In this document: one piece after another, positions 1 to 40,446 of the stretch
Numbering within the stretch: position 1 is the first letter of the stretch
Layout: every line of letters starts with the position of its first letter
DNA from: a virus
Lineage: Duplodnaviria; Heunggongvirae; Uroviricota; Caudoviricetes
Reading direction: 5' to 3' (one strand)
Virus record (IMG/VR): IMGVR_UViG_2630968766_000009
Length of the DNA: 40,446 bases
Position numbers and translations under genes: made by a program
The notes under the pieces: model-generated
Database searches by the model: none
Told to the model about the DNA's origin: nothing
The model's input: the letters and a program-made list of their open reading frames with translations, nothing else

Positions 1-636
1 TGCCGCATTCGTTTCTGACGTTTTCGCCGCACCGGCACTGGTGGCCGCCGCGCTTTTTGAGGACTCAGCAGCGGCAGCACTTTTTGATGCTTCAGTGGCC
101 TTTGTTGATGCCGTTCCTGCGCTGGAAGACGCTGACTGAGCCGACGACGCGGCCTGTCCGGCTGACGTGCTGGCTGCGCGTGCTGAGCCTGCAGCATCAG
201 TCGCACGGGTTGCCGCCTCACGGGCAGATGTGCTGGCATCGCTGGCTGACTTCTTTGCGGCTGCCGTGTTCTGTGCCACCGCGGACGCGTTACGCGCCAC
301 CTCTTCCACCATCAGTTCAAAACGACGCAGTGCCTCCGGACGGGCATCATCCTCCGTCATGGCACCGAGAAAATCATTCAGCGTACCGGGTTGAGAATCT
401 TCATACACGGTGATGGTCCCGGCATGTGACGGCGGGAATCCCTCCACCAACAGAATAACGCTGTACTGACCGTACTCAACGTCCATGCTGTAACGCCCGG
501 CTTCATCCGGATTTTCTGAGGCCAGCGTGTTCACCACCACCGTGGTACTGTTACGTTTTGCTTTCAGCTGGATTGTGCAGTTCTGTACCGGTTTTCCTGT
601 GCCGTCTTTCAGTACACCTGAAATCTTTACTGCCAT
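1..636 (-). CDS. stf: Side tail fiber protein Stf, N-terminal 212 codons (3' end runs off the window start)
   Basis: Manual translation of the minus strand from the ATG at 634-636 gives MAVKISGVLKDGTGKPVQNCTIQLKAKRNSTTVVVNT... followed by an Ala/Ser-rich tract, matching the remembered N-terminus of lambda Stf (orf-401). Not in the ORF track because it is truncated. Confidence 0.8.
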   Translation of the reverse strand, partial: MAVKISGVLKDGTGKPVQNCTIQLKAKRNSTTVVVNTLASENPDEAGRYSMDVEYGQYSVILLVEGFPPSHAGTITVYEDSQPGTLNDFLGAMTEDDARPEALRRFELMVEEVARNASAVAQNTAAAKKSASDASTSAREAATRATDAAGSARAASTSAGQAASSAQSASSSAGTASTKATEASKSAAAAESSKSAAATSAGAAKTSETNAA

Positions 637-647
637 ATTCACCCCAC

Positions 648-673
648 AAAAAAGCCCGCCTGAACCGGCGGGC
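648..673 (-). terminator. Intrinsic terminator downstream of lom
   Basis: Inverted repeat gcccgcc/ggcgggc (654-660 and 667-673) followed on the minus strand by a T6 run (648-653). Confidence 0.5.
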
Positions 674-700
674 TGTCATAACGCTGTGTTACCTGGCTAA

Positions 701-1300
701 TCAGAATTTATAACCAACACCCACGATGAACCCGTCAGTGCGCCAGTCACCACTGCCGGAACCTTCATAAGCGACATCAATGGCCACGGATTCGGTCGGG
801 TTAAACTGCACGCCAGCCCCCCACGCCAGAGACGTGTTGCTGTGGCGACCGTCAACACTTCCGGTCAGCACATCGTGCGTTTTCCCCTTGTTGTCAGTTA
901 CGCGAAGGTAATCCCCGGAAAAAGTCGAAACACGGCTGTAAGCCATACCCGCCATCGCATACGCGCTGAACCATTCATTCACGCGCACAGACGGCCCCGC
1001 CATCACGCTGAACCAGCGGTTACGCACGGAATCTTCATGCCAGCGGGTATCGCTGTAACGGGTCAGCTGGCGATTCTTGTCTCCTGCATAGCTGAATGAC
1101 GTCACCAGCCCCAGCGTATCCGTAAACTCATAACGGTATTTCACGTTAATCCCGTTCAGATCATCACTGCCGGGAACGTTGGTCCGGGCATGAAGATACC
1201 CCGCGCTCAGCGTGGACTGATGTTCAGATGCCCATGCAGGCGCACCGGATACGGCCAGACAAATGGCTGCGGACAAAATGGCGGCATAAAGTTTACGCAT
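701..1300 (-). CDS. lom: Outer membrane protein Lom (Ail/Lom family)
   Basis: 199-aa ORF with a signal peptide (MRKLYAAILSAAICLAVSGAPAWA) and a beta-barrel-like C-terminus ending in F; sits in the lambda lom position between J and stf. Confidence 0.9.
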   Translation of the reverse strand: MRKLYAAILSAAICLAVSGAPAWASEHQSTLSAGYLHARTNVPGSDDLNGINVKYRYEFTDTLGLVTSFSYAGDKNRQLTRYSDTRWHEDSVRNRWFSVMAGPSVRVNEWFSAYAMAGMAYSRVSTFSGDYLRVTDNKGKTHDVLTGSVDGRHSNTSLAWGAGVQFNPTESVAIDVAYEGSGSGDWRTDGFIVGVGYKF

Positions 1301-1324
1301 AATTACCTCTCGCTTTTCTGCAAT

Positions 1325-1348
1325 AAAAAAGGCGTCATTTCTGACGCC
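1325..1348 (-). terminator. Intrinsic terminator downstream of J
   Basis: Hairpin ggcgtca-tttc-tgacgcc (1331-1348) followed on the minus strand by T6 (1325-1330). Confidence 0.45.
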
Positions 1349-1366
1349 CGTTCTGGGTTATAAAAT

Positions 1367-4768
<3,402 letters not shown>

Positions 4769-4825
4769 TCATGCTCCATAAACGATAAAACCGCCCGGAG
4801 GCGGTTTCACATAAAACATTTTGCA

Positions 4826-5497
4826 TCAGCGACCAATCACCACAACCTGACCACCGTCCCCTTCGTCTGCCGTGCTGATCTCCTGAGAAACCACGCGTGA
4901 CCCCACGCGCATTTCACCGTACAGAACCGGCAGAACATTGCCCTGGGCAACCATGTTATCCAGTGAGGAGAAATAGGTGTTTTGTTTGCCGTTATCCGTT
5001 GTCTGTGTACGGGGAGTTCTGGCTTTCGGTGCCAGCATTTGCGCCACACCACCGAGCACCATACTGGCACCGAGAGAAAACAGGATGCCGGTCATACCAC
5101 CGGCCCCAATGGCTGCCCCCCATGCTGCAAGGGTGGCTCCGGCGGTAAAGAATGATCCGGCAATGGCGGCAGCCCCCAGGACAATCTGGAATACGCCACC
5201 TGACTTGGCCCCGGCGACTCTGGGAACAATATGAATCACAGCGCCATCAGGCAGAGTCTCATGTAACTGCGCCGTTAACCCGGACGTGCTGACGTCCCGC
5301 CCGGCAATCCGTACCTGATACCAGCCGTCGCTCAGTTTCTGACGAAACGCCGGGAGCTGTGTGGCCAGTGCGCGGATGGCTTCGGCCCCCGTTTTCACAC
5401 GAAGGTCGATGCGGCGGCCAAATCGTTGTAAATCCCCGTAAAGGCAGATGCGTGCCATGCCCGGTGACGCCAGAGGGAGTGTGTGCGTCGCTGCCAT
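4826..5497 (-). CDS. I: Tail assembly protein I
   Basis: 223-aa ORF beginning MAATHTLPLASPGMARICLYGDLQRFGRR, matching remembered lambda gpI. Confidence 0.9.
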   Translation of the reverse strand: MAATHTLPLASPGMARICLYGDLQRFGRRIDLRVKTGAEAIRALATQLPAFRQKLSDGWYQVRIAGRDVSTSGLTAQLHETLPDGAVIHIVPRVAGAKSGGVFQIVLGAAAIAGSFFTAGATLAAWGAAIGAGGMTGILFSLGASMVLGGVAQMLAPKARTPRTQTTDNGKQNTYFSSLDNMVAQGNVLPVLYGEMRVGSRVVSQEISTADEGDGGQVVVIGR

Positions 5498-6138
5498 TTG
5501 TCGGTATACCTCTCTCGTTTACTCAGTTGTTCAGGAATATGGTGCAGCAGCTCGCCGTCACCACAGTAAATGGCGGCATGATTCGGCACCGATGAACCAA
5601 AACAGCACAGCAGCACATCGCCCGGTTGTGCTGATGACAACGGCACCTGATACAGCCCTGTGGCCTCCAGATTATCCAGATAGAGATTCTGACCGTTACG
5701 CCACCAGTCATCCTCACGATGAAAATCCGGCATCTCAATCCCCGCCAGATGATAAGCATCCCGGAACAGCGTGTAACAGTCCGTCACCCCGTGCTCAAAG
5801 CGCCGCCCGGTGAGATGCGGCACACAGCGGAACTTGTGAATCGCCCCCCGGCAGACCAGCCACCACGGCAAATCACTCTGCACCTGCAGCCGCCGGTCGG
5901 CCTCACTCAGCCAGGGCAGACCACCGGGGTGGCTGTGGACCAGCGCCACAATCTCACCCTGCATTTCTGCCTGCAGCCAGTCCTCCGGCGACATCCGGAA
6001 ATACTTCTCCGGCTCACCGGAGATATTCACGCAGGGAAAATATCTTTCCCCCTCCGGCGTTCTCACCACGAAGCCGCACGACTCCGCTGGCGCACATCGT
6101 CGGGCGTGCGCCAGAATCGCTGATTCTGTCTGTGTCAT
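5395..6138 (-). CDS. K: Tail assembly protein K (NlpC/P60-like)
   Basis: ORF-track frame 5395-6213, trimmed to the ATG at 6136-6138 (MTQTESAILAHARRC...), which lies 4 nt after the L stop. Overlaps the start of I. Confidence 0.8.
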   Translation of the reverse strand: MTQTESAILAHARRCAPAESCGFVVRTPEGERYFPCVNISGEPEKYFRMSPEDWLQAEMQGEIVALVHSHPGGLPWLSEADRRLQVQSDLPWWLVCRGAIHKFRCVPHLTGRRFEHGVTDCYTLFRDAYHLAGIEMPDFHREDDWWRNGQNLYLDNLEATGLYQVPLSSAQPGDVLLCCFGSSVPNHAAIYCGDGELLHHIPEQLSKRERYTDKWQRRTHSLWRHRAWHASAFTGIYNDLAAASTFV

Positions 6139-6142
6139 GGGA

Positions 6143-6841
6143 TTACTGCGAAAGTTTGTTAATGGAAAGGAAGCCGCCAAAGTTGCCGACGTTATTGCGA
6201 AACTTACAACCACTCAGGCATTTGCTGCATTTATCCTTCGTGATATCGGACGTCGGCTGGTCATATTCATCAGCGACAGCCGGACCGTGATAACCGCACT
6301 CATCACCGCGATAGGTCCAGGTGCAGGTGTTGGCCAGCATGATACGTCCCGGAAAAACAGCGCCGTCCGTTTCCGTCGGCGTGGACAGTACAAAAGAGGC
6401 ACTCACCGCGCTCAGTTCGCTGCACTGCTCAATGCGCCAGCGGCTGATCACCTCCTGCTCCGGATCGGCGTCACTGTTTCCGTTGACGAAGTTCACCGCA
6501 TCCAGAAAACGGGCGTAAACCTTACGCCGGACCACCGTTCCGCCGACCAGACTCTGCAGATCTTCCGCCATCCCGGTGACCATACCGTACAGGTTAGAAA
6601 CCGTCAGCGTGGGGCGCGTACTGGTGCCTTTGCCATTCAGTTCAAAACCACTCCCCTGAATGGGATACGGCTGATACTGTCGCCCCTGCCAGGTGACCGG
6701 CTCACCTTTTTCGTTCTGCTCATTACAGAAAAAATAACGTTCTCCACCGACCTCTGTCAGATCGATTTCCCAGAGCACCACGCTGGCCGACTGCTCCGCA
6801 CGGGTGCATTCATTCAGTGTTTCCTGCCGGATATCCTGCAT
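6143..6841 (-). CDS. L: Tail tip assembly protein L
   Basis: 232-aa ORF, lambda gpL length, in the expected position; its ATG overlaps the M stop. Confidence 0.9.
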   Translation of the reverse strand: MQDIRQETLNECTRAEQSASVVLWEIDLTEVGGERYFFCNEQNEKGEPVTWQGRQYQPYPIQGSGFELNGKGTSTRPTLTVSNLYGMVTGMAEDLQSLVGGTVVRRKVYARFLDAVNFVNGNSDADPEQEVISRWRIEQCSELSAVSASFVLSTPTETDGAVFPGRIMLANTCTWTYRGDECGYHGPAVADEYDQPTSDITKDKCSKCLSGCKFRNNVGNFGGFLSINKLSQ

Positions 6842-7170
6842 CAGTTCACCACCTGTTCAAACTCTGCGCTGAACTCAACACGCAGCATACTGACCCGCGA
6901 CGACCATTTTGCGCAGGTCACCTTTATCTGCCGCCACTCATAAGGCGGCGTCCACAGAAAGGATTTCCAGCCCCCGTGCTCAGCCAGAAACGACTCAAGC
7001 GCCGTGGCCTCCCAACGGGGAACAGAAAGCGTCACGCTGTACGTTTTCAGGTCGGCATTCAGCCCGGCAGGCGCTCGCTGAGAATAGCCATCACCAAAGC
7101 GCACCTTTCTTACGGAAGGGGCCGAAGCCACATCCATACCGGGTTTCACTTTCCAGCGGAAGGTTTTCAT
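6841..7170 (-). CDS. M: Tail tip protein M
   Basis: 109-aa ORF, lambda gpM length, coupled to H upstream. Confidence 0.9.
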   Translation of the reverse strand: MKTFRWKVKPGMDVASAPSVRKVRFGDGYSQRAPAGLNADLKTYSVTLSVPRWEATALESFLAEHGGWKSFLWTPPYEWRQIKVTCAKWSSRVSMLRVEFSAEFEQVVN

Positions 7171-9728
7171 CGTCCACCTCCGGAGAACAGACCACCATCG
7201 CGCATCTGCCCGGTCACAACATCCATTGCCGCCTTACGGGCTACGTCATAAACCGCCTTCAGCGCCTGTGGCCCTATCTGACCGTTCGTGCCGTCGTTGT
7301 TAATCACCACATGGTTATTCTGCTCAAACTTCCCGGACGCCTGCGAGCGGCTGTCCGCCATGCTGCCCGGTGTACCGACATAACCGCCGGTGGCATAGCC
7401 GCGCATCAGCCGGTAGAGATTCCCCACGCCAATCCGGCTGGTTGCCTCCTTAGTGAAGACAAATTCACCACGGTGAACAATCCCCGCTGGCTCATATTTG
7501 CCGCCGGTTCCCGTAAATCCTCCGGTCGCAAAATGGAATTTCGCCGCAGCTGCCTGAATGGCTGTACCGCCTGACGCTGATGCGCCGCCACCAACAGCCC
7601 CGCCAATGGCGCTGCCGATACTCCCGACAATCCCCACCATTGCCTGCTTAAGCAGAATTTCTGTCATCATGGACAGTACGGAACGGGTGAAGCTGCGCCA
7701 GTTCTGCTCACTGCCGGTCAGCATCGCCGCCATATTCTGTGCAATACCATCAAAGGTCTGCGTGGCTGCACTTTTAACCTGCGACATACTGTCCGTGGCG
7801 CTCTCTTCCCACTCACTCCAGCCGGACTTCAGGCCTGCCATCCAGCTCCCGCGAAGCTGGTCTTCAGCCGCCCAGGTCTTTTTCTGCTCTGACATGACGT
7901 TATTCAGCGCCAGCGGATTATCGCCATACTGTTCCTTCAGGCGCTGTTCCGTGGCTTCCCGTTCTGCCTGCCGGTCAGTCAGCCCCCGGCTTTTCGCATC
8001 AATGGCGGCCCGTTTTGCCCGTTGCTGCTGTGCGAATTTATCCGCCTGCTGCGCCAGCGCGTTCAGGCGCTCCTGATAGGTGACCTTGTCGCCAAGTGCA
8101 GCCAGCTGGCGTTTGTACTCCAGCGTCTCATCTTTATGCGCCAGCAGGGATTTCTCCTGTGCAGACAGCTGGCGACGTTGCGCCGCCTCCTCCAGTACCG
8201 CGAACTGACTCTCCGCCTTCCACAAATCCCGGCGCTGCTGGCTGATTTTCTCATTCGCTCCGGCATGCTTCTCCAGCGTCCGGAGTTCTGCCTGAAGCGT
8301 CAGCAGGGCAGCATGAGCACTGTCTTCCTGACGATCGCCCGCAGACACCTTCACGCCGGACTGTTTCGGCTTTTTCAGCGTCGCTTCATAATCCTTTTTC
8401 GCCGCCGCCATCAGCGTGTTGTAATCCGCCTGCAGGATTTTCCCGTCTTTCAGTGCCTTGTTCAGTTCTTCCTGACGGGCGGTATATTTCTCCAGCGGCG
8501 TCTGCAGCCGTTCGTAAGCCTTCTGCGCCTCTTCGGTATATTTCAGCCGTGACGCTTCGGTATCGCTCTGCTGCTGCGCATTTTTGTCCTGTTGAGTCTG
8601 CTGCTCAGCCTTCTTTCGGGCGGCTTCAAGCGCAAGACGGGCCTTTTCACGATCATCCCAGTAACGCGCCCGCGCTTCATCGTTAACAAAATAATCATCC
8701 TTGCGCAGATTCCAGATGTCGTCTGCTTTCTTAAACGCAGCCTCTGCCTTAATCAGCATCTCCTGCGCGGTATCAGGACGACCAATATCCAGCACCGCAT
8801 CCCACATGGATTTGAATGCCCGCGCTGTCCTCTCTGCCCAGGTCTCCAGCGTGCCCATGTTCTCTTTCAGGCGGCGGGTCTGGTCATCAAACCCCTTCGT
8901 TGCGGCCTCGTTCGCCGCCTGCAATGCCCCGGCTTCATCGCCGGAACGCTGCAACTGAGCAACATACGCAATCTGCTCCGCCGTCACGTTATGGAACTGG
9001 CGTGCCATCGCCGTCAGCCCCGACGTCGGGTCTGTGGTCAGCTTCCCGAAGGCTTCAGCGACCTTGTCCACCTCCACGCCGGATACAGAGGAGAAACGCG
9101 CCACACTCTGGCTGATGGACGCAATCTGAGCCTCACCGCTTACCCCCGCCTTGACCAGTGCGCTGAGTGACTCGCTGGTCTGGTTAAACGTCAGCCCTGC
9201 CGCCTGCCCGGCTCTGGACAGGACCAGCATACGATCTGCCGTCAGTCCCGCCTGATTGCCGGAAAGGACCAGCGTTTTGTTGAAATCGGACAGGGTTGAG
9301 TTGCCCTGATACCAGGCATACGCCAGCGCACCGGTCGCCACCGCCAGCGAGGTGGCCCCCACCATCGGCAGGGTGATCGCACCGGCAAGCCCCCGGAACA
9401 TGGGGATCATCCCGCCGAAGGAGTCCTTAACCTGACCACCCTGTTGCAGCAGGATCAGCCACGGACTTTGCCCGCCTGCAAGCTGCGTGGCCACGTCGGT
9501 GAACTGTGCAGGCAGCATACGCATGGCGGCTTTATACTGCCCGACGGAAATCCCCGCTTTCTGTGCAGCCAGCGCCTGTCGGCTCAGCGACTGTTCAACG
9601 ACTGCCGCTGTTTTTTTCGCATCACTTTCCGTACCGGAAAAATGACGCCTGACTCTGGCCATCTGCTCGTCAAATCTGGCCGCATCCAGACTCAAATCAA
9701 CGACCAGATCGCCTACCGGTTCAGCCAT
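7167..9728 (-). CDS. H: Tail tape measure protein H
   Basis: 853-aa ORF (lambda gpH length) with a coiled-coil-rich centre and a Gly-rich C-terminal part. Confidence 0.95.
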   Translation of the reverse strand: MAEPVGDLVVDLSLDAARFDEQMARVRRHFSGTESDAKKTAAVVEQSLSRQALAAQKAGISVGQYKAAMRMLPAQFTDVATQLAGGQSPWLILLQQGGQVKDSFGGMIPMFRGLAGAITLPMVGATSLAVATGALAYAWYQGNSTLSDFNKTLVLSGNQAGLTADRMLVLSRAGQAAGLTFNQTSESLSALVKAGVSGEAQIASISQSVARFSSVSGVEVDKVAEAFGKLTTDPTSGLTAMARQFHNVTAEQIAYVAQLQRSGDEAGALQAANEAATKGFDDQTRRLKENMGTLETWAERTARAFKSMWDAVLDIGRPDTAQEMLIKAEAAFKKADDIWNLRKDDYFVNDEARARYWDDREKARLALEAARKKAEQQTQQDKNAQQQSDTEASRLKYTEEAQKAYERLQTPLEKYTARQEELNKALKDGKILQADYNTLMAAAKKDYEATLKKPKQSGVKVSAGDRQEDSAHAALLTLQAELRTLEKHAGANEKISQQRRDLWKAESQFAVLEEAAQRRQLSAQEKSLLAHKDETLEYKRQLAALGDKVTYQERLNALAQQADKFAQQQRAKRAAIDAKSRGLTDRQAEREATEQRLKEQYGDNPLALNNVMSEQKKTWAAEDQLRGSWMAGLKSGWSEWEESATDSMSQVKSAATQTFDGIAQNMAAMLTGSEQNWRSFTRSVLSMMTEILLKQAMVGIVGSIGSAIGGAVGGGASASGGTAIQAAAAKFHFATGGFTGTGGKYEPAGIVHRGEFVFTKEATSRIGVGNLYRLMRGYATGGYVGTPGSMADSRSQASGKFEQNNHVVINNDGTNGQIGPQALKAVYDVARKAAMDVVTGQMRDGGLFSGGGR

Positions 9729-10155
9729 ACCGGACTCCTCCTGCGATCCCTTCTGATACTGTCATCAGCATTACGTCATCCTCCGTCATGTCCGCCACAT
9801 CCGGGGAAGCGGGGATAACTTCACTCCCGTCCGGGCCAAAGCGGACACCTCCGGCAAGCCCTGCCGCTTTCTGCATCAGCACATCATCTTCAGGCTCTTC
9901 GTCAGCCTCGCGCCGGTTCAGCAGACTGAAATCCAGCGGATGCATATCCGGATCGCTGAAAAACAGGCTGAGTACGGTGTACGTCAGCCCGGAAAAGTGC
10001 ATATCCAGCAGAACATCATGAAAATAATGGGTACTGTAAAAGCGGTGCCAGTCGGCATACTCCGTGGATGACATCCCGGCAAGCATGGCACGCCAGTCGG
10101 GTCGCCCCATCTCGCGCGCCAGTTTCAGGGCAAAACTCAGCTCACCGTCGAACAC
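9721..10155 (-). CDS. T: T-frame extension of tail assembly chaperone gpGT (made by -1 frameshift from G)
   Basis: 144-aa ORF overlapping the 3' end of G in the -1 frame; lambda gpT is expressed only as the G-T fusion. Confidence 0.8.
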   Translation of the reverse strand: MFDGELSFALKLAREMGRPDWRAMLAGMSSTEYADWHRFYSTHYFHDVLLDMHFSGLTYTVLSLFFSDPDMHPLDFSLLNRREADEEPEDDVLMQKAAGLAGGVRFGPDGSEVIPASPDVADMTEDDVMLMTVSEGIAGGVRYG

Positions 10156-10559
10156 TTTCCCGCAGAAACAGGCTCTGCGGGCCCGGCGTCCTCTGTCTGT
10201 TCAGGGGCATTATTCACCACAAACTCATACATACCAGACAGCCGGTACACCACGTTTTCAGCATGAGAAATTGCCTCCGTGGGCCAGGTGGTAAGCACTT
10301 CCTGCTCAATCTGTTTAACGGCTTCATTCATGGACGGCATCTGCGTCTTCTGCGGATGGTTATGCCACAGGGACATCGCCACCAGAAACGCGCCGGTTCT
10401 GATGGCGTCTTCCACAGTAAACTTCCGGTTGCTGTCTGACTCCGCCTGTTCTGCCTGCCGTTTCATCAGGGCGAGATGCTCAATGCGCTGCAGGGCTGAC
10501 AGTTCAGAAAGCGTGACGGTCACACCGTTATGTTCAAATGATTCGGTTTTCAGGAACAT
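10137..10559 (-). CDS. G: Tail assembly chaperone G
   Basis: 140-aa ORF (lambda gpG length) immediately downstream of V. Confidence 0.9.
   Translation of the reverse strand: MFLKTESFEHNGVTVTLSELSALQRIEHLALMKRQAEQAESDSNRKFTVEDAIRTGAFLVAMSLWHNHPQKTQMPSMNEAVKQIEQEVLTTWPTEAISHAENVVYRLSGMYEFVVNNAPEQTEDAGPAEPVSAGKCSTVS
10155..10161 (-). other. Programmed -1 ribosomal frameshift slippery site GGGAAAG (G to G-T)
   Basis: The minus strand reads GGGAAAG at 10161-10155, inside the G/T overlap, where the lambda slippery heptamer lies. Confidence 0.6.
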
Positions 10560-10574
10560 CGCTGACTCTCCGGA

Positions 10575-11315
10575 TTAACTGGCGGTGACGGTAATTTCTG
10601 CAACCGCAGCAAACTCACCATTACCGGATACAACCGGAATGTTGACCTTGCCTGCAGCAACGCCGTTCACGGTGATGGTCATACCACTGACCGACACGGT
10701 GGCTTTTGTTTTATCCGCAGACACCGCACGAAAGCTCTTGTCGGTTACGCCCTCCGGCTGGAAGGCCACGGTCAGCGTGGTGCTCTGCCCTTTCACCACC
10801 GAGGTGCTGGCAGGCGTCACGGTCATGCCGGTTGCCGCTGTTACCGTGCTGCGATCTTCTGCCATCGACGGACGTCCCACATTGGTGACTTTCACCGTGC
10901 GGGTGATCACTTCCTTCGCCGTCACCGCCTTACCGATACTGCTGACCCAGCCACGGAACACATCGACCGTGCCGTTCGGGAAGCGGATTTTATAGGCACG
11001 GGTATCGCCTTCATTAAACCACGCCAGCAGCGCCTGCTGCCCCTGCTCTCCGGGCATCCACGCCAGCGTGAAGCTGGTATCTCCGGCAGATTTCTGCCCC
11101 TGCCCGGTCGCAGTCCAGTCTGCATCTTCATCATCGAGATAGCTGTCGTCATAGGACTCAGCGGTCAGTTCGCCGGGCGTCAGGTCTTTAACTTTTGCCA
11201 GACGCGACCAGTCAACGTCTGAAAGCGGATTCGCATAAGGGTCACCGCTCCCCTTATAAACCCACAGGGTGGTCCCGGCACCTTTCACCGGCATTGTAGG
11301 ATTTGGTACAGGCAT
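10575..11315 (-). CDS. V: Major tail tube protein V
   Basis: ORF-track frame 10575-11345, trimmed to [22 protein letters not shown] (246 aa, lambda gpV length); C-terminal Ig-like region. Confidence 0.9.
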
Positions 11316-11322
11316 AGCGTCC

Positions 11323-11718
11323 TCACATTTCATAGGTAATGACATAAGTCAGATCGGCTGAACTCCACAGGCCCGCATCATCGTCGCGCCGGTAGTCATA
11401 GCCGCTGGCCACCATACTGGTGATCAAATCTGACAGTGCCGGGATATCGCTCATCACCGGATAAATCCGGGACTCCATCCACGCATCCAGCTCTGAATCC
11501 GGCACCTGAGCAGGCAGGAAAACTTCGATATGCAGCTCCGCCTGCCAGGTATCGCTGTCCAGCTCTTCGCCCGTGTATTCAGCGCCGGTGAGATAAACGG
11601 CAACTGCCGGAAAATCCGCCTCATCAAAAACAGCGGGGCGACCATCAAAAAACGTCGCCCCGGTGTCATGCTTCTCCAGTGCATCCAGTACGGCTGCACG
11701 GAGTTCAGTATGTTTCAT
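11323..11718 (-). CDS. U: Tail terminator protein U
   Basis: 131-aa ORF (lambda gpU length), its start overlapping the Z stop. Confidence 0.9.
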
Positions 11719-12293
11719 CGCTTTATTACCATCCTCAGTTGATGCTGCAGCGCATAGCCCAGCTCTTTCGGAAGACGTTCACGCCGTATCCGCTCAATAT
11801 TTTGTTTAAACGCCGTGGTCAGCGGCACCGCCATCGGGATTTTCACCACATCAATGGGGTAACGGTTTTTCCCGGCCACACGCTGCATGACATGCCACCG
11901 GCCATTTTTCAGTTGCTGAATAAACGCGCCGGGAATACGACGGTTACCCACCACAAGCACGCTGCCGCCACCTTTCAGGGATGAACGCTGCCCCTTTTTA
12001 CGACGCCTGCGGCGCGAAAGGACAACCCGCGCATTACCCAGCTTGATTACGGGCAAATCCCCCCGGTTAACTTTGATTCTGGCCTGCGGATTTTTGACCG
12101 TGGCCCTTTTCAGCCTGGCCCTTTCCTTTACCAGTTTCCGGCGTACCTTTGTCTCACGGGCAACCTGTGACGCCGACTGCGATATCGCGGATGAAGCAAC
12201 GCGGTTAATGGCCATTGCGGCGGCAGCGGGCACCGCCGTTCTGCTGATACGGCTGAGGTTTTCAACGGCCTGCTCAAGACCTTTTATGGCCAT
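11715..12293 (-). CDS. Z: Tail completion protein Z
   Basis: 192-aa ORF, lambda gpZ length and position. Confidence 0.9.
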   Translation of the reverse strand: MAIKGLEQAVENLSRISRTAVPAAAAMAINRVASSAISQSASQVARETKVRRKLVKERARLKRATVKNPQARIKVNRGDLPVIKLGNARVVLSRRRRRKKGQRSSLKGGGSVLVVGNRRIPGAFIQQLKNGRWHVMQRVAGKNRYPIDVVKIPMAVPLTTAFKQNIERIRRERLPKELGYALQHQLRMVIKR

Positions 12294-12304
12294 ACATCCC
12301 CCTT

Positions 12305-12658
12305 TCAGCGGCGACGGTTAACGGCAGGCGGTACGCCCCGTCCAAGCCAGAGATGACAGCTTCCACCATCATCCGGCGAAACCCGATCTACCCAGAAATT
12401 TTCCTCACCGATGGTCAGCGTGTCTCCACGCCGCAGCTGCCGCACCTCATCAGTCCGGACAAACAGGGACGGGCTGGAGCCTTCAACGCGCACGCCCTGT
12501 CCGGCATAGCTGATATTTTCAGGGTCATCAAAAACACCACGTATCACCGCACCTGACTGCTCACCGGATGTCATGGTGGCTGACGTTCCCATGTACCCGC
12601 GAATCGTTTCATCGGCGCGGGCAATGGCAGCATCGAACAGGTTATCGAAATCAGCCAC
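12305..12658 (-). CDS. FII: Head-tail connector protein FII
   Basis: 117-aa ORF, lambda gpFII length and position. Confidence 0.9.
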   Translation of the reverse strand: MADFDNLFDAAIARADETIRGYMGTSATMTSGEQSGAVIRGVFDDPENISYAGQGVRVEGSSPSLFVRTDEVRQLRRGDTLTIGEENFWVDRVSPDDGGSCHLWLGRGVPPAVNRRR

Positions 12659-12669
12659 AGCGCCTCCCG

Positions 12670-13068
12670 TTATTGCATTCTGGCCAGGCCGCGCTCTGTC
12701 ATTTCGGCTGCCACACCGGCAGAGACACGAAACGCCGTTCCCGGCAGCACAAATGCCACAGGTTCATCCCGCGTGGCGTGAAGTGCATCAGTATGCAGCT
12801 TCACCAGTGCCACGACCGTGACCAGTTCAGACGTATCCAGAATCACGGTATCCGGCTGCGCTGATCCCACCTCATTTTCATGTCCGGTCAGCACATTTTC
12901 CCGGCTGAGAGGGGTGTCCTGACCGGCAGTTTCATCCGTGTCATCAAGCTCCTCTTCCAGCTCTGCCACACGGAGCGCCAGTTCTTCTTTCGTCCCCGTC
13001 AGGCTGACATCACGGTTCATTTGTTCACCCAGCGAGCGGAGACGGGCAATCAGTTCATCTTTCGTCAT
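12670..13068 (-). CDS. FI: DNA packaging protein FI
   Basis: ORF-track frame trimmed to MTKDELIARLRSLGEQ... (132 aa, lambda gpFI length). Confidence 0.85.
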   Translation of the reverse strand: MTKDELIARLRSLGEQMNRDVSLTGTKEELALRVAELEEELDDTDETAGQDTPLSRENVLTGHENEVGSAQPDTVILDTSELVTVVALVKLHTDALHATRDEPVAFVLPGTAFRVSAGVAAEMTERGLARMQ

Positions 13069-13109
13069 GGACTCCTCCACAGAGAAACAATGGCCCCGAA
13101 GGGCCATGA

Positions 13110-14135
13110 TTACGCCAGTTGTACGGACACGAACTCATCAGGGTCAGCCAGCAGCATCAGCGGTGCTGACTGAATCATGGTGAACTCACGCGCCGGATCG
13201 CCGGTGGTCACCCAGTTTTTCGGGTAACGGGCAGAGGCGTTAATGCCTTCGCGCTGTGCGTCCGCATCCTGAATGCAGCCATAGGTGCGCAGACCGCGTG
13301 CCTGAGTGTTCCCCAGCACCATCGTGTTGTCCGGCAGGAAGTTCTTTTTGACGCCGTTTTCCACGTACTGTCCGGAATACACGACGATGGCCACATCGCC
13401 ATACATCCCCTTATAGGACACCGCTTTACCCAGGTCTTTCACCGCTGTCTCCAGCTCGGAATTAGAGCCACGACGGGTATCCAGCTTCTCCTTGACGGCT
13501 TTGAAGGAACGGAACAGCGCCCAGCCTTTCGGATCGAACACGATGATATTCACCACACCGCTGGCGTTCAGCGCGTAGGCTTCGATATCGTCGGTCGGGT
13601 CATACGTGGACTTGTCACGCTTGCTCCACTCCGTGCCGCCGGACTGCGTGATGTTATTCTCCTCACTGCGGCCCATATCCACCTCAACCGGATCGAAGGC
13701 TTCACCGGTCATGGTGTATTTGCCCTTAAGCACGGCAGAAACTGCCTGCATCTCTTCGACCTGAGCAATGGCCAGCTCTTCGTCACGCATGTTCTGCATG
13801 ATGATGCGACGGCGGCGGTAAGCCGGGTCCGCCAGATTCTGCGGATCTTCATCCGGCAGGCGACGCAGGGTCATCTGCGGATTCACTTCATGCTTCGGCT
13901 TGACATATCCCGGCGTAAATTCAGAGGTGGAGCCGCCACGGGTACGGATAACCTCACCGGAAACAATCGGCGAAACGTACAGCGCCATGTTTACCAGTCC
14001 CGGAATTTGTGAGAGATAGACTTTCTCCGTGGTGAAGGGATAGCTCTCACGGAAAAAGAGACGCAGAAACAGCGGATCAAACTTAAATTTCTGCTCATTT
14101 GCCGCCAGCAGTTGGGCGGTTGTGTACATCGACAT
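13110..14135 (-). CDS. E: Major capsid protein E
   Basis: ORF-track frame trimmed to MSMYTTAQLLAANEQKFKFDPLFLRLF... (341 aa, lambda gpE length). Confidence 0.9.
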   Translation of the reverse strand: MSMYTTAQLLAANEQKFKFDPLFLRLFFRESYPFTTEKVYLSQIPGLVNMALYVSPIVSGEVIRTRGGSTSEFTPGYVKPKHEVNPQMTLRRLPDEDPQNLADPAYRRRRIIMQNMRDEELAIAQVEEMQAVSAVLKGKYTMTGEAFDPVEVDMGRSEENNITQSGGTEWSKRDKSTYDPTDDIEAYALNASGVVNIIVFDPKGWALFRSFKAVKEKLDTRRGSNSELETAVKDLGKAVSYKGMYGDVAIVVYSGQYVENGVKKNFLPDNTMVLGNTQARGLRTYGCIQDADAQREGINASARYPKNWVTTGDPAREFTMIQSAPLMLLADPDEFVSVQLA

Positions 14136-14190
14136 AAAAAAATCCCGTAAAAAAAGCCGCACAGGCGGCCTTTAGTGATGAAGGGTAAAG

Positions 14191-14523
14191 TTAAACGATG
14201 CTGATTGCCGTTCCGGCAAACGCGGTCCGTTTTTTCGTCTCGTCGCTGGCAGCCTCCGGCCAGAGCACATCCTCATAACGGAACGTGCCGGACTTGTAGA
14301 ACGTCAGCGTGGTGCTGGTCTGGTCAGCAGCAACCGCAAGAATGCCAACGGCAGCACCGTCGGTGGTGCCATCCCACGCAACCAGCTTACGGCTGGAGGT
14401 GTCCAGCATCAGCGGGGTCATTGCAGGCGCTTTCGCACTCAATCCGCCGGGCGCGGTTGCGGTATGAGCCGGGTCACTGTTGCCCTGCGGCTGGTAATGG
14501 GTAAAGGTTTCTTTGCTCGTCAT
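14191..14523 (-). CDS. D: Head decoration protein D
   Basis: ORF-track frame trimmed to [27 protein letters not shown]... (110 aa, lambda gpD). Confidence 0.9.
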
Positions 14524-14532
14524 AAACATCCC

Positions 14533-15832
14533 TTACACTGGTGTGTTCAGCAAATCGTTAACGGCATCAGATGCCGGGTTACCTGCAGCCAGCGGTGCCG
14601 GTGCCCCCTGCATCAGACGATCCAGCGCAGTGTCACTGCGCGCCTGTGCACTCTGTGGTGCTGCGGCCAGAATGCGGCGGGCCGTTTTCACGGTCATACC
14701 GGGGGTTTCTGCCAGCACGCGTGCCTGTTCTTCGCGTCCGTGAGCCTCCTCACAGTTGAGGATCCCCATAATGCGGCTGTTTTCTGCCGCAACCGCAGCG
14801 GTGATCTGCGCGTTCACGTCCGGCTGCGCCGCGCTGGCGTTTTCGCCCTCCGTCGCTTGCACCACGCCAGTAACGTCAGCCTGCGAAGCAGTGGCTGAAA
14901 CAGTTGTTGATTGAGTCTCTTTGGTCATTCGCCCTCCTGAGAGACGGGATTTACGTGCATCCAGTGCATCACGCATAACGGTGATCGCATCGGTGCTGTT
15001 GACAAGTTCATCAGCCAGTCCGGCATCAATGGCCTCCTGACCGCTGTACACTGCAGCCTCGGTATCCAGCACAGCCTGCACGGACAGGCCGGTATATGCC
15101 GACACCTTCTGCGCAAACATCCGGCGGGTTGCATCCATCCGGGACTGCAGTGTCTCCCGGACGTCATCCGGAAGATGGCTGTAGGGGTTGCCATCCACCT
15201 TATGGCTGCCGCTGTAAATCAGCGTGATTTCCACGCCCTGTTTCTCCAGCGCAGCACCGTAATTACTGTGAGCCATCATGACGCCGATGGAGCCTGTCCG
15301 GGCGGTCTGCGTGACCAGACGCCGGGAGGCGGCGCTGGCAAGCAGCTGCCCTGCACTGCAGTTCATGTCATTGGCCAGCGCCCATACCGGTTTTATGTCA
15401 CGCACACGGGCGATGATGTCAGCGCAGTCAAATGCCCCTGCCACCATTCCGCCGGGCGTGTCCATATCGAGCAGAATGCCGTCCACCATCGGATCGCTGG
15501 CAGCCTGTTGCAGACGGGCGATAATGCCGTTGTAACCGGTCATCCCCGAGTACGGCTGCAGCGCCCGCGTCCGGCTGACCAGCGTGCCGGACACCGGCAG
15601 CACGGCGATGCCGTTCATGACCTGATAACTGCGGGCCTGTCGTGGTCCGTCATCATCACCGGATAATGCCAGCGTCGCGAGTGCCTCCTGGGCAGTCAGG
15701 CTGTCGCCGGACACCGCATCCGTCAGGCGGCTGATCCCAAGCTGGCCTGCAAGCGCACAAAAGAAAACCCGCGCATAGGCGGGTTCAAGCATCAGCGGCT
15801 CATTAAAGGCCATGCTGGCAATATGCGGGAGA

Positions 15833-15852
<20 letters not shown>
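14533..15852 (-). CDS. C: Head maturation protease / scaffold C (Nu3 scaffold is the in-frame 3' part)
   Basis: Long frame 14533-15987. The lambda-like product begins at ...TAELRNLPHIASMAFNEPLML with a GTG codon at 15852, giving 439 aa (lambda gpC length). ClpP-like serine protease region. Confidence 0.8.
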
Positions 15853-19533
<3,681 letters not shown>

Positions 19534-19559
<26 letters not shown>

Positions 19560-20079
19560 TCAGCAACCCCGGTATCAGTTCATCCAGCGCGGCTGCTTTG
19601 TTCATGGCTTTGATGATATCCCGTTTCAGGAAATCAACATGTCGGTTTTCCAGTTCCGGAAAACGCCGCTGCACCGACAGGGGGATCCCGTCGAGAATAC
19701 TGGCAATTTCACCTGCGATCCGCGACAACACGAAAGTACAGAATGCGGTTTCCACCACTTCAGCGGAGTCTCTGGCATTCTTCAGTTCCTGTGCGTCGGC
19801 CTGCGCACGCGTAAGTCGATGGCGTTCGTACTCAATAGTCCCTGGCTGGAGATCTGCCTCGCTGGACTGCCGCAGTTCTTCAACCTCCCGGCGCAGCTTT
19901 TCGTTCTCAATTTCAGCATCCCTTTCGGCATACCATTTTATAACGGCGGCAGAGTCATAAAGCACCTCATTACCCTTGCCACCGCCTCGCAGAACGGGCA
20001 TTCCCTGTTCCTGCCAGTTCTGAATGGTACGGATACTCGCACCGAAAATGTCAGCCAGCTGCTTTTTGTTGACTTCCAT
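19534..20079 (-). CDS. nu1: Terminase small subunit Nu1
   Basis: 181-aa ORF beginning MEVNKKQLADIFGASIRTIQNWQEQG (HTH), overlapping the start of A as in lambda. Confidence 0.95.
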
Positions 20080-20256
20080 TGTTCATTCCACGGCCAAAAA
20101 CAGAGAAAGGAAACGACAAAGGCCCAAAAGTTCGTTTTCAGCACCTGTCGTTTCCTTTCTTTTCAGGGGGTATTTTAAATAAAAACATTAAGTTACGACG
20201 AAGAAGAACGGAAACGCCTTAAACCGGAAAATTTTCATAAATAGCGAAAACCCGCG

Positions 20257-20268
20257 AGGTCGCCGCCC
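20257..20268. other. cosN cohesive-end site
   Basis: The plus strand reads aggtcgccgccc, the reverse complement of the remembered lambda 12-nt cohesive end GGGCGGCGACCT, about 190 bp upstream of the Nu1 start. Confidence 0.6.
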
Positions 20269-20467
20269 CGTAACCTGTCGGATCGCCGGAAAGGACCCGC
20301 AAAATGATAATAATTATCATCTACATGTCACAACGTGCATCTACGCCATCAAACCACGTCAAATAATCAATTATGACGCAGGTATCGTATTAATTGATCT
20401 GCATCAACTTAACGTAAAAACAACTTCAGACAATACAAATCAGCGACACTGAATACGGGGCAACCTC

Positions 20468-20662
20468 ATGTCAACTAAGAACAGAACCCGCAGAACAACA
20501 ACCCGCAACATCCGCTTTCCTAACCAAATGATTGAACAAATTAACATCGCTCTTGAGCAAAAAGGGTCTGGGAATTTCTCAGCCTGGGTCATTGAAGCCT
20601 GCCGTCGGAGACTAACGTCAGAAAAGAGAGCATATACATCAATCCAAAGTGATGATGAATAA
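20468..20662 (+). CDS. Small basic protein, possibly ribbon-helix-helix (YlcI/DUF3950-like)
   Basis: 64-aa ORF with an Arg/Thr-rich N-terminus followed by IRFPNQMIEQINIALEQKG...WVIEACRRRL; sits between cos and bor on the strand opposite the late genes. Confidence 0.4.
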   Translation: MSTKNRTRRTTTRNIRFPNQMIEQINIALEQKGSGNFSAWVIEACRRRLTSEKRAYTSIQSDDE

Positions 20663-21021
20663 ACATCCCGGTTTCTTCCACCATCGCACCGGAAAAGCGA
20701 CTATGAGGGTAACCCTGCGTCTGTCAGCACAGTAAAACCCGGTGTGCATCGTTTTTGATTATTCCCGCACACTCACGCAGAAGGAATTCCCCGTCGGGCT
20801 ACGGTCATGGTTAATGCGGGAATACGGCGACGATACAGCGCAGCTAAAAGGGTAATGGACAGAAAGAGCGGTTTATTTCATTCCACAGGATTCTGAGTGC
20901 CCCCCTCCTCCAATAGGCTGAGCATCCACCTATATAGTTTTAATTTTCATCAATCCATTTAACTATCGTTTAATTGTTGTCACATAGGATTCTGCCGTTT
21001 TTAAAAATGCAGGATAATAAG

Positions 21022-21315
21022 ATGAAAAAAATGTTGTTTTCTGCCGCTCTGGCAATGCTTATTACAGGATGTGCTCAACAGACGTTTACTGTTGGAAACA
21101 AACCGACAGCAGTAACACCAAAGGAAACCATCACCCATCACTTCTTCGTTTCGGGAATTGGACAGGAGAAAACTGTTGATGCAGCCAAAATTTGTGGCGG
21201 CGCAGAAAATGTTGTTAAAACAGAAACCCAGCAAACATTCGTAAATGGATTGCTCGGTTTTATTACTTTAGGCATTTATACTCCGCTGGAAGCGCGTGTG
21301 TATTGCTCACAATAA
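21022..21315 (+). CDS. bor: Bor lipoprotein (serum resistance)
   Basis: ORF-track frame trimmed to MKKMLFSAALAMLITGCAQQ (lipobox LITGC), 97 aa, lambda Bor length; opposite strand to the lysis genes, as in lambda. Confidence 0.9.
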   Translation: MKKMLFSAALAMLITGCAQQTFTVGNKPTAVTPKETITHHFFVSGIGQEKTVDAAKICGGAENVVKTETQQTFVNGLLGFITLGIYTPLEARVYCSQ

Positions 21316-21346
21316 TTGCATGAGTTGCCCATCGATATGGGCAGCT

Positions 21347-21808
21347 CTATCTGCACTGCTCATTAATATACTTCTGGGTTCCTTCCAGTTGTTTTTGCAT
21401 AGTGATCAGCCTCTCTCTGAGGGTGAAATAATCCCGTTCAGCGGTGTCTGCCAGTCGGGGGGAGGCTGCATTATCCACGCCGGAGGCGGTGGTGGCTTCA
21501 CGCACTGACTGACAGACTGCTTTGATGTGCAACCGACGACGACCAGCGGCAACATCATCACGCAGAGCATCATTTTCAGCTTTCGCATTAGCTAACTCCT
21601 TCGTGTATTTTTCATCCAGTGCAGCAACATCACGCTGGCGCATCTGCATGTCAGTAATTGCCGCGTTCGCCAGCTTCAGTTCTCTGGCATTTTTGTCGCG
21701 CTGGGCTTTGTAGGTAATGGCGTTATCACGGTAATGATTAACAGCCCATGACAGGCAGACGATGATGCAGATAACCAGAGCGGAGATAATCGCGGTTACT
21801 CTGTTCAT
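21347..21808 (-). CDS. Rz: Spanin inner membrane subunit Rz
   Basis: Frame 21347-21820 trimmed to [36 protein letters not shown]... (153 aa), very close to remembered lambda Rz; ATGA overlap with the R stop. Confidence 0.9.
21406..21588 (-). CDS. Rz1: Spanin outer membrane lipoprotein Rz1 (embedded in Rz, +1 frame)
   Basis: 60-aa ORF wholly inside Rz, with lipobox VVVGC and the proline-rich [18 protein letters not shown] tract. Confidence 0.8.
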
Positions 21809-22302
21809 TGCTGACCCCACAAACAGATTTCACGCTCAATCTCACGACGAGTCATGAGACCTTTCCATTGCTTACCGCCAGCATATGTCCAGCGACGTAG
21901 CTGATCACATGCGCCTTTGATATCGCCCTGGTTTATTTTGCGAAGAAGCATCGATGTTCTGAAATTGCCAGCACCCACGTTGTAAACGAATGAGTAAAGA
22001 GCGCCGCGCATTGTTTCCGGTATATCGACTTTGATGTACGGGTTAATTTGTCTGGCGACCGTGGCAAGGTCTTTATTCAGGAGGGCTTTGCATTCTGCTT
22101 TGGTATACGTTTTACCGAGCATGATGTCTTTTCCTGTATGCCCGTGACATACAGTCCATACACCAACAATATCTTTGTATGGTATGTAGCTGACACCTTC
22201 CAGACCATCGTTACCACTTGGGCCAGTGATTAACACTGATGCTATAGCAATTGCTCCGCCACCAATAGCAGCAGCAACGGCTTTTCGTAATGATGGAGGC
22301 AT
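21805..22302 (-). CDS. R: SAR endolysin (T4-lysozyme family, phage 21 R-like)
   Basis: 165-aa ORF with a Gly/Ala-rich N-terminal signal-anchor-release segment ([20 protein letters not shown]) followed by a lysozyme domain. This is not the lambda transglycosylase R. Confidence 0.85.
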
Positions 22303-22517
22303 TATTCACCTCTCGCAGCCTTGCGCTTATCTTCTTTAATCTTGAAATAAAGGTTTGTCAGGTACGTCAGCAGGCCAAATACCAGGCTACCCAGCACACC
22401 TATTGCTGCCCACTGTGAGGGCGTGACTTTATCGAGCAGCTGTAAAAACCAGTAACCGGCACTACCTGCTGAGGTGCCATAGGCGACACCCGTTGTTAAC
22501 TTATCCATGGATTTCAT
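22302..22517 (-). CDS. S: Pinholin with dual start (phage 21 S-like)
   Basis: Frame 22302-22562 trimmed to [26 protein letters not shown]... (71 aa); the MKSM dual-start motif is typical of holin/antiholin pairs; two transmembrane segments. Confidence 0.8.
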
Positions 22518-23105
22518 AACCCCACCTCGCAGACAAAGCGGGTGTAAATTGAGGGAATACAACGTATCGCAAAAAAGCAGAAACGTAACAGACTCGGAGT
22601 CAGTGAATAACTCAGGTATTGAGTTATCAGCTAATATCGAGACTCAAAAAATGGAAAAACCAGCTCGACGGCGGGTTTAAGCTGTGTGACGAAGTAACCA
22701 CTCTTAACAGCATAACCAATTTTTTACGTACGTAAACCACTGAATGATATTTATGAGAATGCTACCGAGTGTTCAAAACACCACCACAAATACATAAGAA
22801 AATCTCAACAAATAACCAATAAATAATTTCCGGAGTTATTTTTAGTTAATTTAAATTAAACCACCGAATTATAGAACCCCCATAAATAACAGCCATTAAT
22901 ATAAATTAGCTAATAGGTTTATTTTTGTTCAAATAAGAGCCATAAATAGGTTTCGATAGAAAAAGTTCAGATAAAAATAGAGATCTACTTCACAAATTAA
23001 ATGAGAAACTAAAACTTACATCTTGAAATAATCACATTGATTAGATGAATATTTATCGCGCAGTGACATCATTTTTTAATAATAGTTCAAAAAAAAGGGC
23101 TCACG

Positions 23106-24203
23106 ATGAAAAAATTAACAGTGGCAATTTCTGCTGTAGCTGCATCAGTACTGATGGCGATGTCTGCTCAGGCAGCTGAAATTTATAATAAAGACAGTAA
23201 CAAGCTGGATCTGTACGGGAAAGTTAATGCCAAGCACTACTTTTCCTCTAACGATGCAGATGATGGTGATACTACTTATGTTCGTCTGGGCTTCAAAGGC
23301 GAAACCCAAATCAACGATCAGCTGACTGGTTTCGGTCAGTGGGAATATGAATTCAAAGGCAACCGCGCTGAATCTCAAGGTTCCTCCAAAGACAAAACCC
23401 GTCTTGCATTTGCAGGCCTGAAATTCGGTGACTACGGCTCAATCGATTACGGCCGTAACTACGGTGTAGCATACGACATCGGTGCGTGGACTGACGTTCT
23501 GCCAGAATTCGGTGGCGATACCTGGACCCAAACAGATGTGTTCATGACTGGTCGCACCACTGGTGTTGCAACCTATCGTAACAACGACTTCTTTGGTCTG
23601 GTTGATGGTCTGAACTTTGCTGCTCAGTACCAAGGCAAAAACGATCGTAGCGATTTCGATAACTACACCGAAGGTAACGGTGATGGCTTCGGTTTCTCTG
23701 CTACCTATGAATACGAAGGGTTCGGTATCGGTGCAACTTATGCGAAATCTGATCGTACCGACACTCAAGTTAATGCAGGGAAAGTTCTTCCTGAAGTATT
23801 TGCTTCCGGTAAAAATGCAGAAGTTTGGGCCGCAGGTCTGAAATATGACGCTAACAACATTTACCTGGCCACTACCTATTCTGAAACCCAGAATATGACT
23901 GTATTTGCTGATCACTTCGTTGCTAATAAAGCTCAAAACTTCGAAGCTGTTGCACAATATCAGTTCGATTTCGGTCTGCGTCCGTCCGTTGCTTACCTGC
24001 AATCTAAAGGTAAGGATCTTGGAGTATGGGGCGATCAGGACTTAGTCAAATATGTTGATGTAGGTGCAACCTATTACTTCAACAAAAATATGTCTACTTT
24101 CGTTGATTACAAAATCAACCTGCTTGACAAAAATGACTTCACTAAAGCACTCGGTGTAAGCACTGATGACATCGTTGCTGTAGGTCTGGTTTACCAGTTC
24201 TAA
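23106..24203 (+). CDS. nmpC: Phage-encoded general porin (OmpC/OmpF family; NmpC/Lc-like)
   Basis: 365-aa ORF with a signal peptide ([23 protein letters not shown]), porin-like sequence and C-terminal ...VGLVYQF. Preceded by a 540-bp AT-rich region and an AAAAGGG RBS. Confidence 0.9.
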
Positions 24204-24211
24204 TCTGATTA

Positions 24212-24252
24212 CGAAAAAGATATGTTGGGGAGGCTTTGCCTCCCCAACATAT
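24212..24252 (-). terminator. 15-bp-stem hairpin with a T-run on the minus strand (candidate late-leader terminator tR')
   Basis: atatgttggggaggc (24220-24234) pairs with gcctccccaacatat (24238-24252); on the minus strand it is followed by cTTTTT (24219-24214). About 140-180 nt downstream of the Q stop in the late direction. Confidence 0.4.
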
Positions 24253-24339
24253 AAGTGGCTCCCTCAAGCCACTTCCTTTAGGAGCACAACCTTGCTTCTA
24301 ACTATATAAACCTTCTGTTATATATTACCCTTTATTTTT

Positions 24340-24365
24340 GGGGGCGTTGCAACGCCCCATTTTTA
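24340..24365 (+). terminator. Intrinsic terminator downstream of the porin gene
   Basis: Hairpin gggggcgttgcaacgcccc (24340-24358) followed by aTTTTTaa on the plus strand. Confidence 0.5.
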
Positions 24366-24391
24366 ATAATTTTTAGTAAACAATTGGCATA

Positions 24392-24775
24392 TTAATTAGA
24401 GTTATTAACAACGATATCCATCTCTAACCGGATATCTAATGCCATTAACATCCCTTCAATTATGCCCTCAGCCTTCTGTAACCTTTTCCCGATATAACCA
24501 TCAGAGCAGCAATGCTTACCTGCCAGTGACATGAATGTCATACCGACTACATAATAATCTACTAATAAATCGTGCAAATCGCTGTTGTTCTTTTTCAGAC
24601 GGGCCATGCACCCGCAAATGATCATCGCGTCATCGTCACAACATTGCGGGCGAGATTTTACTTTTGAAGGAATTAATCCCTTAAAACCGGCGGCAATGGA
24701 CGACCAGGTCACATCTTCATGATTATTAGCCGCCCACGCTCCCCAACGCTCAAGAACCATCTGAATATCACGCAT
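24392..24775 (-). CDS. Q: Late antiterminator Q (phage 21/82-type, QuuD-like)
   Basis: Frame trimmed to [26 protein letters not shown]... (127 aa) with the Cys-rich motif [13 protein letters not shown]; lies between rusA and the lysis genes. Confidence 0.85.
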
Positions 24776-24860
24776 CAACTTACTCCACAAAAATCAGACC
24801 AGAACGCCAATTACAAGCAAAAATCAACAAAACAGTATTAGTTGATTGTTATCTCTGACT

Positions 24861-24998
24861 TCATACTCCTGCTCCTGTCAGGGTTTTGGCGTAATTCTTC
24901 AGTATTCGGTAATCGGTCAAAACAGAACCGGGGAAACGATATAAGCGCAGACGCCCCCAGCGGTGGCGAAGAAGTTCTGCCATATTAAACTCAAACAT
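24861..24998 (-). CDS. Small protein (YlcG-like), translationally coupled to rusA
   Basis: Manual translation: [45 protein letters not shown] (45 aa); its ATG overlaps the rusA stop (TGATG). Below the ORF-track size cutoff. Confidence 0.4.
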   Translation of the reverse strand: MFEFNMAELLRHRWGRLRLYRFPGSVLTDYRILKNYAKTLTGAGV

Positions 24999-25360
24999 CA
25001 TTCATTCCCCATTTCGGTGATGGTCAGTTCCAGCCTCCCACCTTTGGTAACAGGCATCTTCACAACGCGGTAATCAACGACCTGAGCATCATCCAGCCAG
25101 AAACCTGCTTTAGTGAGTGCGTCAAAAGCGGCTTTTTGCAGATTATCCAGGTCACGGCGACGGCGATCCGGCATGTGGCACTCAATGCGGATTTTCACAG
25201 GCATAGCCAGGCCGATATCCAGCATTGCGTTTTTAATGATTCGGGCGACGTTATCGCGGTATGCCTGCCCCTCTGCACTGACGTGCGTGCGCCCGCGATT
25301 ATGGCGGTAATAGCGATTATTGCTCGGAGGCCATGGTAATGTGATACTGTAGGTATTCAC
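24998..25360 (-). CDS. rusA: Holliday junction resolvase RusA
   Basis: 120-aa [40 protein letters not shown]..., matching the remembered RusA sequence. Confidence 0.9.
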
Positions 25361-25647
25361 GCCTTAATAACCCCCTCTTTCAGCCAGATAACCTGTGTTC
25401 TCGCCATACCTTCCAGCGCGCATTCTTTTGCATATGCAGCATCGACAAAATGTGTGCGGCGGTCGATTTCGTCGTGGCAGGCAGAACATGCAATGGTGGC
25501 AATCAGGTCTGGCGGTTTGGTACCGGTGCCGCACAATCCAGTCAGCCGGATATGTGCCAGTACAGACGTTTCAGGGTTGCCATTACATACGCCAGGGATT
25601 CTTACCTGGCATTCCCGACCACGCGCTGCTTTTCTCAAATCAGCCAT
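25357..25647 (-). CDS. YbcO-like putative zinc-binding nuclease (DUF1364)
   Basis: Frame trimmed to [29 protein letters not shown]... (96 aa); Cys/His-rich; start overlaps the ninE-like stop. Confidence 0.7.
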
Positions 25648-25810
25648 GATTCCTCCTTGCTGCCAGTCGCAACCATTTTTTATCAACCAGGCTAGCGGTA
25701 TATCCGAGCAGTGTTGGTATTTCGGATGGCTTCAGCTCAGGCTTACGCTTACGACGATTTGATACTCTGTAGATGTGTCCGTTCATGACACGAATAAGCG
25801 GTGTAGCCAT
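25640..25810 (-). CDS. ninE: NinE-like small protein
   Basis: Manual translation: [56 protein letters not shown] (56 aa); its ATG overlaps the ninB stop (TAATG). Confidence 0.5.
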   Translation of the reverse strand: MATPLIRVMNGHIYRVSNRRKRKPELKPSEIPTLLGYTASLVDKKWLRLAARRNHG

Positions 25811-26265
25811 TACGCCTCCTGCTTGTCGCGGAGCAGCTGGAACTCGCAGCTCTGCGGAATAGTCAGGTGGCAGCCAATATTCACCGCCCAGGCTTCAACC
25901 TTACACAGGAAGACATACATCTCTCCGGTATCAAGATCGGAGGTATAGCGTAATGACTGAATGGTGGTGATTTCACCGGTTACGACATCAACCAGGTCTT
26001 TGGTTTCAAAACCGAGATAAGTGTGTTTGAGAGCATCTTTTACCCAAGCTGCAGTAGCGAACGATTTCCCCCTGCTTATGAGGTATTCACTGATTTCGCT
26101 GTACCACATGTGGCTAAGTGCATTCTGGGAAAGACTGCGTCTCTCGCGCCACGGTTTAAGCACCATGCGAAAGCATTTTCCGTCCTCCAGATAAGGCTGG
26201 ATCTGCTGACCGATAGCGGTGAAGTTACCGCGATGTAATTTGATGCCGTCTTGTGGGAGGTTCAC
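25810..26265 (-). CDS. NinB/YbcN-family recombination protein
   Basis: 151-aa ORF in the nin-region position; remembered as similar to DLP12 YbcN. Confidence 0.7.
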
Positions 26266-26475
26266 GCTTCACCTCCGCAGAGGTCAAACGTTGGATGCAA
26301 AAAATCGCAGGTGCATTTCTGCATCTGTGAAGGGAGAAGAGAGTTTGGATTGTGTGTGCGCATAAACGTCCCCGTTTAGCGCAGAAGTCACCGGAGTTGT
26401 TCAGGTTCCGGTGATACAATTATGGCGAATTGATGACGGAGAATCAATTTTGCGAAAATGACACGATTGATCTAC

Positions 26476-27108
26476 TCAGGCCTTGGAAAGCTTGAGCTTA
26501 CCCTTTACGTGCAGAGTGTTAATTAACCAGAAGGCCCCGAGCAAACACATACAATGCGCGCTAGTGACTAACTTACAAATACGAATGCGATTTTCTTCAA
26601 GATCAGGAGGTAGCTCTTTCATCAACGCTATAGCGTAGATTCCATCCTTGAGAATTGGCTCAACAACTTGATGCACGTAGCCACCATGGTTAATCTCTTC
26701 TAACTTTATGTTTTTAATCGATTCTGCGAGTTTATCAACCTCTTCATTTGTAATTACATATTCAATTTTATGAGCGTACTTGTTACGTATTGTGTTGAGC
26801 TCAGCCATAGCGTCTGCAAGCGAGACAGGAAGCCCTAACAGAACTGCGGCAGACAGCTTTGACGCAAAATACTTATAGCTTCTTATCGAATTGTATTTTT
26901 CAGAGCCATCAGGTCGTAAGTTTTCAATAACAACCCGAAGAAAGTCCTCATGAATTAGCATCAATTTTAATAGCGCGGCAGACTCATCCTCATAGTTAGC
27001 TATCGAGGCCATTTTATTAAGATCTAGAAAATAGCCAAAGTCATGATCGATTTTCACGTAGTTACCCTCATCCGTTGTTGGACTTTGTTCAATTCGAGAG
27101 AATTTCAT
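26476..27108 (-). CDS. Hypothetical protein with a HEPN-like R-x4-H motif (candidate toxin / abortive-infection effector)
   Basis: 210-aa ORF in AT-rich DNA; motif ELNTIRNKYAHK (RNxxAH) typical of HEPN RNase active sites; hydrophobic C-terminal segment LLGAFWLINTL. Start overlaps the upstream small ORF stop (ATGA). Confidence 0.55.
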   Translation of the reverse strand: MKFSRIEQSPTTDEGNYVKIDHDFGYFLDLNKMASIANYEDESAALLKLMLIHEDFLRVVIENLRPDGSEKYNSIRSYKYFASKLSAAVLLGLPVSLADAMAELNTIRNKYAHKIEYVITNEEVDKLAESIKNIKLEEINHGGYVHQVVEPILKDGIYAIALMKELPPDLEENRIRICKLVTSAHCMCLLGAFWLINTLHVKGKLKLSKA

Positions 27109-27281
27109 TTATCTTCCTCCTGTTTCATATATCTAGGGTCAGATGCTTTAGGCTGGGTGATGCTATGCTCAATGGAGAAGCCGGACGCGCTCCATGTTGA
27201 TTTGCCAGTTTGAGCTATCGTGACAACACATTCATTATTGTCGATGTTAACTTCGCGCAGCACTGGTAACTGTGAATTCAT
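27105..27281 (-). CDS. Small hypothetical protein (58 aa) coupled to the HEPN-like gene
   Basis: Manual translation: MNSQLPVLREVNIDNNECVVTIAQTGKSTWSASGFSIEHSITQPKASDPRYMKQEEDK; a GGAG RBS precedes the ATG and the stop overlaps the next start. Confidence 0.4.
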   Translation of the reverse strand: MNSQLPVLREVNIDNNECVVTIAQTGKSTWSASGFSIEHSITQPKASDPRYMKQEEDK

Positions 27282-27443
27282 TTTCTAACTCCTGTTTAAT
27301 GTTGACACCGCATTTATGCTGTCACGACACAATTACTTTCTATCCTGCTGTGATGCTGCTGACAGCGGCATCCAATACCTTACCTTCTCAGCATTCTGCA
27401 AAATCGATGACGAGTCATGACCGGTTCGCGTAGCTCAGTGAAA

Positions 27444-28067
27444 TTACTGCAACCTTTCCTGACGGAAATATGGTAACACTCGACTCCACTTATCATCCTG
27501 CCAAGGCTGGAATTTTACATGTGCCGTTTCTCTGGCGAGGATTGCTCGCGCTCTGTTGAGTATCTGGGGATATTCTTGCTCGATAGAAGTAAAGCGACCG
27601 GCTTCGCGGTGCTCCGCGACCTGAAGAAGTGGAGTAACGTTCTGGCAGGCAGTTAACATCACATCACTTGCTCGCCATAACCAAGCAAGTGTGCAAAGTT
27701 CGTTATCAGTGAATTGTTTTGTGATTGGGGATTGTTGAATTTCTCGATCGAGAATATCCAGCACCCAGCGGCGGAACTCTTTGGCTACAGGAGTTCGTGC
27801 AAACATGGCGATCAGGTGAGCGCCGCGCAGGGAGAATACACGCACTTTTTTTCTGTAATTTCCTGAGGTCACTGATTCGATGACCTGAGTCATACCGCTA
27901 GTAAATTCGTCGGCATTCTGGTTGAACAGATTAGTTACTGACTTTGCGCTTTTGTACTGTAAAGCGTTCGCGATTTCGGTAGAGGTCAGCCAGATTCCTG
28001 TCATGCCAGCAACCGGTACAATCGCTTTACCTTGGAAGTTCAGATCTGATCTTGCTACAATATTCAT
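27444..28067 (-). CDS. Bro-N domain antirepressor-like protein
   Basis: Frame 27444-28148; N-terminal LNFQGKAIVPVAGMTGIWLTSTEIANALQY and ...SLRGAHLIAMFARTPVAKEFRRWVLDIL match the Bro-N pattern. Start chosen at MNIVAR (AGGA RBS); the alternative ATG at 28148 overlaps the upstream RHH gene. Confidence 0.65.
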   Translation of the reverse strand: MNIVARSDLNFQGKAIVPVAGMTGIWLTSTEIANALQYKSAKSVTNLFNQNADEFTSGMTQVIESVTSGNYRKKVRVFSLRGAHLIAMFARTPVAKEFRRWVLDILDREIQQSPITKQFTDNELCTLAWLWRASDVMLTACQNVTPLLQVAEHREAGRFTSIEQEYPQILNRARAILARETAHVKFQPWQDDKWSRVLPYFRQERLQ

Positions 28068-28137
28068 GTCGATATTTCCTACGCGGTTATTTTCGATAGA
28101 AGCCCCTGAGGTTGCCGCCAACGGGGCTTCGCTGTTT

Positions 28138-28296
28138 TTAGCGAGCATGTATCCGCTCTCTAAATTTCAATGCCCACACAAGCGCCTGAACAATAGCGGC
28201 GTTCTCAGACATCCCTTCCTCCTGTGCAATTCGCTTGAATTCATCCTTCACATTTTGCGGATAGCGAAGGGTGATTTTTACTTCTTTCTTTTCCAT
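28138..28296 (-). CDS. Arc-like ribbon-helix-helix repressor
   Basis: Frame trimmed to MEKKEVKITLRYPQNVKDEFKRIAQEEGMSENAAIVQALVWALKF... (52 aa); AGGAG RBS 7 nt upstream; RHH beta-strand and helix pattern. Confidence 0.6.
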   Translation of the reverse strand: MEKKEVKITLRYPQNVKDEFKRIAQEEGMSENAAIVQALVWALKFRERIHAR

Positions 28297-28396
28297 TGAT
28301 ATCTCCTTGTGAGGCCATAATGACACCATGAGGCCATAATGCCACCATTGAATTGATGTGGCAATATGGCACCATTCATTTTTTTGGGGATTTCCA
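28297..28396. promoter_or_regulatory. Divergent promoter/operator region with tandem 19-bp repeats
   Basis: gaggccataatgacaccat and gaggccataatgccaccat in tandem, then a third partial copy (gcaatatggcaccat), between the two divergently transcribed RHH genes. Confidence 0.4.
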
Positions 28397-28699
28397 ATGG
28401 CTGATAAACAAGTAAAAAACTATGATAAGTTTAACCTCCGTTTCCCTGATGGGATGCGTGAAGCTATAGCTGAACGTGCCAAGCGTAATGGCCGCTCAAT
28501 GAACTCAGAAATCGTGCAAATACTTGAAGATGCGCTTTATACAGACAGTGCACGAGTGTTCACCGTTGAAGATGAAGTGAATCACTCAGGGAATGTAGCA
28601 ATAGATCCCGTGCAACTTGAGAAATTAATGGAAAAAGTGATAAACAAGGCATTAATGGGCTTTACAGGATCGCCTGCAAAAAAAATTGATAAAAAATAA
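28397..28699 (+). CDS. Mnt/Arc-like ribbon-helix-helix repressor
   Basis: Frame trimmed to MADKQVKNYDKFNLRFPDGMREAIAERAKRNGRSMNSEIVQILEDAL..., close to the P22 Arc/Mnt RHH motif (FNLRxP...NGRSxNSEI), with about 50 extra C-terminal residues. Confidence 0.65.
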   Translation: MADKQVKNYDKFNLRFPDGMREAIAERAKRNGRSMNSEIVQILEDALYTDSARVFTVEDEVNHSGNVAIDPVQLEKLMEKVINKALMGFTGSPAKKIDKK

Positions 28700-28738
28700 A
28701 AAAATTATTAGAAACTTCTGCTATATGACTAAGGATAA

Positions 28739-29221
28739 ATGATGAGTAAATTTGATCGTTATTTACAAAGAGAAATTCTGGCTTTAGCTATTGATGCCTA
28801 CCCTGCTTATATTGGTCATAAACACTCTAAAATTCCAGCCAGCTATGAGTTATTAAAAAATGCCAAAGAAGATTTGGTGTATCCTAATATACATTACTTG
28901 CATGAACACAGCTTAATAAATTTCGATAAGATAGGATATAGAAATAACAACAGTAATCCCTTAGCATGGGTAAAAGCAACCTCTCACGGCATTGATTTCG
29001 TTCAGCAGGATGGAGGCCTTTCTGCCATTCTAAACGTCAAAACAATCAGGTTTCATAAAGACACTATAGTTGTACTGGAAGACCTCATAGCGATTTCAAA
29101 TATGAATGATACTGATAAAGAAAAGGCTAAATCTATTCTTTCTGAATTACCAGTTGATGCAATTAAAACAGTTGTACAAACACTTACAACTACAGCTCTA
29201 AATGCGTTGCTAAAATCATAA
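28739..29221 (+). CDS. Hypothetical protein (160 aa), AT-rich, downstream of the Mnt-like gene
   Basis: ORF begins 40 nt after the Mnt-like stop with an AAGGA RBS; no domain recognised. Confidence 0.45.
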   Translation: MMSKFDRYLQREILALAIDAYPAYIGHKHSKIPASYELLKNAKEDLVYPNIHYLHEHSLINFDKIGYRNNNSNPLAWVKATSHGIDFVQQDGGLSAILNVKTIRFHKDTIVVLEDLIAISNMNDTDKEKAKSILSELPVDAIKTVVQTLTTTALNALLKS

Positions 29222-29366
29222 ACGCTCCTATGAAAGGCTTGTCCTTATGGTTATGACTTAGGAGGATCATCGTTATCCCTCAATCAATAAATATAAATTT
29301 ACCACGACGAAATTAAATATTTTTAATACAACCGGCATTAACACTTAAAGCAATAATAGTGAGTTA

Positions 29367-29789
29367 TTAAGATGTAATACGGTAAGTTGAAGTATTTTCT
29401 CCTTTATAACAGTTCAAAACATTAAATTTATTGACCAATTTGACCATGCCAGAATTTACGTTTACCACTACCATTTCAACAACTGGCAGTTTCTTAAGCA
29501 ATGAAGAAATTACTTGAAATCCTATTGATTTTCCCTGCATGCTTTTAGCTATATGAATTTCATGCAAAAATATGTAACCTTCACGAGGGATTGATATATC
29601 CAAATTCATATATTCAATCTCTACATACCCAACTAAATAACCTTGGTGCTTTATAAAATAGATATTCTGCACATCATTGATTTCATAAACTTTTTGGCTC
29701 CAGCCATAACTAGAACGGTAGGTATTTAACGTTATAAGTTTTTTATCATCAGGTAGATTACAAGAAGCAAACTTAACAAAATTAACCAT
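29367..29789 (-). CDS. GNAT-family acetyltransferase-like protein
   Basis: 140-aa ORF in very AT-rich DNA; segment IFLHEIHIAKSMQGKSIGFQVISSLLKKL resembles GNAT motif A (R/Q-G-K-G-I-G with one substitution). Confidence 0.45.
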   Translation of the reverse strand: MVNFVKFASCNLPDDKKLITLNTYRSSYGWSQKVYEINDVQNIYFIKHQGYLVGYVEIEYMNLDISIPREGYIFLHEIHIAKSMQGKSIGFQVISSLLKKLPVVEMVVVNVNSGMVKLVNKFNVLNCYKGENTSTYRITS

Positions 29790-30112
29790 AATCTAACCTT
29801 CCGTTAATTTCCGAATAGTTATAATAAAAACATAATCGATTTGCCGTTTCTTATCCACAATATGGTAGACTCGTGAACGTGCTATAATGATATTATATCA
29901 TACCAACATTTTTATAGCTCTCCCTAAATTTTCGTCTTCAGTGGGCCACCTGAAAACACCGTTTGTCATGTTTTTCTACCTAGCGCCCTCTTTCGCCAGA
30001 ATACCTTCCTCCCGGTTGATACTGACTATGGTCGCACTAGTCGATTCTGCAACATCAGTCGCACAGAAATTCTGGTGCGTTTCCAAGTAGTGAATAATTG
30101 CCTCTTTGCCCG

Positions 30113-30814
30113 TCATACAGTTGCTCCTTTCAGTCCGAACTTCGCTTTAATTTCTGCGATCTTCGCCAGAGCCTGTGCACGATTTAGAGGTCTACCGCCC
30201 ATGACAGGAAGTTGTTTTACTGGTTCAGGTATAGCCTCACCACGGTTAATTCGTGCGGTCATACAGGACAGTTCATCGGCAGCCTTGCGCCGTAATTCCG
30301 CGTCAGTCAACGCATTGGCCCGCATGTTCTGATACAGGTTGGTAACCAGCCAGTAGTGCGCGTTTGATTTCCACGGATAAGACTCTGCATCCGGATACAG
30401 CCCGCGCTTCCGGCAATACTCGTAAACCATATCAACCAGCTCGCTGGCGTTTGGCAGCCCGGCGGTAACGGATGCTTCTTCCCGGCACCAGGCGACAAAC
30501 TGCCCGGGTGATGGCAGGAATGGTCGATTCTGCCGACGGGCTACGCGCATTCCAGCGTTAACCTGTTCCATTGTGGTGATCCCGTTTTCCCGGAAAGCCA
30601 GCACCCACTGGCGGCGGATTTCGTTCAGTTCATTCTGGTCACGGTTAGCCAGGCTCGCCGGGAAAGTTGCCAGTAACTGGCTGAACACACCATTGATGAT
30701 CTGCGCTACCTGTTGTACCTGCGGCTTTTCGTCGTACTGTTCCGGCATGTTGTTGGCGATCCGGCGCATCTGCTCACGGTCAAAGTTAACCATCTGTGCG
30801 GCGATGTTTTTCAT
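30113..30814 (-). CDS. P: Replication protein P (DnaB helicase loader)
   Basis: 233-aa ORF, lambda gpP length; start overlaps the O stop. Confidence 0.9.
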   Translation of the reverse strand: MKNIAAQMVNFDREQMRRIANNMPEQYDEKPQVQQVAQIINGVFSQLLATFPASLANRDQNELNEIRRQWVLAFRENGITTMEQVNAGMRVARRQNRPFLPSPGQFVAWCREEASVTAGLPNASELVDMVYEYCRKRGLYPDAESYPWKSNAHYWLVTNLYQNMRANALTDAELRRKAADELSCMTARINRGEAIPEPVKQLPVMGGRPLNRAQALAKIAEIKAKFGLKGATV

Positions 30815-31740
30815 AAATCCACCCCGTAAATCCAGTCAGTGTTTGTCAGGTCGAGTTTTGGTTTGCTGGCTATCATGCCTGCCTGTTGCTTGTTACGGTT
30901 GATTTCGAGTTGGGTCCACTTGTCGCGGAGTTTGGCCGGACTTAGCACGTTACCGGACCAGAAGTTGTCCTGGCATGCCCAGCGGAAAAGCACGCACATG
31001 TCGCGGTGGTTACGTCCGTCACGTTCACGCATCAGGCGGATATCGTTAGCCCACCCTGCAAAATTCGGTTTTCTGGCTGATGGTGCGATGGTCTTCACCA
31101 TGTCAAACATCCACTCTGCGGCGGTCAGGTCTTCTGCTGTCCCCCACTTGCTGCCGCTCTGAATTGCAGCATCTGGTTTCACCACAGGAAGATCGTTTTC
31201 TGGTTGGTCAGAGGATTCGCCAGAATTCTCGGACGAAAAAGGTTTTATATTGTCTTTTGTTAGTTTGTCTTTTGTGTTTACCTGATTCGGGTAAACGCCT
31301 TTACCTGATTTGGGTAAACTTTTCTTACCTGATTCAGGTAAATTTACCTCTTTCAGGTAAACTTTATTTTTCTTACCTGATTCGGGTAATGTTGACCATT
31401 CACTGACCACATTATTAATACCGATATTCCGCCCGCTCTGAATCAAAATCCCACGCTTTACCAGAACACTTTTTGCAGCAGAACACTTGTGCGGTAATAT
31501 CCCGGTCAATCCGGACAGTTGCTCGTTGCTCACCCAATCCAGTTTTTTATTAAAGCCATATGTTTTGCGCATGACAGCCAGGAAGACCAGAAGCTGGTGC
31601 TGTGTTAATCCGGCCAGCATCACAGCTTCCAGCAACTCATTTGCAATGCGCGTATAACCATCATCGAGATCTGCCACGCGCGGCTCCTTTTGTGCCGCAT
31701 CCGGCACTGGAAAATTGAATATCTCAGCAGTGTTTGCCAT
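30811..31740 (-). CDS. O: Replication initiator protein O
   Basis: Frame 30811-31830; start chosen at MANTAEIFNF... (ATG 31738-31740) because GGGAGGAATT lies just upstream. Internal LPESGKK repeats are encoded by the iterons; the C-terminal part is lambda O-like. Confidence 0.85.
   Translation of the reverse strand: MANTAEIFNFPVPDAAQKEPRVADLDDGYTRIANELLEAVMLAGLTQHQLLVFLAVMRKTYGFNKKLDWVSNEQLSGLTGILPHKCSAAKSVLVKRGILIQSGRNIGINNVVSEWSTLPESGKKNKVYLKEVNLPESGKKSLPKSGKGVYPNQVNTKDKLTKDNIKPFSSENSGESSDQPENDLPVVKPDAAIQSGSKWGTAEDLTAAEWMFDMVKTIAPSARKPNFAGWANDIRLMRERDGRNHRDMCVLFRWACQDNFWSGNVLSPAKLRDKWTQLEINRNKQQAGMIASKPKLDLTNTDWIYGVDL
31277..31391. repeat. Replication origin iterons (inside O) with adjacent AT-rich region
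   Basis: Five direct repeats of about 18 bp: ttacctgattcgggtaaa, ttacctgatttgggtaaa, ttacctgattcaggtaaa, ttacctctttcaggtaaa, ttacctgattcgggtaat. The AT-rich tract lies at 31230-31276. Confidence 0.6.
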
Positions 31741-31826
31741 AATTCCTCCCGCAATGAGTGTGTTACGATTTGCACCTGAAAGTCGGTTCTGTTCCCGCAG
31801 ACCGACTTTCGCCATTTTTGAACCTG

Positions 31827-32372
31827 TCATATTGCCCCCAGCATGGTGGTGACCATCGCCATCAATGGACCAGCCAGATCCGGGTCCACTCGAAACATCG
31901 ACACAATGCCTTCACTCATCTCCTTCAGTTTCTGGTGGCGTGGTGCGTTGAGAATGACCGCCTGCTTTGCCTCACAGAGTTCCTTTTCCATTTCAGCCAG
32001 CCGAGCCATGAAGCTATCCTGCTCAACCAGGTGGCCGCGATATTCCAGCGGTAGTACCGCCAGAATTGCCGGGGTCAGTTCACGCACGTTATTTCGGTAT
32101 TTTTCAGAATCGAATTTGTTATCGAGGAAGCGGAACAGCTTCTGGCGTGCACGGCTGACATCATCAGGGAAATCGATGGTGCCGCCGCCCTGCTCCCGAT
32201 ACTCATTCACAATGAGTGCGGCAACAACATCCTGATTATCTGCAGCCGACCAGGCGCGAACGGCATCACGGATTTTTTCGTGGCCTGGCACCTGTTTTAT
32301 TTGAGAACGATTTATCACCGCAGTCGGGCTAAATCCGCTAGTCTGTTGGTATGTAAGTGGTTGCATAATCAT
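31827..32372 (-). CDS. YdaT-family protein (cII-position regulator)
   Basis: 181-aa ORF immediately after the cro-like gene; segment NEYREQGGG...LTPAILAVLPLEYRGHL resembles remembered Rac YdaT. Confidence 0.55.
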   Translation of the reverse strand: MIMQPLTYQQTSGFSPTAVINRSQIKQVPGHEKIRDAVRAWSAADNQDVVAALIVNEYREQGGGTIDFPDDVSRARQKLFRFLDNKFDSEKYRNNVRELTPAILAVLPLEYRGHLVEQDSFMARLAEMEKELCEAKQAVILNAPRHQKLKEMSEGIVSMFRVDPDLAGPLMAMVTTMLGAI

Positions 32373-32396
32373 TGCCTTATCAGTTAACGCCGCAGT

Positions 32397-32624
32397 TTAG
32401 GCGGCAGAATTACTCGCGTTAAACAATGGTGCAAGGTCGGGACGAATATCTGCTGGTTTAATCTTTCCACCAGTGGCTGAGACAATTTTCATTACATAGC
32501 GGGCATCAATTCCCCCACCGTGTAGCCAACGCCAAACAGTGGGCTGGGCTACACCGCATAGATCTGCCAGTCGTTTTTGGCTACCTGTAATACTGATTGC
32601 GAGTTGAATGGTTTGATTTGTCAT
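32397..32624 (-). CDS. Cro-like HTH regulator (YdaS-type)
   Basis: Frame trimmed to MTNQTIQLAISITGSQKRLADLCGVAQPTVWRWLHGG...; AGGA RBS; divergent from cI. Confidence 0.65.
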   Translation of the reverse strand: MTNQTIQLAISITGSQKRLADLCGVAQPTVWRWLHGGGIDARYVMKIVSATGGKIKPADIRPDLAPLFNASNSAA

Positions 32625-32630
32625 TATCAA

Positions 32631-32734
32631 TTCCTATTGGTATTACAATGAATGGATAATAGCAATGCGTATTAACCCAATCAATAGCAAAACGTGTTTT
32701 GACCATCAATACGCAAGCGTATAAATTAAAACTT
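32631..32734. promoter_or_regulatory. oR-like region: divergent pR and pRM with operator-like imperfect palindromes
   Basis: Minus-strand TTGATT-N17-TATTAT (plus coordinates 32656-32684) upstream of the cro-like gene. Plus-strand TTGACC ... TATAAA 9 nt before the cI ATG. Motifs such as taatagcaatgcgtatta recur at the pL-side site. Confidence 0.4.
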
Positions 32735-33427
32735 ATGAAAAAAGAAACTCTTGCTGATCGCTTAAACCTAGCGATGGAACAATCTGGAATGTCTCAAGGC
32801 GCTCTTGCAAAGGCGTCTGGCGTAGCTCAACCCACAATCTGGAGACTGACAAGCGGCAACGCACGCGGCTCAACAAAAATTGTTGAAATAGCTAATGCAT
32901 TGGGTGTTCGAACAGAGTGGCTCTCATCAGGCATAGGCCCGATGAGAAATGACGGTCAACAATCAGGGAAGCCTGCTGCCAACCATCCCAAATACTTCAA
33001 GATTGACGTTCTTGATATAGAAGTGAGTGCCGGGCCGGGAGTCATCAACCGTGAGTTTGTAGAAGTTCTACGCTCGGTTGAGTACTCGTTTGACGATGCT
33101 CGTCACATGTTCGATGGCAGGAAGGCAGAAAATATCCGCATCATTAACGTACGCGGTGACAGCATGTCAGGAACGATCGAACCAGGTGATCTTCTGTTCG
33201 TTGATATCACTGTTAAATCTTTCGACGGTGATGGTATCTATGCGTTTCTGTATGACGACACAGCCCATGTTAAGCGCCTGCAAATGATGAAGGATAAACT
33301 GCTGGTTATCTCTGATAACAAGAGCTACTCACCGTGGGACCCAATCGAGAAAGACGAGATGAACCGGGTGTTTATCTTCGGGAAAGTTATTGGGAGCATG
33401 CCGCAAACATACAGGAAACATGGATAA
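32735..33427 (+). CDS. cI: CI-type repressor (N-terminal HTH, C-terminal LexA-like S24 autopeptidase)
   Basis: Frame trimmed to MKKETLADRLNLAMEQSGMSQGALAKASGVAQPTIWRL...; C-terminal GDSM...KRL Ser/Lys dyad. Confidence 0.85.
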   Translation: MKKETLADRLNLAMEQSGMSQGALAKASGVAQPTIWRLTSGNARGSTKIVEIANALGVRTEWLSSGIGPMRNDGQQSGKPAANHPKYFKIDVLDIEVSAGPGVINREFVEVLRSVEYSFDDARHMFDGRKAENIRIINVRGDSMSGTIEPGDLLFVDITVKSFDGDGIYAFLYDDTAHVKRLQMMKDKLLVISDNKSYSPWDPIEKDEMNRVFIFGKVIGSMPQTYRKHG

Positions 33428-33507
33428 TCAATAATAGCCTGATTAGACATTTGGGTGATGAGAGAGGCTGCAGAAACGCAGCCTGATTCTAAAATGGGAT
33501 ATAAAAA

Positions 33508-33969
33508 ATGAGAATACTAGGTGTTAGGGCGGCGCCCAAAGTTACATCTTTTGTTGTATATTGCACTGATGAGTCTGCACTCAAATGTGTTGATGTTATT
33601 AAAATACCTTCGACCTTAGACACACCAGAAAAATTAAAGTATGTGCGAAATAACATCCTCGACATTCTTAATTTATATAATGTTGAATTAGCTGCTATAC
33701 GCGTTACTGAATCAAACTCTGATAATCTTAGCATTGACCGCCTTTATATAGAAGCTGTTATTCAAGAAGCATTTTCAAGCAGTGATGTAAGAAGATATTA
33801 CACCATTAGAAAATCTGGTATGAAGTCATCATTGAACCTAACAGAGATCGAGTATAAAGAAATATTGAAGTCACACCGTAATATAAATGGAATCGATAAT
33901 TCTGGTTTTACAACTGAAACAAATGAAGCTGTTTTGGCTGCACTATCTGCGGAGGTAAGGGGATGCTGA
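33508..33969 (+). CDS. Hypothetical protein (153 aa), translationally coupled to the kinase gene
   Basis: AT-rich ORF MRILGVRAAPKVTSFVVYCTDE...; its stop overlaps the kinase start (ATGCTGA). No domain recognised with confidence. Confidence 0.55.
   Translation: MRILGVRAAPKVTSFVVYCTDESALKCVDVIKIPSTLDTPEKLKYVRNNILDILNLYNVELAAIRVTESNSDNLSIDRLYIEAVIQEAFSSSDVRRYYTIRKSGMKSSLNLTEIEYKEILKSHRNINGIDNSGFTTETNEAVLAALSAEVRGC

Positions 33970-40446: not shown

Follow-up and report, generated by a model that had tools for sequence, protein, structure and literature searches.

The question raised by positions 21347-22517 of the 40,446-nt stretch of phage DNA analysed here (the window) is whether its four lysis genes were assembled by recombination between phages 21 and lambda. 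The lysis regions of these two phages were reportedly first compared by Bonovich and Young in 1991, and the arrangement is said to have been known since then. Lambdoid lysis modules consist of non-homologous holin and lysin types combined with homologues of lambda Rz/Rz1 (PMC2629481). For the window, the initial annotation had proposed a mosaic, in which S and R genes of phage 21 type are joined near the R/Rz border (around 21808) to lambda-type Rz/Rz1 genes. The comparisons described below, with the complete genome of phage 21 (OL657228), with lambda (NC_001416) and with phage 434B (OL657227), the lysis region of which is the DLP12 segment of Escherichia coli K-12 (PMC9119081), make it very likely that this is an intact late-gene lysis cassette (S-R-Rz/Rz1), belonging to a lambdoid prophage and conforming to the canonical phage 21/DLP12 type, and not a new lambda x 21 hybrid.

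Organization of the lysis cassette

The limits first assigned to the cassette, 21347-22517, are exact at both ends: read on the minus strand, the cassette opens with the A of the first S start codon (22517) and closes with the final base of the Rz stop codon (21347). Four overlapping genes, S, R, Rz and Rz1, are read on this strand from 22517 to 21347. These genes and their neighbours are as follows:

22302..22517, minus strand: S, 71 aa, class II holin/pinholin; PF04971 'Bacteriophage P21 holin S', E=2e-35
21805..22302, minus strand: R, 165 aa, signal-anchor-release (SAR) endolysin, GH24 muramidase of the R21/RrrD type; PF00959 Phage_lysozyme, E=9e-45
21347..21808, minus strand: Rz, 153 aa, i-spanin (inner-membrane subunit); PF03245, E=4e-54
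21406..21588, minus strand: Rz1, 60 aa, o-spanin lipoprotein encoded inside Rz in the +1 frame; PF06085, E=3e-20
21022..21315, plus strand: bor/iss lipoprotein gene, convergent with Rz; PF06291, E=6e-31; PGAP name Iss
23106..24203, plus strand: porin gene, intact; PF00267
24392..24775, minus strand: quuD-like Q gene, beyond the porin gene on the S side of the cassette

The ATG of R overlaps the S stop codon, and the R stop and Rz start codons overlap in the tetranucleotide ATGA; Rz1 starts 220 nt into Rz and ends 59 nt before the Rz stop. The 31-nt spacer between Rz and bor contains a 7-bp stem (21326-21332/21337-21343), for which the fold z-score is only -1.64, a T-run is absent and a consensus terminator scan of the spacer made no call; a terminator hairpin is not claimed at this position.

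Properties of the lysis proteins

S matches PF04971 with 121 bits, against a cutoff of 26, over profile positions 1-63 of 64. The protein begins MKSMDK, as does S21, and translation from Met1 (22517) or Met4 (22508) gives products of 71 and 68 aa, respectively; the corresponding S21-71/S21-68 dual start is annotated in phage 21 (OL657228). A purine-rich sequence, GAGGTGGGG, lies upstream of both S ATGs. S is predicted to be a dual-start gene, of which the Met1 form (71 aa) would be the antiholin and the Met4 form (68 aa) the holin. According to a composition test, TMD2 (approximately residues 35-58) is strongly hydrophobic and lies in the sole stretch with a mean Kyte-Doolittle value of at least 1.0 (approximately residues 33-60), residues 8-30 being weakly hydrophobic (mean below 1.0) and composed to 52% of G/A/S/T. 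Identity to the 'EssD' allele of 434B/DLP12 is 100% at the amino acid level and 98.6% at the nucleotide level, compared with 85.9% and 76.4%, respectively, to S21; S is the DLP12 'EssD' allele of the S21-type pinholin family. The holes made by S21 are ∼2 nm in size; they depolarise the membrane and do not pass a cytoplasmic endolysin (PMC6116005).

The PF00959 match of R scores 152.5 bits. R shares 164 of its 165 residues (99.4%) with the R21 chain of PDB entry 3HDE, T118M being the sole difference, and is also a close match to the RrrD structure 4ZPU; at the nucleotide level it is 99.0% identical to R21 and 96.4% identical to the DLP12 gene. The catalytic triad E35, D44 and T50 is present. 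Residues 1-27 are the same as in R21, with R6 and K7 followed by a segment (8-27) that is 65% G/A/S/T, and this N-terminal segment does not differ from the SAR domain of R21. Sec-dependent export, tethering in the membrane and activation upon depolarisation would be expected of R from its 99.4% identity to R21. The pinholin and SAR-endolysin mechanism itself has been established for S21 and R21 (PMC6116005). The original description of S and R as phage 21-type genes, encoding a dual-start pinholin and a SAR endolysin with a lysozyme fold, is in keeping with the PF04971 and PF00959 matches, the MKSM start and the near-complete identity to 3HDE.

Rz and Rz1 match PF03245 (182.5 bits) and PF06085 (72 bits). 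Rz has an N-terminal TMD at residues ∼4-24 and cysteines at positions 14, 18, 99 and 152, including the conserved Cys99 and Cys152 of i-spanins, while Rz1 carries the lipobox VVG-C20-T-S (no Asp at +2), Cys29 and 10 prolines among its 41 mature residues. The pair fits both a two-component spanin and the embedded architecture of the lambda family.

Prophage context

A prophage of E. coli strain A2 that adjoins icd, the integration locus of phage 21 and e14, matches the window at 99.96% identity. The window extends from a tail-fibre gene to the integrase stop codon and includes uninterrupted open reading frames for a tape-measure protein (853 aa), a head protease/scaffold protein (484 aa) and an integrase (380 aa), and over its left 20 kb it shares 97-98% identity with the isolated phages 2H10, PhiR30_1 and Turner. 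Judged by this gene content, the prophage looks complete.

DLP12 of E. coli K-12 (essD-rrrD(ybcS)-rzpD/rzoD-borD), compared via 434B, has the same Q-porin-S-R-Rz-bor layout and the same PGAP names, and is 96.6% identical to the window over 2.9 kb. Several differences separate the two: R and the 5′ part of Rz in the window are nearer to phage 21 than to DLP12, DLP12 Rz has a GTG start and five further amino acid differences, and DLP12 is defective and situated at argU, whereas the window prophage is apparently complete and its near-identical copy adjoins icd. The K-12 porin gene nmpC is interrupted by IS5, whereas the porin gene of the window prophage is intact.

The likeness to DLP12 bears on whether the cassette serves phage release at all, given that the module of that prophage has been suggested to act for the host (PMC7918800). 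Domestication on the model of the K-12 DLP12 lysis operon, with a role in cell-wall turnover, biofilm or vesicle production and not in phage release, would be in line with the DLP12 type of S, of the upstream porin gene, of the quuD-like Q gene and of the nin-region genes, and with the extreme spread of the cassette in E. coli chromosomes. The cassette is covered to at least 80% in 3,587 of 5,426 complete E. coli genomes (∼two thirds), with 503 records at 99% or more; it is labelled essD, rrrD and rzpD by NCBI in these genomes, and in many chromosomes a 4-kb block from the porin gene to bor is 100% identical. Such a role is nevertheless improbable for the window cassette, which lies within a prophage having a full set of uninterrupted lambda-like head, tail, replication, recombination and integrase open reading frames, is part of a prophage that matches phages isolated as plaque formers at 97-98% identity over 20 kb, and is accompanied by an intact porin gene, free of the IS5 disruption seen in K-12. 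Release of phage is the more economical interpretation, and a side-role in the host is compatible with it.

Predicted lysis pathway

A function of the cassette in lysis is predicted from its identity to the studied phage 21 proteins. The pathway outlined here takes its timing, topology changes and activities from those proteins by way of near-identity, the genes, motifs and identities being those observed in the window. At 24252..24220 on the minus strand, just downstream of Q, a GC-rich hairpin of 15 bp with a T-run after it is placed like the late terminator tR′. Q-antiterminated late transcription would start downstream of the quuD-like Q gene and continue into S, R, Rz and Rz1, and to reach S the late transcripts would need to pass antisense through the porin gene, as in DLP12. 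S would yield antiholin (Met1) and holin (Met4), with the holin accumulating in the inner membrane and forming pinholes at a programmed time, at which point the proton-motive force would collapse. In the S21 system, TMD1 of S68 leaves the bilayer and TMD2 oligomerises into the ∼2 nm pinholes, and S71, with its extra N-terminal Lys, delays the pinhole step. R would be exported by Sec and held inactive on its SAR tether until depolarisation leads to its release, refolding and degradation of murein via E35/D44/T50. Finally, the Rz/Rz1 complex, bridging the inner and outer membranes, would disrupt the outer membrane.

The lambda region (S-R-Rz-Rz1 followed by bor; NC_001416, 45186-46752) has the same four-gene order, the same function and the same ATGA overlap at R/Rz. 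Its S and R are of a different kind, S being a large-hole canonical holin of 107 aa and R a cytoplasmic transglycosylase of 158 aa, and no likeness of either to S and R of the window was detected at the DNA level or by BLASTP. Since the S and R proteins are unrelated, the lysis pathways differ: in lambda the endolysin is released by the holin, whereas in the window type a Sec-exported SAR endolysin would be activated by depolarisation caused by the pinholin (PMC6116005).

The lambda homology boundary at the Rz start codon

The blastn alignment of the window with lambda begins at window position 21808 (lambda 45966), which is the A of the Rz ATG, and spans Rz, Rz1 and bor to 20968 at 94.4% identity; no lambda match was detected by blastn in S or R. 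When identity to lambda was scored in 20-nt steps anchored on the Rz ATG, values of 15-45% were obtained over the 200 nt upstream and of 90-100% downstream. Global nucleotide identity to lambda is 40.9% for S and 46.8% for R, at the baseline given by shuffled lambda genes (40.9 ± 1.3 and 47.2 ± 1.2, respectively), compared with 98.3% for Rz against a shuffled baseline of 46.9%, and S and R are therefore far from being as close to lambda as Rz is. BLASTP of R against lambda R gave only E=3.9, on which basis a distant protein homology of the two was rejected, and no alignment was obtained between S and lambda S. The boundary can be stated as a feature:

21808..21809, no strand: lambda homology boundary, with no homology on the R side and 90-100% identity from the Rz ATG; no boundary relative to phage 21

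The breakpoint against lambda that had been placed at about 21808 is, on these plots of identity to lambda and phage 21, right to the base. It is a general property of any comparison between lambda and phage 21. Lambda, phage 21, DLP12 and the window prophage hold one common Rz/Rz1-bor module, and the S and R modules of lambda are unrelated to those of the 21 type.

How widely this junction is shared was assessed with a 301-nt probe (21658-21958) centred on it, which is covered to at least 80% in at least 115 phage records. In phages that carry other endolysins, including lambda, HK630, HK140, mEp234, epsilon34 and g341c, among others, the match starts at probe position 151, equivalent to window position 21808. 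It follows that the Rz module abuts several different endolysin modules at the same base.

Such precision could be accounted for by directed exchange at short conserved 'boundary' sequences between modules, as opposed to selection acting on random illegitimate recombination. Unrelated endolysin modules (lambda R, P22-like lysozyme and R21) all join the Rz module at one base, and the same ATGA stop/start overlap is found in lambda and in the window cassette. Set against this, the sequence shared upstream amounts to just 1-2 bases of the ATGA, identity to lambda is only 20% in the 20 nt that precede, so that no conserved linker is visible, and other phages lose homology inside Rz (∼21692) or inside R (∼22262) and not at gene borders. 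Exchange directed by boundary sequences is accordingly a very improbable source of the junction; the chance is slim, if marginally better, that the meeting of at least three unrelated endolysin modules at the A of the Rz ATG might reflect directed or hotspot exchange at the ATGA overlap itself and not selection on random joins. Were directed exchange to prove true, this family of cassettes would be a tractable system for testing the origin of lambdoid module boundaries.

Collinearity with phage 21

Phage 21 forms one unbroken blastn alignment with the window, starting one base ahead of the S ATG (22518) and ending past bor (20734), at 95.1% identity over 1.79 kb. Identity is 95-100% in every 20-nt step on either side of 21808, and is 100% over 200 nt each side barring single sites. 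Its genes (CPT_21_66 to CPT_21_70, then bor) have the same order, overlaps and embedded Rz1 as those of the window, with products of 71/68, 165, 153 and 60 aa. Phage 21 differs from the window prophage in its diverged S allele (76.4% nt, 85.9% aa), in having two tRNA genes after pR′ where the window prophage has the porin gene, and in the type of its Q gene, which is quuD-like in the window prophage.

Rz of the window is 98.3% identical to lambda (98.0% aa) and likewise 98.3% identical to phage 21 (96.7% aa) at the nucleotide level, with 96.1% nucleotide identity to DLP12; the phage 21 and lambda Rz genes are themselves 98.7% identical. Because the window gene is equally near to both, 'lambda-type' and '21-type' Rz make up a single allele family. 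Rz1 is 99.5% identical to lambda (98.3% aa) and 100% identical to phage 21. Identities of bor are 99.3% to 434B/DLP12, 97.3% (99.0% aa) to phage 21 and 93.5% to lambda. An early remark that Rz/Rz1 are nearly identical to lambda is correct as far as it goes (98.3% and 99.5% nt); the mosaic built upon it, of 21-type S/R joined to lambda-type Rz/Rz1, falls away, given that phage 21 itself carries such Rz/Rz1 genes and is collinear with the window across 21808.

Rz/Rz1 genes closer to lambda together with a discontinuity against phage 21 at the R/Rz border, looked for as the marks of a hybrid cassette, were not found. Phage 21 and the window differ at three Rz sites where DLP12 and lambda both match the window, and since DLP12 agrees there as well as lambda, none of the three points specifically to a lambda donor. 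From Rz to bor there is one site only (21005, upstream of bor) at which lambda and the window share a base that neither phage 21 nor DLP12 has, compared with dozens of sites in bor and its upstream region at which the window, phage 21 and DLP12 agree and lambda is different; a recent derivation of Rz from lambda was rejected on this count. The collinearity of phage 21, taken with the 98.7% identity of its Rz to lambda, leaves no room for a '21-type Rz' in its own right or for a lambda x 21 recombination peculiar to the window.

A recent, lineage-specific recombination at ∼21808 that joined 21-type S/R to the Rz/Rz1 of a lambda-like phage, to which the abrupt start of lambda homology at 21808 and the 98.3% identity of Rz to lambda might have pointed, is thus extremely improbable and is effectively refuted by the collinearity of phage 21, which shows no discontinuity at 21808 and whose Rz is the same, at 98.3% identity with the window and 98.7% with lambda, as well as by the agreement of DLP12 with the window at the three Rz sites, where nothing is specific to a lambda donor, and by the recurrence of the junction across thousands of E. 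coli genomes and no fewer than 115 phage records. What survives of the proposed recombination junction near R/Rz is the sharp lambda boundary at 21808; a discontinuity against phage 21 at that point and a hybrid specific to the window do not. The junction at the Rz ATG is of old date, a border between modules that predates phage 21, DLP12 and the window prophage alike.

The cassette is already known and ubiquitous, and nothing in the comparisons pointed beyond the canonical phage 21/DLP12-type lysis module. No new question is opened by it, since the type phage and roughly two of every three complete E. coli genomes have the same arrangement. Its significance beyond annotation is small: it is best labelled as a lysis module of phage 21/DLP12 type, with a pinholin, a SAR endolysin and Rz/Rz1 spanins, in a lambdoid prophage that is apparently intact.

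Allelic exchange within the 21-type family

Within the canonical phage 21/DLP12-type cassette, the window, phage 21 and 434B (OL657227) were compared site by site, a procedure that gives the nearest reference for each segment and not the direction or age of exchange. The segments distinguished, to which no strand applies, are as follows:

22237..22530: DLP12-type allele segment, comprising S and the first ∼65 nt of R; 58 consecutive informative sites at which the window agrees with 434B/DLP12
21705..22141: phage 21-type allele segment, comprising most of R and the first ∼100 nt of Rz; 27 consecutive sites at which the window agrees with phage 21
21589..21638: Rz patch of 50 bp with five clustered substitutions (A66E, D74N), absent from lambda, phage 21, DLP12 and Turner
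20730-21201: DLP12-type allele segment, comprising bor and beyond; 25 consecutive informative sites

Sliding identity over 22237..22530 is 73-76% to phage 21 and 97-100% to 434B, and over 21705..22141 it is 99-100% to phage 21 and 90-97% to 434B. The two substitutions A66E and D74N in the Rz patch are carried by Rz relative to lambda. The five-site cluster was considered as a feature private to the window and rejected, the surrounding sequence (21560-21670) being 100% identical in phage mEp332, compared with 95.5% in the other matches listed; the patch is a piece of another allele in circulation.

The local mosaicism is thus purely allelic and the product of ordinary homologous exchange among lambdoid prophages: S and bor are of DLP12 type, R and the 5′ part of Rz of phage 21 type, and the patch in Rz of mEp332 type. 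The cassette is a textbook illustration of how modules are shuffled in lambdoid phages, since one module border coincides to the base with a start codon and S, R and Rz have each reassorted on their own. The phage 21-type patch (22141-21705) matches phage 21, an isolate from Paris in the 1950s, at every DLP12-informative site and is ∼99-100% identical to it, with limits at 22237/22141 and 21705/21675. This patch of ∼450-560 bp, in a late region that is otherwise of DLP12 type, has a slim chance of recording a very recent gene conversion between co-resident prophages.

S diverges densely (∼24%) from phage 21 as far as 22323, some 20 nt short of its stop codon. With S 76% and R 99% identical to phage 21 at the nucleotide level and the divergence ending at 22323, the breakpoint between the window cassette and phage 21 falls close to the S/R border and not at R/Rz. 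This breakpoint had been overlooked in the initial annotation. A probe across the S/R border found matches in 147 phage records, 76 of which cover both halves. Homology ends at ∼22314 in phages that match the S half only (mEp460 and Stx1a phages), and matches to R only, in Salmonella phages, run from ∼22262 onward.

Arrangement of the late gene region

Between Q, a quuD-like late antiterminator gene, and the S gene of the lysis cassette lies a porin gene on the strand opposite to both, such that late transcripts must cross it antisense in order to reach S. The following features of the late region were located in the window:

19534-20079, minus strand, small terminase gene
21326-21343, inverted repeat of 7 bp (TGCCCAT-cgat-ATGGGCA) within the 31-nt spacer that separates the stop codons of the convergent genes Rz and bor
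23106-24203, plus strand, OmpC/NmpC-type porin gene (PF00267, E=2e-156)
24220-24252, minus strand, terminator-like hairpin (15-bp stem with 8 GC pairs, 3-nt loop, T-rich tail)
24341-24358, plus strand, second terminator-like hairpin
24392-24775, minus strand, Q gene

The porin ORF is intact and encodes 365 aa, whereas in the K-12 prophage DLP12 and phage 434B the same moron, there named nmpC, is disrupted by IS5. The minus-strand hairpin is downstream of Q, in a position resembling that of the lambdoid late terminator tR′. A simple scan identified no pR′ promoter.

Phage 21, DLP12, and lambda all retain the inverted repeat of the Rz/bor spacer. These tests lend no support to a role as a terminator, because the fold z-score is weak (only -1.64) and a T-run is absent. 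Beyond bor, a non-homologous gap is followed by renewed homology to lambda at 20735-20845 (82%), and window positions 20301-20679 correspond to lambda 48092-48470 with 96% identity. Since this lambda segment adjoins cos, the prophage cos site should be located just to the left of ∼20300, ahead of the small terminase gene, judging from homology.

Alleles of R and Rz

The R product differs from R21, the SAR endolysin of phage 21 (structure 3HDE), by a single substitution, T118M (window position 21950); DLP12 RrrD and phage Turner have a Thr codon at this position, whereas the window has Met. Rz begins with ATG in the window (21808), phage 21, and lambda but with GTG in DLP12 and phage 434B (L003 position 2475). 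Among these four alleles (window, phage 21, lambda, and DLP12), the cryptic K-12 Rz is the most diverged, and DLP12 Rz1 carries P34R.

Comparison with the E. coli A2 prophage

The prophage region of E. coli A2 (L004; NZ_CP028772.1, 2929699-2973699), which adjoins icd, is 99.96% identical to the window, with five mismatches and seven gap openings. Three genes annotated as frameshifted in A2 are uninterrupted in the window:

7167-9728, tape-measure ORF
14533-15987, S49 protease ORF
39304-40446, integrase ORF

Errors of assembly may account for the frameshifts in A2; alternatively, the intact copy may be that of the window.

Positions and names of the early-region accessory genes (window ∼27440-28700 and 33963-35009) were taken from the A2 annotation, with an offset of about +299. 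These accessory genes are a P22 immI-like set, annotated as two Arc-family genes and an antirepressor-like gene with a P22AR C-terminal domain, together with a GNAT acetyltransferase gene and a serine/threonine protein kinase gene adjoining the XRE-type repressor.

Follow-up and report, generated by a model that had tools for sequence, protein, structure and literature searches.

An intact porin gene lies between the antiterminator gene Q and the lysis genes in the DNA analysed here (40,446 nucleotides, hereafter the window), whose late region, on the minus strand, is that of a lambdoid prophage or phage. The porin gene is oriented in the opposite direction. The question raised by this locus is whether the Q-dependent late transcript has to cross the porin gene in antisense on its way to the holin gene S, and whether the porin occupies the site at which Stx phages carry their toxin genes.

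The porin gene and its relatives

The genes surrounding the locus are the following:

17634-19559, minus strand: terminase A
19534-20079, minus strand: Nu1
21347-21820, minus strand: rzpD/rzoD
21805-22302, minus strand: rrrD
22302-22517, minus strand: essD, a holin of the phage-21 type with dual starts S71/S68 (PF04971, 121 bits)
23106-24203, plus strand: porin gene, lc/nmpC allele, 365 aa, with the signal peptide encoded by 23106-23174
24392-24775, minus strand: Q antiterminator gene of the quuD type (PF06530), 127 aa

Genes ylcG, rusA and the nin genes are found beyond Q. The original prediction described a complete OmpC-family porin of 365 aa with a signal peptide, located between Q and S and antisense to the lysis genes. 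Both statements are borne out: the 365-codon open reading frame (23106-24203, plus strand) is uninterrupted and contains no internal stop, while Q, essD, rrrD and rzpD/rzoD are all on the opposite strand. The span originally assigned to the feature, 22563-24391, is the gap from the longest S open reading frame to the stop codon of Q. Two more plus-strand, and therefore antisense, cargo genes flank the lysis cassette, at 20974-21315 and 20468-20662; they encode a Bor/Iss serum-resistance lipoprotein (PF06291) and a YlcI/YnfO family protein.

The product matches the Pfam Porin_1 profile (PF00267) over its full length (positions 1-337 of 337) with 521 bits, against a cut-off of 23.7, and scores above the NCBIfam cut-off for the OmpC subfamily (527.8 vs 484). 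Residues 24-365 align with solved OmpC/OmpK36 chains (E about 1e-136). The 23 N-terminal residues, ending in SAQA and followed by AEIYNK, are the signal peptide annotated for lc in GenBank record J02580, and two hallmarks can be read from the sequence, the L3 motif PEFGG (residue 133) and a C-terminal YQF with its terminal phenylalanine. The intact reading frame, the family matches, the signal peptide, the PEFGG motif and the terminal phenylalanine therefore confirm the porin observation. As judged by full-length profile match and hallmarks, the product is a general-diffusion porin of the OmpC/OmpF/PhoE family; its likeness to the OmpC/OmpK36 chains would fit a trimer of 16-stranded beta-barrels with channel activity.

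The proposed membership of the Lc/NmpC family also stood when the alignments were run: of the 365 residues, 3 separate the protein from Lc of PA-2 and 3 separate it from IS5-free NmpC of K-12, an identity of 99.2% in each case. With Lc (protein 2) of the lambdoid phage PA-2 (J02580), 362 of the 365 residues are identical, the signal peptide is the same, and the three substitutions are V59A, R99H and V154F. The flanks of lc are also those of the window, with Rz, R and S on one side and the 3' UTR on the other, and DNA identity to the PA-2 record is 96.8% over 2.8 kb. With NmpC of DLP12 (qsr'), the cryptic prophage of E. coli K-12, the window shares a quuD-porin-essD-rrrD-rzpD-bor module, at 95-99% DNA identity; the stretch 24137-24900, spanning the 3' UTR and the Q region, is 99.1% identical to K-12. 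The K-12 gene is broken by IS5 after codon 346, whereas the window copy is intact, and K-12 also lacks a short piece of the essD leader that the window has. Gene order in the Q-S-R region of the window is the same as in both DLP12 and PA-2.

Outside phages, the closest relatives are chromosomal porins of the OmpD type from Salmonella, Citrobacter and Enterobacter, which are 75-79% identical to the porin along its full length and whose loci are not in a Q-S module and have no pR' motif; OmpC-like proteins of E. coli are only about 62-65% identical to the porin. Many phage records annotate the gene as OmpD.

The 2.5-kb stretch from Q through the porin to S occurs with 100% identity in many E. 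coli chromosomes, where it is annotated quuD-porin-essD-rrrD. At 80% or more of its length, it is found in 2396 of 5426 complete E. coli genomes, and the porin gene alone, by the same threshold, in 2465 (about 45%). The porin open reading frame is kept intact at 99% or more in hundreds of genomes. Among plaque-forming phages, Turner and PhiR29_1/2 encode a 100% identical protein; PhiR26_1, PhiR30_1, Kati, Chlobot and mEp332 encode porins with 1-4 differences. The gene is not new, and neither are its family, its place in the QSR region or its role, all of which belong to textbook knowledge. What has been found is a classic lysogenic-conversion gene, sequenced in 1986 and identified again here, which by itself adds little.

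Two groups of alleles can be distinguished among the phage porins of this module, at 99% or more and about 91% identity, with 365 and 360 aa. The differences are clustered at residues 182-190, 219-236 and 268-272, and the first 180 residues are almost identical. The variable patches are probably surface loops, and this would point to selection acting on epitopes or receptor sites that are exposed.

The late promoter and the cargo segment

The 588-bp spacer between the porin gene and essD was searched against phage genomes. Positions 22655-22737 are about 76% identical to the segment which, in 933W-type Stx phages, directly follows Q and is annotated as pR' and terminator. The elements that bear on late transcription are:

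22709-22736, minus strand: pR' homologue, with a -35 TTTACG (22736-22731), a 16-nt spacer and a -10 TATGCT (22714-22709)
22650-22705, minus strand: initial transcribed region of pR', consisting of AAGAGTGGTTACTTCGTCACAC (22705-22684), then a hairpin and T-run (22677-22650)
23056-23088, minus strand: sigmaE-like promoter GAACTA-N16-TCACT (motif 23088 to 23062), with a likely +1 at 23056
22738-24415, no strand assigned: whole cargo segment at the junction of Q and pR', 1678 bp

The pR' annotated in 933W-type phages reads TTTACG-N16-TATCAT, and the window hexamers match the pR' of 933W/Ss-VASD. A seven-way alignment of the window, K-12, two Stx phages, PhiR55_1, phiP27 and SfII shows a near-invariant TTTACG, 16 nt, TAT(G/C)(C/A)T, followed by GTTAAGAGTGGTTACTTCGCCACAC...AAACCCGCCG..GAGCGGGTTTTT. 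The 22-nt conserved element of this module is present as a single copy in the window, with none expected by chance. In a 933W-like record, 258 nt separate the predicted start of the annotated promoter from the end of the second annotated terminator; the PR'-to-tR' distance mapped in strain Sakai by Sy et al., using dRNA-seq and Term-seq, is also 258 nt (PMC7547250). This distance was used instead of absolute positions, the Sakai coordinates of that paper being those of an older record version. Since the two distances are equal, the homologous promoter is experimentally anchored. The site at 22736-22709 can be regarded as a homologue of the late promoter pR', at about 76-86% identity over 83 bp to records whose own annotations are "putative", and transcription is predicted to start near 22702. 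Downstream of it, the late/lysis operon opens with essD.

It had been claimed that the Q-dependent late transcript must read antisense through the porin gene. This is not supported by the position of the sole copy of the pR' module, which runs from 22736 to 22650 on the minus strand, between the porin ATG and essD. The limits of the inserted DNA are sharp: homology to 12 loci carrying other cargo breaks at 24416/7 and resumes at 22737/6. From these breakpoints and the position of pR', it follows that the porin gene lies in a 1678-bp segment between the Q core and the -35 box of pR'. The conserved core of Q ends at 24416, so that its last 7 codons (24395-24415) and the stop codon (24392-24394) belong to the cargo segment; the Q proteins of the compared phages are 78-85% identical to that of the window through RLEMD (residue 120) and then have differing tails. 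The locus is, with high probability, an ordinary intact Lc/NmpC allele carried on a self-contained 1.68-kb antisense cargo segment between the Q core and pR'.

The comparison with toxin genes has to be reworded accordingly. The stx genes of 933W-type Stx phages lie, like the porin gene, between Q and the lysis genes, in phages that share the Q family of the window (78-80% aa identity) and have a homologous pR' module. In those phages, however, the pR' module directly follows Q, and stx is found downstream of pR'/tR', in sense orientation and within the late transcript; the porin gene is upstream of pR', antisense, and probably a transcription unit of its own. The original prediction, which placed the porin where Stx phages carry toxin genes, is thus not supported: late cargo of the stx type is found past pR'/tR' and reads with the late transcript, and neither is true of the porin gene. 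The slot equivalent to that of stx, at about 22518-22654 (about 137 bp), is essentially empty in the window. A model that takes everything between Q and S to be one slot would give wrong predictions of how such cargo is regulated.

A second promoter is suggested by work on DLP12, in which a regulatory fragment of the lysis operon, "-121 to +650", drives lux (PMC7918800). The forward primer of that study corresponds to window positions 23178 to 23159, within the porin signal-peptide codons, and the reverse primer maps inside essD, with two apparent typographical gaps. The +1 of the DLP12-type lysis promoter would accordingly be window position 23056, six bases past the -10; this assignment is derived from the primers and is not stated in PMC7918800. 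Its location beside the sigmaE-like motif agrees with reports that RpoE controls the DLP12 lysis operon. On the strand opposite to the porin gene, the sigmaE-like promoter occupies a site 18-44 nt before the porin ATG and reads towards essD; a transcript from 23056 would start 50 nt upstream of the ATG, in the opposite direction, and would carry a 539-nt leader. With the pR' and sigmaE-like sites placed in this way, all promoters assigned to the lysis genes are between the porin start codon and essD. Late transcription would then proceed from pR' (about 22702) and from the sigmaE-like promoter (+1 at about 23056) into essD-rrrD-rzpD and away from the porin gene, which would therefore neither be carried on the late transcript nor stand in its way.

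Downstream of pR', the hairpin and T-run read (A)AACCCGCCG..G.GCGG(G/T)TTTT in the six other aligned phages and prophages. In the window hairpin (22650-22677, minus strand), a G to T change breaks the stem (GCGGG to GCTGG), and the local structure has about -6 kcal/mol, vs about -12 in K-12. The change also distinguishes the window from PA-2; it is present in genomes that are 100% identical to the window stretch. The weakened hairpin may allow more basal read-through into the lysis genes.

Transcription of the porin gene

Three further elements, two of them adjoining the porin gene on its own strand, were considered in relation to its expression:

22738-23105, plus strand: AT-rich porin upstream region, 368 bp, GC 0.277, in which the porin promoter is presumed to lie
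24204-24366, plus strand: porin 3' UTR, highly structured, ending in the hairpin GGGGCGTTGCAACGCCCC (24341-24358) and then a T-run
24212-24252, minus strand (Q strand): terminator-like 15-bp hairpin (stem 24252 to 24220) followed by CTTTTT

The "540-bp AT-rich leader" attributed to the porin gene (22563-23105) is a real stretch of DNA, of composite nature: only 22738-23105 is strongly AT-rich, and 22518-22737 (GC 0.423) represents the promoter and leader of the late operon, on the strand opposite to the porin. It is thus not a porin leader, since it holds both the upstream region of the porin gene and the divergent promoters of the lysis operon. The region 22738-23105 is 91-99% conserved, and only among porin-bearing phages. 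A consensus scan for the porin's own promoter found none, there being no clear sigma70 consensus. A site labelled as a CRP site in the PA-2 record lies in this region, at 22977-22997. The second "CRP site" of the 1986 PA-2 sequence, at window positions 22682-22702, is the pR' module's initial transcribed element, which is invariant and contains a GTGG-N8-CCAC inverted repeat; that it belongs to a region for Q utilisation or pausing is more likely than that it serves the porin as a CRP site.

At the other end of the gene, the stretch 24201-24460 folds with an MFE of -82 kcal/mol (z = -7.7 vs shuffled controls). The Q-strand hairpin at 24212-24252 is a candidate stop for the early/Q transcript before the porin gene. 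Given terminator-like hairpins on both strands, the transcripts of Q and of the porin gene are predicted to stop facing each other, their 3' UTRs overlapping by a predicted 150 nt or so. Positions 24204-24366 are presumably the published ipeX region of nmpC/lc; Castillo-Keller et al. (2006) are reported to have described this 3' UTR as ipeX, which lowers OmpC and OmpF. PMC3333887 cites IpeX as a repressor of ompC. A scan of 20000-26500 against Rfam at E<=1 gave no match, so neither ipeX nor the short RNA of pR' is an Rfam family.

According to the proposed mechanism, a promoter within the AT-rich upstream region would serve the porin gene alone and act irrespective of the lytic cascade, so that the porin would be made in the lysogen. 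It would be exported and form a general-diffusion trimer, and the structured 3' UTR (ipeX) would lower OmpC/OmpF; in this way the major porins of the lysogen, and hence its phage and colicin receptors and its permeability, would be altered. The lysogen would gain an additional or replacement general porin. Because the gene is upstream of the late promoter, it can be expected to be expressed whether or not the prophage is induced, which sets it apart from Shiga toxin.

The N-modified polymerase of lambda ignores intrinsic terminators. Early transcripts that pass through Q under N antitermination may therefore enter the porin gene in antisense during lytic growth, a route that is not required for the late genes. 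It is possible, if rather doubtful, that such transcripts would override the hairpin at 24252-24220, cross the whole gene and shut the porin off in the lytic phase, as a regulatory device and not as the late route. The convergent layout and the predicted overlap of the 3' UTRs are consistent with this proposal; antisense read-through, however, is not needed to explain any feature seen.

An intact but effectively silent gene, with little phenotype in the lysogen under ordinary conditions and an upstream region probably bound by H-NS, appears unlikely. The low GC content of that region and the outcome of the consensus scan would agree with quiescence, and intact nmpC can be silent in some strains, as is reported for E. 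coli B (Prilipov et al. 1998). Against it, Lc first came to notice because PA-2 lysogens contain it in abundance, and the reading frame has been preserved in the hundreds of genomes mentioned above. The title of Prilipov et al. 1998, as it is cited in PMC3333887, does call nmpC of E. coli B quiescent. In CFT073, a natural E. coli, two prophage nmpC genes are nevertheless expressed as RNA and protein, more so at 37 C, and in strain AW1.7 NmpC is highly expressed (PMC12890032).

The remaining reading, in which pR' directly follows Q as in lambda, the late transcript runs antisense through the whole porin gene to S, and the porin sits in the stx slot, is very improbable: Q and the porin gene are indeed adjacent and convergent, pR' does abut Q in lambda, in 933W and in 24 of the 99 surveyed loci among the matches listed (see below), and a Q-modified polymerase is processive enough to make read-through physically possible, but no promoter-like minus-strand site occurs in 24204-24391, this stretch belongs to the cargo segment alone and is missing in phages whose Q genes are closely related, the conserved pR' module occurs once only, downstream of the porin on the late strand, a strong terminator-like hairpin on the Q strand stands between Q and the porin, and stx genes are in sense orientation downstream of pR'.

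The receptor of the phage was sought through the C-terminal 299 aa of its tail-tip J protein (1367-2266). The closest relatives carry no receptor assignment in their records, and the best 40 matches include neither 434 nor lambda, so that no connection between use of OmpC and the porin was made. The svsR RNA, a prophage sRNA that limits phage infection (PMC12803456), was considered as well and discarded, as it lies in cI and is unrelated to the porin region.

Cargo at the junction of Q and pR' in other genomes

To return to the cargo segment between the Q core and pR', IMG/VR was scanned for the pR' motif. At least 120 loci were found, 99 of them with enough upstream DNA. Among the matches listed, the motif is in all 99 preceded on its own strand by a PF06530 Q gene. 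The distance from Q to the motif is 20-77 nt in 24 of these 99 listed loci and 0.63-2.5 kb in the other 75, and in every porin-bearing locus among the matches listed (36 of 36) the porin gene lies antisense within this interval. By content, the 99 listed loci divide into 24 with no insert, 36 with a porin and 39 with other genes, mostly antisense.

The other cargo includes Kiwa KwaA/KwaB (KwaB, 498 bits), the KAP NTPase PDC-S20 (590 bits), HNH/PDC-M68A, a NYN nuclease, an alpha/beta hydrolase and NA37. Several cassettes consist of two open reading frames without a family match, one of them hydrophobic and apparently membrane-spanning.

We tentatively propose that the junction of the core of PF06530-type Q genes and pR' may be a general and sharply bounded cargo hotspot of lambdoid phages, taking up self-contained and mostly antisense cassettes, of which the porin would be the commonest and anti-phage defence genes (Kiwa KwaA/KwaB, the KAP NTPase PDC-S20, HNH, NYN) would be among the others, and routinely leaving Q up to 2.5 kb from its site of action. 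No description of the slot as such was found in the literature outside subscription journals. The presence of defence genes at this junction could help in mining prophages for immunity systems.

A last observation concerns the sequenced laboratory phage 434B (OL657227), which, according to the notes in its record, acquired the Q-nmpC::IS5-S region of the K-12 prophage DLP12 by recombination, with a crossover in ylcG. Since the same notes give 434B as a mutant isolate of phage 434, a working phage appears able to carry the module despite the IS5 in the porin gene.

Follow-up and report, generated by a model that had tools for sequence, protein, structure and literature searches.

HepS is an abortive-infection tRNA nuclease encoded by the Salmonella Gifsy-1 prophage (STM14_3211; PDB 9oij and 9oik; Sargen et al., Nature 2026, PMC13043305). 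At rest it is an inactive tetramer; when a phage structural protein binds, tRNA anticodon loops are cleaved and the infection is aborted (PMC13043305). A peptide spanning residues 902-933 of the lambda tail-tip protein J, F924 included, activates Salmonella HepS, whereas Gifsy phages carry I at J position 924, which keeps HepS silent (PMC13043305). Tha of Staphylococcus aureus prophages (PMC11087260) is likewise a prophage-encoded HEPN RNase that is activated by a tail protein and poses a self-targeting problem. It differs entirely from HepS, however: Tha is a non-specific RNase, its activator is another tail protein, and tolerance in its prophage comes from keeping the defence repressed (PMC13043305).

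We analysed a 40,446-nt sequence of a lambda-like E. coli prophage (the window) in which a HepS homologue sits between ren and ninB. The original prediction held that positions 26266-30112 form one AT-rich island that replaces the lambda ren and nin genes. The nin genes are not replaced: ybcN/ninB, ninE, ybcO, rusA, ylcG and quuD are all retained, and ren alone is truncated. In lambda, ren and ninB are only 73 nt apart; hence, 26460-30050 is cargo inserted between them. The insertion site is the ren-ybcN slot of DLP12 and related lambdoid phages, with which the window shares a backbone of P, ren, ylcH, ybcN, ninE, ybcO, rusA, ylcG, quuD and an nmpC-like porin. Cargo turns over in modules in both, but DLP12-type slots carry emrE, ybcK and others, which differ from the cargo seen here. 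Sibling phages and prophages fill the slot with PD-lambda-1 (DUF4041; PhiR26_1 is one such case), EmrE/YbcK or other genes. The view of the region as accessory, anti-phage or regulatory prophage cargo is upheld. We conclude that it is probably a modular recombinant of at least three cassettes of differing origin in this variable ren-ninB/ybcN slot: a HepS cassette, an immI-type switch and a winged-helix/GNAT cassette. This judgement covers the three parts jointly; homology, domain content, gene geometry, breakpoints and distribution are what is established here.

Variable cargo does lie inside the proposed limits, but both edges needed correction. On the left, a 93% alignment with PhiR5_1 and PhiR26_1 stops at 26459, so that 26266-26459 belongs to the conserved backbone upstream of ybcN/ninB (26262..26459, minus strand), which includes a ylcH-like 33-aa ORF (26262-26363, minus strand) and a terminator-like hairpin (26306-26323). 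About 2,680 of 5,426 E. coli genomes match the start of 26364-26450, just upstream of ninB, and in sibling prophages L003-L005 a further copy of 26295-26426 lies beside the ant cassette. On the right, DNA homology to other ren genes stops at 30049-30060, within ren itself. The ren remnant (29976..30116, minus strand), labelled an incomplete pseudogene in RefSeq, encodes 46 aa, compared with 96 aa for lambda Ren; 44 of the 46 align, with 61% identity to lambda Ren residues 1-44. Insertion of the third cassette caused this truncation.

Cassette 1 (26460-27436) encodes a 210-aa single-domain HEPN protein (26476..27108, minus strand; phrog_5712) that matches the solved HepS structure 9oij over residues 1-208 (phmmer E 1.8e-60) and is 50% identical to Salmonella HepS over the full length. 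Its catalytic motif is R108-N-K-Y-A-H113. The equivalents of HepS R100 and H105 (catalysis), Y20 and I107 (allosteric switch), K71 and N101 (modelled tRNA contacts) and L83 are all kept. We predict that a trigger activates the protein as a tRNA anticodon nuclease, with abortive infection as the outcome. From its homology to Gifsy-1 HepS, we infer its activity and its kind of trigger: it would rest as an inactive tetramer until a phage structural protein binds, whereupon tRNA anticodon loops would be cut and the infection aborted. Three of the four residues that hydrogen-bond the trigger are changed relative to characterised HepS, throughout the clade to which the homologue belongs (S13->K, S202->K and T203->A); in the same clade, the N-terminal trigger-binding strand has gained 6 residues and the C-terminus is shorter by 7 residues. 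Gifsy-1 HepS is likewise a lone HEPN protein of ~210 aa with the RNKYAH motif, and the product of a lambdoid-prophage gene that lies among replication, antirepressor and nin genes.

The gene that precedes hepS differs between the two settings. In Salmonella it encodes a dATP/dGTP pyrophosphohydrolase, whereas Enterobacter prophages L019-L021, relatives within this clade, carry an intact 82-84-aa DNA_pol3_theta gene that overlaps hepS. At the same position, and with the same overlap (ATGA), the window has a 58-aa ORF (27105..27281, minus strand). Only its last ~20 codons are theta-derived (theta/HolE-like); the N-terminal part is unrelated, and the ORF itself had no family match in Pfam and phrog profile searches. 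We read it as the scar of a theta-like gene and not as a HepS partner.

P22 immI consists of divergent mnt and arc-ant units, with a P22_AR_C domain in Ant, and cassette 2 (27437-28533) is built in the same way. Its antirepressor gene, ant (27444..28148, minus strand; 234 aa as listed), combines an N-terminal Bro-N domain (Pfam E 4e-9), not P22_AR_N, with P22_AR_C (E 4e-16) and matches phrog_245 Ant (E 6e-67). Directly upstream lies an arc-like ribbon-helix-helix (RHH) repressor gene (28138..28296, minus strand; 52 aa), whose product matches Pfam Arc (E 2.5e-4) and phrog_582 Arc-like repressor and is 36% identical to P22 Arc over 45 aa. The divergent mnt-like RHH gene (28397..28699, plus strand; 100 aa; Pfam Arc E 1.2e-19) encodes a protein 58% identical to P22 Mnt over 36 aa. 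It is chimeric at 28533: the RHH part is common with PhiR5_1, while the C-terminal 53 aa come from the AT-rich cassette and differ from the tail of P22 Mnt. The control region between the two repressor genes (28297..28396) holds three direct operator-like repeats of the 13-mer ATAATGNCACCAT, at 28317, 28336 and 28363, which overlap a minus-strand promoter-like site (TTGCCA - 17 nt - CATTAT, 28364 to 28336). These repeats are unlike P22 Oarc and Omnt. They are identical in PhiR5_1, and the divergent module of L016 has other RHH proteins and other repeats; the operator-like repeats thus change together with the RHH proteins between modules.

In P22, sar is transcribed from a promoter within ant, starts at the ant ATG and terminates at the arc stop. 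Cassette 2 has the annotated P22 geometry. A sar-like antisense RNA of ~70 nt (28069..28139, plus strand) matches Rfam RF00262 over the entire model at 32.8 bits, below the gathering threshold of 43 (E 8.3e-5). Its first stem-loop displays an anti-Shine-Dalgarno loop, UUUCCUA, and its second is an intrinsic terminator; the predicted fold has -24 kcal/mol (z -2.1). PhiR5_1 (34 bits) and L016 (29.5 bits) have matches in the equivalent place, and no compensatory changes were found among these three copies. A promoter scan placed a Psar-like site, TTGGAA - 18 nt - TACAAT with TG (28032..28061, plus strand), inside the first ant codons; both PhiR5_1 and the divergent module of L016 retain its -35 and -10, but shuffled sequence yields promoter-like sites at least as often as the region does. 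Because of this sar geometry, the true ant start is likely the ATG at 28067 (M28), which the RNA 5' end abuts and which would give a 207-aa product.

Judged by its predicted content (ant, arc, an mnt-like gene, candidate operators and a sar-like RNA), cassette 2 is a switch of the P22 immI type. From this arrangement we infer an expression pattern and a repressor-operator pairing. An Mnt-like repressor made in the lysogen would hold the arc-ant promoter off through the 13-mers; should that promoter fire, Arc would then limit it, and the antisense RNA would mask the ant ribosome-binding site. Ant, once made, would inactivate CI-type repressors and so promote induction or block lysogeny. The switch lies in the early-right (nin) region here, whereas P22 immI lies in the late region. 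Its regulatory half was acquired by exchange: the C-terminal half of ant (27437-27842) matches many prophages at 88-90%, and upstream of the same half PhiR26_1 and E. coli L004/L005 have a P1/P7 immI-type C4 antisense RNA and the isrK sRNA, neither of which is present in the window. At the breakpoint, 27842, the regulatory half has been swapped for the P22-type arc/mnt/sar set.

P22 also carries cargo downstream of mnt (orf59a, then sieA), and here that place is taken by cassette 3 (28534-30050). A gene for a 160-aa phage moron protein (28739..29221, plus strand) begins 39 nt downstream of the mnt-like gene and is oriented against lytic transcription. Its product has an N-terminal MarR/PadR-like winged helix (DUF2513/YjcQ-related) and a highly conserved C-terminal helical region of ~75 aa. 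Since it is placed behind the mnt-like gene, we would expect co-expression with Mnt in the lysogen. Fold and position suggest that it is most likely a DNA-binding accessory or superinfection factor expressed in the lysogen, an assignment we make tentatively. The cassette also adds a minimal GNAT acetyltransferase of a rare family (29367..29789, minus strand; 140 aa) with its own promoter-like element, an extended -10-like sequence, TGATATAAT, ~95 nt upstream that overlaps a palindrome at 29887-29901. Any role assigned to it from fold and position would be equally tentative.

The seven ORFs on which the original prediction was based are real: all are annotated in identical RefSeq copies, and none is a lambda core gene. 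Its HEPN-like, antirepressor, two RHH and GNAT-like calls are each backed by profile, solved-structure or fold evidence. The stretch is also the AT-richest 3.8 kb of the window, with 40.3% GC compared with 48.6% in the Q..ninB flank and 51.0% in the P..cII-like flank, in the bottom 0.5% of all equal-length windows, and 14 E. coli genomes carry the block at 99.4-100% identity. Its composition and this block-wise identity would suit a single foreign island gained in one acquisition. However, GC is 42%, 46% and 33.9% in the three cassettes, and ant and arc (45-48%) are near flank values; strong AT-richness is limited to the right-hand 1.5 kb, cassette 3, where GC3 of the 160-aa and GNAT genes is 0.27. 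Comparison with sibling prophages returned the outer limits, 26459/60 and ~30050, but also internal breaks at 27436/37, 27842 and 28533, and the breakpoints coincide with or adjoin gene or domain edges. The parts differ in distribution as well: among 5,426 complete E. coli genomes, the HepS gene occurs in 18, the mnt-like N-terminus with its operator region in ~300, and the 160-aa/GNAT stretch, like the exact cargo combination, in 14. No integrase, transposase or flanking repeats were found within the stretch. The breakpoint and distribution data, together with the retained nin genes, contradict a single island, which we consider very improbable; the region is a mosaic of independently distributed cassettes.

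Might the mnt-like, 160-aa and GNAT genes instead form a new toxin-antitoxin or defence system like TacAT or AtaRT, with an acetyltransferase toxin restrained by an RHH or winged-helix antitoxin? Pairs of a GNAT toxin and an RHH antitoxin are well established; the three genes are adjacent, AT-rich, rare and together in the same 14 genomes; and the palindrome over the GNAT -10 might serve the neighbouring winged-helix protein as an operator. Yet the GNAT gene is convergent with the other two and shares no operon with them, and the Mnt-like RHH part is a component of the immI switch. No homologue of the 160-aa protein is accompanied by a GNAT: each stands alone or together with an mnt-like gene. 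A 54%-identical GNAT homologue sits in another context whose called neighbours include no Arc/RHH family match and no evident 160-aa-family gene. Among the solved-structure matches listed, the GNAT resembles generic or N-terminal acetyltransferases, and no named GNAT toxin, TacT and AtaT included, is among them. None of the toxin or defence models in NCBIfam or PADLOC matched the three genes; over all ORFs, PADLOC gave no credible match, only two marginal ones (E ~0.008-0.01). We regard this reading as unlikely. We are equally doubtful that this is a cryptic prophage whose cargo here is in decay, with mostly non-functional ORFs. Ren is truncated, the theta-like gene is down to a scar (its L005 copy is frameshifted), and sibling L013 is clearly defective, with an interrupted capsid gene and an internal stop in the protease gene. 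Against this, all seven ORFs are intact with Shine-Dalgarno sequences, the HepS catalytic residues are all kept across a 75-96%-identical clade, the lambda-like structural module of the window is full-length (J, H, L, portal and terminase are as long as in lambda), and the block is near-identical among strains from very different sources.

On the mosaic reading, the previously undescribed functions anticipated for this region reduce to the 160-aa winged-helix and GNAT genes, which are without described function; the HEPN protein belongs to the HepS family, and the antirepressor and RHH proteins to a P22 immI-type switch. The HepS homologue and the antirepressor switch are thus of known kinds, and the region is largely ordinary. 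The sole surprise is that the HepS homologue is housed in a prophage whose own tail-tip protein bears the published HepS trigger. The J protein of this prophage (1367..4765, minus strand) is 90% identical to lambda J overall, and residues 902-933 are identical at 32/32 positions, so that position 924 is F, not the I of Gifsy phages. Given the changed trigger contacts and a resident J with F924, either the homologue's trigger would differ or the published self-tolerance rule would fail here.

HepS is a single-protein abortive-infection system of Gifsy-1, an inactive tetramer at rest; the siphovirus tail-tip protein J activates it through residues 902-933, which bind HepS directly and of which F924 is critical (PMC13043305). 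Once active, it cleaves tRNA anticodon loops, tRNA-Thr(GGT) being the main target (PMC13043305). A homologue is encoded at 26476-27108 on the minus strand, within the cargo region (26266-30112) that lies between P and ybcN/ninB. The 210-aa product aligns over residues 1-208 with the solved HepS structure (PDB 9oij; E 1.8e-60), shares 50% identity with the Salmonella protein and is standalone, falling below 250 aa. Its HEPN RX4-6H motif, R108-N-K-Y-A-H113, aligns with R100-H105 of HepS and is invariant in 12 homologues. At the allosteric switch, the tetramer interface and the tRNA contacts, five of seven residues are identical (Y20, I107, L83, K71 and N101 of HepS are kept as Y26, I115, L91, K79 and N109). 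The other two lie at the tetramer interface, where F66 is conservatively replaced by Y and K78 is changed to S. By homology, the protein is predicted to be a trigger-activated tRNA-anticodon nuclease acting in abortive infection.

The trigger-contact residues have fared differently from the catalytic motif. Only D15 is kept among S13, D15, S202 and T203; the other three have become K19, K209 and A210. The window protein belongs to an enterobacterial clade, which we call clade A, with members at 75-96% identity to it in E. coli, Citrobacter, Enterobacter and Klebsiella aerogenes. Throughout this clade, a 6-residue insertion precedes the N-terminal strand, S13, S202 and T203 are substituted, and the C-terminus is 7 residues shorter, whereas the Salmonella clade lacks the insertion, keeps S at 13 and 202 and T at 203, and has the longer C-terminus. 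The differences between the two clades fall where the trigger binds. A tblastn search of 50,697 phage records with the window protein found no match. PADLOC-DB 2.0, a library that predates the description of HepS, gave only two marginal matches for all proteins of the region (E ~0.008-0.01), and NCBIfam gave none above cut-off.

Does the J protein of the same prophage carry the trigger? Gifsy phages escape HepS through I in place of F924, and changing I to F in Gifsy-1 J leaves almost no particle production in the presence of hepS; tolerance of a prophage's own HepS by means of a silent J variant was the conclusion of that 2026 study (PMC13043305). J of the window prophage (1367-4765, minus strand) is 90% identical to lambda J, and its trigger peptide, 902-933, is identical at 32 of 32 positions, F924 included; the non-triggering I is absent from position 924. 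F924 is also found in both of the other E. coli prophage contexts of this hepS allele: one has the identical peptide, and the other has diverged but keeps Q922 and F924. A scan of the window found no tRNA gene, and hence none that could compensate for an anticodon nuclease. Given the cost of the I-to-F change in Gifsy-1 J, we infer three options: clade-A HepS does not respond to the lambda-type peptide, another route to tolerance exists, or these prophages are self-handicapped. A clade-A HepS that does respond to F924 would make these prophages abort their own lytic development. That a HepS homologue and an F924 tail tip occur in one prophage is a modest surprise, and no other point in the region is more testable.

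We considered whether the 58-aa ORF just upstream of hepS (27105-27281, minus strand) might be a partner or antitoxin of HepS. In the Enterobacter prophage loci L019, L020 and L021 (4750-5636), an intact gene of 82-84 aa resembling DNA polymerase III theta (HolE) precedes clade-A hepS and overlaps it by 4 nt (ATGA). The window ORF has the same ATGA overlap, but only the last ~20 theta codons remain, joined to unrelated sequence. In L005, one of three sibling prophages (L003, L004 and L005), the theta-like gene is frameshifted. hepS is intact despite these two independent kinds of theta decay in E. coli; therefore, theta does not appear to be required, whether as an inhibitor or as a partner. 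Both roles were rejected for the 58-aa ORF, since the 58-aa ORF is a 5'-truncated theta-like gene that has decayed in two ways and Salmonella hepS lacks such a neighbour. The HepS study describes no conserved neighbour of hepS (PMC13043305). Just downstream of the lysis genes, the clade-A hepS Enterobacter prophages carry genes that may be further accessory genes, one encoding a DUF4145 protein (227 aa; L019 9909-10592) and the other a DUF2513 protein (134 aa; L021 10089-10493).

The setting is a complete lambda/DLP12-like E. coli prophage lying in reverse orientation. ybcN/ninB (25810-26265) belongs to the same backbone as the nmpC-like porin gene, quuD, ylcG, rusA, ybcO and ninE. Beyond the cargo region come P (30113-30814), O, a YdaT-domain gene at the cII position, a cro-like gene and an S24-type repressor gene. 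From this gene order and orientation, early-right transcription uses the minus strand and proceeds towards lower coordinates. The porin gene itself (OmpC/NmpC-like, 365 aa; 23106-24203, plus strand) is an accessory gene for a host-type outer-membrane porin; as in DLP12, its place is between quuD and the lysis genes, on the other strand. Of 5,426 complete E. coli genomes, 14, from varied sources, contain 25800-30820 in identical or near-identical form.

The original prediction described 26266-30112 as a single AT-rich accessory island of seven ORFs that had replaced the ren/nin genes of lambda. An accessory cargo region was rightly flagged, with the domain types of its genes correctly named, and the seven ORFs are real: all are annotated in RefSeq copies. 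At 40.3% GC, against 48.6% and 51.0% in the flanks, the stretch as a whole is indeed AT-rich and falls within the bottom 0.5% for GC among stretches of its length across the 40-kb window. However, this composition is uneven: ant (47.9%) and arc (44.7%) are near the flanks, the HepS cassette is at 42%, and 28534-30050 is at 33.9%, with a GC3 of 0.27 in both genes for the 160-aa and GNAT proteins. Replacement of the nin genes did not hold up. The cargo is inserted between ren and ninB, which are 73 nt apart in lambda and here are separated by ~3.6 kb, and only ren is truncated, leaving a 46-aa ORF with 61% identity to residues 1-44 of lambda Ren.

A second AT-rich stretch, at ~35% GC the next most extreme of the window, adjoins the repressor gene (32699-33427) at the rex position of lambda. 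It holds a pair of genes (33508-35009, plus strand): one for a 348-aa Ser/Thr protein kinase (Pfam Pkinase, E 1e-46), for which PADLOC gave matches to PD-T4-6 (E 1.5e-36) and mad6 (E 8e-49), and, preceding it, a 153-aa ORF without a family match. The kinase gene is probably another prophage defence gene.

Nor is the cargo region one island; it is a mosaic. BLAST against five sibling loci placed breakpoints at 26459/60, 27196/97, 27436/37, 27842, 28533 and 30049-30060, all of them sharp. The distribution of the parts also differs: the hepS allele is found in 18 genomes in three contexts, the stretch with the 160-aa and GNAT genes in 14, and the mnt-like N-terminus with its operator region in ~300. 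The segment 25800-26459 is backbone, part of which matches ~2,680 of the 5,426 E. coli genomes; it contains a 33-aa ORF resembling ylcH and, at 26306-26323, a terminator-like hairpin, roughly where tR2 lies in lambda. In the three sibling prophages, a second copy of the ~130-nt ylcH/terminator segment (26295-26426) lies beyond the ant cassette (L003 3930-4018, L004 4169-4300 and L005 4463-4604). These copies are direct repeats with 83-96% identity. They are a plausible substrate for cassette exchange and could mediate gain and loss.

Related phages carry PD-lambda-1/DUF4041, EmrE/YbcK or other hypothetical genes in the same slot, which is a worked example of modular exchange, with defence, regulatory and unknown modules swapped at gene or domain boundaries. 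Most of the region is of described kinds, namely the HepS family, a P22 immI-type switch and the variable ren-ninB cargo slot; of the undescribed functions expected here, what stands is two uncharacterised genes. One further locus, the sibling prophage of E. coli 09A19CPO009 (L013 7516-19263), has its major capsid gene split by an ~11-kb element that encodes a tyrosine integrase, a primase, an Icd-like protein, its own capsid and decoration proteins and a small terminase subunit. This element may be a phage satellite. The protease gene of the same prophage has an internal stop.

The second cassette (27437-28533) has the arrangement of P22 immI, in which mnt diverges from an arc-ant unit and both repressors are RHH proteins. 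Ant has Bro-N and P22_AR_C (E 4e-16) domains; its N-terminal domain is not P22_AR_N, and identity with P22 Ant is 23% over the C-terminal region. The C-terminal half of the gene is common to many prophages, and the N-terminal half is exchanged at 27842. A 52-aa Arc-like gene lies upstream of ant, and a 100-aa Mnt-like gene diverges from arc across a 100-nt control region. Both products are RHH proteins of the Arc family and resemble Arc and Mnt of P22. The control region contains three direct 13-mers, ATAATGNCACCAT, at 28317, 28336 and 28363, one of which overlaps the -10 of a minus-strand promoter-like site. The window has 10 matches to the 13-mer against 3.5 expected, a count reached in 0 of 100 shuffles, and we regard the three as candidate operators. 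A divergent module in the comparison locus L016 has different RHH proteins and different repeats.

A candidate sar-like RNA lies at 28069-28133 (plus strand). Rfam RF00262 matches it at 32.8 bits, below the gathering score of 43, with an E of 8.3e-5 and the whole model covered. Upstream is a promoter-like site (TTGGAA, 18 nt, TACAAT, with TG) that ends at 28061, 8 nt before the RNA; at its 3' end, a GC-rich terminator hairpin and U-run end near 28139. Loop 1 (UUUCCUA) is complementary to the Shine-Dalgarno sequence before the ATG at 28067. The layout is that of P22, where sar begins right next to the ant ATG, its promoter Psar is within ant and its terminator is at the arc stop. Because of the match to this annotated layout, Ant probably starts at M28. 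Equivalent matches occur in phage record PhiR5_1 (34 bits) and in L016 (29.5 bits), with promoter and hairpins conserved; among these three copies, which are too similar to be informative, no covariation was seen. A search of the cargo region found no LexA box, which makes control of ant by LexA, as in Gifsy, unlikely.

In the three siblings, the same C-terminal half of ant is preceded by a P1-type C4 antisense RNA (73-75 bits) with its a1/b1 targets and by the isrK sRNA (59 bits), at L003 3561-3758, L004 3800-3997 and L005 4108-4304. In phage record PhiR26_1, as in L004 and L005, C4 and isrK precede ant where the window has arc, mnt and sar. We conclude that two classical antirepressor control systems, P22-type (arc/mnt/sar) and P1-type (C4/isrK), alternate at one locus.

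The start of the third cassette, at 28533, falls within the mnt-like gene, past the part for the RHH domain, and the last 53 residues of the Mnt-like protein therefore belong to this cassette. A 160-aa gene (28739-29221, plus strand) follows the mnt-like gene 39 nt behind, with its own Shine-Dalgarno sequence and on the strand opposed to lytic transcription. No terminator was detected between the two genes, and the lysogen should make the 160-aa protein along with Mnt. The slot behind mnt is filled in P22 by orf59a and sieA, in that order; here, the 160-aa gene takes that place. Residues 1-90 have a winged-helix fold. The family, with 159 matches, is variable in its N-terminal half and very conserved over its C-terminal ~75 residues. 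The window protein matched neither PF10711 (DUF2513) nor PF09639 (YjcQ) at E up to 0.1; among 40 family members, 10 match DUF2513 (best E 1e-4) and 8 match YjcQ. Literature searches on DUF2513 and on the PhiR phage records found no useful paper.

Where do other members of this family lie? In Klebsiella and Enterobacter prophages they are on the opposite strand between tail genes, in phage record PhiR49_2 between the lysis and terminase genes, and in a Pseudomonas phage in the immunity region. In L016 and Edwardsiella phage GF-2 they are directly behind mnt-like genes of immI-like modules. Such positions are typical of lysogen-expressed morons, or else lie behind mnt-like genes. We suggest, with low confidence, that the 160-aa protein is a DNA-binding, lysogen-expressed accessory or superinfection factor.

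The remaining gene (29367-29789, minus strand) encodes a protein with a GNAT fold and acetyl-CoA-binding motif A. Its family is rare, with 36 representatives among 1.84 billion proteins, and tblastn against the 50,697 phage records found no match. The one close relative lies beside Ea22-like and theta-like genes in a phage-like scaffold (L015) that ends in a theta-like gene. Could the GNAT and RHH proteins form a TacAT-like toxin-antitoxin pair? In TacAT and AtaRT, the toxin gene is directly behind an RHH/DUF1778 antitoxin gene in one operon. Here, by contrast, truncated ren lies upstream of the GNAT gene on its strand, and the mnt-like RHH gene is 670 nt away on the opposite strand. On this arrangement and the contexts of the homologues, such a pair was rejected as improbable. 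Because of the gene arrangement, and since toxin models (PADLOC and NCBIfam) gave no match, a TacT-like role for the GNAT protein is itself unlikely. An extended -10-like sequence, TGATATAAT (minus strand), lies ~95 nt upstream of the gene and overlaps a near-perfect palindrome, ATGATAT-T-ATATCAT, at 29887-29901. The palindrome, which could be an operator, lies in the AT-rich spacer separating the GNAT gene from truncated ren, and on each strand it overlaps -10-like hexamers.

Taken together, a tentative and rather doubtful reading of the region is that clade-A HepS is functionally distinct, its remodelled N- and C-terminal strands either reading another trigger or tolerating an F924 tail tip through an undescribed form of self-tolerance (expression timing or another prophage factor, for example), and that the winged-helix protein, the GNAT protein or both could be new factors of superinfection defence or counter-defence. 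Members of the winged-helix moron family occur widely in temperate phages of Gammaproteobacteria, in lysogen-expressed positions, and both this family and the rare GNAT are reasonable candidates for functional screening. F924 in the J proteins of three E. coli hepS prophage contexts, two of them with the exact activating peptide, offers a ready test of the HepS self-tolerance rule. A response, or none, of clade-A HepS to lambda J would tell whether it is the terminal strands that determine trigger specificity or whether self-tolerance has other routes.

Follow-up and report, generated by a model that had tools for sequence, protein, structure and literature searches.

The window, a stretch of 40,446 nucleotides from a Caudoviricetes virus (IMG/VR record IMGVR_UViG_2630968766_000009), possesses a compact cassette of four components, all of them intact. 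A mnt-like gene is situated on the plus strand (28397-28699) and encodes a protein of 100 aa with an N-terminal ribbon-helix-helix (RHH) region and a C-terminal extension. Across a control region of 100 bp (28297-28396) lies the arc-like gene (28138-28296, minus strand), which encodes a 52-aa RHH protein and is the first gene in an arc-ant operon. It is followed on the same strand by ant, an antirepressor-like gene (27444-28067) whose product of 207 aa contains a Bro-N and a P22_AR_C domain. The junction between arc and ant is occupied on the plus strand by a sar-like antisense RNA (28068-28139). The initial annotation had described two divergent RHH genes flanking an operator-rich region, with a Bro-N antirepressor-like gene following the minus-strand RHH gene, and all of these elements were found in place. 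Its coordinates are exact: the Bro-N gene stops at 27444 and the plus-strand RHH gene at 28699. The sar-like RNA was absent from it and is added here.

Both RHH proteins pass the Pfam Arc model, and the mnt-like gene on the plus strand diverges from the arc-like gene on the minus strand. The Mnt-like protein matched Arc (PF03869) with an E value of 9.3e-20 and 70.7 bits, against a cutoff of 20.4. In the PDB it matched Mnt (1mnt) at 1.7e-7, and solved Arc structures were also matched. Its C-terminal half of 50 aa showed no detectable similarity to the tetramerisation domain of P22 Mnt. A single-sequence AF2 model, built with no alignment and of low confidence (pLDDT only 51), was read for secondary structure only; it placed helices at residues 18-31, 35-49 and 71-90, the last in the C-terminal extension. 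The GTG at 28358 offered by the ORF finder was rejected as the start of this gene in favour of the ATG at 28397. The Arc-like protein scored 21.9 bits with the same Pfam model, narrowly above the cutoff, and matched phrog_582 'Arc-like repressor' at 2e-9 and PDB Arc chains at 2e-4. Its ATG at 28296 is preceded by an AAGGAG Shine-Dalgarno (SD) sequence. The ant product matched Bro-N at 4.4e-9, P22_AR_C at 4.1e-16 (59.3 bits, cutoff 22.4) and phrog_245 'anti-repressor Ant' at 9e-54; NCBIfam gave no match above cutoff. Alignment to the P22 proteins, which the initial annotation had proposed as a check, revealed direct homology for all three: 36% identity over 45 aa for Arc (pairwise E 1e-8), 58% over the 36 aa of the RHH core for Mnt, and 23% over the C-terminal 97 aa for Ant, where the homology is partial.

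Downstream of the mnt-like gene, orf160 (28739-29221, plus strand; phrog_3983 match) starts 40 nt past the mnt-like stop. No terminator was found between the two, and orf160 is a possible passenger gene of the mnt transcript. It is 38% identical to a gene of Edwardsiella phage GF-2 which there overlaps the mnt-like stop.

A scan of the region against Rfam returned a single match, to the sar RNA family (RF00262), at 28069-28133 on the plus strand. The match covers the full-length model with 32.8 bits (E 9e-5), which is below the gathering threshold of 43, so that the RNA is not a member by the Rfam cutoff and independent support was required. For calibration, P22 scored 97.8 bits with the same model and the homologue in Stx-converting phages 29.5 bits at the equivalent position. 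The predicted RNA starts at G28068 beside the ATG at 28067, and its U-run (28135-28139) overlaps the arc stop codon (28138-28140). Between these ends lie a 5' hairpin (28068-28097) containing the anti-SD sequence UUUCC (28075-28079) and a GC-rich terminator hairpin (28099-28130). The whole folds with -26.2 kcal/mol (z -2.67) and is complementary to the entire arc-ant intercistronic region and to the SD of ant. When 27 distinct homologues were aligned, compensatory double changes were seen at 6 of the 10 pairs of the terminator stem. The sequence of stem 1 varies between lineages, and this stem was judged from per-sequence folds because the MAFFT alignment was out of register there; all 20 individually folded variants took the two-hairpin shape with an anti-Shine-Dalgarno UUCC or CUCC in the 5' hairpin. 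A simple terminator scan of 27000-29900 gave no sites; the sar terminator escaped it owing to a bulge within the hairpin and to the 4 nt which separate the hairpin from the U-run.

A Psar-like promoter is located within the first codons of ant (28032-28061, plus strand). It is composed of TTGGAA, a spacer of 18 nt and a TG-extended TACAAT (28056-28061). Among 28 distinct related sequences the -10 pattern TAnAnT and the upstream TG are near-invariant, whatever the ant family, and the -10 keeps a fixed distance from the ant ATG which is the same as in P22. The P22 record shows the same arrangement, with sar spanning from the base adjoining the ant ATG to the arc stop codon and Psar inside ant. 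By its position, its promoter and its covariation, the predicted RNA is a diverged homologue of sar.

The junction also bears on the start of ant. PGAP places it at 28148, giving a protein of 234 aa which overlaps arc by 11 nt, and does likewise in all related records. The most likely true start is instead the ATG at 28067. Comparison of 38 distinct related junctions supports this reading, since in 6 variants (18 loci) the upstream ATG is out of the ant frame or closed by a stop, while the internal ATG with an AGGA or GGGA Shine-Dalgarno sequence is present in all 38; in the window AGGA lies 9 nt upstream of it. The mosaic ant alleles all diverge directly after the internal ATG, which moreover is the counterpart of the annotated P22 ant start, where the ATG abuts the 5' end of sar. 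The 27 codons by which PGAP extends ant are most likely sar sequence in a frame that chance has left open. As this frame has no stop across the sar region, the ant start would be called systematically 81 nt too far upstream.

The control region contains three related boxes of 19 bp. Repeat search identified box 1 (28310-28328) and the directly repeated box 2 adjacent to it (28329-28347; 18 of 19 positions identical), followed by box 3 (28358-28375) as an inverted copy with 83% complementarity. Two promoters are predicted over them. Pant, on the minus strand, was found by promoter scan with a -35 TTGCCA (28364-28359), a 17-nt spacer and a TG-extended -10 CATTAT (28341-28336). Its mirror image Pmnt was identified by eye on the plus strand and is plausible, having a -35 ATGCCA (28339-28344), the same spacer of 17 nt and a TG-extended -10 CAATAT (28362-28367). 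The two are back to back with a 26-bp overlap, and the P22 annotation shows the same arrangement with 24 bp. The promoter scan was not significant by itself, as 5 sites were found against 9.3 expected in shuffles, and it is conservation that supports the promoters. All 13 diverged intergenic regions compared keep A-11 and T-7 of both -10 elements together with TTG..A of the Pant -35. The three boxes also hold their spacing across subfamilies though their sequences change.

The source element is a lambdoid prophage of E. coli which occupies the icd site. In strain SCU-113 the element adjoins icd and extends from int and xis at one end to head and tail genes of the lambda type at the opposite end. 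In the window, the minus strand carries the early rightward operon, with the cro-like gene, O, P, ren, nin, Q and the lysis genes, and the cassette is situated in the nin region of this operon, between a truncated ren and ninB/ybcN. These features bear out the earlier placement of the module inside a lambda-like prophage. The arc-ant operon points in the same direction as pR, and the mnt-like gene in the opposite one. The cassette sits in a 3.7-kb accessory island of low GC content (31-48%, against 50-57% in the flanks). About 2.3 kb surrounding it are 100% identical in 14 complete E. coli genomes of unrelated source, which include human, platypus, seabird, yak, duck, soil and wastewater isolates. 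The immunity region was re-annotated directly, since the window differs in sequence there from SCU-113 and the annotation of that strain could not be used. HTH_3 and Peptidase_S24 domains were identified in the repressor of the prophage (32699-33427), which is of the self-cleaving CI type. Because of the S24 self-cleavage domain, Ant is probably unneeded for SOS induction and accessory, as in P22. A search for LexA boxes (CTGT-N8-ACAG, at most 1 mismatch) gave none from 21826 to 30256, a span which includes the module and its surroundings (27000-29900), and SOS control of the cassette through LexA was rejected on this ground. In this the cassette differs from LexA-controlled antirepressor modules of the Gifsy and SPC32H type.

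Related modules share a common layout of mnt, a control region of about 100 bp, arc, a junction of about 70 nt and ant, and 84 loci with this layout were parsed, IMG/VR contigs included. A locus search with the Arc-like protein gave only 9 redundant loci, of the type found in Escherichia phage PhiR5_1 (PV340545). This isolated phage possesses the cassette at the same ren-ninB site. Its core from arc through the operators to the mnt N-terminus is 90% identical to that of the window, Arc is 96% identical and the C-terminal half of Ant nearly identical. It differs in the C-terminal half of Mnt, in the Bro-N half of Ant, which is diverged and carries an insertion, and in the flanking accessory genes. 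The Stx-converting phages 2851, YYZ-2008, 1717 and Stx2a_WGPS8 (Pankowvirus) contain a module of the same layout, consisting of Arc-like, Arc family and 'anti-repressor Ant' genes and a sar-like RNA. Their Mnt-like protein is 63% identical over 82 aa, and boxes 2 and 3 with the promoter core are 84-85% identical. In contrast to the window, the module of these phages lies between minor tail genes, its Arc is of the IKLNLRLP subtype, box 1 is diverged, and Ant is of a 307-aa type whose N-terminus is P22_AR_N-like by similarity to the N-terminus of P22 Ant, not by Pfam. Further cassettes are present between tail genes in the Salmonella SPN3UB, Klebsiella ST11-VIM1phi8.1 and Edwardsiella GF-2 phages. 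The alleles in the ant slot are mosaic: some combine Bro-N with P22_AR_C, some have a P22_AR_N-like N-terminus, including near-P22 Ant, and others are of the Bro-N type with another C-terminal half. Among 5426 complete E. coli genomes, 338 possess a related core of operators and mnt, and many of these are of STEC serotypes such as O157 and O111.

Comparison with the immI region of P22 showed the same gene order and orientations, with two repressors of the Arc family of which the longer is the divergent one. Both loci have a control region of about 90-100 bp with overlapping back-to-back promoters, an antisense RNA of about 70 nt that fills the interval between the arc stop and the ant ATG and has its promoter within ant, and an Ant protein carrying the P22_AR_C domain. 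The initial annotation had stated that the locus copies the P22 immI architecture, and every feature of this architecture that can be checked in silico is present, including the arc-then-ant operon and sar. The reading is thus supported, with two qualifications. The N-terminal domain of Ant is Bro-N here and P22_AR_N in P22, and the C-terminal half of the Mnt-like protein is unrelated in sequence to P22 Mnt. The control regions differ as well, with three related boxes (two direct, one inverted) here and distinct Oarc and Omnt sites in P22. The location also differs: the nin region of a long-tailed lambdoid prophage, with pR, in the window, and the late operon upstream of the tailspike gene in P22. 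The E. coli phage Kapi1, which is closely related to P22, has a mnt-arc-ant locus as well (PMC12922286). The 'ant moron' concept and the high flux of such morons have been described among P22-like phages (PMC2629481), and Ant genes have been counted in surveys of Stx phages (PMC8136144).

The locus is a real and well-formed example of a known module type and not a new system. It is probably a complete immI-type 'ant moron', that is, a self-regulated antirepressor cassette homologous in its parts and layout to mnt-arc-sar-ant of P22. By the P22 precedent, in a lysogen the Mnt-like protein, perhaps made together with the orf160 product, would be expressed from Pmnt and hold Pant off. Infection or loss of Mnt would lead to a brief firing of Pant and the production of Arc and Ant. 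Arc would then close Pant, and the sar-like RNA would pair with leftover ant mRNA and block its translation, so that Ant would appear only as a pulse. Ant is expected to inactivate CI-type repressors by non-covalent binding. During induction, antiterminated early transcription from pR could also enter arc-ant. P22 Ant acts on C2 and on the repressors of L, lambda and 21, and is dispensable for the induction of P22 (PMC3121763). Since P22 Ant acts on several repressors, the most plausible role of Ant here is to inactivate the repressors of heteroimmune prophages, whether these are resident in the cell or co-resident with this one. The initial annotation had suggested that such a layer can control prophage induction or act on the repressors of other phages; both roles we infer from the precedents of P22 and of the Gifsy and Fels prophages. 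Gifsy GfoA/GfhA, Fels-1 FsoA, N15 AntC and 186 Tum are alike in proposed function, inactivating repressors by binding, and are encoded outside the immunity region, with possible cross-talk of heteroimmune prophages (PMC3121763). They differ in being unrelated proteins under the control of LexA or a phage repressor, whereas here control would be by two RHH proteins and an antisense RNA.

The main rival to this reading concerns the last gene. The regulatory cassette may be immI-like while the Bro-N/P22_AR_C protein acts as an accessory factor of the lytic cycle encoded in the nin region, for instance by binding DNA, a role other than antirepression which we regard as unlikely. Bro-N is generally taken as a DNA-binding domain, and a PDB sequence search with Ant found no solved relative. 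In about 900 of the 5426 E. coli genomes, the ren-ninB site holds a close homologue of the C-terminal half of ant that lacks arc and mnt upstream; it is a 202-aa gene with a C-terminal half 87-93% identical, in line with the pR operon. The protein thus functions in the absence of immI-type control too, where its role may be a different one. Set against this, the P22_AR_C domain is common to P22 Ant, and near-P22 Ant alleles fill the same slot in related cassettes, which argues for functional equivalence. Pulse control in three layers, moreover, best fits a protein dangerous to lysogeny.

Decay of the cassette into a remnant with no current function in this prophage would agree with the truncation of the adjacent ren in the close relative SCU-113 and with the mosaic of low-GC accessory genes that makes up the enclosing island. 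It is nevertheless quite improbable, as the three ORFs are intact with good SDs, the promoters, boxes and sar-like RNA are likewise intact, and the sequence is conserved both in the 14 identical genomes and in the 90% identical core of an isolated phage. The presence of RHH proteins, which are often antitoxins, could also point to a toxin-antitoxin or defence module instead of an immunity module. The Mnt-like protein indeed matched FitA-like_RHH (1.6e-8) and, weakly, HicB, and the neighbouring ORFs look defence-like, among them a HEPN-like ORF of 210 aa. No toxin domain is present, however, PADLOC gave no defence-system match for Ant and its neighbours, and the homology to P22 Arc, Mnt, Ant and sar together with the identical layout is fully explained by immI, leaving this the most improbable reading of those considered.

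The immI-type antirepressor cassette may further be viewed, as a tentative and rather unlikely proposal, as a portable anti-immunity unit in which the conserved sar/Psar linker would be the recombination joint for swapping ant alleles, the wiring of the boxes may be unlike P22, and Ant would be directed against heteroimmune prophages. If so, and with the unit lying in the pR operon, induction would bring about synthesis of Ant, which would set off or overcome heteroimmune prophages co-resident in the cell. Boxes 2 and 3 carry both promoters and change along with the N-terminal type of Mnt, and box 1, downstream of the Pant start, diverges with the Arc subtype. When the window and the Stx phages are compared, which have the same Mnt N-terminus and another Arc subtype, the difference lies mainly in box 1, where 14 of 19 positions are still common to the two types; only about 5 independent lineages enter this comparison. 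The pattern is suggestive of Arc binding downstream of the Pant start and of Mnt binding across the two promoters, which would invert the P22 arrangement. With such wiring, Mnt would control its own gene and repress Pant from a central position, and Arc would exert its effect where the transcript begins.

In the full-text literature searched, there was no description of long-tailed lambdoid prophages with the full four-part cassette in their nin region, of the conserved sar/Psar linker across ant families or of the systematic mis-call of the ant start. These three points are incremental additions to the known module type. The locus shows that the full P22 immI circuit with its antisense RNA is not restricted to P22-like podoviruses, and that lambda-like, Stx-converting and other temperate phages acquire it as one unit, at a number of sites in their genomes. 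As roughly 6% of the complete E. coli genomes contain the related core, and many of these are STEC, such cassettes could affect cross-induction of prophages and so the release of toxin phages. For annotation, diverged sar RNAs fall below the Rfam threshold and stay unannotated. The protein-coding genes in turn already carry PGAP labels, 'Arc family DNA-binding protein' for both RHH genes and 'P22AR C-terminal domain-containing protein' for ant; the PhiR5_1 record names its ant 'Rha protein' and lists its RHH genes as hypothetical.

The database start of ant, the antirepressor-like gene of the cassette, is an ATG which overlaps the arc stop by 11 nt (28138-28148). The same arc-overlapping start is consistently annotated for the equivalent genes of five records with related modules (L002, L005, L006, L007 and L008). 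The about 29 surplus N-terminal positions in the profile of PHROG 245 appear to be inherited from this annotation.

In many prophages, the ren-ninB site holds an ant-like gene unaccompanied by arc or mnt. No convincing ORF was found in the 400-800 bp preceding the gene in these prophages, as in the E. coli O157:H7 Vac_07.1 and GN04592 prophages (L093, 3579-4330, and L094, 3610-4420).

Downstream of ant, a 210-aa ORF of phrog_5712 is located on the minus strand (26476-27108). It contains an RNKYAH motif (Rx4H, HEPN-like) and gave weak, sub-threshold matches to DUF4145 and HEPN_Swt1. The equivalent nin site in O157:H7 prophages carries a gene annotated as 'HEPN domain-containing protein', and the nin site with the HEPN-like ORF may be a hotspot for defence genes.

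On the other side of the cassette, orf160 (28739-29221, plus strand, phrog_3983) begins 40 nt beyond the stop codon of the mnt-like gene, within a region of 32% GC. Searches of Pfam, NCBIfam and PADLOC gave no match for it. In Edwardsiella phage GF-2, the gene that overlaps the end of the mnt-like gene shows 38% identity with orf160. Its relatives in phages of Klebsiella, Pseudomonas and E. coli are solitary and positioned on the strand opposite to the adjoining genes, and the relative in an Acinetobacter phage is surrounded by genes of the same strand. orf160 looks like a moron expressed in lysogeny. A GNAT acetyltransferase gene (29367-29789, minus strand, Pfam 5.5e-5) adjoins the truncated ren within the most AT-rich part of the low-GC island (31% GC).

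The window and the closely related SCU-113 prophage of E. coli are 97-99% identical elsewhere but differ in the immunity region. Immediately following the gene for the CI repressor, the window possesses a 153-aa ORF with no family match (33508-33969, plus strand) and a eukaryotic-type protein kinase gene (33963-35009, plus strand, Pkinase 1.2e-46), whereas the SCU-113 prophage has another kinase along with a PP2C phosphatase. The cro and cII positions of the window are filled by YdaS-like (1e-14) and YdaT-like (2.6e-29) proteins, encoded on the minus strand at 31827-32630, and the same occupancy is found in Rac-type immunity regions.

Follow-up and report, generated by a model that had tools for sequence, protein, structure and literature searches.

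The spacer between two divergent RHH genes in the 40,446-bp stretch of viral DNA analyzed here (the window) contains three related repeats, R1, R2 and R3. They probably form the operators of a secondary immunity switch of the immI type (mnt / arc-sar-ant), which an E. coli lambdoid prophage carries as a cassette in its nin region. Judging from its sequence, the cassette most likely adds one more member to the immI kind already known, related to the well-studied switch of phage P22 and with a different operator design. The initial annotation had read the repeats as repressor-binding sites, and three sequence observations support that reading: a promoter match, the conservation of R2 and R3, and the way in which the sites covary with the residues of the Mnt-like protein that read DNA. 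The features discussed below are collected in Table 1.

Table 1. Features of the cassette and of its spacer; positions are those of the window.
Feature	Position	Strand	Description
Antirepressor gene, BRO-N + P22AR_C	27444..28148	-	Annotated start 28148; by P22 homology the start may be ATG 28067
sar-like antisense RNA (putative)	28069..28133	+	Opposite the ant ribosome-binding region, at the arc/ant junction
Small Arc-like RHH gene, 52 aa	28138..28296	-	MEKKEVKITLRYP...; first gene of the antirepressor operon
R1, putative operator copy 1	28311..28329	+	GAGGCCATAATGACACCAT; 13-bp core 28314-28326
R2, putative operator copy 2	28330..28348	+	GAGGCCATAATGCCACCAT; core 28333-28345; includes the minus-strand promoter -10
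Predicted Pant-like promoter of the arc-ant operon	28336..28364	-	-35 TTGCCA (28364-28359), 17 bp, TG-extended -10 CATTAT (28341-28336)
Candidate Pmnt-like promoter (weak)	28339..28367	+	-35 ATGCCA (28339-28344), 17 bp, TG-extended -10 CAATAT (28362-28367)
R3, putative operator copy 3	28355..28375	-	Inverted 13-bp core GCCATATTGCCAC, 28358-28370, 12/13
Run of 7 T	28379..28385	+	Between R3 and the Mnt-like ribosome-binding site; 6 T columns invariant in 18 variants
Mnt-like RHH repressor gene, 100 aa	28397..28699	+	N-arm and beta-strand MADKQVKNYDKFNLRFP, RHH helices, linker, C-terminal helix

Genes flanking the array

The array lies in 28297-28396, which is exactly the 100-bp intergenic spacer between the two genes. 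These had been described as divergent RHH genes, and both products score above the curated cut-off of the Pfam Arc family (PF03869), which confirms that description. The small Arc-like protein matches the family with an E-value of 1.5e-4 (22 bits, with the cut-off at 20.4), Arc chains in the PDB with E-values of 2e-4 to 1e-3, and PHROG 582, Arc-like repressor, with an E-value of 2e-9; the RefSeq annotation of an identical locus concurs. The Mnt-like protein matches Pfam Arc with an E-value of 9e-20. Its best PDB match is AmrZ (E 2.7e-8), followed by Mnt itself (1MNT, E 1.7e-7), and Arc is also matched; its identity with P22 mnt is 46% over residues 2-51 (E 3e-6). A single-sequence AF2 model of the protein is of low confidence (pLDDT 51), so that its secondary structure alone is usable: it places the RHH helices at residues 18-31 and 35-49, followed by a linker and a C-terminal helix at residues 71-90. 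On this model the C-terminal helix could mediate dimer-of-dimers assembly.

The third gene of the cassette encodes an antirepressor, with matches to P22AR_C (E 4e-16) and BRO-N (E 4e-9) in Pfam and to PHROG 245, anti-repressor Ant (E 9e-54). Its annotated start overlaps the arc stop codon and gives the protein 27 more residues (MLAKNSEAPLAATSGASIENNRVGNID), whose codons lie in the sar region, and the downstream ATG at 28067 is preceded by an AGGAAA ribosome-binding site. In all of the relatives the ant frame continues without a stop from 28148 through the sar region, and in P22 it is closed, which leaves both 28148 and 28067 as possible starts.

A partition or centromere reading of the locus, with RHH proteins of the ParG or omega type, was rejected; the cassette has no ATPase gene, and the labels that suggest such a role are annotation errors. 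P22 mnt is labelled "partition protein ATPase" in RefSeq NC_002371.2, PHROGs 795 and 2685, which are families of Mnt homologues, have the same label, and the error is spreading to other phage records.

Several neighboring genes belong to the surroundings of the cassette. Directly downstream of the Mnt-like gene, a 160-aa ORF (28739-29221, plus strand) has no match in Pfam or PADLOC and falls in PHROG 3983, of unknown function. By analogy with orf59a and sieA, which lie downstream of P22 mnt, it could be co-expressed with the repressor in lysogens. Two accessory genes flank the cassette, between the ren remnant and ninB: a 210-aa protein (26476-27108, minus strand) with weak matches to DUF4145 and HEPN_Swt1 (E 0.01-0.05) and membership in PHROG 5712 (unknown function), and a 140-aa GNAT acetyltransferase (29367-29789, minus strand). 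Farther away, the replication O-like gene contains tandem repeats of 23 and 19 bp at 31277-31366 (TTTACCTGATTCGGGTAAACGCC and similar), which resemble lambdoid origin iterons.

The repeat array

R1 and R2 abut head to tail, and position 13 (A/C) is the only one at which they are unlike. In the output of Tandem Repeats Finder the pair appears as 28310-28348, with a period of 19, 2.1 copies, 95% matches and a score of 71. When the 19-mer was searched for at up to 3 mismatches, R1 and R2 were the only matches in the 40,446 bp; 0.04 matches were expected from shuffled sequence, and none of 100 shuffles contained two. Chance is no explanation for the repeats, which are real and non-random, and the two back-to-back 19-bp copies with one mismatch stand as the initial annotation gave them.

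That annotation also had a third, partial copy following the pair. The copy exists; it does not follow directly but begins 8 bp past R2, and it is better described as an inverted core with 12 of 13 positions matching. Read in the direct orientation, it runs from 28357 to 28375 (TGTGGCAATATGGCACCAT) with 12/19 identity and includes ATGNCACCAT, a 10-mer whose three occurrences in the window all fall within this array; in this orientation ATGGCACCAT (28366-28375) is common to R3 and the other copies. Read inverted, the core GCCATAATGCCAC matches at 12 of 13 positions on the minus strand at 28358-28370. An unbiased search for repeated 13-mers likewise picks GCCATAATGMCAC at 28314 and 28333 on the plus strand and at 28358 on the minus strand. 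These three are the only places in the window where the core occurs at up to 1 mismatch, and no further operator copies, as a sign of a regulon, were found elsewhere in the window at that threshold. Two matches at 2 mismatches (3570 and 31736) are within chance expectation. On the sequence, the array is best read as a direct tandem of R1 and R2 with an inverted R3, the centers lying at about 28320, 28339 and 28364, so that R1 and R2 are spaced by 19 bp and R3 follows 25 bp further on.

Two blocks, GGCCA and TG-N-CAC, are conserved in R1 and R2, while the three bases between them vary freely. The two blocks lie about 11 bp apart in each 19-bp unit, an arrangement that would fit one dimer-of-dimers site per unit, as for Arc and Mnt. 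Sites of the window type are only weakly symmetric (GAGGC-N6-GCCAC), whereas those of most relatives, and P22 Omnt, are clear palindromes. The initial annotation had called the sites cooperative. A center-to-center distance of 19 bp is about 1.8 helical turns and does not put R1 and R2 on one face of the DNA, so that cooperativity is not evident from the geometry.

Other descriptions of the repeat unit were considered and discarded. Palindromic readings of the 19-mer (CATAATG, ATGNCACCAT, and GCCAC-N12-GTGGC between R2 and R3) are not conserved in the variants of Edwardsiella phage GF-2 or of the Stx phages. An internal 8-bp sub-repeat resembling a met-box (GSCAHHAT, twice per unit) does not correspond to the conserved blocks, which are GGCCA and TGnCAC.

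Predicted promoters and the putative sar-like RNA

The predicted Pant-like promoter is the sole strong sigma-70 match in the spacer (9 of 12 positions, plus the TG). From its -10 to the arc ATG the distance is 39 nt, the same as for the annotated Pant of P22, and its position is kept within a few bases in PhiR5_1, GF-2, Stx2a_WGPS6, Z1323CEC0009 and SPN3UB. Transcription on the minus strand would start near 28329. On this predicted promoter, the -35 falls in R3, the -10 in R2 and the start region (approximately +1 to +19) in R1.

A promoter on the plus strand, for the Mnt-like gene, is harder to place, and the candidates are weak and ambiguous. The Pmnt-like candidate comes from our own consensus scan and scores below the threshold of the promoter tool; it lies 29 nt from the Mnt-like ATG, versus 27 nt in P22, and its -10, like the -35 hexamer of the minus-strand promoter, is contained in R3. 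A family-conserved TTGAAT (28349-28354) could serve as an alternative -35 but has a poor -10. Use of this hexamer, or of TTGCGT, as the plus-strand -35 was rejected for the window type: good -10s follow it in SPN3UB and at loci L012 and L013, and none is acceptable at 16-18 bp in the window type. The earlier statement that the sites overlap divergent promoters is supported on the minus strand, by the sigma-70 match at the position of P22 Pant, and has only weak candidates behind it on the plus strand.

The putative sar-like RNA is a full-length match to Rfam RF00262 with 32.8 bits (E 3.3e-4), which is below the gathering score of 43. P22, as a positive control, gives 97.8 bits, and SPN3UB gives 48 bits, above gathering; the family matches at the homologous place in all six of the related cassettes that were fetched. 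A predicted plus-strand promoter (TTGGAA at 28032-28037, 18 bp, TACAAT at 28056-28061) ends 7 nt upstream of the RNA. At the 3' end, folding predicts a GC-rich terminator hairpin, GAAGCCCC...GGGGCTTC, which is followed by a T-run.

A separate run of T residues lies in the spacer beyond R3. A run of 6-8 T is kept in all enterobacterial variants (at homologous positions in L001, L004, L005 and L006), and the bases around it vary. Its role may be that of a U-rich leader, or it may act as an A-tract upstream of the minus-strand -35.

Distribution of the cassette

Fourteen complete E. coli chromosomes contain, at 100% identity, the 651-bp stretch 28100-28750 in which the spacer and the two RHH genes lie; there the cassette is located in a lambdoid prophage between a ren remnant, beside replication gene P, and ninB/ybcN. 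Strain SCU-113 has this stretch at 100% identity. Matches to the region occur in 337 of 5,426 complete E. coli genomes. The cassette is mobile, and close relatives of its three-gene unit, all with the same spacer layout, are found at other places. In Escherichia phage PhiR5_1 the relative is likewise in the nin region, in GF-2 it lies between baseplate genes, and tail genes L and K flank it in many Stx-converting phages and in O157 prophages. Salmonella phage SPN3UB also carries one.

The homologous cassettes of the Stx-converting phages (2851, YYZ-2008, 1717 and Stx2a_WGPS6), GF-2, SPN3UB and PhiR5_1, known from annotation, have the same three genes and the same operator layout. PhiR5_1 and GF-2 keep the 19-bp tandem pair, and in the Stx phages R2 and R3 are almost unchanged; SPN3UB has a different site sequence. 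The related cassettes also vary in small Arc type, in the Ant body, and in which domain the Mnt-like protein has at its C-terminus. A literature search for this cassette or its operators returned only descriptions based on P22.

Two of the loci collected, L008 and L012, come from large contigs in an assembly that bears the label Chryseobacterium sp. 18061; they are near-identical to enterobacterial cassettes, and the assembly is probably mislabelled or contaminated. Among the alpha- and betaproteobacterial loci (L014-L076), many pair the Mnt-like gene with a second divergent gene of Arc/Mnt type. This pairing was seen by eye; automatic selection of upstream divergent ORFs, run on the 71 genome loci, gave noisy output. 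The same loci have a conserved TTGCGTCAAG / TTGACGTCAA between operator copies that resembles two back-to-back -35 boxes, a promoter geometry that differs from that of P22.

Conservation of the array

In a phylogenetic footprint of 18 distinct variants of the window type, we counted the alignment columns that were invariant. The proportion was 84% in R3, 63% in R2 and 42% in R1; it was 0% in the leader between the arc ATG and R1 and 60% in the first 16 codons of the Mnt-like gene. R2 and R3 are therefore at least as conserved as the adjacent coding sequence, while the neighboring leader is unconserved. In GF-2, identity over the flanking genes is down to about 76%, yet both tandem copies and R3 are retained.

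Which protein reads the sites

Relatives of the Mnt-like protein were gathered from 71 loci in bacterial genomes and 80 in viral contigs, giving approximately 150 cassettes. Over 77 loci, a 13-bp word upstream of the Mnt-like gene recurs in a mean of 3.0 copies, versus 1.9 in control regions of the same loci. Most sites upstream of the relatives are palindromes. Site type goes with the N-arm and beta-strand that the Mnt-like protein has (N, V, M or T at residue 13), and in these ~150 loci five site types map one-to-one onto five types of N-arm and beta-strand (Table 2), with no exception among the 40 distinct viral variants. The remoter types behave alike; QYIVR, for example, goes with TATCGCCTAGTGCGATA.

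Table 2. Types of N-arm and beta-strand in the Mnt-like proteins and the sites found with them.
Protein type	Site type	Distinct viral variants
KQVK.Y.KF-N-[LV]R (N-type)	GGCCA-N3-TG-N-CAC (window type)	24, in addition to the window, PhiR5_1 and GF-2
KF-V-[LV]R (V-type)	ATGGC-N5-GCCAT	10
KF-M-[LV]R (M-type)	TGTCACCGTGACA	6
PSQ.QDKF-N-LR	GGGGCCAAGTTAACA / TTAATTTGACAC	
PSQ.QDKF-T-VR	AGGCAAATTGCCT	

The Mnt-like proteins of the Stx phages and of Z1323CEC0009 differ only by D10E, N13V and L14V, with many synonymous differences in the DNA, and all three sites are of a different type in the two. The type of the small Arc behaves otherwise. One type, [VA][KR]TTLRYP, occurs with three site types: with the window type in GF-2, with ATGGC-N5-GCCAT in Z1323CEC0009 and L008, and with AGGCAAATTGCCT in L017. 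Conversely, window-type R2 and R3 occur with three small Arc types (VKITLRYP, IKLNLRLP and ARTTLRYP). Since the sites follow the N-arm and beta-strand of the Mnt-like protein and not the type of the small Arc, we assign the repeats to the Mnt-like repressor. The initial annotation had placed repressor-binding sites between the divergent RHH genes; covariation supports such sites for the Mnt-like protein, and for the small Arc-like protein no covariation was seen.

The beta-strand alone is not sufficient for specificity. An identical strand, DKFNLRFP, combined with another N-terminal arm in SPN3UB, L012 and L013, goes with different central site sequences, so that the N-terminal arm must matter too. 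R3 is 22 bp from the Mnt-like ATG, and physical linkage could partly account for the covariation. In a search for an operator of the small Arc's own, cassettes that share a small Arc but differ in the Mnt-like protein, and the reverse, were compared, and no element was found that tracked the small Arc type. The small Arc may share or overlap sites of the array.

Alternative explanations

The repeats could instead be operators with which the small Arc-like protein autoregulates arc-ant, the Mnt-like protein binding elsewhere or only at R3. The location of R1 and R2 directly upstream of the small Arc gene would suit such a role, as would the fact that P22 Arc binds inside the Pant core promoter, and R1 is the most diverged site in the Stx phages, whose small Arc is of another type. 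However, the lack of any fixed pairing between small Arc types and site types described above, in both directions, argues against this arrangement, which we consider improbable. A further proposal, in which both RHH proteins use the array, has the Mnt-like protein at R1, in the position of Omnt, and the small Arc at 28339-28359, in the position of Oarc, on a site that spans the spacer CATTGAATTGAT and reaches into R2 at its right end and R3 at its left end. These positions do correspond to Omnt and Oarc of P22; inverted pentamers, GCCAC...GTGGC, flank the spacer, and CATTGA is invariant in the 18 variants. The near-identity of R1 and R2 (18/19) speaks against a division of labor, in that one protein should bind both. 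Moreover, GF-2, with a close relative of the small Arc, does not keep the GCCAC/GTGGC symmetry (GATAGC), and the small Arc type has no sequence element that tracks it. We give this proposal, too, only a slim chance.

The tandem copies might also have no repressor role and be duplicated promoter elements, with two sets of -10 and -35, or a neutral slippage duplication. Each repeat does contain a TG-extended, -10-like CATTAT on the minus strand, and a second, weaker promoter can be drawn as GTGGCA-17-CATTAT with its -10 in R1. Yet the -10-like hexamer of R1 is not conserved, being CATTGT in PhiR5_1 and absent in the Stx phages, while the flanking GGCCA and TGnCAC are. Furthermore, three-site arrays of unlike sequence, many of them without promoter-like hexamers, lie upstream of Mnt-like genes in alpha-, beta- and gammaproteobacteria, and these arrays follow the DNA-reading residues of the Mnt-like protein. 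We regard promoter duplication or slippage as highly improbable.

Proposed mechanism and its significance

With the Mnt-like protein as the reader of the array, the switch would work as follows. In a lysogen, the 100-aa repressor would bind R1, R2 and R3, probably as a dimer of dimers held together by the C-terminal helix. Occupation of the -35, the -10 and the start region by R3-, R2- and R1-bound protein would turn the Pant-like promoter off and keep arc-ant silent, and the antirepressor would then be unable to inactivate the main repressor of the prophage. As R2 and R3 would also overlap the weak divergent promoter of the Mnt-like gene, the repressor should regulate its own synthesis. In the absence of the repressor, as on infection, the Pant-like promoter would fire, after which the small Arc-like protein and the sar-like antisense RNA would limit the output of antirepressor, as they do in P22. 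We infer the binding, the oligomeric state, the transcription start sites and the regulatory logic of the switch from the comparisons described above.

A more demanding version combines two statements, that the Mnt-like protein alone occupies all three sites and that a code formed by residue 13 and the N-arm sets interchangeable immunity types. Their conjunction is a tentative proposal, and we would not expect both parts to hold. If they did, a single protein would do the work for which P22 uses Mnt at Omnt as well as Arc at Oarc, leaving the small Arc to some other target or role. Across siphoviruses, myoviruses and prophages, immunity types would be free to recombine with various Arc, Ant and C-terminal modules, and the N13V/L14V pair that separates the Stx phages from Z1323CEC0009 would be a ready-made specificity switch for DNA reading by RHH proteins.

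Antirepressor cassettes decide whether prophages stay silent, and relatives of this one are carried by many Stx-converting phages. With the operator and its repressor known, induction by way of the antirepressor would become accessible, as would cross-talk among prophages resident in one cell. The naturally matched variants of protein and site are usable for the study of how RHH proteins read DNA.

Comparison with other RHH systems and with P22 immI

The best PDB match to the Mnt-like protein (DKFVVRLPEGMRE...RSMNSEI) is AmrZ of Pseudomonas aeruginosa (3QOQ), which has an RHH domain with an N-terminal arm and a C-terminal oligomerization region. Unlike the Mnt-like protein, AmrZ is a chromosomal global regulator that acts outside any antirepressor switch. 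RHH proteins also bind arrays of short direct repeats in the met-boxes of MetJ and the heptads of the omega repressor, where the repeat units are 7-8 bp long and take one dimer each. The combination of an RHH protein with adjacent repeats in direct orientation is common to those systems and the present one; the unit here, however, is 19 bp long with its two conserved blocks well separated.

The closest comparison is with P22 immI, in which two repressors and the sar antisense RNA control ant and which has been described as a mobile "ant moron" (PMC2629481). The RefSeq record of P22 annotates ant, sar, arc, Omnt, Oarc with the overlapping Pant and Pmnt, and mnt. Gene order and orientation are the same in the two cassettes, with an Mnt-type gene divergent from the ant operon, and the Mnt-type, Arc-type and Ant proteins are homologous. 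A sar-like antisense RNA is predicted at the arc/ant junction in the window as well, although its score here is below the Rfam gathering score. The spacers are similar in size (100 bp here and 93 bp in P22), the predicted Pant-like promoter is as far from the arc ATG as P22 Pant is, and, measured from that codon, R1 falls where the 17-bp Omnt palindrome does.

The differences are mainly in the operators. P22 has one palindromic Omnt (AGGTCCACCGTGGACCT) and one distinct Oarc, whereas the window has three related sites that are unrelated in sequence to either, and no recognizable separate Arc operator. The cassette lies in the lambdoid nin region and not beside the tailspike gene, as in P22; the ant frame is open across the sar region; and the C-terminal region of the Mnt-like protein has no sequence relationship with that of Mnt. 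The three-site array lowers the identity of the operator design with P22 but not the similarity of the mechanism, and because that mechanism would follow the P22 paradigm, the cassette adds detail to the immI switches rather than a new principle.

Follow-up and report, generated by a model that had tools for sequence, protein, structure and literature searches.

The stretch of DNA analysed here (the window, 40,446 nucleotides) very probably (roughly 85 %) contains the lysis/lysogeny immunity region of an intact, DLP12-like lambdoid E. coli prophage. Judged from sequence comparison, the region would be a mosaic in which a CI/Cro/operator specificity of its own is combined with a phi80-type CII, an oop/M3-type RNA and lambda-type O and P. 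Cro-type and YdaT-family genes on the minus strand are divergent from cI on the plus strand, and the lambda-type O and P genes lie downstream. The YdaT-type regulator in the ‘cII’ slot is real and correctly read; it is not new, because a regulator of this type in this slot is already known from phi80, Rac and CP-933P, and YdaS/YdaT have been described as Cro/CII equivalents in the literature (Casjens 2003; Jobling 2018; Jurenas 2021; Prolic-Kalinsek 2023; Wons 2025). The genes of the region were assigned as follows.

30113..30814, minus strand: P replication protein (Phage_lambda_P; 98 % identical to lambda P)
30811..31740, minus strand: O replication initiator, 309 aa from the lambda-equivalent start (Phage_rep_O; GGGAGGAATTATG at the start)
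31827..32366, minus strand: ydaT-type (phi80-type) cII gene, 179 aa (Pfam, PHROG, identity to phi80 CII, AF2/Foldseek; RefSeq start 32366)
32397..32624, minus strand: cro/YdaS-type HTH gene, 75 aa (Pfam, PDB Cro matches, PHROG 35)
32735..33427, plus strand: cI repressor, 230 aa, HTH and S24 autopeptidase domain (Pfam HTH_3, Peptidase_S24)
33508..35205, plus strand: rex-position cargo, comprising a 153-aa ORF, a 348-aa Ser/Thr kinase and a 54-aa ORF (Pfam Pkinase; PADLOC mad6 and PD-T4-6; PHROG 3875 and 2361)
35175-35205: intrinsic terminator closing the rex-position cargo, just before OL (terminator scan)

The open reading frames of the initial annotation have the coordinates that it gave, and Pfam and BLASTP searches upheld both its YdaS/YdaT pair and the frame in which the pair was read. 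At least 80 % of the region was found in 717 of 5426 complete E. coli genomes, and regions of about 97 % identity are present in sequenced phages carrying cI/cro/cII annotation. The prophage looks intact, and near-identical inducible relatives exist; phage 4A7 and PhiR70_1 are examples of inducible relatives.

Candidate operators and promoters, and the CI repressor

Five 16-bp sites resembling AATAGCAA-N4-(G/C)TATT were identified, exclusively at cI/cro (three, with 25-bp spacing) and at the pL-like promoter (two). The candidate sites and promoters of the two regions are listed below.

32629..32644: possible fourth operator-like site in the cro leader, AATTCCTATTGGTATT, PWM score 17.0
32656..32684, minus strand: pR-like promoter TTGATT-17-TATTAT with TG before the -10, reading into cro (consensus scan; overlaps the two cro-nearest operators)
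32658-32673, 32683-32698 and 32708-32723: OR, three 16-bp candidate operators, 25 bp start to start, AATAGCAATGCGTATT, AATAGCAAAACGTGTT and AATACGCAAGCGTATA (partial dyad symmetry, top PWM scores; overlapping pR and pRM)
32699..32727, plus strand: pRM-like promoter TTGACC-17-TAAATT (consensus scan)
35289-35304: weak third OL candidate
35333-35348 and 35358-35373: OL, two strong candidate operators, AATAGCAATAAGTATT and AATAGCAATAGCTATT
35347..35375, plus strand: pL-like promoter TTGATA-17-TATTAT (consensus at 10 of 12 positions; both OL sites overlap it)

It had been proposed that the same operator-like motifs occur at the cI/cro intergenic region and around the pL-like promoter, and this arrangement was found to be real and lambda-like on the basis of motif counts, a 49-nt repeat and PWM scores. 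The sequence CAATCAATAGCAA was found exactly twice, at 32678 and 35328, and AATAGCAAT three times, all within the cI/cro and pL-like regions, a count reached in none of 100 shuffles. The stretch 32658-32706 is repeated at 35333-35381 with 73 % identity over its 49 nt, and the OL site AATAGCAATAGCTATT is self-complementary at 14 of its 16 positions. As in lambda, the operator sites overlap the -10 and -35 boxes. Outside the set used to build the matrix, AATTCCTATTGGTATT was the top-scoring site (in shuffled sequences the maximum was 12.8 on average and 18.8 at most).

The predicted start of the pRM-like promoter falls approximately at the cI ATG (32735), before which there is no Shine-Dalgarno sequence, and the cI mRNA is therefore predicted to be leaderless. 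The lambda pRM and CP-933P PRM transcripts are likewise leaderless (PMC8630535). The CI protein carries SAG, GDSMS and VKRL opposite QAG, GNSMT and FKKL of lambda CI at the cleavage and catalytic residues, which on alignment marks it as a LexA-like repressor with the Ala-Gly, Ser and Lys autocleavage motifs. The description ‘lambda-like cI’ thus holds for architecture and catalytic motifs, but overall identity to lambda CI is only 24 %. The 16-bp sites would be bound by CI and, in the reverse order of preference, by Cro; this binding would keep pR and pL off in the lysogen, with cI expressed from the leaderless pRM transcript. Prophage induction would proceed through RecA-stimulated autocleavage of CI.

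The YdaS- and YdaT-type genes in the cro and cII positions

The product of the cro-position gene matched the Pfam family YdaS_toxin (PF15943) at 54.5 bits (cutoff 30) and is encoded divergently from the repressor, in agreement with its initial description as a YdaS-like HTH protein. Its nearest solved proteins were the PDB Cro proteins 3bd1 and 5w8y (E ~1e-3), it matched PHROG 35 ‘transcriptional repressor’, and AGGA stands 7 nt before its ATG. A 5-bp hairpin (GCCGC-N7-GCGGC) lies over the cro stop codon, with similar sequences in phi80 and CobraSix; it folded no better than shuffles and bears no resemblance to the phi80 nutL core.

The cII-position gene had been described as YdaT-like and much larger than lambda CII (97 aa), and several lines of evidence support this. 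Its length had been given as 181 aa, which is that of the mechanical ORF (31827-32372); this ORF is two codons longer at the 5' end, and the likely start at its third codon gives 179 aa. The 179-aa protein matched Pfam YdaT_toxin (PF06254) at 101.9 bits (cutoff 21) and PHROG 163 ‘CII-like transcriptional activator’ at 222.5 bits, and PF06254 was carried by 120 of 120 homologues among the matches listed. It is 66 % identical to phi80 CII over its full length (180 aa aligned), and CII-annotated homologues also occur in mEp237, HK225 and HK639. The gene is placed between cro-like and replication initiator genes, as in phi80, HK639, mEp237 and PHB10. CobraSix and a Klebsiella phage keep the cro-cII arrangement with different replication genes.

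Homology searches gave no sign of a lambda cro and cII called in the wrong frame. This reading was ruled out: BLASTP aligned no more than 46 residues of the cro-position protein with lambda Cro, at 26 % identity, and lambda CII gave no alignment with the 179-aa protein at E up to 100, PF06254 being the latter's only Pfam match.

An AF2 model of the YdaT-like protein as a monomer (pLDDT 77) contains helices at residues 29-42 and 45-58, an 11-residue loop, helices at 70-82, 88-104 and 107-113, and a long amphipathic helix at 119-138; that is, a POU-like all-alpha HTH fold with a long inter-helix loop, followed by a long helix. The best Foldseek matches were the YdaT crystal structures 3c4r and 8bt1, on which the model superposes with target-normalised TM scores of 0.72-0.75, an rmsd of 2.3-2.9 A and a probability of 1.0; the matches below these had E ~1, and there was no other strong PDB match. 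The description of the YdaT structure match is ‘YdaT transcription regulator (CII functional analog)’. In a phmmer alignment QKLFRFLDN lies opposite QKIFRWLDK of 8bt1; the resulting recognition-helix motif QK(L/I)FR(F/W)LD, common to CP-933P YdaT, is nearly invariant in the subfamily of 179-180 aa. The recognition-helix arginine (Arg60 in CP-933P, R57 in Rac) corresponds to R79 here and is nearly invariant among 25 subfamily members.

In CP-933P, YdaS and YdaT are Cro and CII analogues and YdaT activates PRE933P (PMC8630535); YdaT has been footprinted and forms a tetramer (PMC9986795); and in Rac, a reverse promoter with a YdaT-box is activated up to 29-fold (PMC11879457). By analogy with these two prophages, the CII of the present phage would be a tetrameric POU-like HTH protein acting on boxes of the TTGATT-N6-AATCAA type, and would switch on a reverse, pRE-like promoter to give a burst of cI. 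Following infection, pR would transcribe cro and then the YdaT-type CII gene, which begins 24 nt downstream with no terminator between the two. Identity to the experimentally studied YdaTs is only ~27 %. Two candidate boxes were located in the region.

32301..32318: weaker candidate YdaT box in ydaT codons 15-20, GTGAT-N8-CTCAA, centred +56.5 from the cII ATG
32613..32630: candidate YdaT box centred on the cro ATG, TTGATTTGTCATTATCAA, with one mismatch to the footprinted TTGATT-N6-AATCAA

At no more than one mismatch, two YdaT-box matches were found in the window (0.14 expected); at up to three mismatches there were 28 (22 expected), which is not above chance. The second match with at most one mismatch is at 26430, between two unrelated ORFs. 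The best match lies on the cro start codon, unlike in CP-933P, where the site is at the cro/ydaT junction. No pRE-like promoter was located with confidence from the window repeats and seven phi80-type loci, and in these, together with five aligned junctions, neither an inverted repeat nor a YdaT operator was common to the sequences joining cro and cII. A near-match to the +56.5 box was found at the same position in five of seven phi80-type loci, where the conserved (M/V)-I-N-R-x-Q codons read xTGAT-N8-xTCAA, an agreement confounded by coding conservation. One of the operators of the phi80-type CII may lie inside the codons of the protein's own disordered N-terminal extension.

The position of the better box raises the alternative that the YdaT-type protein is mainly a repressor, acting on cro translation or pR elongation through the cro-ATG box, or on replication, instead of a CII-like activator. 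The region has no other near-perfect match to TTGATT-N6-AATCAA. In Rac, YdaT shields the surroundings of the ydaS start from -60 to +40, which includes the promoter and ribosome-binding site (PMC11879457), and CP-933P YdaT has been described as a repressor with its main site downstream of PRE933P (PMC9986795). However, the two YdaTs examined by experiment each switch on a reverse promoter from which the repressor gene is transcribed (PMC8630535; PMC11879457), Rac YdaT at the intergenic region alters ydaST promoter output little (PMC11879457), and a single motif match is weak evidence, the box being missing from the cro start of six other phi80-type loci. We therefore consider a mainly repressive role quite unlikely and retain the reading of a CII-like activator. 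One tetramer could also occupy both boxes, which are 312 bp apart, forming a DNA loop with the pRE-like promoter on and cro blocked.

The phage has no N gene. No put RNA of the HK022/HK639 type was found downstream of pL or pR: an HK639 putL query recovered HK022 putL at E 4e-9, whereas its best match in 31700-36000 was only 17 nt (E 0.16). The pL leader as a whole folded no better than shuffles (z -0.38). Given the absence of N and of an HK022-type put RNA, early transcription may use an undescribed cis element in the ~190-nt pL leader, or no antitermination. Taken jointly, an operator within the ydaT codons, a YdaT tetramer looping between two boxes and early transcription that depends on a novel cis element or proceeds without antitermination form a reading that is unlikely as a whole.

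A predicted antisense RNA next to the start of O

A stem-loop had been reported between the YdaT-like gene and O. It exists, although not as 8 bp at 31756-31790: its two 10-nt arms (31778-31787/31801-31810) form a perfect inverted repeat, and 4 more base pairs make up an inner stem. It lies between the two genes only if O starts at the ATG at 31740; the mechanical ORF and the RefSeq annotation extend O to 31830, overlapping ydaT. The designation of O and P as lambda-like was borne out by their Pfam matches and their identity to the lambda proteins; for O this is 67 %, with a near-identical C-terminal half. The 90 nt upstream of the lambda-equivalent O start contain indels between relatives, and the RefSeq start is probably 90 nt too far upstream. 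This extension conceals the conserved oop/M3-type antisense RNA, for which the following elements were predicted.

31715..31743, plus strand: pO-like promoter TTGAAT-17-CATAAT with TG, its -10 overlapping the O start codon (consensus scan)
31750..31820, plus strand: predicted oop/M3-type antisense RNA, ~70 nt (terminator hairpin 31778-31810, followed by GCCATTTTTG)

The pO-like promoter can be aligned with the lambda pO region and with its counterparts in phi80 and HK639, and the records of these two phages carry an annotated M3 RNA (phi80) and M3-like RNA (HK639) at the corresponding position. Across six phages, compensatory changes were present in 6 of the 14 stem pairs. The hairpin is predicted to be the terminator of a ~70-nt antisense RNA that is the positional homologue of lambda oop and phi80 M3 RNA. 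Because the U-run starts 4 nt past the stem, it is uncertain how efficiently the hairpin would terminate transcription, and it was not called by the terminator scan. Rfam at gathering thresholds matched no family in the whole window, and at E up to 5 gave only two chance-level matches in 31600-36000.

We also considered a function for the stem-loop in the minus-strand (sense) RNA, where it might, for instance, stabilize the mRNA or serve in antitermination in the manner of nutR/boxB or put, since transcription must reach Q even though N is absent, and the hairpin also forms on the minus strand (-22 kcal/mol). That fold is no better than shuffles (z -1.8), however, as against -24.6 kcal/mol and z -3.8 for the plus strand. 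Over the six phages, 84 of 84 stem cells pair on the plus strand and 74 of 84 on the minus strand, where ten G.U cells become A.C mismatches; the covariation and G.U pairs thus assign the stem-loop to the plus strand. In addition, only on the plus strand is the stem followed by a conserved U-run, the lambda-pO-like promoter lies ~35 nt upstream of the stem on that strand, the equivalent slot of phi80 holds the experimentally known M3 RNA, and there is no likeness to the HK022/HK639 put RNA. A role on the sense transcript is thus very improbable.

The antisense RNA would be transcribed from the pO-like promoter over the O start codon, pair with the ydaT-O intercistronic RNA and, in an oop-like manner, reduce expression of CII and/or O. 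It ends ~8 nt short of the ydaT stop codon and therefore, unlike oop in the case of cII, cannot target the coding sequence.

Relation to known lambdoid switches

The gene order of phi80 (GenBank JX871397, X13065), namely cI, the cro-like gene 30, cII, M3 RNA, gene 15 and gene 14, is the same as here. In both phages a short gap separates the Cro-like gene (73-75 aa) from the cII gene downstream of it, and the interval from cII to the O-like gene holds a small antisense RNA, predicted in the present phage, that has its own promoter and a terminator hairpin. The repressor is LexA-like in both, and OR and OL each have three operator sites, the third OL site being a weak candidate here. In contrast, cI is only 23 % identical and cro 34 % over 44 aa, and the operators are 16-bp sites of AATAGC type here and 19-bp sites in phi80; this divergence points to a different immunity specificity. 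Furthermore, phi80 has an N gene with nutL and carries genes 15 and 14 in place of lambda-type O and P, and its hairpin arms differ in sequence.

As in CP-933P (PaaR2/YdaS/YdaT) and Rac (RacR/YdaS/YdaT), the cro and cII slots are occupied by YdaS/YdaT-family genes divergent from the repressor, the YdaT proteins share a fold and a conserved recognition-helix motif, and a leaderless repressor mRNA is predicted. The present YdaT differs in length (179 versus 141 aa) and in having a disordered N-terminal extension of ~28 residues and extra C-terminal helices. The repressor here is a complete CI that includes an S24 autopeptidase domain, whereas CP-933P and Rac have the CI analogues PaaR2 and RacR; both are cryptic prophages.

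Lambda has the same overall logic and layout: three spaced operators cover the divergent pR and pRM, operators are repeated at pL, and the accessory genes that separate cI from pL end in a terminator. A promoter overlapping the start of O likewise gives an antisense RNA, a predicted one in the present phage, and P and the C-terminal half of O are nearly identical in the two phages. Its CII is unrelated in sequence and little more than half as long, its N gene and its tR1/nutR gap between cro and cII are missing here, its oop overlaps the cII coding sequence, and its rexAB genes are replaced here by the kinase cassette.

That YdaS/YdaT form a toxin-antitoxin pair lodged beside the repressor instead of switch regulators is extremely unlikely: both Pfam families are named ‘Bacterial toxin’ and overexpression of Rac YdaT leads to filamentation and death (PMC11879457), but lambda CII is also toxic on overproduction, CP-933P YdaT is non-toxic and tests in Rac and CP-933P led to rejection of the toxin-antitoxin hypothesis (PMC8630535; PMC5917428), while the genes here belong to a complete lambdoid early region, in which they take exactly the places of cro and cII, the YdaT-like protein is the phi80 cII orthologue, and the YdaT fold is that of a DNA-binding HTH tetramer (Foldseek match; PMC9986795). 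The RefSeq name ‘toxin YdaT domain-containing protein’ is therefore misleading for this gene, a lysogeny regulator.

A very common E. coli prophage is thus confirmed to use the phi80/YdaT type of CII, which is of small value as a discovery. Experimental study of YdaT-type CII proteins has to date been confined to cryptic prophages, and this phage family offers a convenient intact, inducible system for probing their mechanism.

Phage-80-type CII and YdaS-type Cro in the immunity region

The genes of the immunity region and its flanks are arranged as follows.

30113–30814, minus strand: P (Pfam Phage_lambda_P)
30811–31740, minus strand: O (Pfam Phage_rep_O), 309 aa from its probable start
31827–32366, minus strand: YdaT-family gene at the cII position (Pfam YdaT_toxin)
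32397–32624, minus strand: Cro/YdaS-family gene at the cro position (Pfam YdaS_toxin)
32735–33427, plus strand: cI (Pfam HTH_3 and Peptidase_S24)
Beyond cI, plus strand: 153-aa ORF, 348-aa Ser/Thr kinase and 54-aa ORF with a terminator
After the 54-aa ORF and terminator, plus strand: pL-like promoter, then kil and gam

The initial annotation placed a YdaS-like protein at the cro position and a YdaT-like protein at the cII position, and both matched their Pfam families above cutoff, at 54.5 bits (cutoff 30) and 101.9 bits (cutoff 21) respectively. The alternative, that these are lambda cro and cII with a mis-called frame, is contradicted by the YdaT-like protein, for which similarity to lambda CII was undetectable. 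Its length had been given as 181 aa; the family assignment stands but the gene likely starts at the third codon, giving 179 aa, as this codon has AAGG 8 nt upstream and is the start used by RefSeq, and the homologues are 179–180 aa.

The YdaT-type protein is a phi80-type CII. In tblastn searches of phage genomes, the phi80 cII product was 66% identical over its full length, homologues in mEp237, HK225, HK639, CobraSix and Klebsiella phages (CII in most annotations) were 52–73% identical, and those of Rac-type phages were more distant (~35%). PHROGs places the protein in family 163, 'CII-like transcriptional activator'. An AlphaFold model built from a 25-sequence alignment (mean pLDDT 77) has a disordered segment at residues 1–25, then an all-alpha HTH domain whose HTH helices are separated by a loop of 11 residues, then long helices. 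Foldseek against the PDB returned convincing matches only to the two YdaT entries, 3c4r and 8bt1 (TM 0.72–0.75, probability 1.0), the latter titled 'YdaT transcription regulator (CII functional analog)'; all other PDB matches had E values of about 1. Alignment to CP-933P YdaT, proposed as a check, paired the recognition-helix sequence QKLFRFLDN with its QKIFRWLDK; this motif is nearly invariant in the 179–180-aa subfamily, which is widespread in Enterobacteriaceae.

The assignment of this pair as cro and cII analogues is thus correct and, given published work, established knowledge. YdaS and YdaT were equated with Cro and CII from gene context (Casjens 2003; Jobling 2018, PMC5917428), and the CP-933P proteins were found to behave as such, with CP-933P YdaT activating the cryptic PRE933P and its homology to phi80 CII already remarked (Jurenas et al. 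2021, PMC8630535). YdaT is a tetramer of solved structure with the footprint TTGATT-N6-AATCAA (Prolic-Kalinsek et al. 2023, PMC9986795). In Rac, a reverse promoter is activated up to 29-fold through a YdaT-box at the ydaT start codon; YdaT also binds around the ydaS start, and two YdaTs only 30% identical cross-recognise (Wons et al. 2025, PMC11879457).

The description of cI, O and P as lambda-like was apt for P (98% identity to lambda P) and for O (67% identity to lambda O, with a near-identical C-terminal half) but less so for cI, whose product shares only 24% identity with lambda CI; despite this, its Ala-Gly cleavage site and catalytic Ser and Lys align with those of lambda CI. Inside O (31250–31400), where lambda has its ori iterons, there are repeated units of the CTGATTCGGGTAA / CTGATTCAGGTAA type that differ from the lambda iterons, consistent with the divergence of O over its N-terminal half.

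Putative operators and promoters, and antitermination

The motifs reported as shared between the cI/cro intergenic region and the pL-like promoter are real and non-random by counts and shuffles. The 13-mer occurs exactly twice, once per region, and the 9-mer three times, all inside the two regions, a count equalled in 0 of 100 shuffles. A 49-nt block at 32658–32706 is repeated at 35333–35381 with 73% identity, and the motifs resolve to partly palindromic 16-bp sites of the form AATAGCAA-N4-(G/C)TATT; in the best of these, AATAGCAATAGCTATT, 14 of 16 positions are self-complementary. In a consensus scan, promoters overlapped these sites in the same manner as in lambda.

32658, 32683 and 32708: three operator-like sites at cI/cro, 25-bp spacing
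35333 and 35358: two operator-like sites at the pL-like promoter
32684 to 32656, minus strand: pR-like promoter, TTGATT-17-TATTAT
32699–32727: pRM-like promoter, TTGACC-17-TAAATT
35347–35375: pL-like promoter, TTGATA-17-TATTAT

We infer that CI or Cro binds the 16-bp sites. A further site at 32629–32644, outside the set used for building the matrix, scored 17.0 (shuffle maxima averaged 12.8, the highest being 18.8) and may be an additional, fourth operator, lying within the cro leader. The cI mRNA is predicted to be leaderless, as the pRM -10 and the cI ATG are separated by 7 nt and this codon lacks a Shine–Dalgarno sequence upstream; this is also the case at lambda pRM, and the CP-933P repressor mRNA is leaderless by 5'RACE (PMC8630535).

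No N-like gene was found between pL and kil (pL leader 35376–35660), and the tR1/nutR gap is absent, since cro and the ydaT-type gene are only 24 nt apart (32373–32396). There was no similarity to the HK022/HK639 put RNAs, and nothing was reported by Rfam. An in-frame Arg-rich stretch of 14 residues precedes the kil ORF, without a credible start codon or Shine–Dalgarno sequence. A 5-bp hairpin, GCCGC-N7-GCGGC (32389–32405), spans the cro stop codon, and the cro-like genes of phi80 (GCCGCCTAACCGGCGGC) and CobraSix end in similar sequences; its fold was no better than shuffles and it did not resemble the phi80 nutL core.

A conserved hairpin between the ydaT-type gene and O

An 8-bp stem-loop had been placed at 31756–31790, between the YdaT-like gene and O. 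Nothing of the kind is found at those coordinates; there is a hairpin in this gap, given an O start at ATG 31740, consisting of a perfect 10-bp inverted repeat (31778–31787/31801–31810) with a 4-bp inner stem, within 86 nt of non-coding sequence. RefSeq and PhiR phage records start O at 31830, giving 339 aa overlapping ydaT. This is probably an over-extension, as the 309-aa start at 31740 is backed by the lambda O alignment, by the Shine–Dalgarno sequence GGGAGGAATT immediately 5' of the ATG and by indels among relatives in the stretch upstream. The longer call masks a conserved antisense-RNA region.

The hairpin is best read as the terminator of a putative ~70-nt antisense RNA of the type of lambda oop and its phi80 counterpart, M3 RNA. 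Folded as RNA, the plus strand reaches -24.6 kcal/mol (z -3.8, compared to -1.8 for the minus strand). Six phages were aligned (the window, mEp237, CobraSix, PHB10, a Klebsiella phage and SEN34): compensatory changes were seen at 6 of 14 stem pairs, pair-cells were canonical or G.U in 84/84 cases on the plus strand and 74/84 on the minus strand, and each of the six had GCC(A/T)TTTT after the plus-strand stem. The plus strand also carries, about 35 nt before the stem, a pO-like promoter, TTGAAT-17-CATAAT with a TG extension, homologous to the lambda pO region and with its -10 overlapping the O start codon. Exactly the same slot is annotated 'M3 RNA, homolog of lambda oop RNA' in phi80 and 'M3-like RNA' in HK639. 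As in phi80, the predicted RNA would end shortly before reaching the cII stop codon, and would therefore pair with intercistronic RNA rather than coding sequence. By analogy with lambda oop, it may affect CII or O expression.

Predicted switch and prophage context

Beside the gene families, fold, operator/promoter geometry, CI cleavage motifs and conserved plus-strand hairpin established here, the steps of a switch can be proposed from lambda, phi80, CP-933P and Rac. CI would hold pR and pL off and sustain its own synthesis from pRM, Cro would counteract pRM, and RecA-stimulated cleavage would induce the prophage. A YdaT-type CII tetramer would establish repression by turning on a leftward, plus-strand promoter, with the antisense RNA tempering CII or O.

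A pRE-equivalent promoter (for establishment of repressor synthesis) was sought but not located, and the cro–cII junctions of seven phi80-type loci had no inverted repeat in common. A candidate YdaT box, TTGATTTGTCATTATCAA (32613–32630), is centred on the cro ATG with one mismatch to the footprinted box. Two such one-mismatch matches occur in the whole window compared to 0.14 expected, a count reached in 2 of 100 shuffles. The other, TTGATGACGGAGAATCAA (26430–26447), falls between minus-strand ORFs 26225–26419 and 26476–27108, upstream of the Q-like gene region. A weaker candidate, xTGAT-N8-xTCAA at +56.5 of the cII ORF, is present in 5 of 7 loci and coincides with conserved (M/V)-I-N-R-x-Q codons, so coding constraint may explain its recurrence.

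The window represents a DLP12-type lambdoid prophage that looks intact. Many complete E. coli chromosomes carry its immunity segment at 100% identity, and 717 of 5426 complete genomes have at least 80% of the 1.8-kb immunity query. In the one chromosome examined, NZ_CP027462, ren, emrE, ybcK, ybcL and ybcM lie to one side of the segment and kil, gam, bet, exo, xis and int to the other. Downstream of P (26476–30116) the window departs from this chromosome, with other ORFs of 234 aa (27444–28148), 160 aa (28739–29221) and 140 aa (29367–29789) replacing ren-emrE-ybcK-ybcL-ybcM. These ORFs had no matches to PADLOC models, and the region looks like a mosaic cargo region.

Between cI and pL (33508–35009), in the place of rexAB, the 153-aa protein overlaps the 348-aa Ser/Thr kinase. 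The former lacks a Pfam match and belongs to PHROG 3875, 'RuvC-like Holliday junction resolvase'; the latter was recognised by two models of anti-phage defence, mad6 and PD-T4-6. Together they are probably a prophage-encoded exclusion cassette, co-expressed with cI and with a terminator at 35175–35205.

The isolated phages Perceval, 4A7, Lambda_4C10, D2, 1W, 3W and the PhiR series are ~97% identical to the immunity segment, with genes annotated as cI, cro or repressor, cII and O. The region joins a phi80-type CII module to lambda O/P and to CI/Cro of a distinct specificity, a combination already known from annotated phage genomes and typical of lambdoid mosaicism.

Follow-up and report, generated by a model that had tools for sequence, protein, structure and literature searches.

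A RuvC-like protein with replaced catalytic residues as candidate partner of the Stk abortive-infection kinase in lambdoid prophages

Stk, encoded by the Stx phage 933W, is a classic prophage abortive-infection kinase. Passages that deal with Stk in two published papers describe it as a eukaryote-like tyrosine kinase that is inactive or almost inactive in uninfected cells (PMC3681748) and that stays silent until infection by HK97 switches the kinase on and the infection is aborted (PMC3681748, PMC6356687). Both cite Friedman et al. 2011 for the phage exclusion finding, one counts Stk among prophage Abi systems (PMC6356687), and in these published accounts the HK97 exclusion phenotype is credited to stk. 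The gene sits in the 933W immunity operon, annotated as pM ... cI-L0084-L0083-stk-L0081 ... tM. A role is assigned to stk only in the literature we searched, and its neighbors L0083 and L0081 are labeled 'hypothetical'; that search, whose range excluded the original reports on Stk by Tyler & Friedman (2004) and Friedman et al. (2011), returned nothing on either neighbor.

We analyzed 40,446 nucleotides of viral DNA (Caudoviricetes; IMG/VR record IMGVR_UViG_2630968766_000009), a stretch referred to in its full length as the window. It is a lambdoid prophage with structural genes at 1-20 kb, genes for Rz, endolysin, Q, Ant, and NinB, a replication region, divergent cro-like and cI-like genes, and an integrase. 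The cI-like prophage repressor gene (32699-33427, plus strand) encodes an HTH domain (Pfam HTH_3) and an S24 peptidase domain (Pfam Peptidase_S24, E 1.5e-18). Behind it, on the same strand, lies a low-GC cassette (a moron) of three genes at 33445-35206 that is common to 933W and other Stx phages, with a GC content of about 0.357 inside and 0.46-0.50 outside; we call its genes A, B, and C. By megablast, positions 33445-35202 (query 846-2603) are 96.9% identical to 933W and are also found in about 50 other Stx phages, while the cI genes differ. Gene order, overlaps, terminator, and place behind cI are all the same as in the 933W immunity operon. The two differ in their repressors and in the DUF3024 gene L0084 (2592-2933 of the 933W locus, L001), which lies between cI and L0083 in 933W only, so the slot behind the repressor appears to gather different cargo genes. 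In gene identity and context the window matches the 933W Stk system, the phenotype of which is known from the literature alone. The rexAB genes of lambda occupy the same slot. Elsewhere in the window, a second low-GC stretch (0.33-0.47) at 20000-30000 holds lysis genes, Q, NinB, and an Ant-like anti-repressor gene (27444-28148), along with several uncharacterized ORFs, among them 23106-24203 (PHROG 410), 28739-29221 (PHROG 3983), and 29367-29789 (no PHROG match, within a stretch of GC 0.33), which may be further morons.

Gene A (33508-33969, plus strand) begins with an ATG 80 nt downstream of the cI-like gene and ends with a TGA at 33967-33969 in the ORF reading. Its 153-aa product is 98.7% identical to L0083, encoded just upstream of stk in 933W, and matches PHROG 3875 over residues 1-153 of 153 (E 1.9e-90); by this full-length profile match and by its synteny upstream of stk it is a member of the PHROG 3875/L0083 family. 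An exhaustive profile search recovered 449 cluster representatives of this family at E<=1e-3, of which 252 reach E<=1e-10; almost all are stand-alone proteins of 145-170 aa. The full-length match, these 449 relatives, and a conserved overlap with the kinase gene together make gene A a real gene, more than a chance ORF. Gene B (33963-35009, plus strand) encodes a 348-aa Hanks-type protein kinase (Pfam Pkinase, E 1e-46; PHROG 2361) that is 96.8% identical to 933W Stk. Its ATG at 33963-33965 forms part of the sequence ATGCTGA (33963-33969, plus strand), in which the kinase start and the gene A stop overlap over 7 nt in translational coupling; 9 nt before this ATG, still within the 3' end of gene A, there is a GGAGG Shine-Dalgarno sequence. 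GC content is 0.357 in gene A, 0.356 in the kinase gene, and 0.358 in gene C, against 0.464 in the cI-like gene and 0.495 in the downstream flank. A first-pass annotation of this DNA had named the neighbor a kinase and had pointed to both the stop-start overlap and the equal AT-richness of the two genes; each of these points held up.

The same annotation missed a third coupled member of the unit, gene C (35012-35176, plus strand), which begins 2 nt downstream of the kinase stop codon and encodes a 54-aa basic protein that is 92.6% identical to 933W L0081 (PHROG 4063). An intrinsic terminator closes the cassette at 35175-35206 (plus strand), with a stem-loop at 35175-35196 whose 8-bp stem contains 6 GC pairs and is followed by TTCTTTTGTC; it is the equivalent of 933W tM, which is annotated at the same place. 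Transcription of the cassette in the lysogen probably originates from the cI-like repressor gene. Between the two, within the stretch common to 933W, is a GC-rich stem-loop with a 7-bp stem (AGGCTGC-AGAAAC-GCAGCCT, 33465-33484, plus strand) that is without a T tract and was not called a terminator by our scan; the pRM transcript might be processed or attenuated there. The common stretch also includes a five-codon mini-ORF, MGYKK* (33494-33511, plus strand), the TGA of which overlaps the ATG of gene A (ATGA). It may act as a leader for coupling or may have arisen by chance.

We found the pairing of gene A with the kinase to be conserved far beyond the Stx phages. A scan limited to one genome per species yielded 75 gene A loci from alpha-, beta-, and gamma-proteobacteria, a cyanobacterium, and a Polyangium (a myxobacterium). 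In 74 of the 75, a kinase homolog with 34-60% identity to gene B begins at the gene A stop. The remaining locus, in Sphingomonas (L077), was considered as an orphan gene A and rejected, being a decayed locus with kinase remnants; the kinase or its remnants are therefore directly downstream of gene A in 75/75 loci. Seen from the kinase, gene A lies directly upstream in 78 of the best 80 viral-contig homologs (37-100% identity), and the contig end cuts off the other two. The overlapping pair also turns up in SPbeta-like phages of Bacillus, with 35% and 43% identity. The linkage is thus near absolute in both directions, and the co-occurrence analysis that the first-pass annotation had proposed as a check came out in its favor. 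When all ORFs of at least 70 aa from the 75 loci were clustered all against all, genes A and B were the only conserved families, gene C being below this length cut-off. Pairwise distances within the two families are correlated (r=0.87). No natural A-B fusions were found among the top 120 kinase matches, all of 337-353 aa, or the top 150 matches of the gene A family.

The form of the junction is conserved as well. We tabulated 76 gene A/kinase junctions, 933W and SPbetaL7 included, and found a stop-start overlap in 68, most often of 8 nt (51 junctions) and otherwise of 1 nt (10), 4 nt (6), or 7 nt (1), this last being 933W, with the same arrangement as the window. Gaps of 1-2 nt separate the genes in 4 of the other junctions, and 4 are visibly disrupted. 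Sequence beyond the kinase gene was available for 72 genome loci, and in 64 of them an ORF of 50-65 aa with the motifs common to gene C lies 3' of that gene, starting from -4 to +2 nt relative to the kinase stop in most cases. The family has a median pI of 10.1, an N-terminal motif MxK[IV]KNxxxxYxxR[SA]xL, and a C-terminal motif [FY]Y[VI]xF. The motif Arg is invariant across 17 diverse aligned modules, followed in the enterobacterial clade by Asp/Glu instead of Ser/Ala.

The surroundings of the cassette are much more variable than its content. It lies directly behind the repressor gene in 933W, in the window, and in Klebsiella Rac-like prophages, with a different repressor in each, and between the portal and capsid genes in an Acinetobacter prophage. 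Outside phages, it adjoins a type I restriction R subunit, a YgjP peptidase, and Tn7-like TnsD/TniQ in Colwellia (L066) and a PLD-SNF2 helicase-nuclease in the cyanobacterium (L018), both of which are defense-island or transposon-cargo settings. This distribution is that of a mobile defense cassette. Among complete E. coli genomes, 225/5,426 carry the cassette, O157:H7 Stx prophages included. In some E. coli genomes (hits H66, H74, and H75) the match is in two pieces with an IS3-family transposase within the cassette, so the module is sometimes disrupted.

We next consider what kind of protein gene A encodes. The first-pass annotation had ventured, from the N-terminus, a weak resemblance to RNase H-fold proteins such as RuvC, and had suggested structure prediction and a profile-profile search. 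The guess was correct by fold comparison and by the AlphaFold2 model, which has a pLDDT of 91.9 and a predicted topology of beta-beta-beta-alpha-beta-alpha-beta-alpha...alpha. The fold places gene A among RuvC proteins, with the RNase H-like beta-beta-beta-alpha-beta-alpha-beta-alpha core and the RuvC-specific helices that mark these proteins of about 155-170 aa. By the sequence scores of curated families gene A is outside RuvC: Pfam RuvC (PF02075) gives E 0.062 and 13.6 bits, below its cut-off of 22.2, with residues 3-65 on profile positions 1-64, and NCBIfam RuvC gives 12.2 bits, below its cut-off of 163. Identity to host RuvC is about 12-15%. A search of PDB sequences with the gene A family profile returned nothing meaningful (best E 0.5, to ALIX and MinE), and likeness to RuvC entries of the PDB surfaced by fold comparison only. 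Profile-profile comparison did align RuvC, but with hhalign probabilities of just 3-15%. The residue equivalences given below come from these weak alignments, which are mutually consistent and congruent in secondary structure; the E. coli RuvC sequence used in them was checked against PDB 1HJR.

Where RuvC resolvases (PF02075; PDB 1HJR, 4LD0, 6LW3) have catalytic acids, the gene A family appears to have basic residues. Among 121 diverse members, G5, R47, R78, E82, and E87 are invariant, and R7 (120/121), E68 (119/121), E140 (117 Glu and 4 Asp), P34, and P40 are nearly so. The Pfam, NCBIfam, and hhalign alignments all set the N-terminal strand xxLGVR of gene A on the ILGID of RuvC, which puts R7 on Asp7, the first catalytic Asp. 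Position 65, Arg in 96 members and Lys in 25, falls on Glu66 of RuvC in two hhalign runs, one with E. coli RuvC and one with a four-species RuvC alignment, and by the coordinates of the Pfam match. Toward the C-terminus, the helix motif E137-x-x-E140-A-x-L-A resembles, in our reading, D138-A-A-D141-A-L-A of RuvC. The tetrad Asp7, Glu66, Asp/His138, and Asp141 is accordingly incomplete in these alignments, with an acidic residue at E140 and, in 57% of members, at E137. The family also differs from RuvC in charge, with a median pI of 5.6 and a net charge of -1 compared to a pI of 9.6 for E. coli RuvC; taking pI and charge as proxies for the surface, gene A does not share the basic DNA-binding surface of RuvC. 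With basic residues at two metal-ligand positions and an acidic surface, two-metal nuclease activity is very unlikely. Since E68, E140, and often E137 are conserved near the old active site, the family could conceivably have an unconventional catalytic center.

These observations bear on how the family is labeled in databases. PHROG 3875 is named 'RuvC-like Holliday junction resolvase' and RefSeq phage records carry the same label; the phi24B record labels the homolog 'res: resolvase', and PGAP in E. coli calls it 'hypothetical protein'. As a functional statement, the label 'Holliday junction resolvase' is probably wrong for this family, and our analysis corrects a spreading RefSeq annotation in which a protein is labeled a resolvase without a resolvase active site.

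The kinase, on the other hand, retains its catalytic residues, with K42, E58, D132, K134, N137, and D150-F-G all invariant. It is a non-RD kinase, having HFD in place of HRD (Arg to Phe). Non-RD kinases are usually not controlled via phosphorylation of the activation loop and are common in innate immune signaling. In the light of this general knowledge, an intact non-RD kinase fits control by a partner better than control through its activation loop. A C-terminal beta/alpha domain of about 70 aa is also conserved in gene B (model pLDDT 85), and fold comparison of its model gave no informative match.

What is established, then, is a protein with a predicted RuvC scaffold that by alignment lacks the catalytic tetrad and whose gene is obligately and translationally coupled to those of an intact non-RD kinase and a basic peptide, in a cassette that shows lysogen-type expression signals and defense-type contexts. 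We propose, with a probability of roughly 0.6, that gene A is a regulatory or sensing subunit of the Stk abortive-infection kinase, a pseudo-nuclease and not a resolvase. The first-pass annotation had offered sensor, regulator, and substrate of the kinase side by side; the obligate coupled linkage favors the first two, while the third is weakened because gene A has no invariant Ser, Thr, or Tyr. In our model, the stand-alone pseudo-nuclease would be co-translated stoichiometrically with genes B and C from a mobile cassette that its position behind the repressor would keep expressed in the lysogen, and that defense islands also carry. We infer that the gene A protein binds the kinase, and would either hold the non-RD kinase inactive or, as its input module, link it to a phage-derived trigger. 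This trigger might be a phage protein or a branched DNA intermediate recognized via the old RuvC surface. Activation would then free the kinase to phosphorylate host or phage proteins, and the infection would be stopped. Gene C, in whose motif the Arg is invariant, could serve as a pseudo-substrate, inhibitor, or adaptor. Given its fold, gene A might sense DNA junctions, a reading that the acidic surface disfavors. If Stk alone excludes HK97, gene A would be no essential sensor.

A more specific version of this model can be held only tentatively. Here the dead RuvC scaffold would be the pathogen-sensing input of an immune non-RD Hanks kinase, responding to branched DNA or to a phage protein that engages junction-processing enzymes, and the small basic protein would serve as a pseudo-substrate lock. 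If true, this would be an immune module made of a pseudoenzyme sensor and a kinase, analogous to the decoy- or pseudokinase-guarded immune kinases of plants, with a spread reaching from the Stx phages of E. coli to the SPbeta phages of Bacillus.

Gene A could instead do no more than inhibit a putatively toxic kinase in the manner of an antitoxin, within a tripartite layout comparable to HipBST, with sensing left to the kinase C-terminal domain or to the gene C protein. An upstream, coupled, acidic partner that co-evolves with the kinase would suit this role, as would the conserved C-terminal domain of the kinase, the model of which looks like a protein-interaction fold, and the reported inactivity of the kinase in uninfected lysogens, as described in passages of PMC3681748. 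We nonetheless consider it unlikely, since the conserved network of charged residues on the RuvC scaffold (R7, R47, E68, R78, E82, E87, and E140) exceeds the needs of simple inhibition.

It is rather improbable that the kinase has gene A as its physiological substrate, or that gene A is a guarded decoy mimicking host RuvC, in which case a phage factor aimed at RuvC or junction processing would bind gene A and trip the kinase. Loss of catalysis under a preserved RuvC shape is what one expects of a decoy, and obligate pairing with an immune kinase is in keeping with either role. However, none of the candidate phosphoacceptors of gene A is invariant (S92 is present in 78% and Y97 in 81%, with Phe or His as substitutes), gene C is likewise without an invariant Ser, Thr, or Tyr, and a protein with so little identity to host RuvC and the opposite surface charge would be a poor mimic. 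We know of no phage inhibitor of RuvC. The last alternative, an active RuvC-type Holliday-junction resolvase or nuclease used in phage recombination or as a DNA-cutting effector switched by the kinase, draws on the full-length RuvC fold, the database names, and acidic ligands that E68 and E140 could supply, but is highly improbable given that the first catalytic Asp is essential in all RNase H-like nucleases and is Arg here, as the Glu66 position is Arg or Lys, that the Pfam score is sub-threshold and the family acidic where RuvC is basic, that gene A is never apart from the kinase in the loci sampled and occurs in non-phage defense islands, and that the prophage has recombination genes of its own (NinB/Orf and, in our reading, the adjacent ORFs at 36237-37699 as putative bet/exo-like genes).

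The reading of gene A as a regulatory or sensing subunit has consequences for the Stk system itself. Gene A, the kinase, the Abi phenotype of the kinase, and the 'RuvC-like' label in PHROGs are already known. Four points appear undescribed in the sources we searched: that the partner is a pseudo-nuclease, that this kinase clade is never found without gene A, that there is a third coupled gene, and that the unit spans several phyla. Genes A and C are two candidate components for the silencing of Stk and the sensing of HK97, and the question is directly testable, because every sampled kinase of this clade travels with a dead RuvC-fold protein and most travel with the basic peptide too. From its presence in 225 complete E. 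coli genomes and in several bacterial phyla, we regard the cassette as a widespread defense module, the three-gene make-up of which is missing from PADLOC 2.0, the one defense database checked. PADLOC 2.0 holds no model for gene A or gene C, and nothing in it matched gene C; a match of its tm_HEPN model to gene A (E 0.015) was rejected as spurious. Gene B matches the PADLOC models mad6 (E 8e-49) and PD-T4-6 (E 1.5e-36), both of which represent the generic kinase domain only, and scores 113.7 bits against NCBIfam MAD6, below the 460-bit cut-off.

Compared with RuvC resolvases, which cleave Holliday junctions as homodimers, the gene A family has Arg in place of Asp7 and Arg or Lys in place of Glu66, is acidic, scores below the Pfam threshold, and is always in an operon with a kinase. 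Other inactivated RuvC/YqgF-like scaffolds, as in TEFM, the YqgF domain of Tex/Spt6, and Cas12k, are domains of large nucleic-acid-handling proteins, whereas gene A encodes a stand-alone protein of 150 aa with a protein kinase as its partner. As in Staphylococcus Stk2, PD-T4-6, Mad6 of MADS, the KKP module of Pf, and HipBST, the cassette uses a Ser/Thr/Tyr kinase of a prophage or island as the putative abortive-infection effector. The cassette resembles HipBST in its coupled three-gene layout but falls outside that family, since the HipBST kinase is of the HipA type and is accompanied by HipS and HipB. In place of the phosphatases, HipS/HipB, or methylation modules of these systems, the Hanks-type kinase described here is partnered by a RuvC-fold protein and a small basic peptide.
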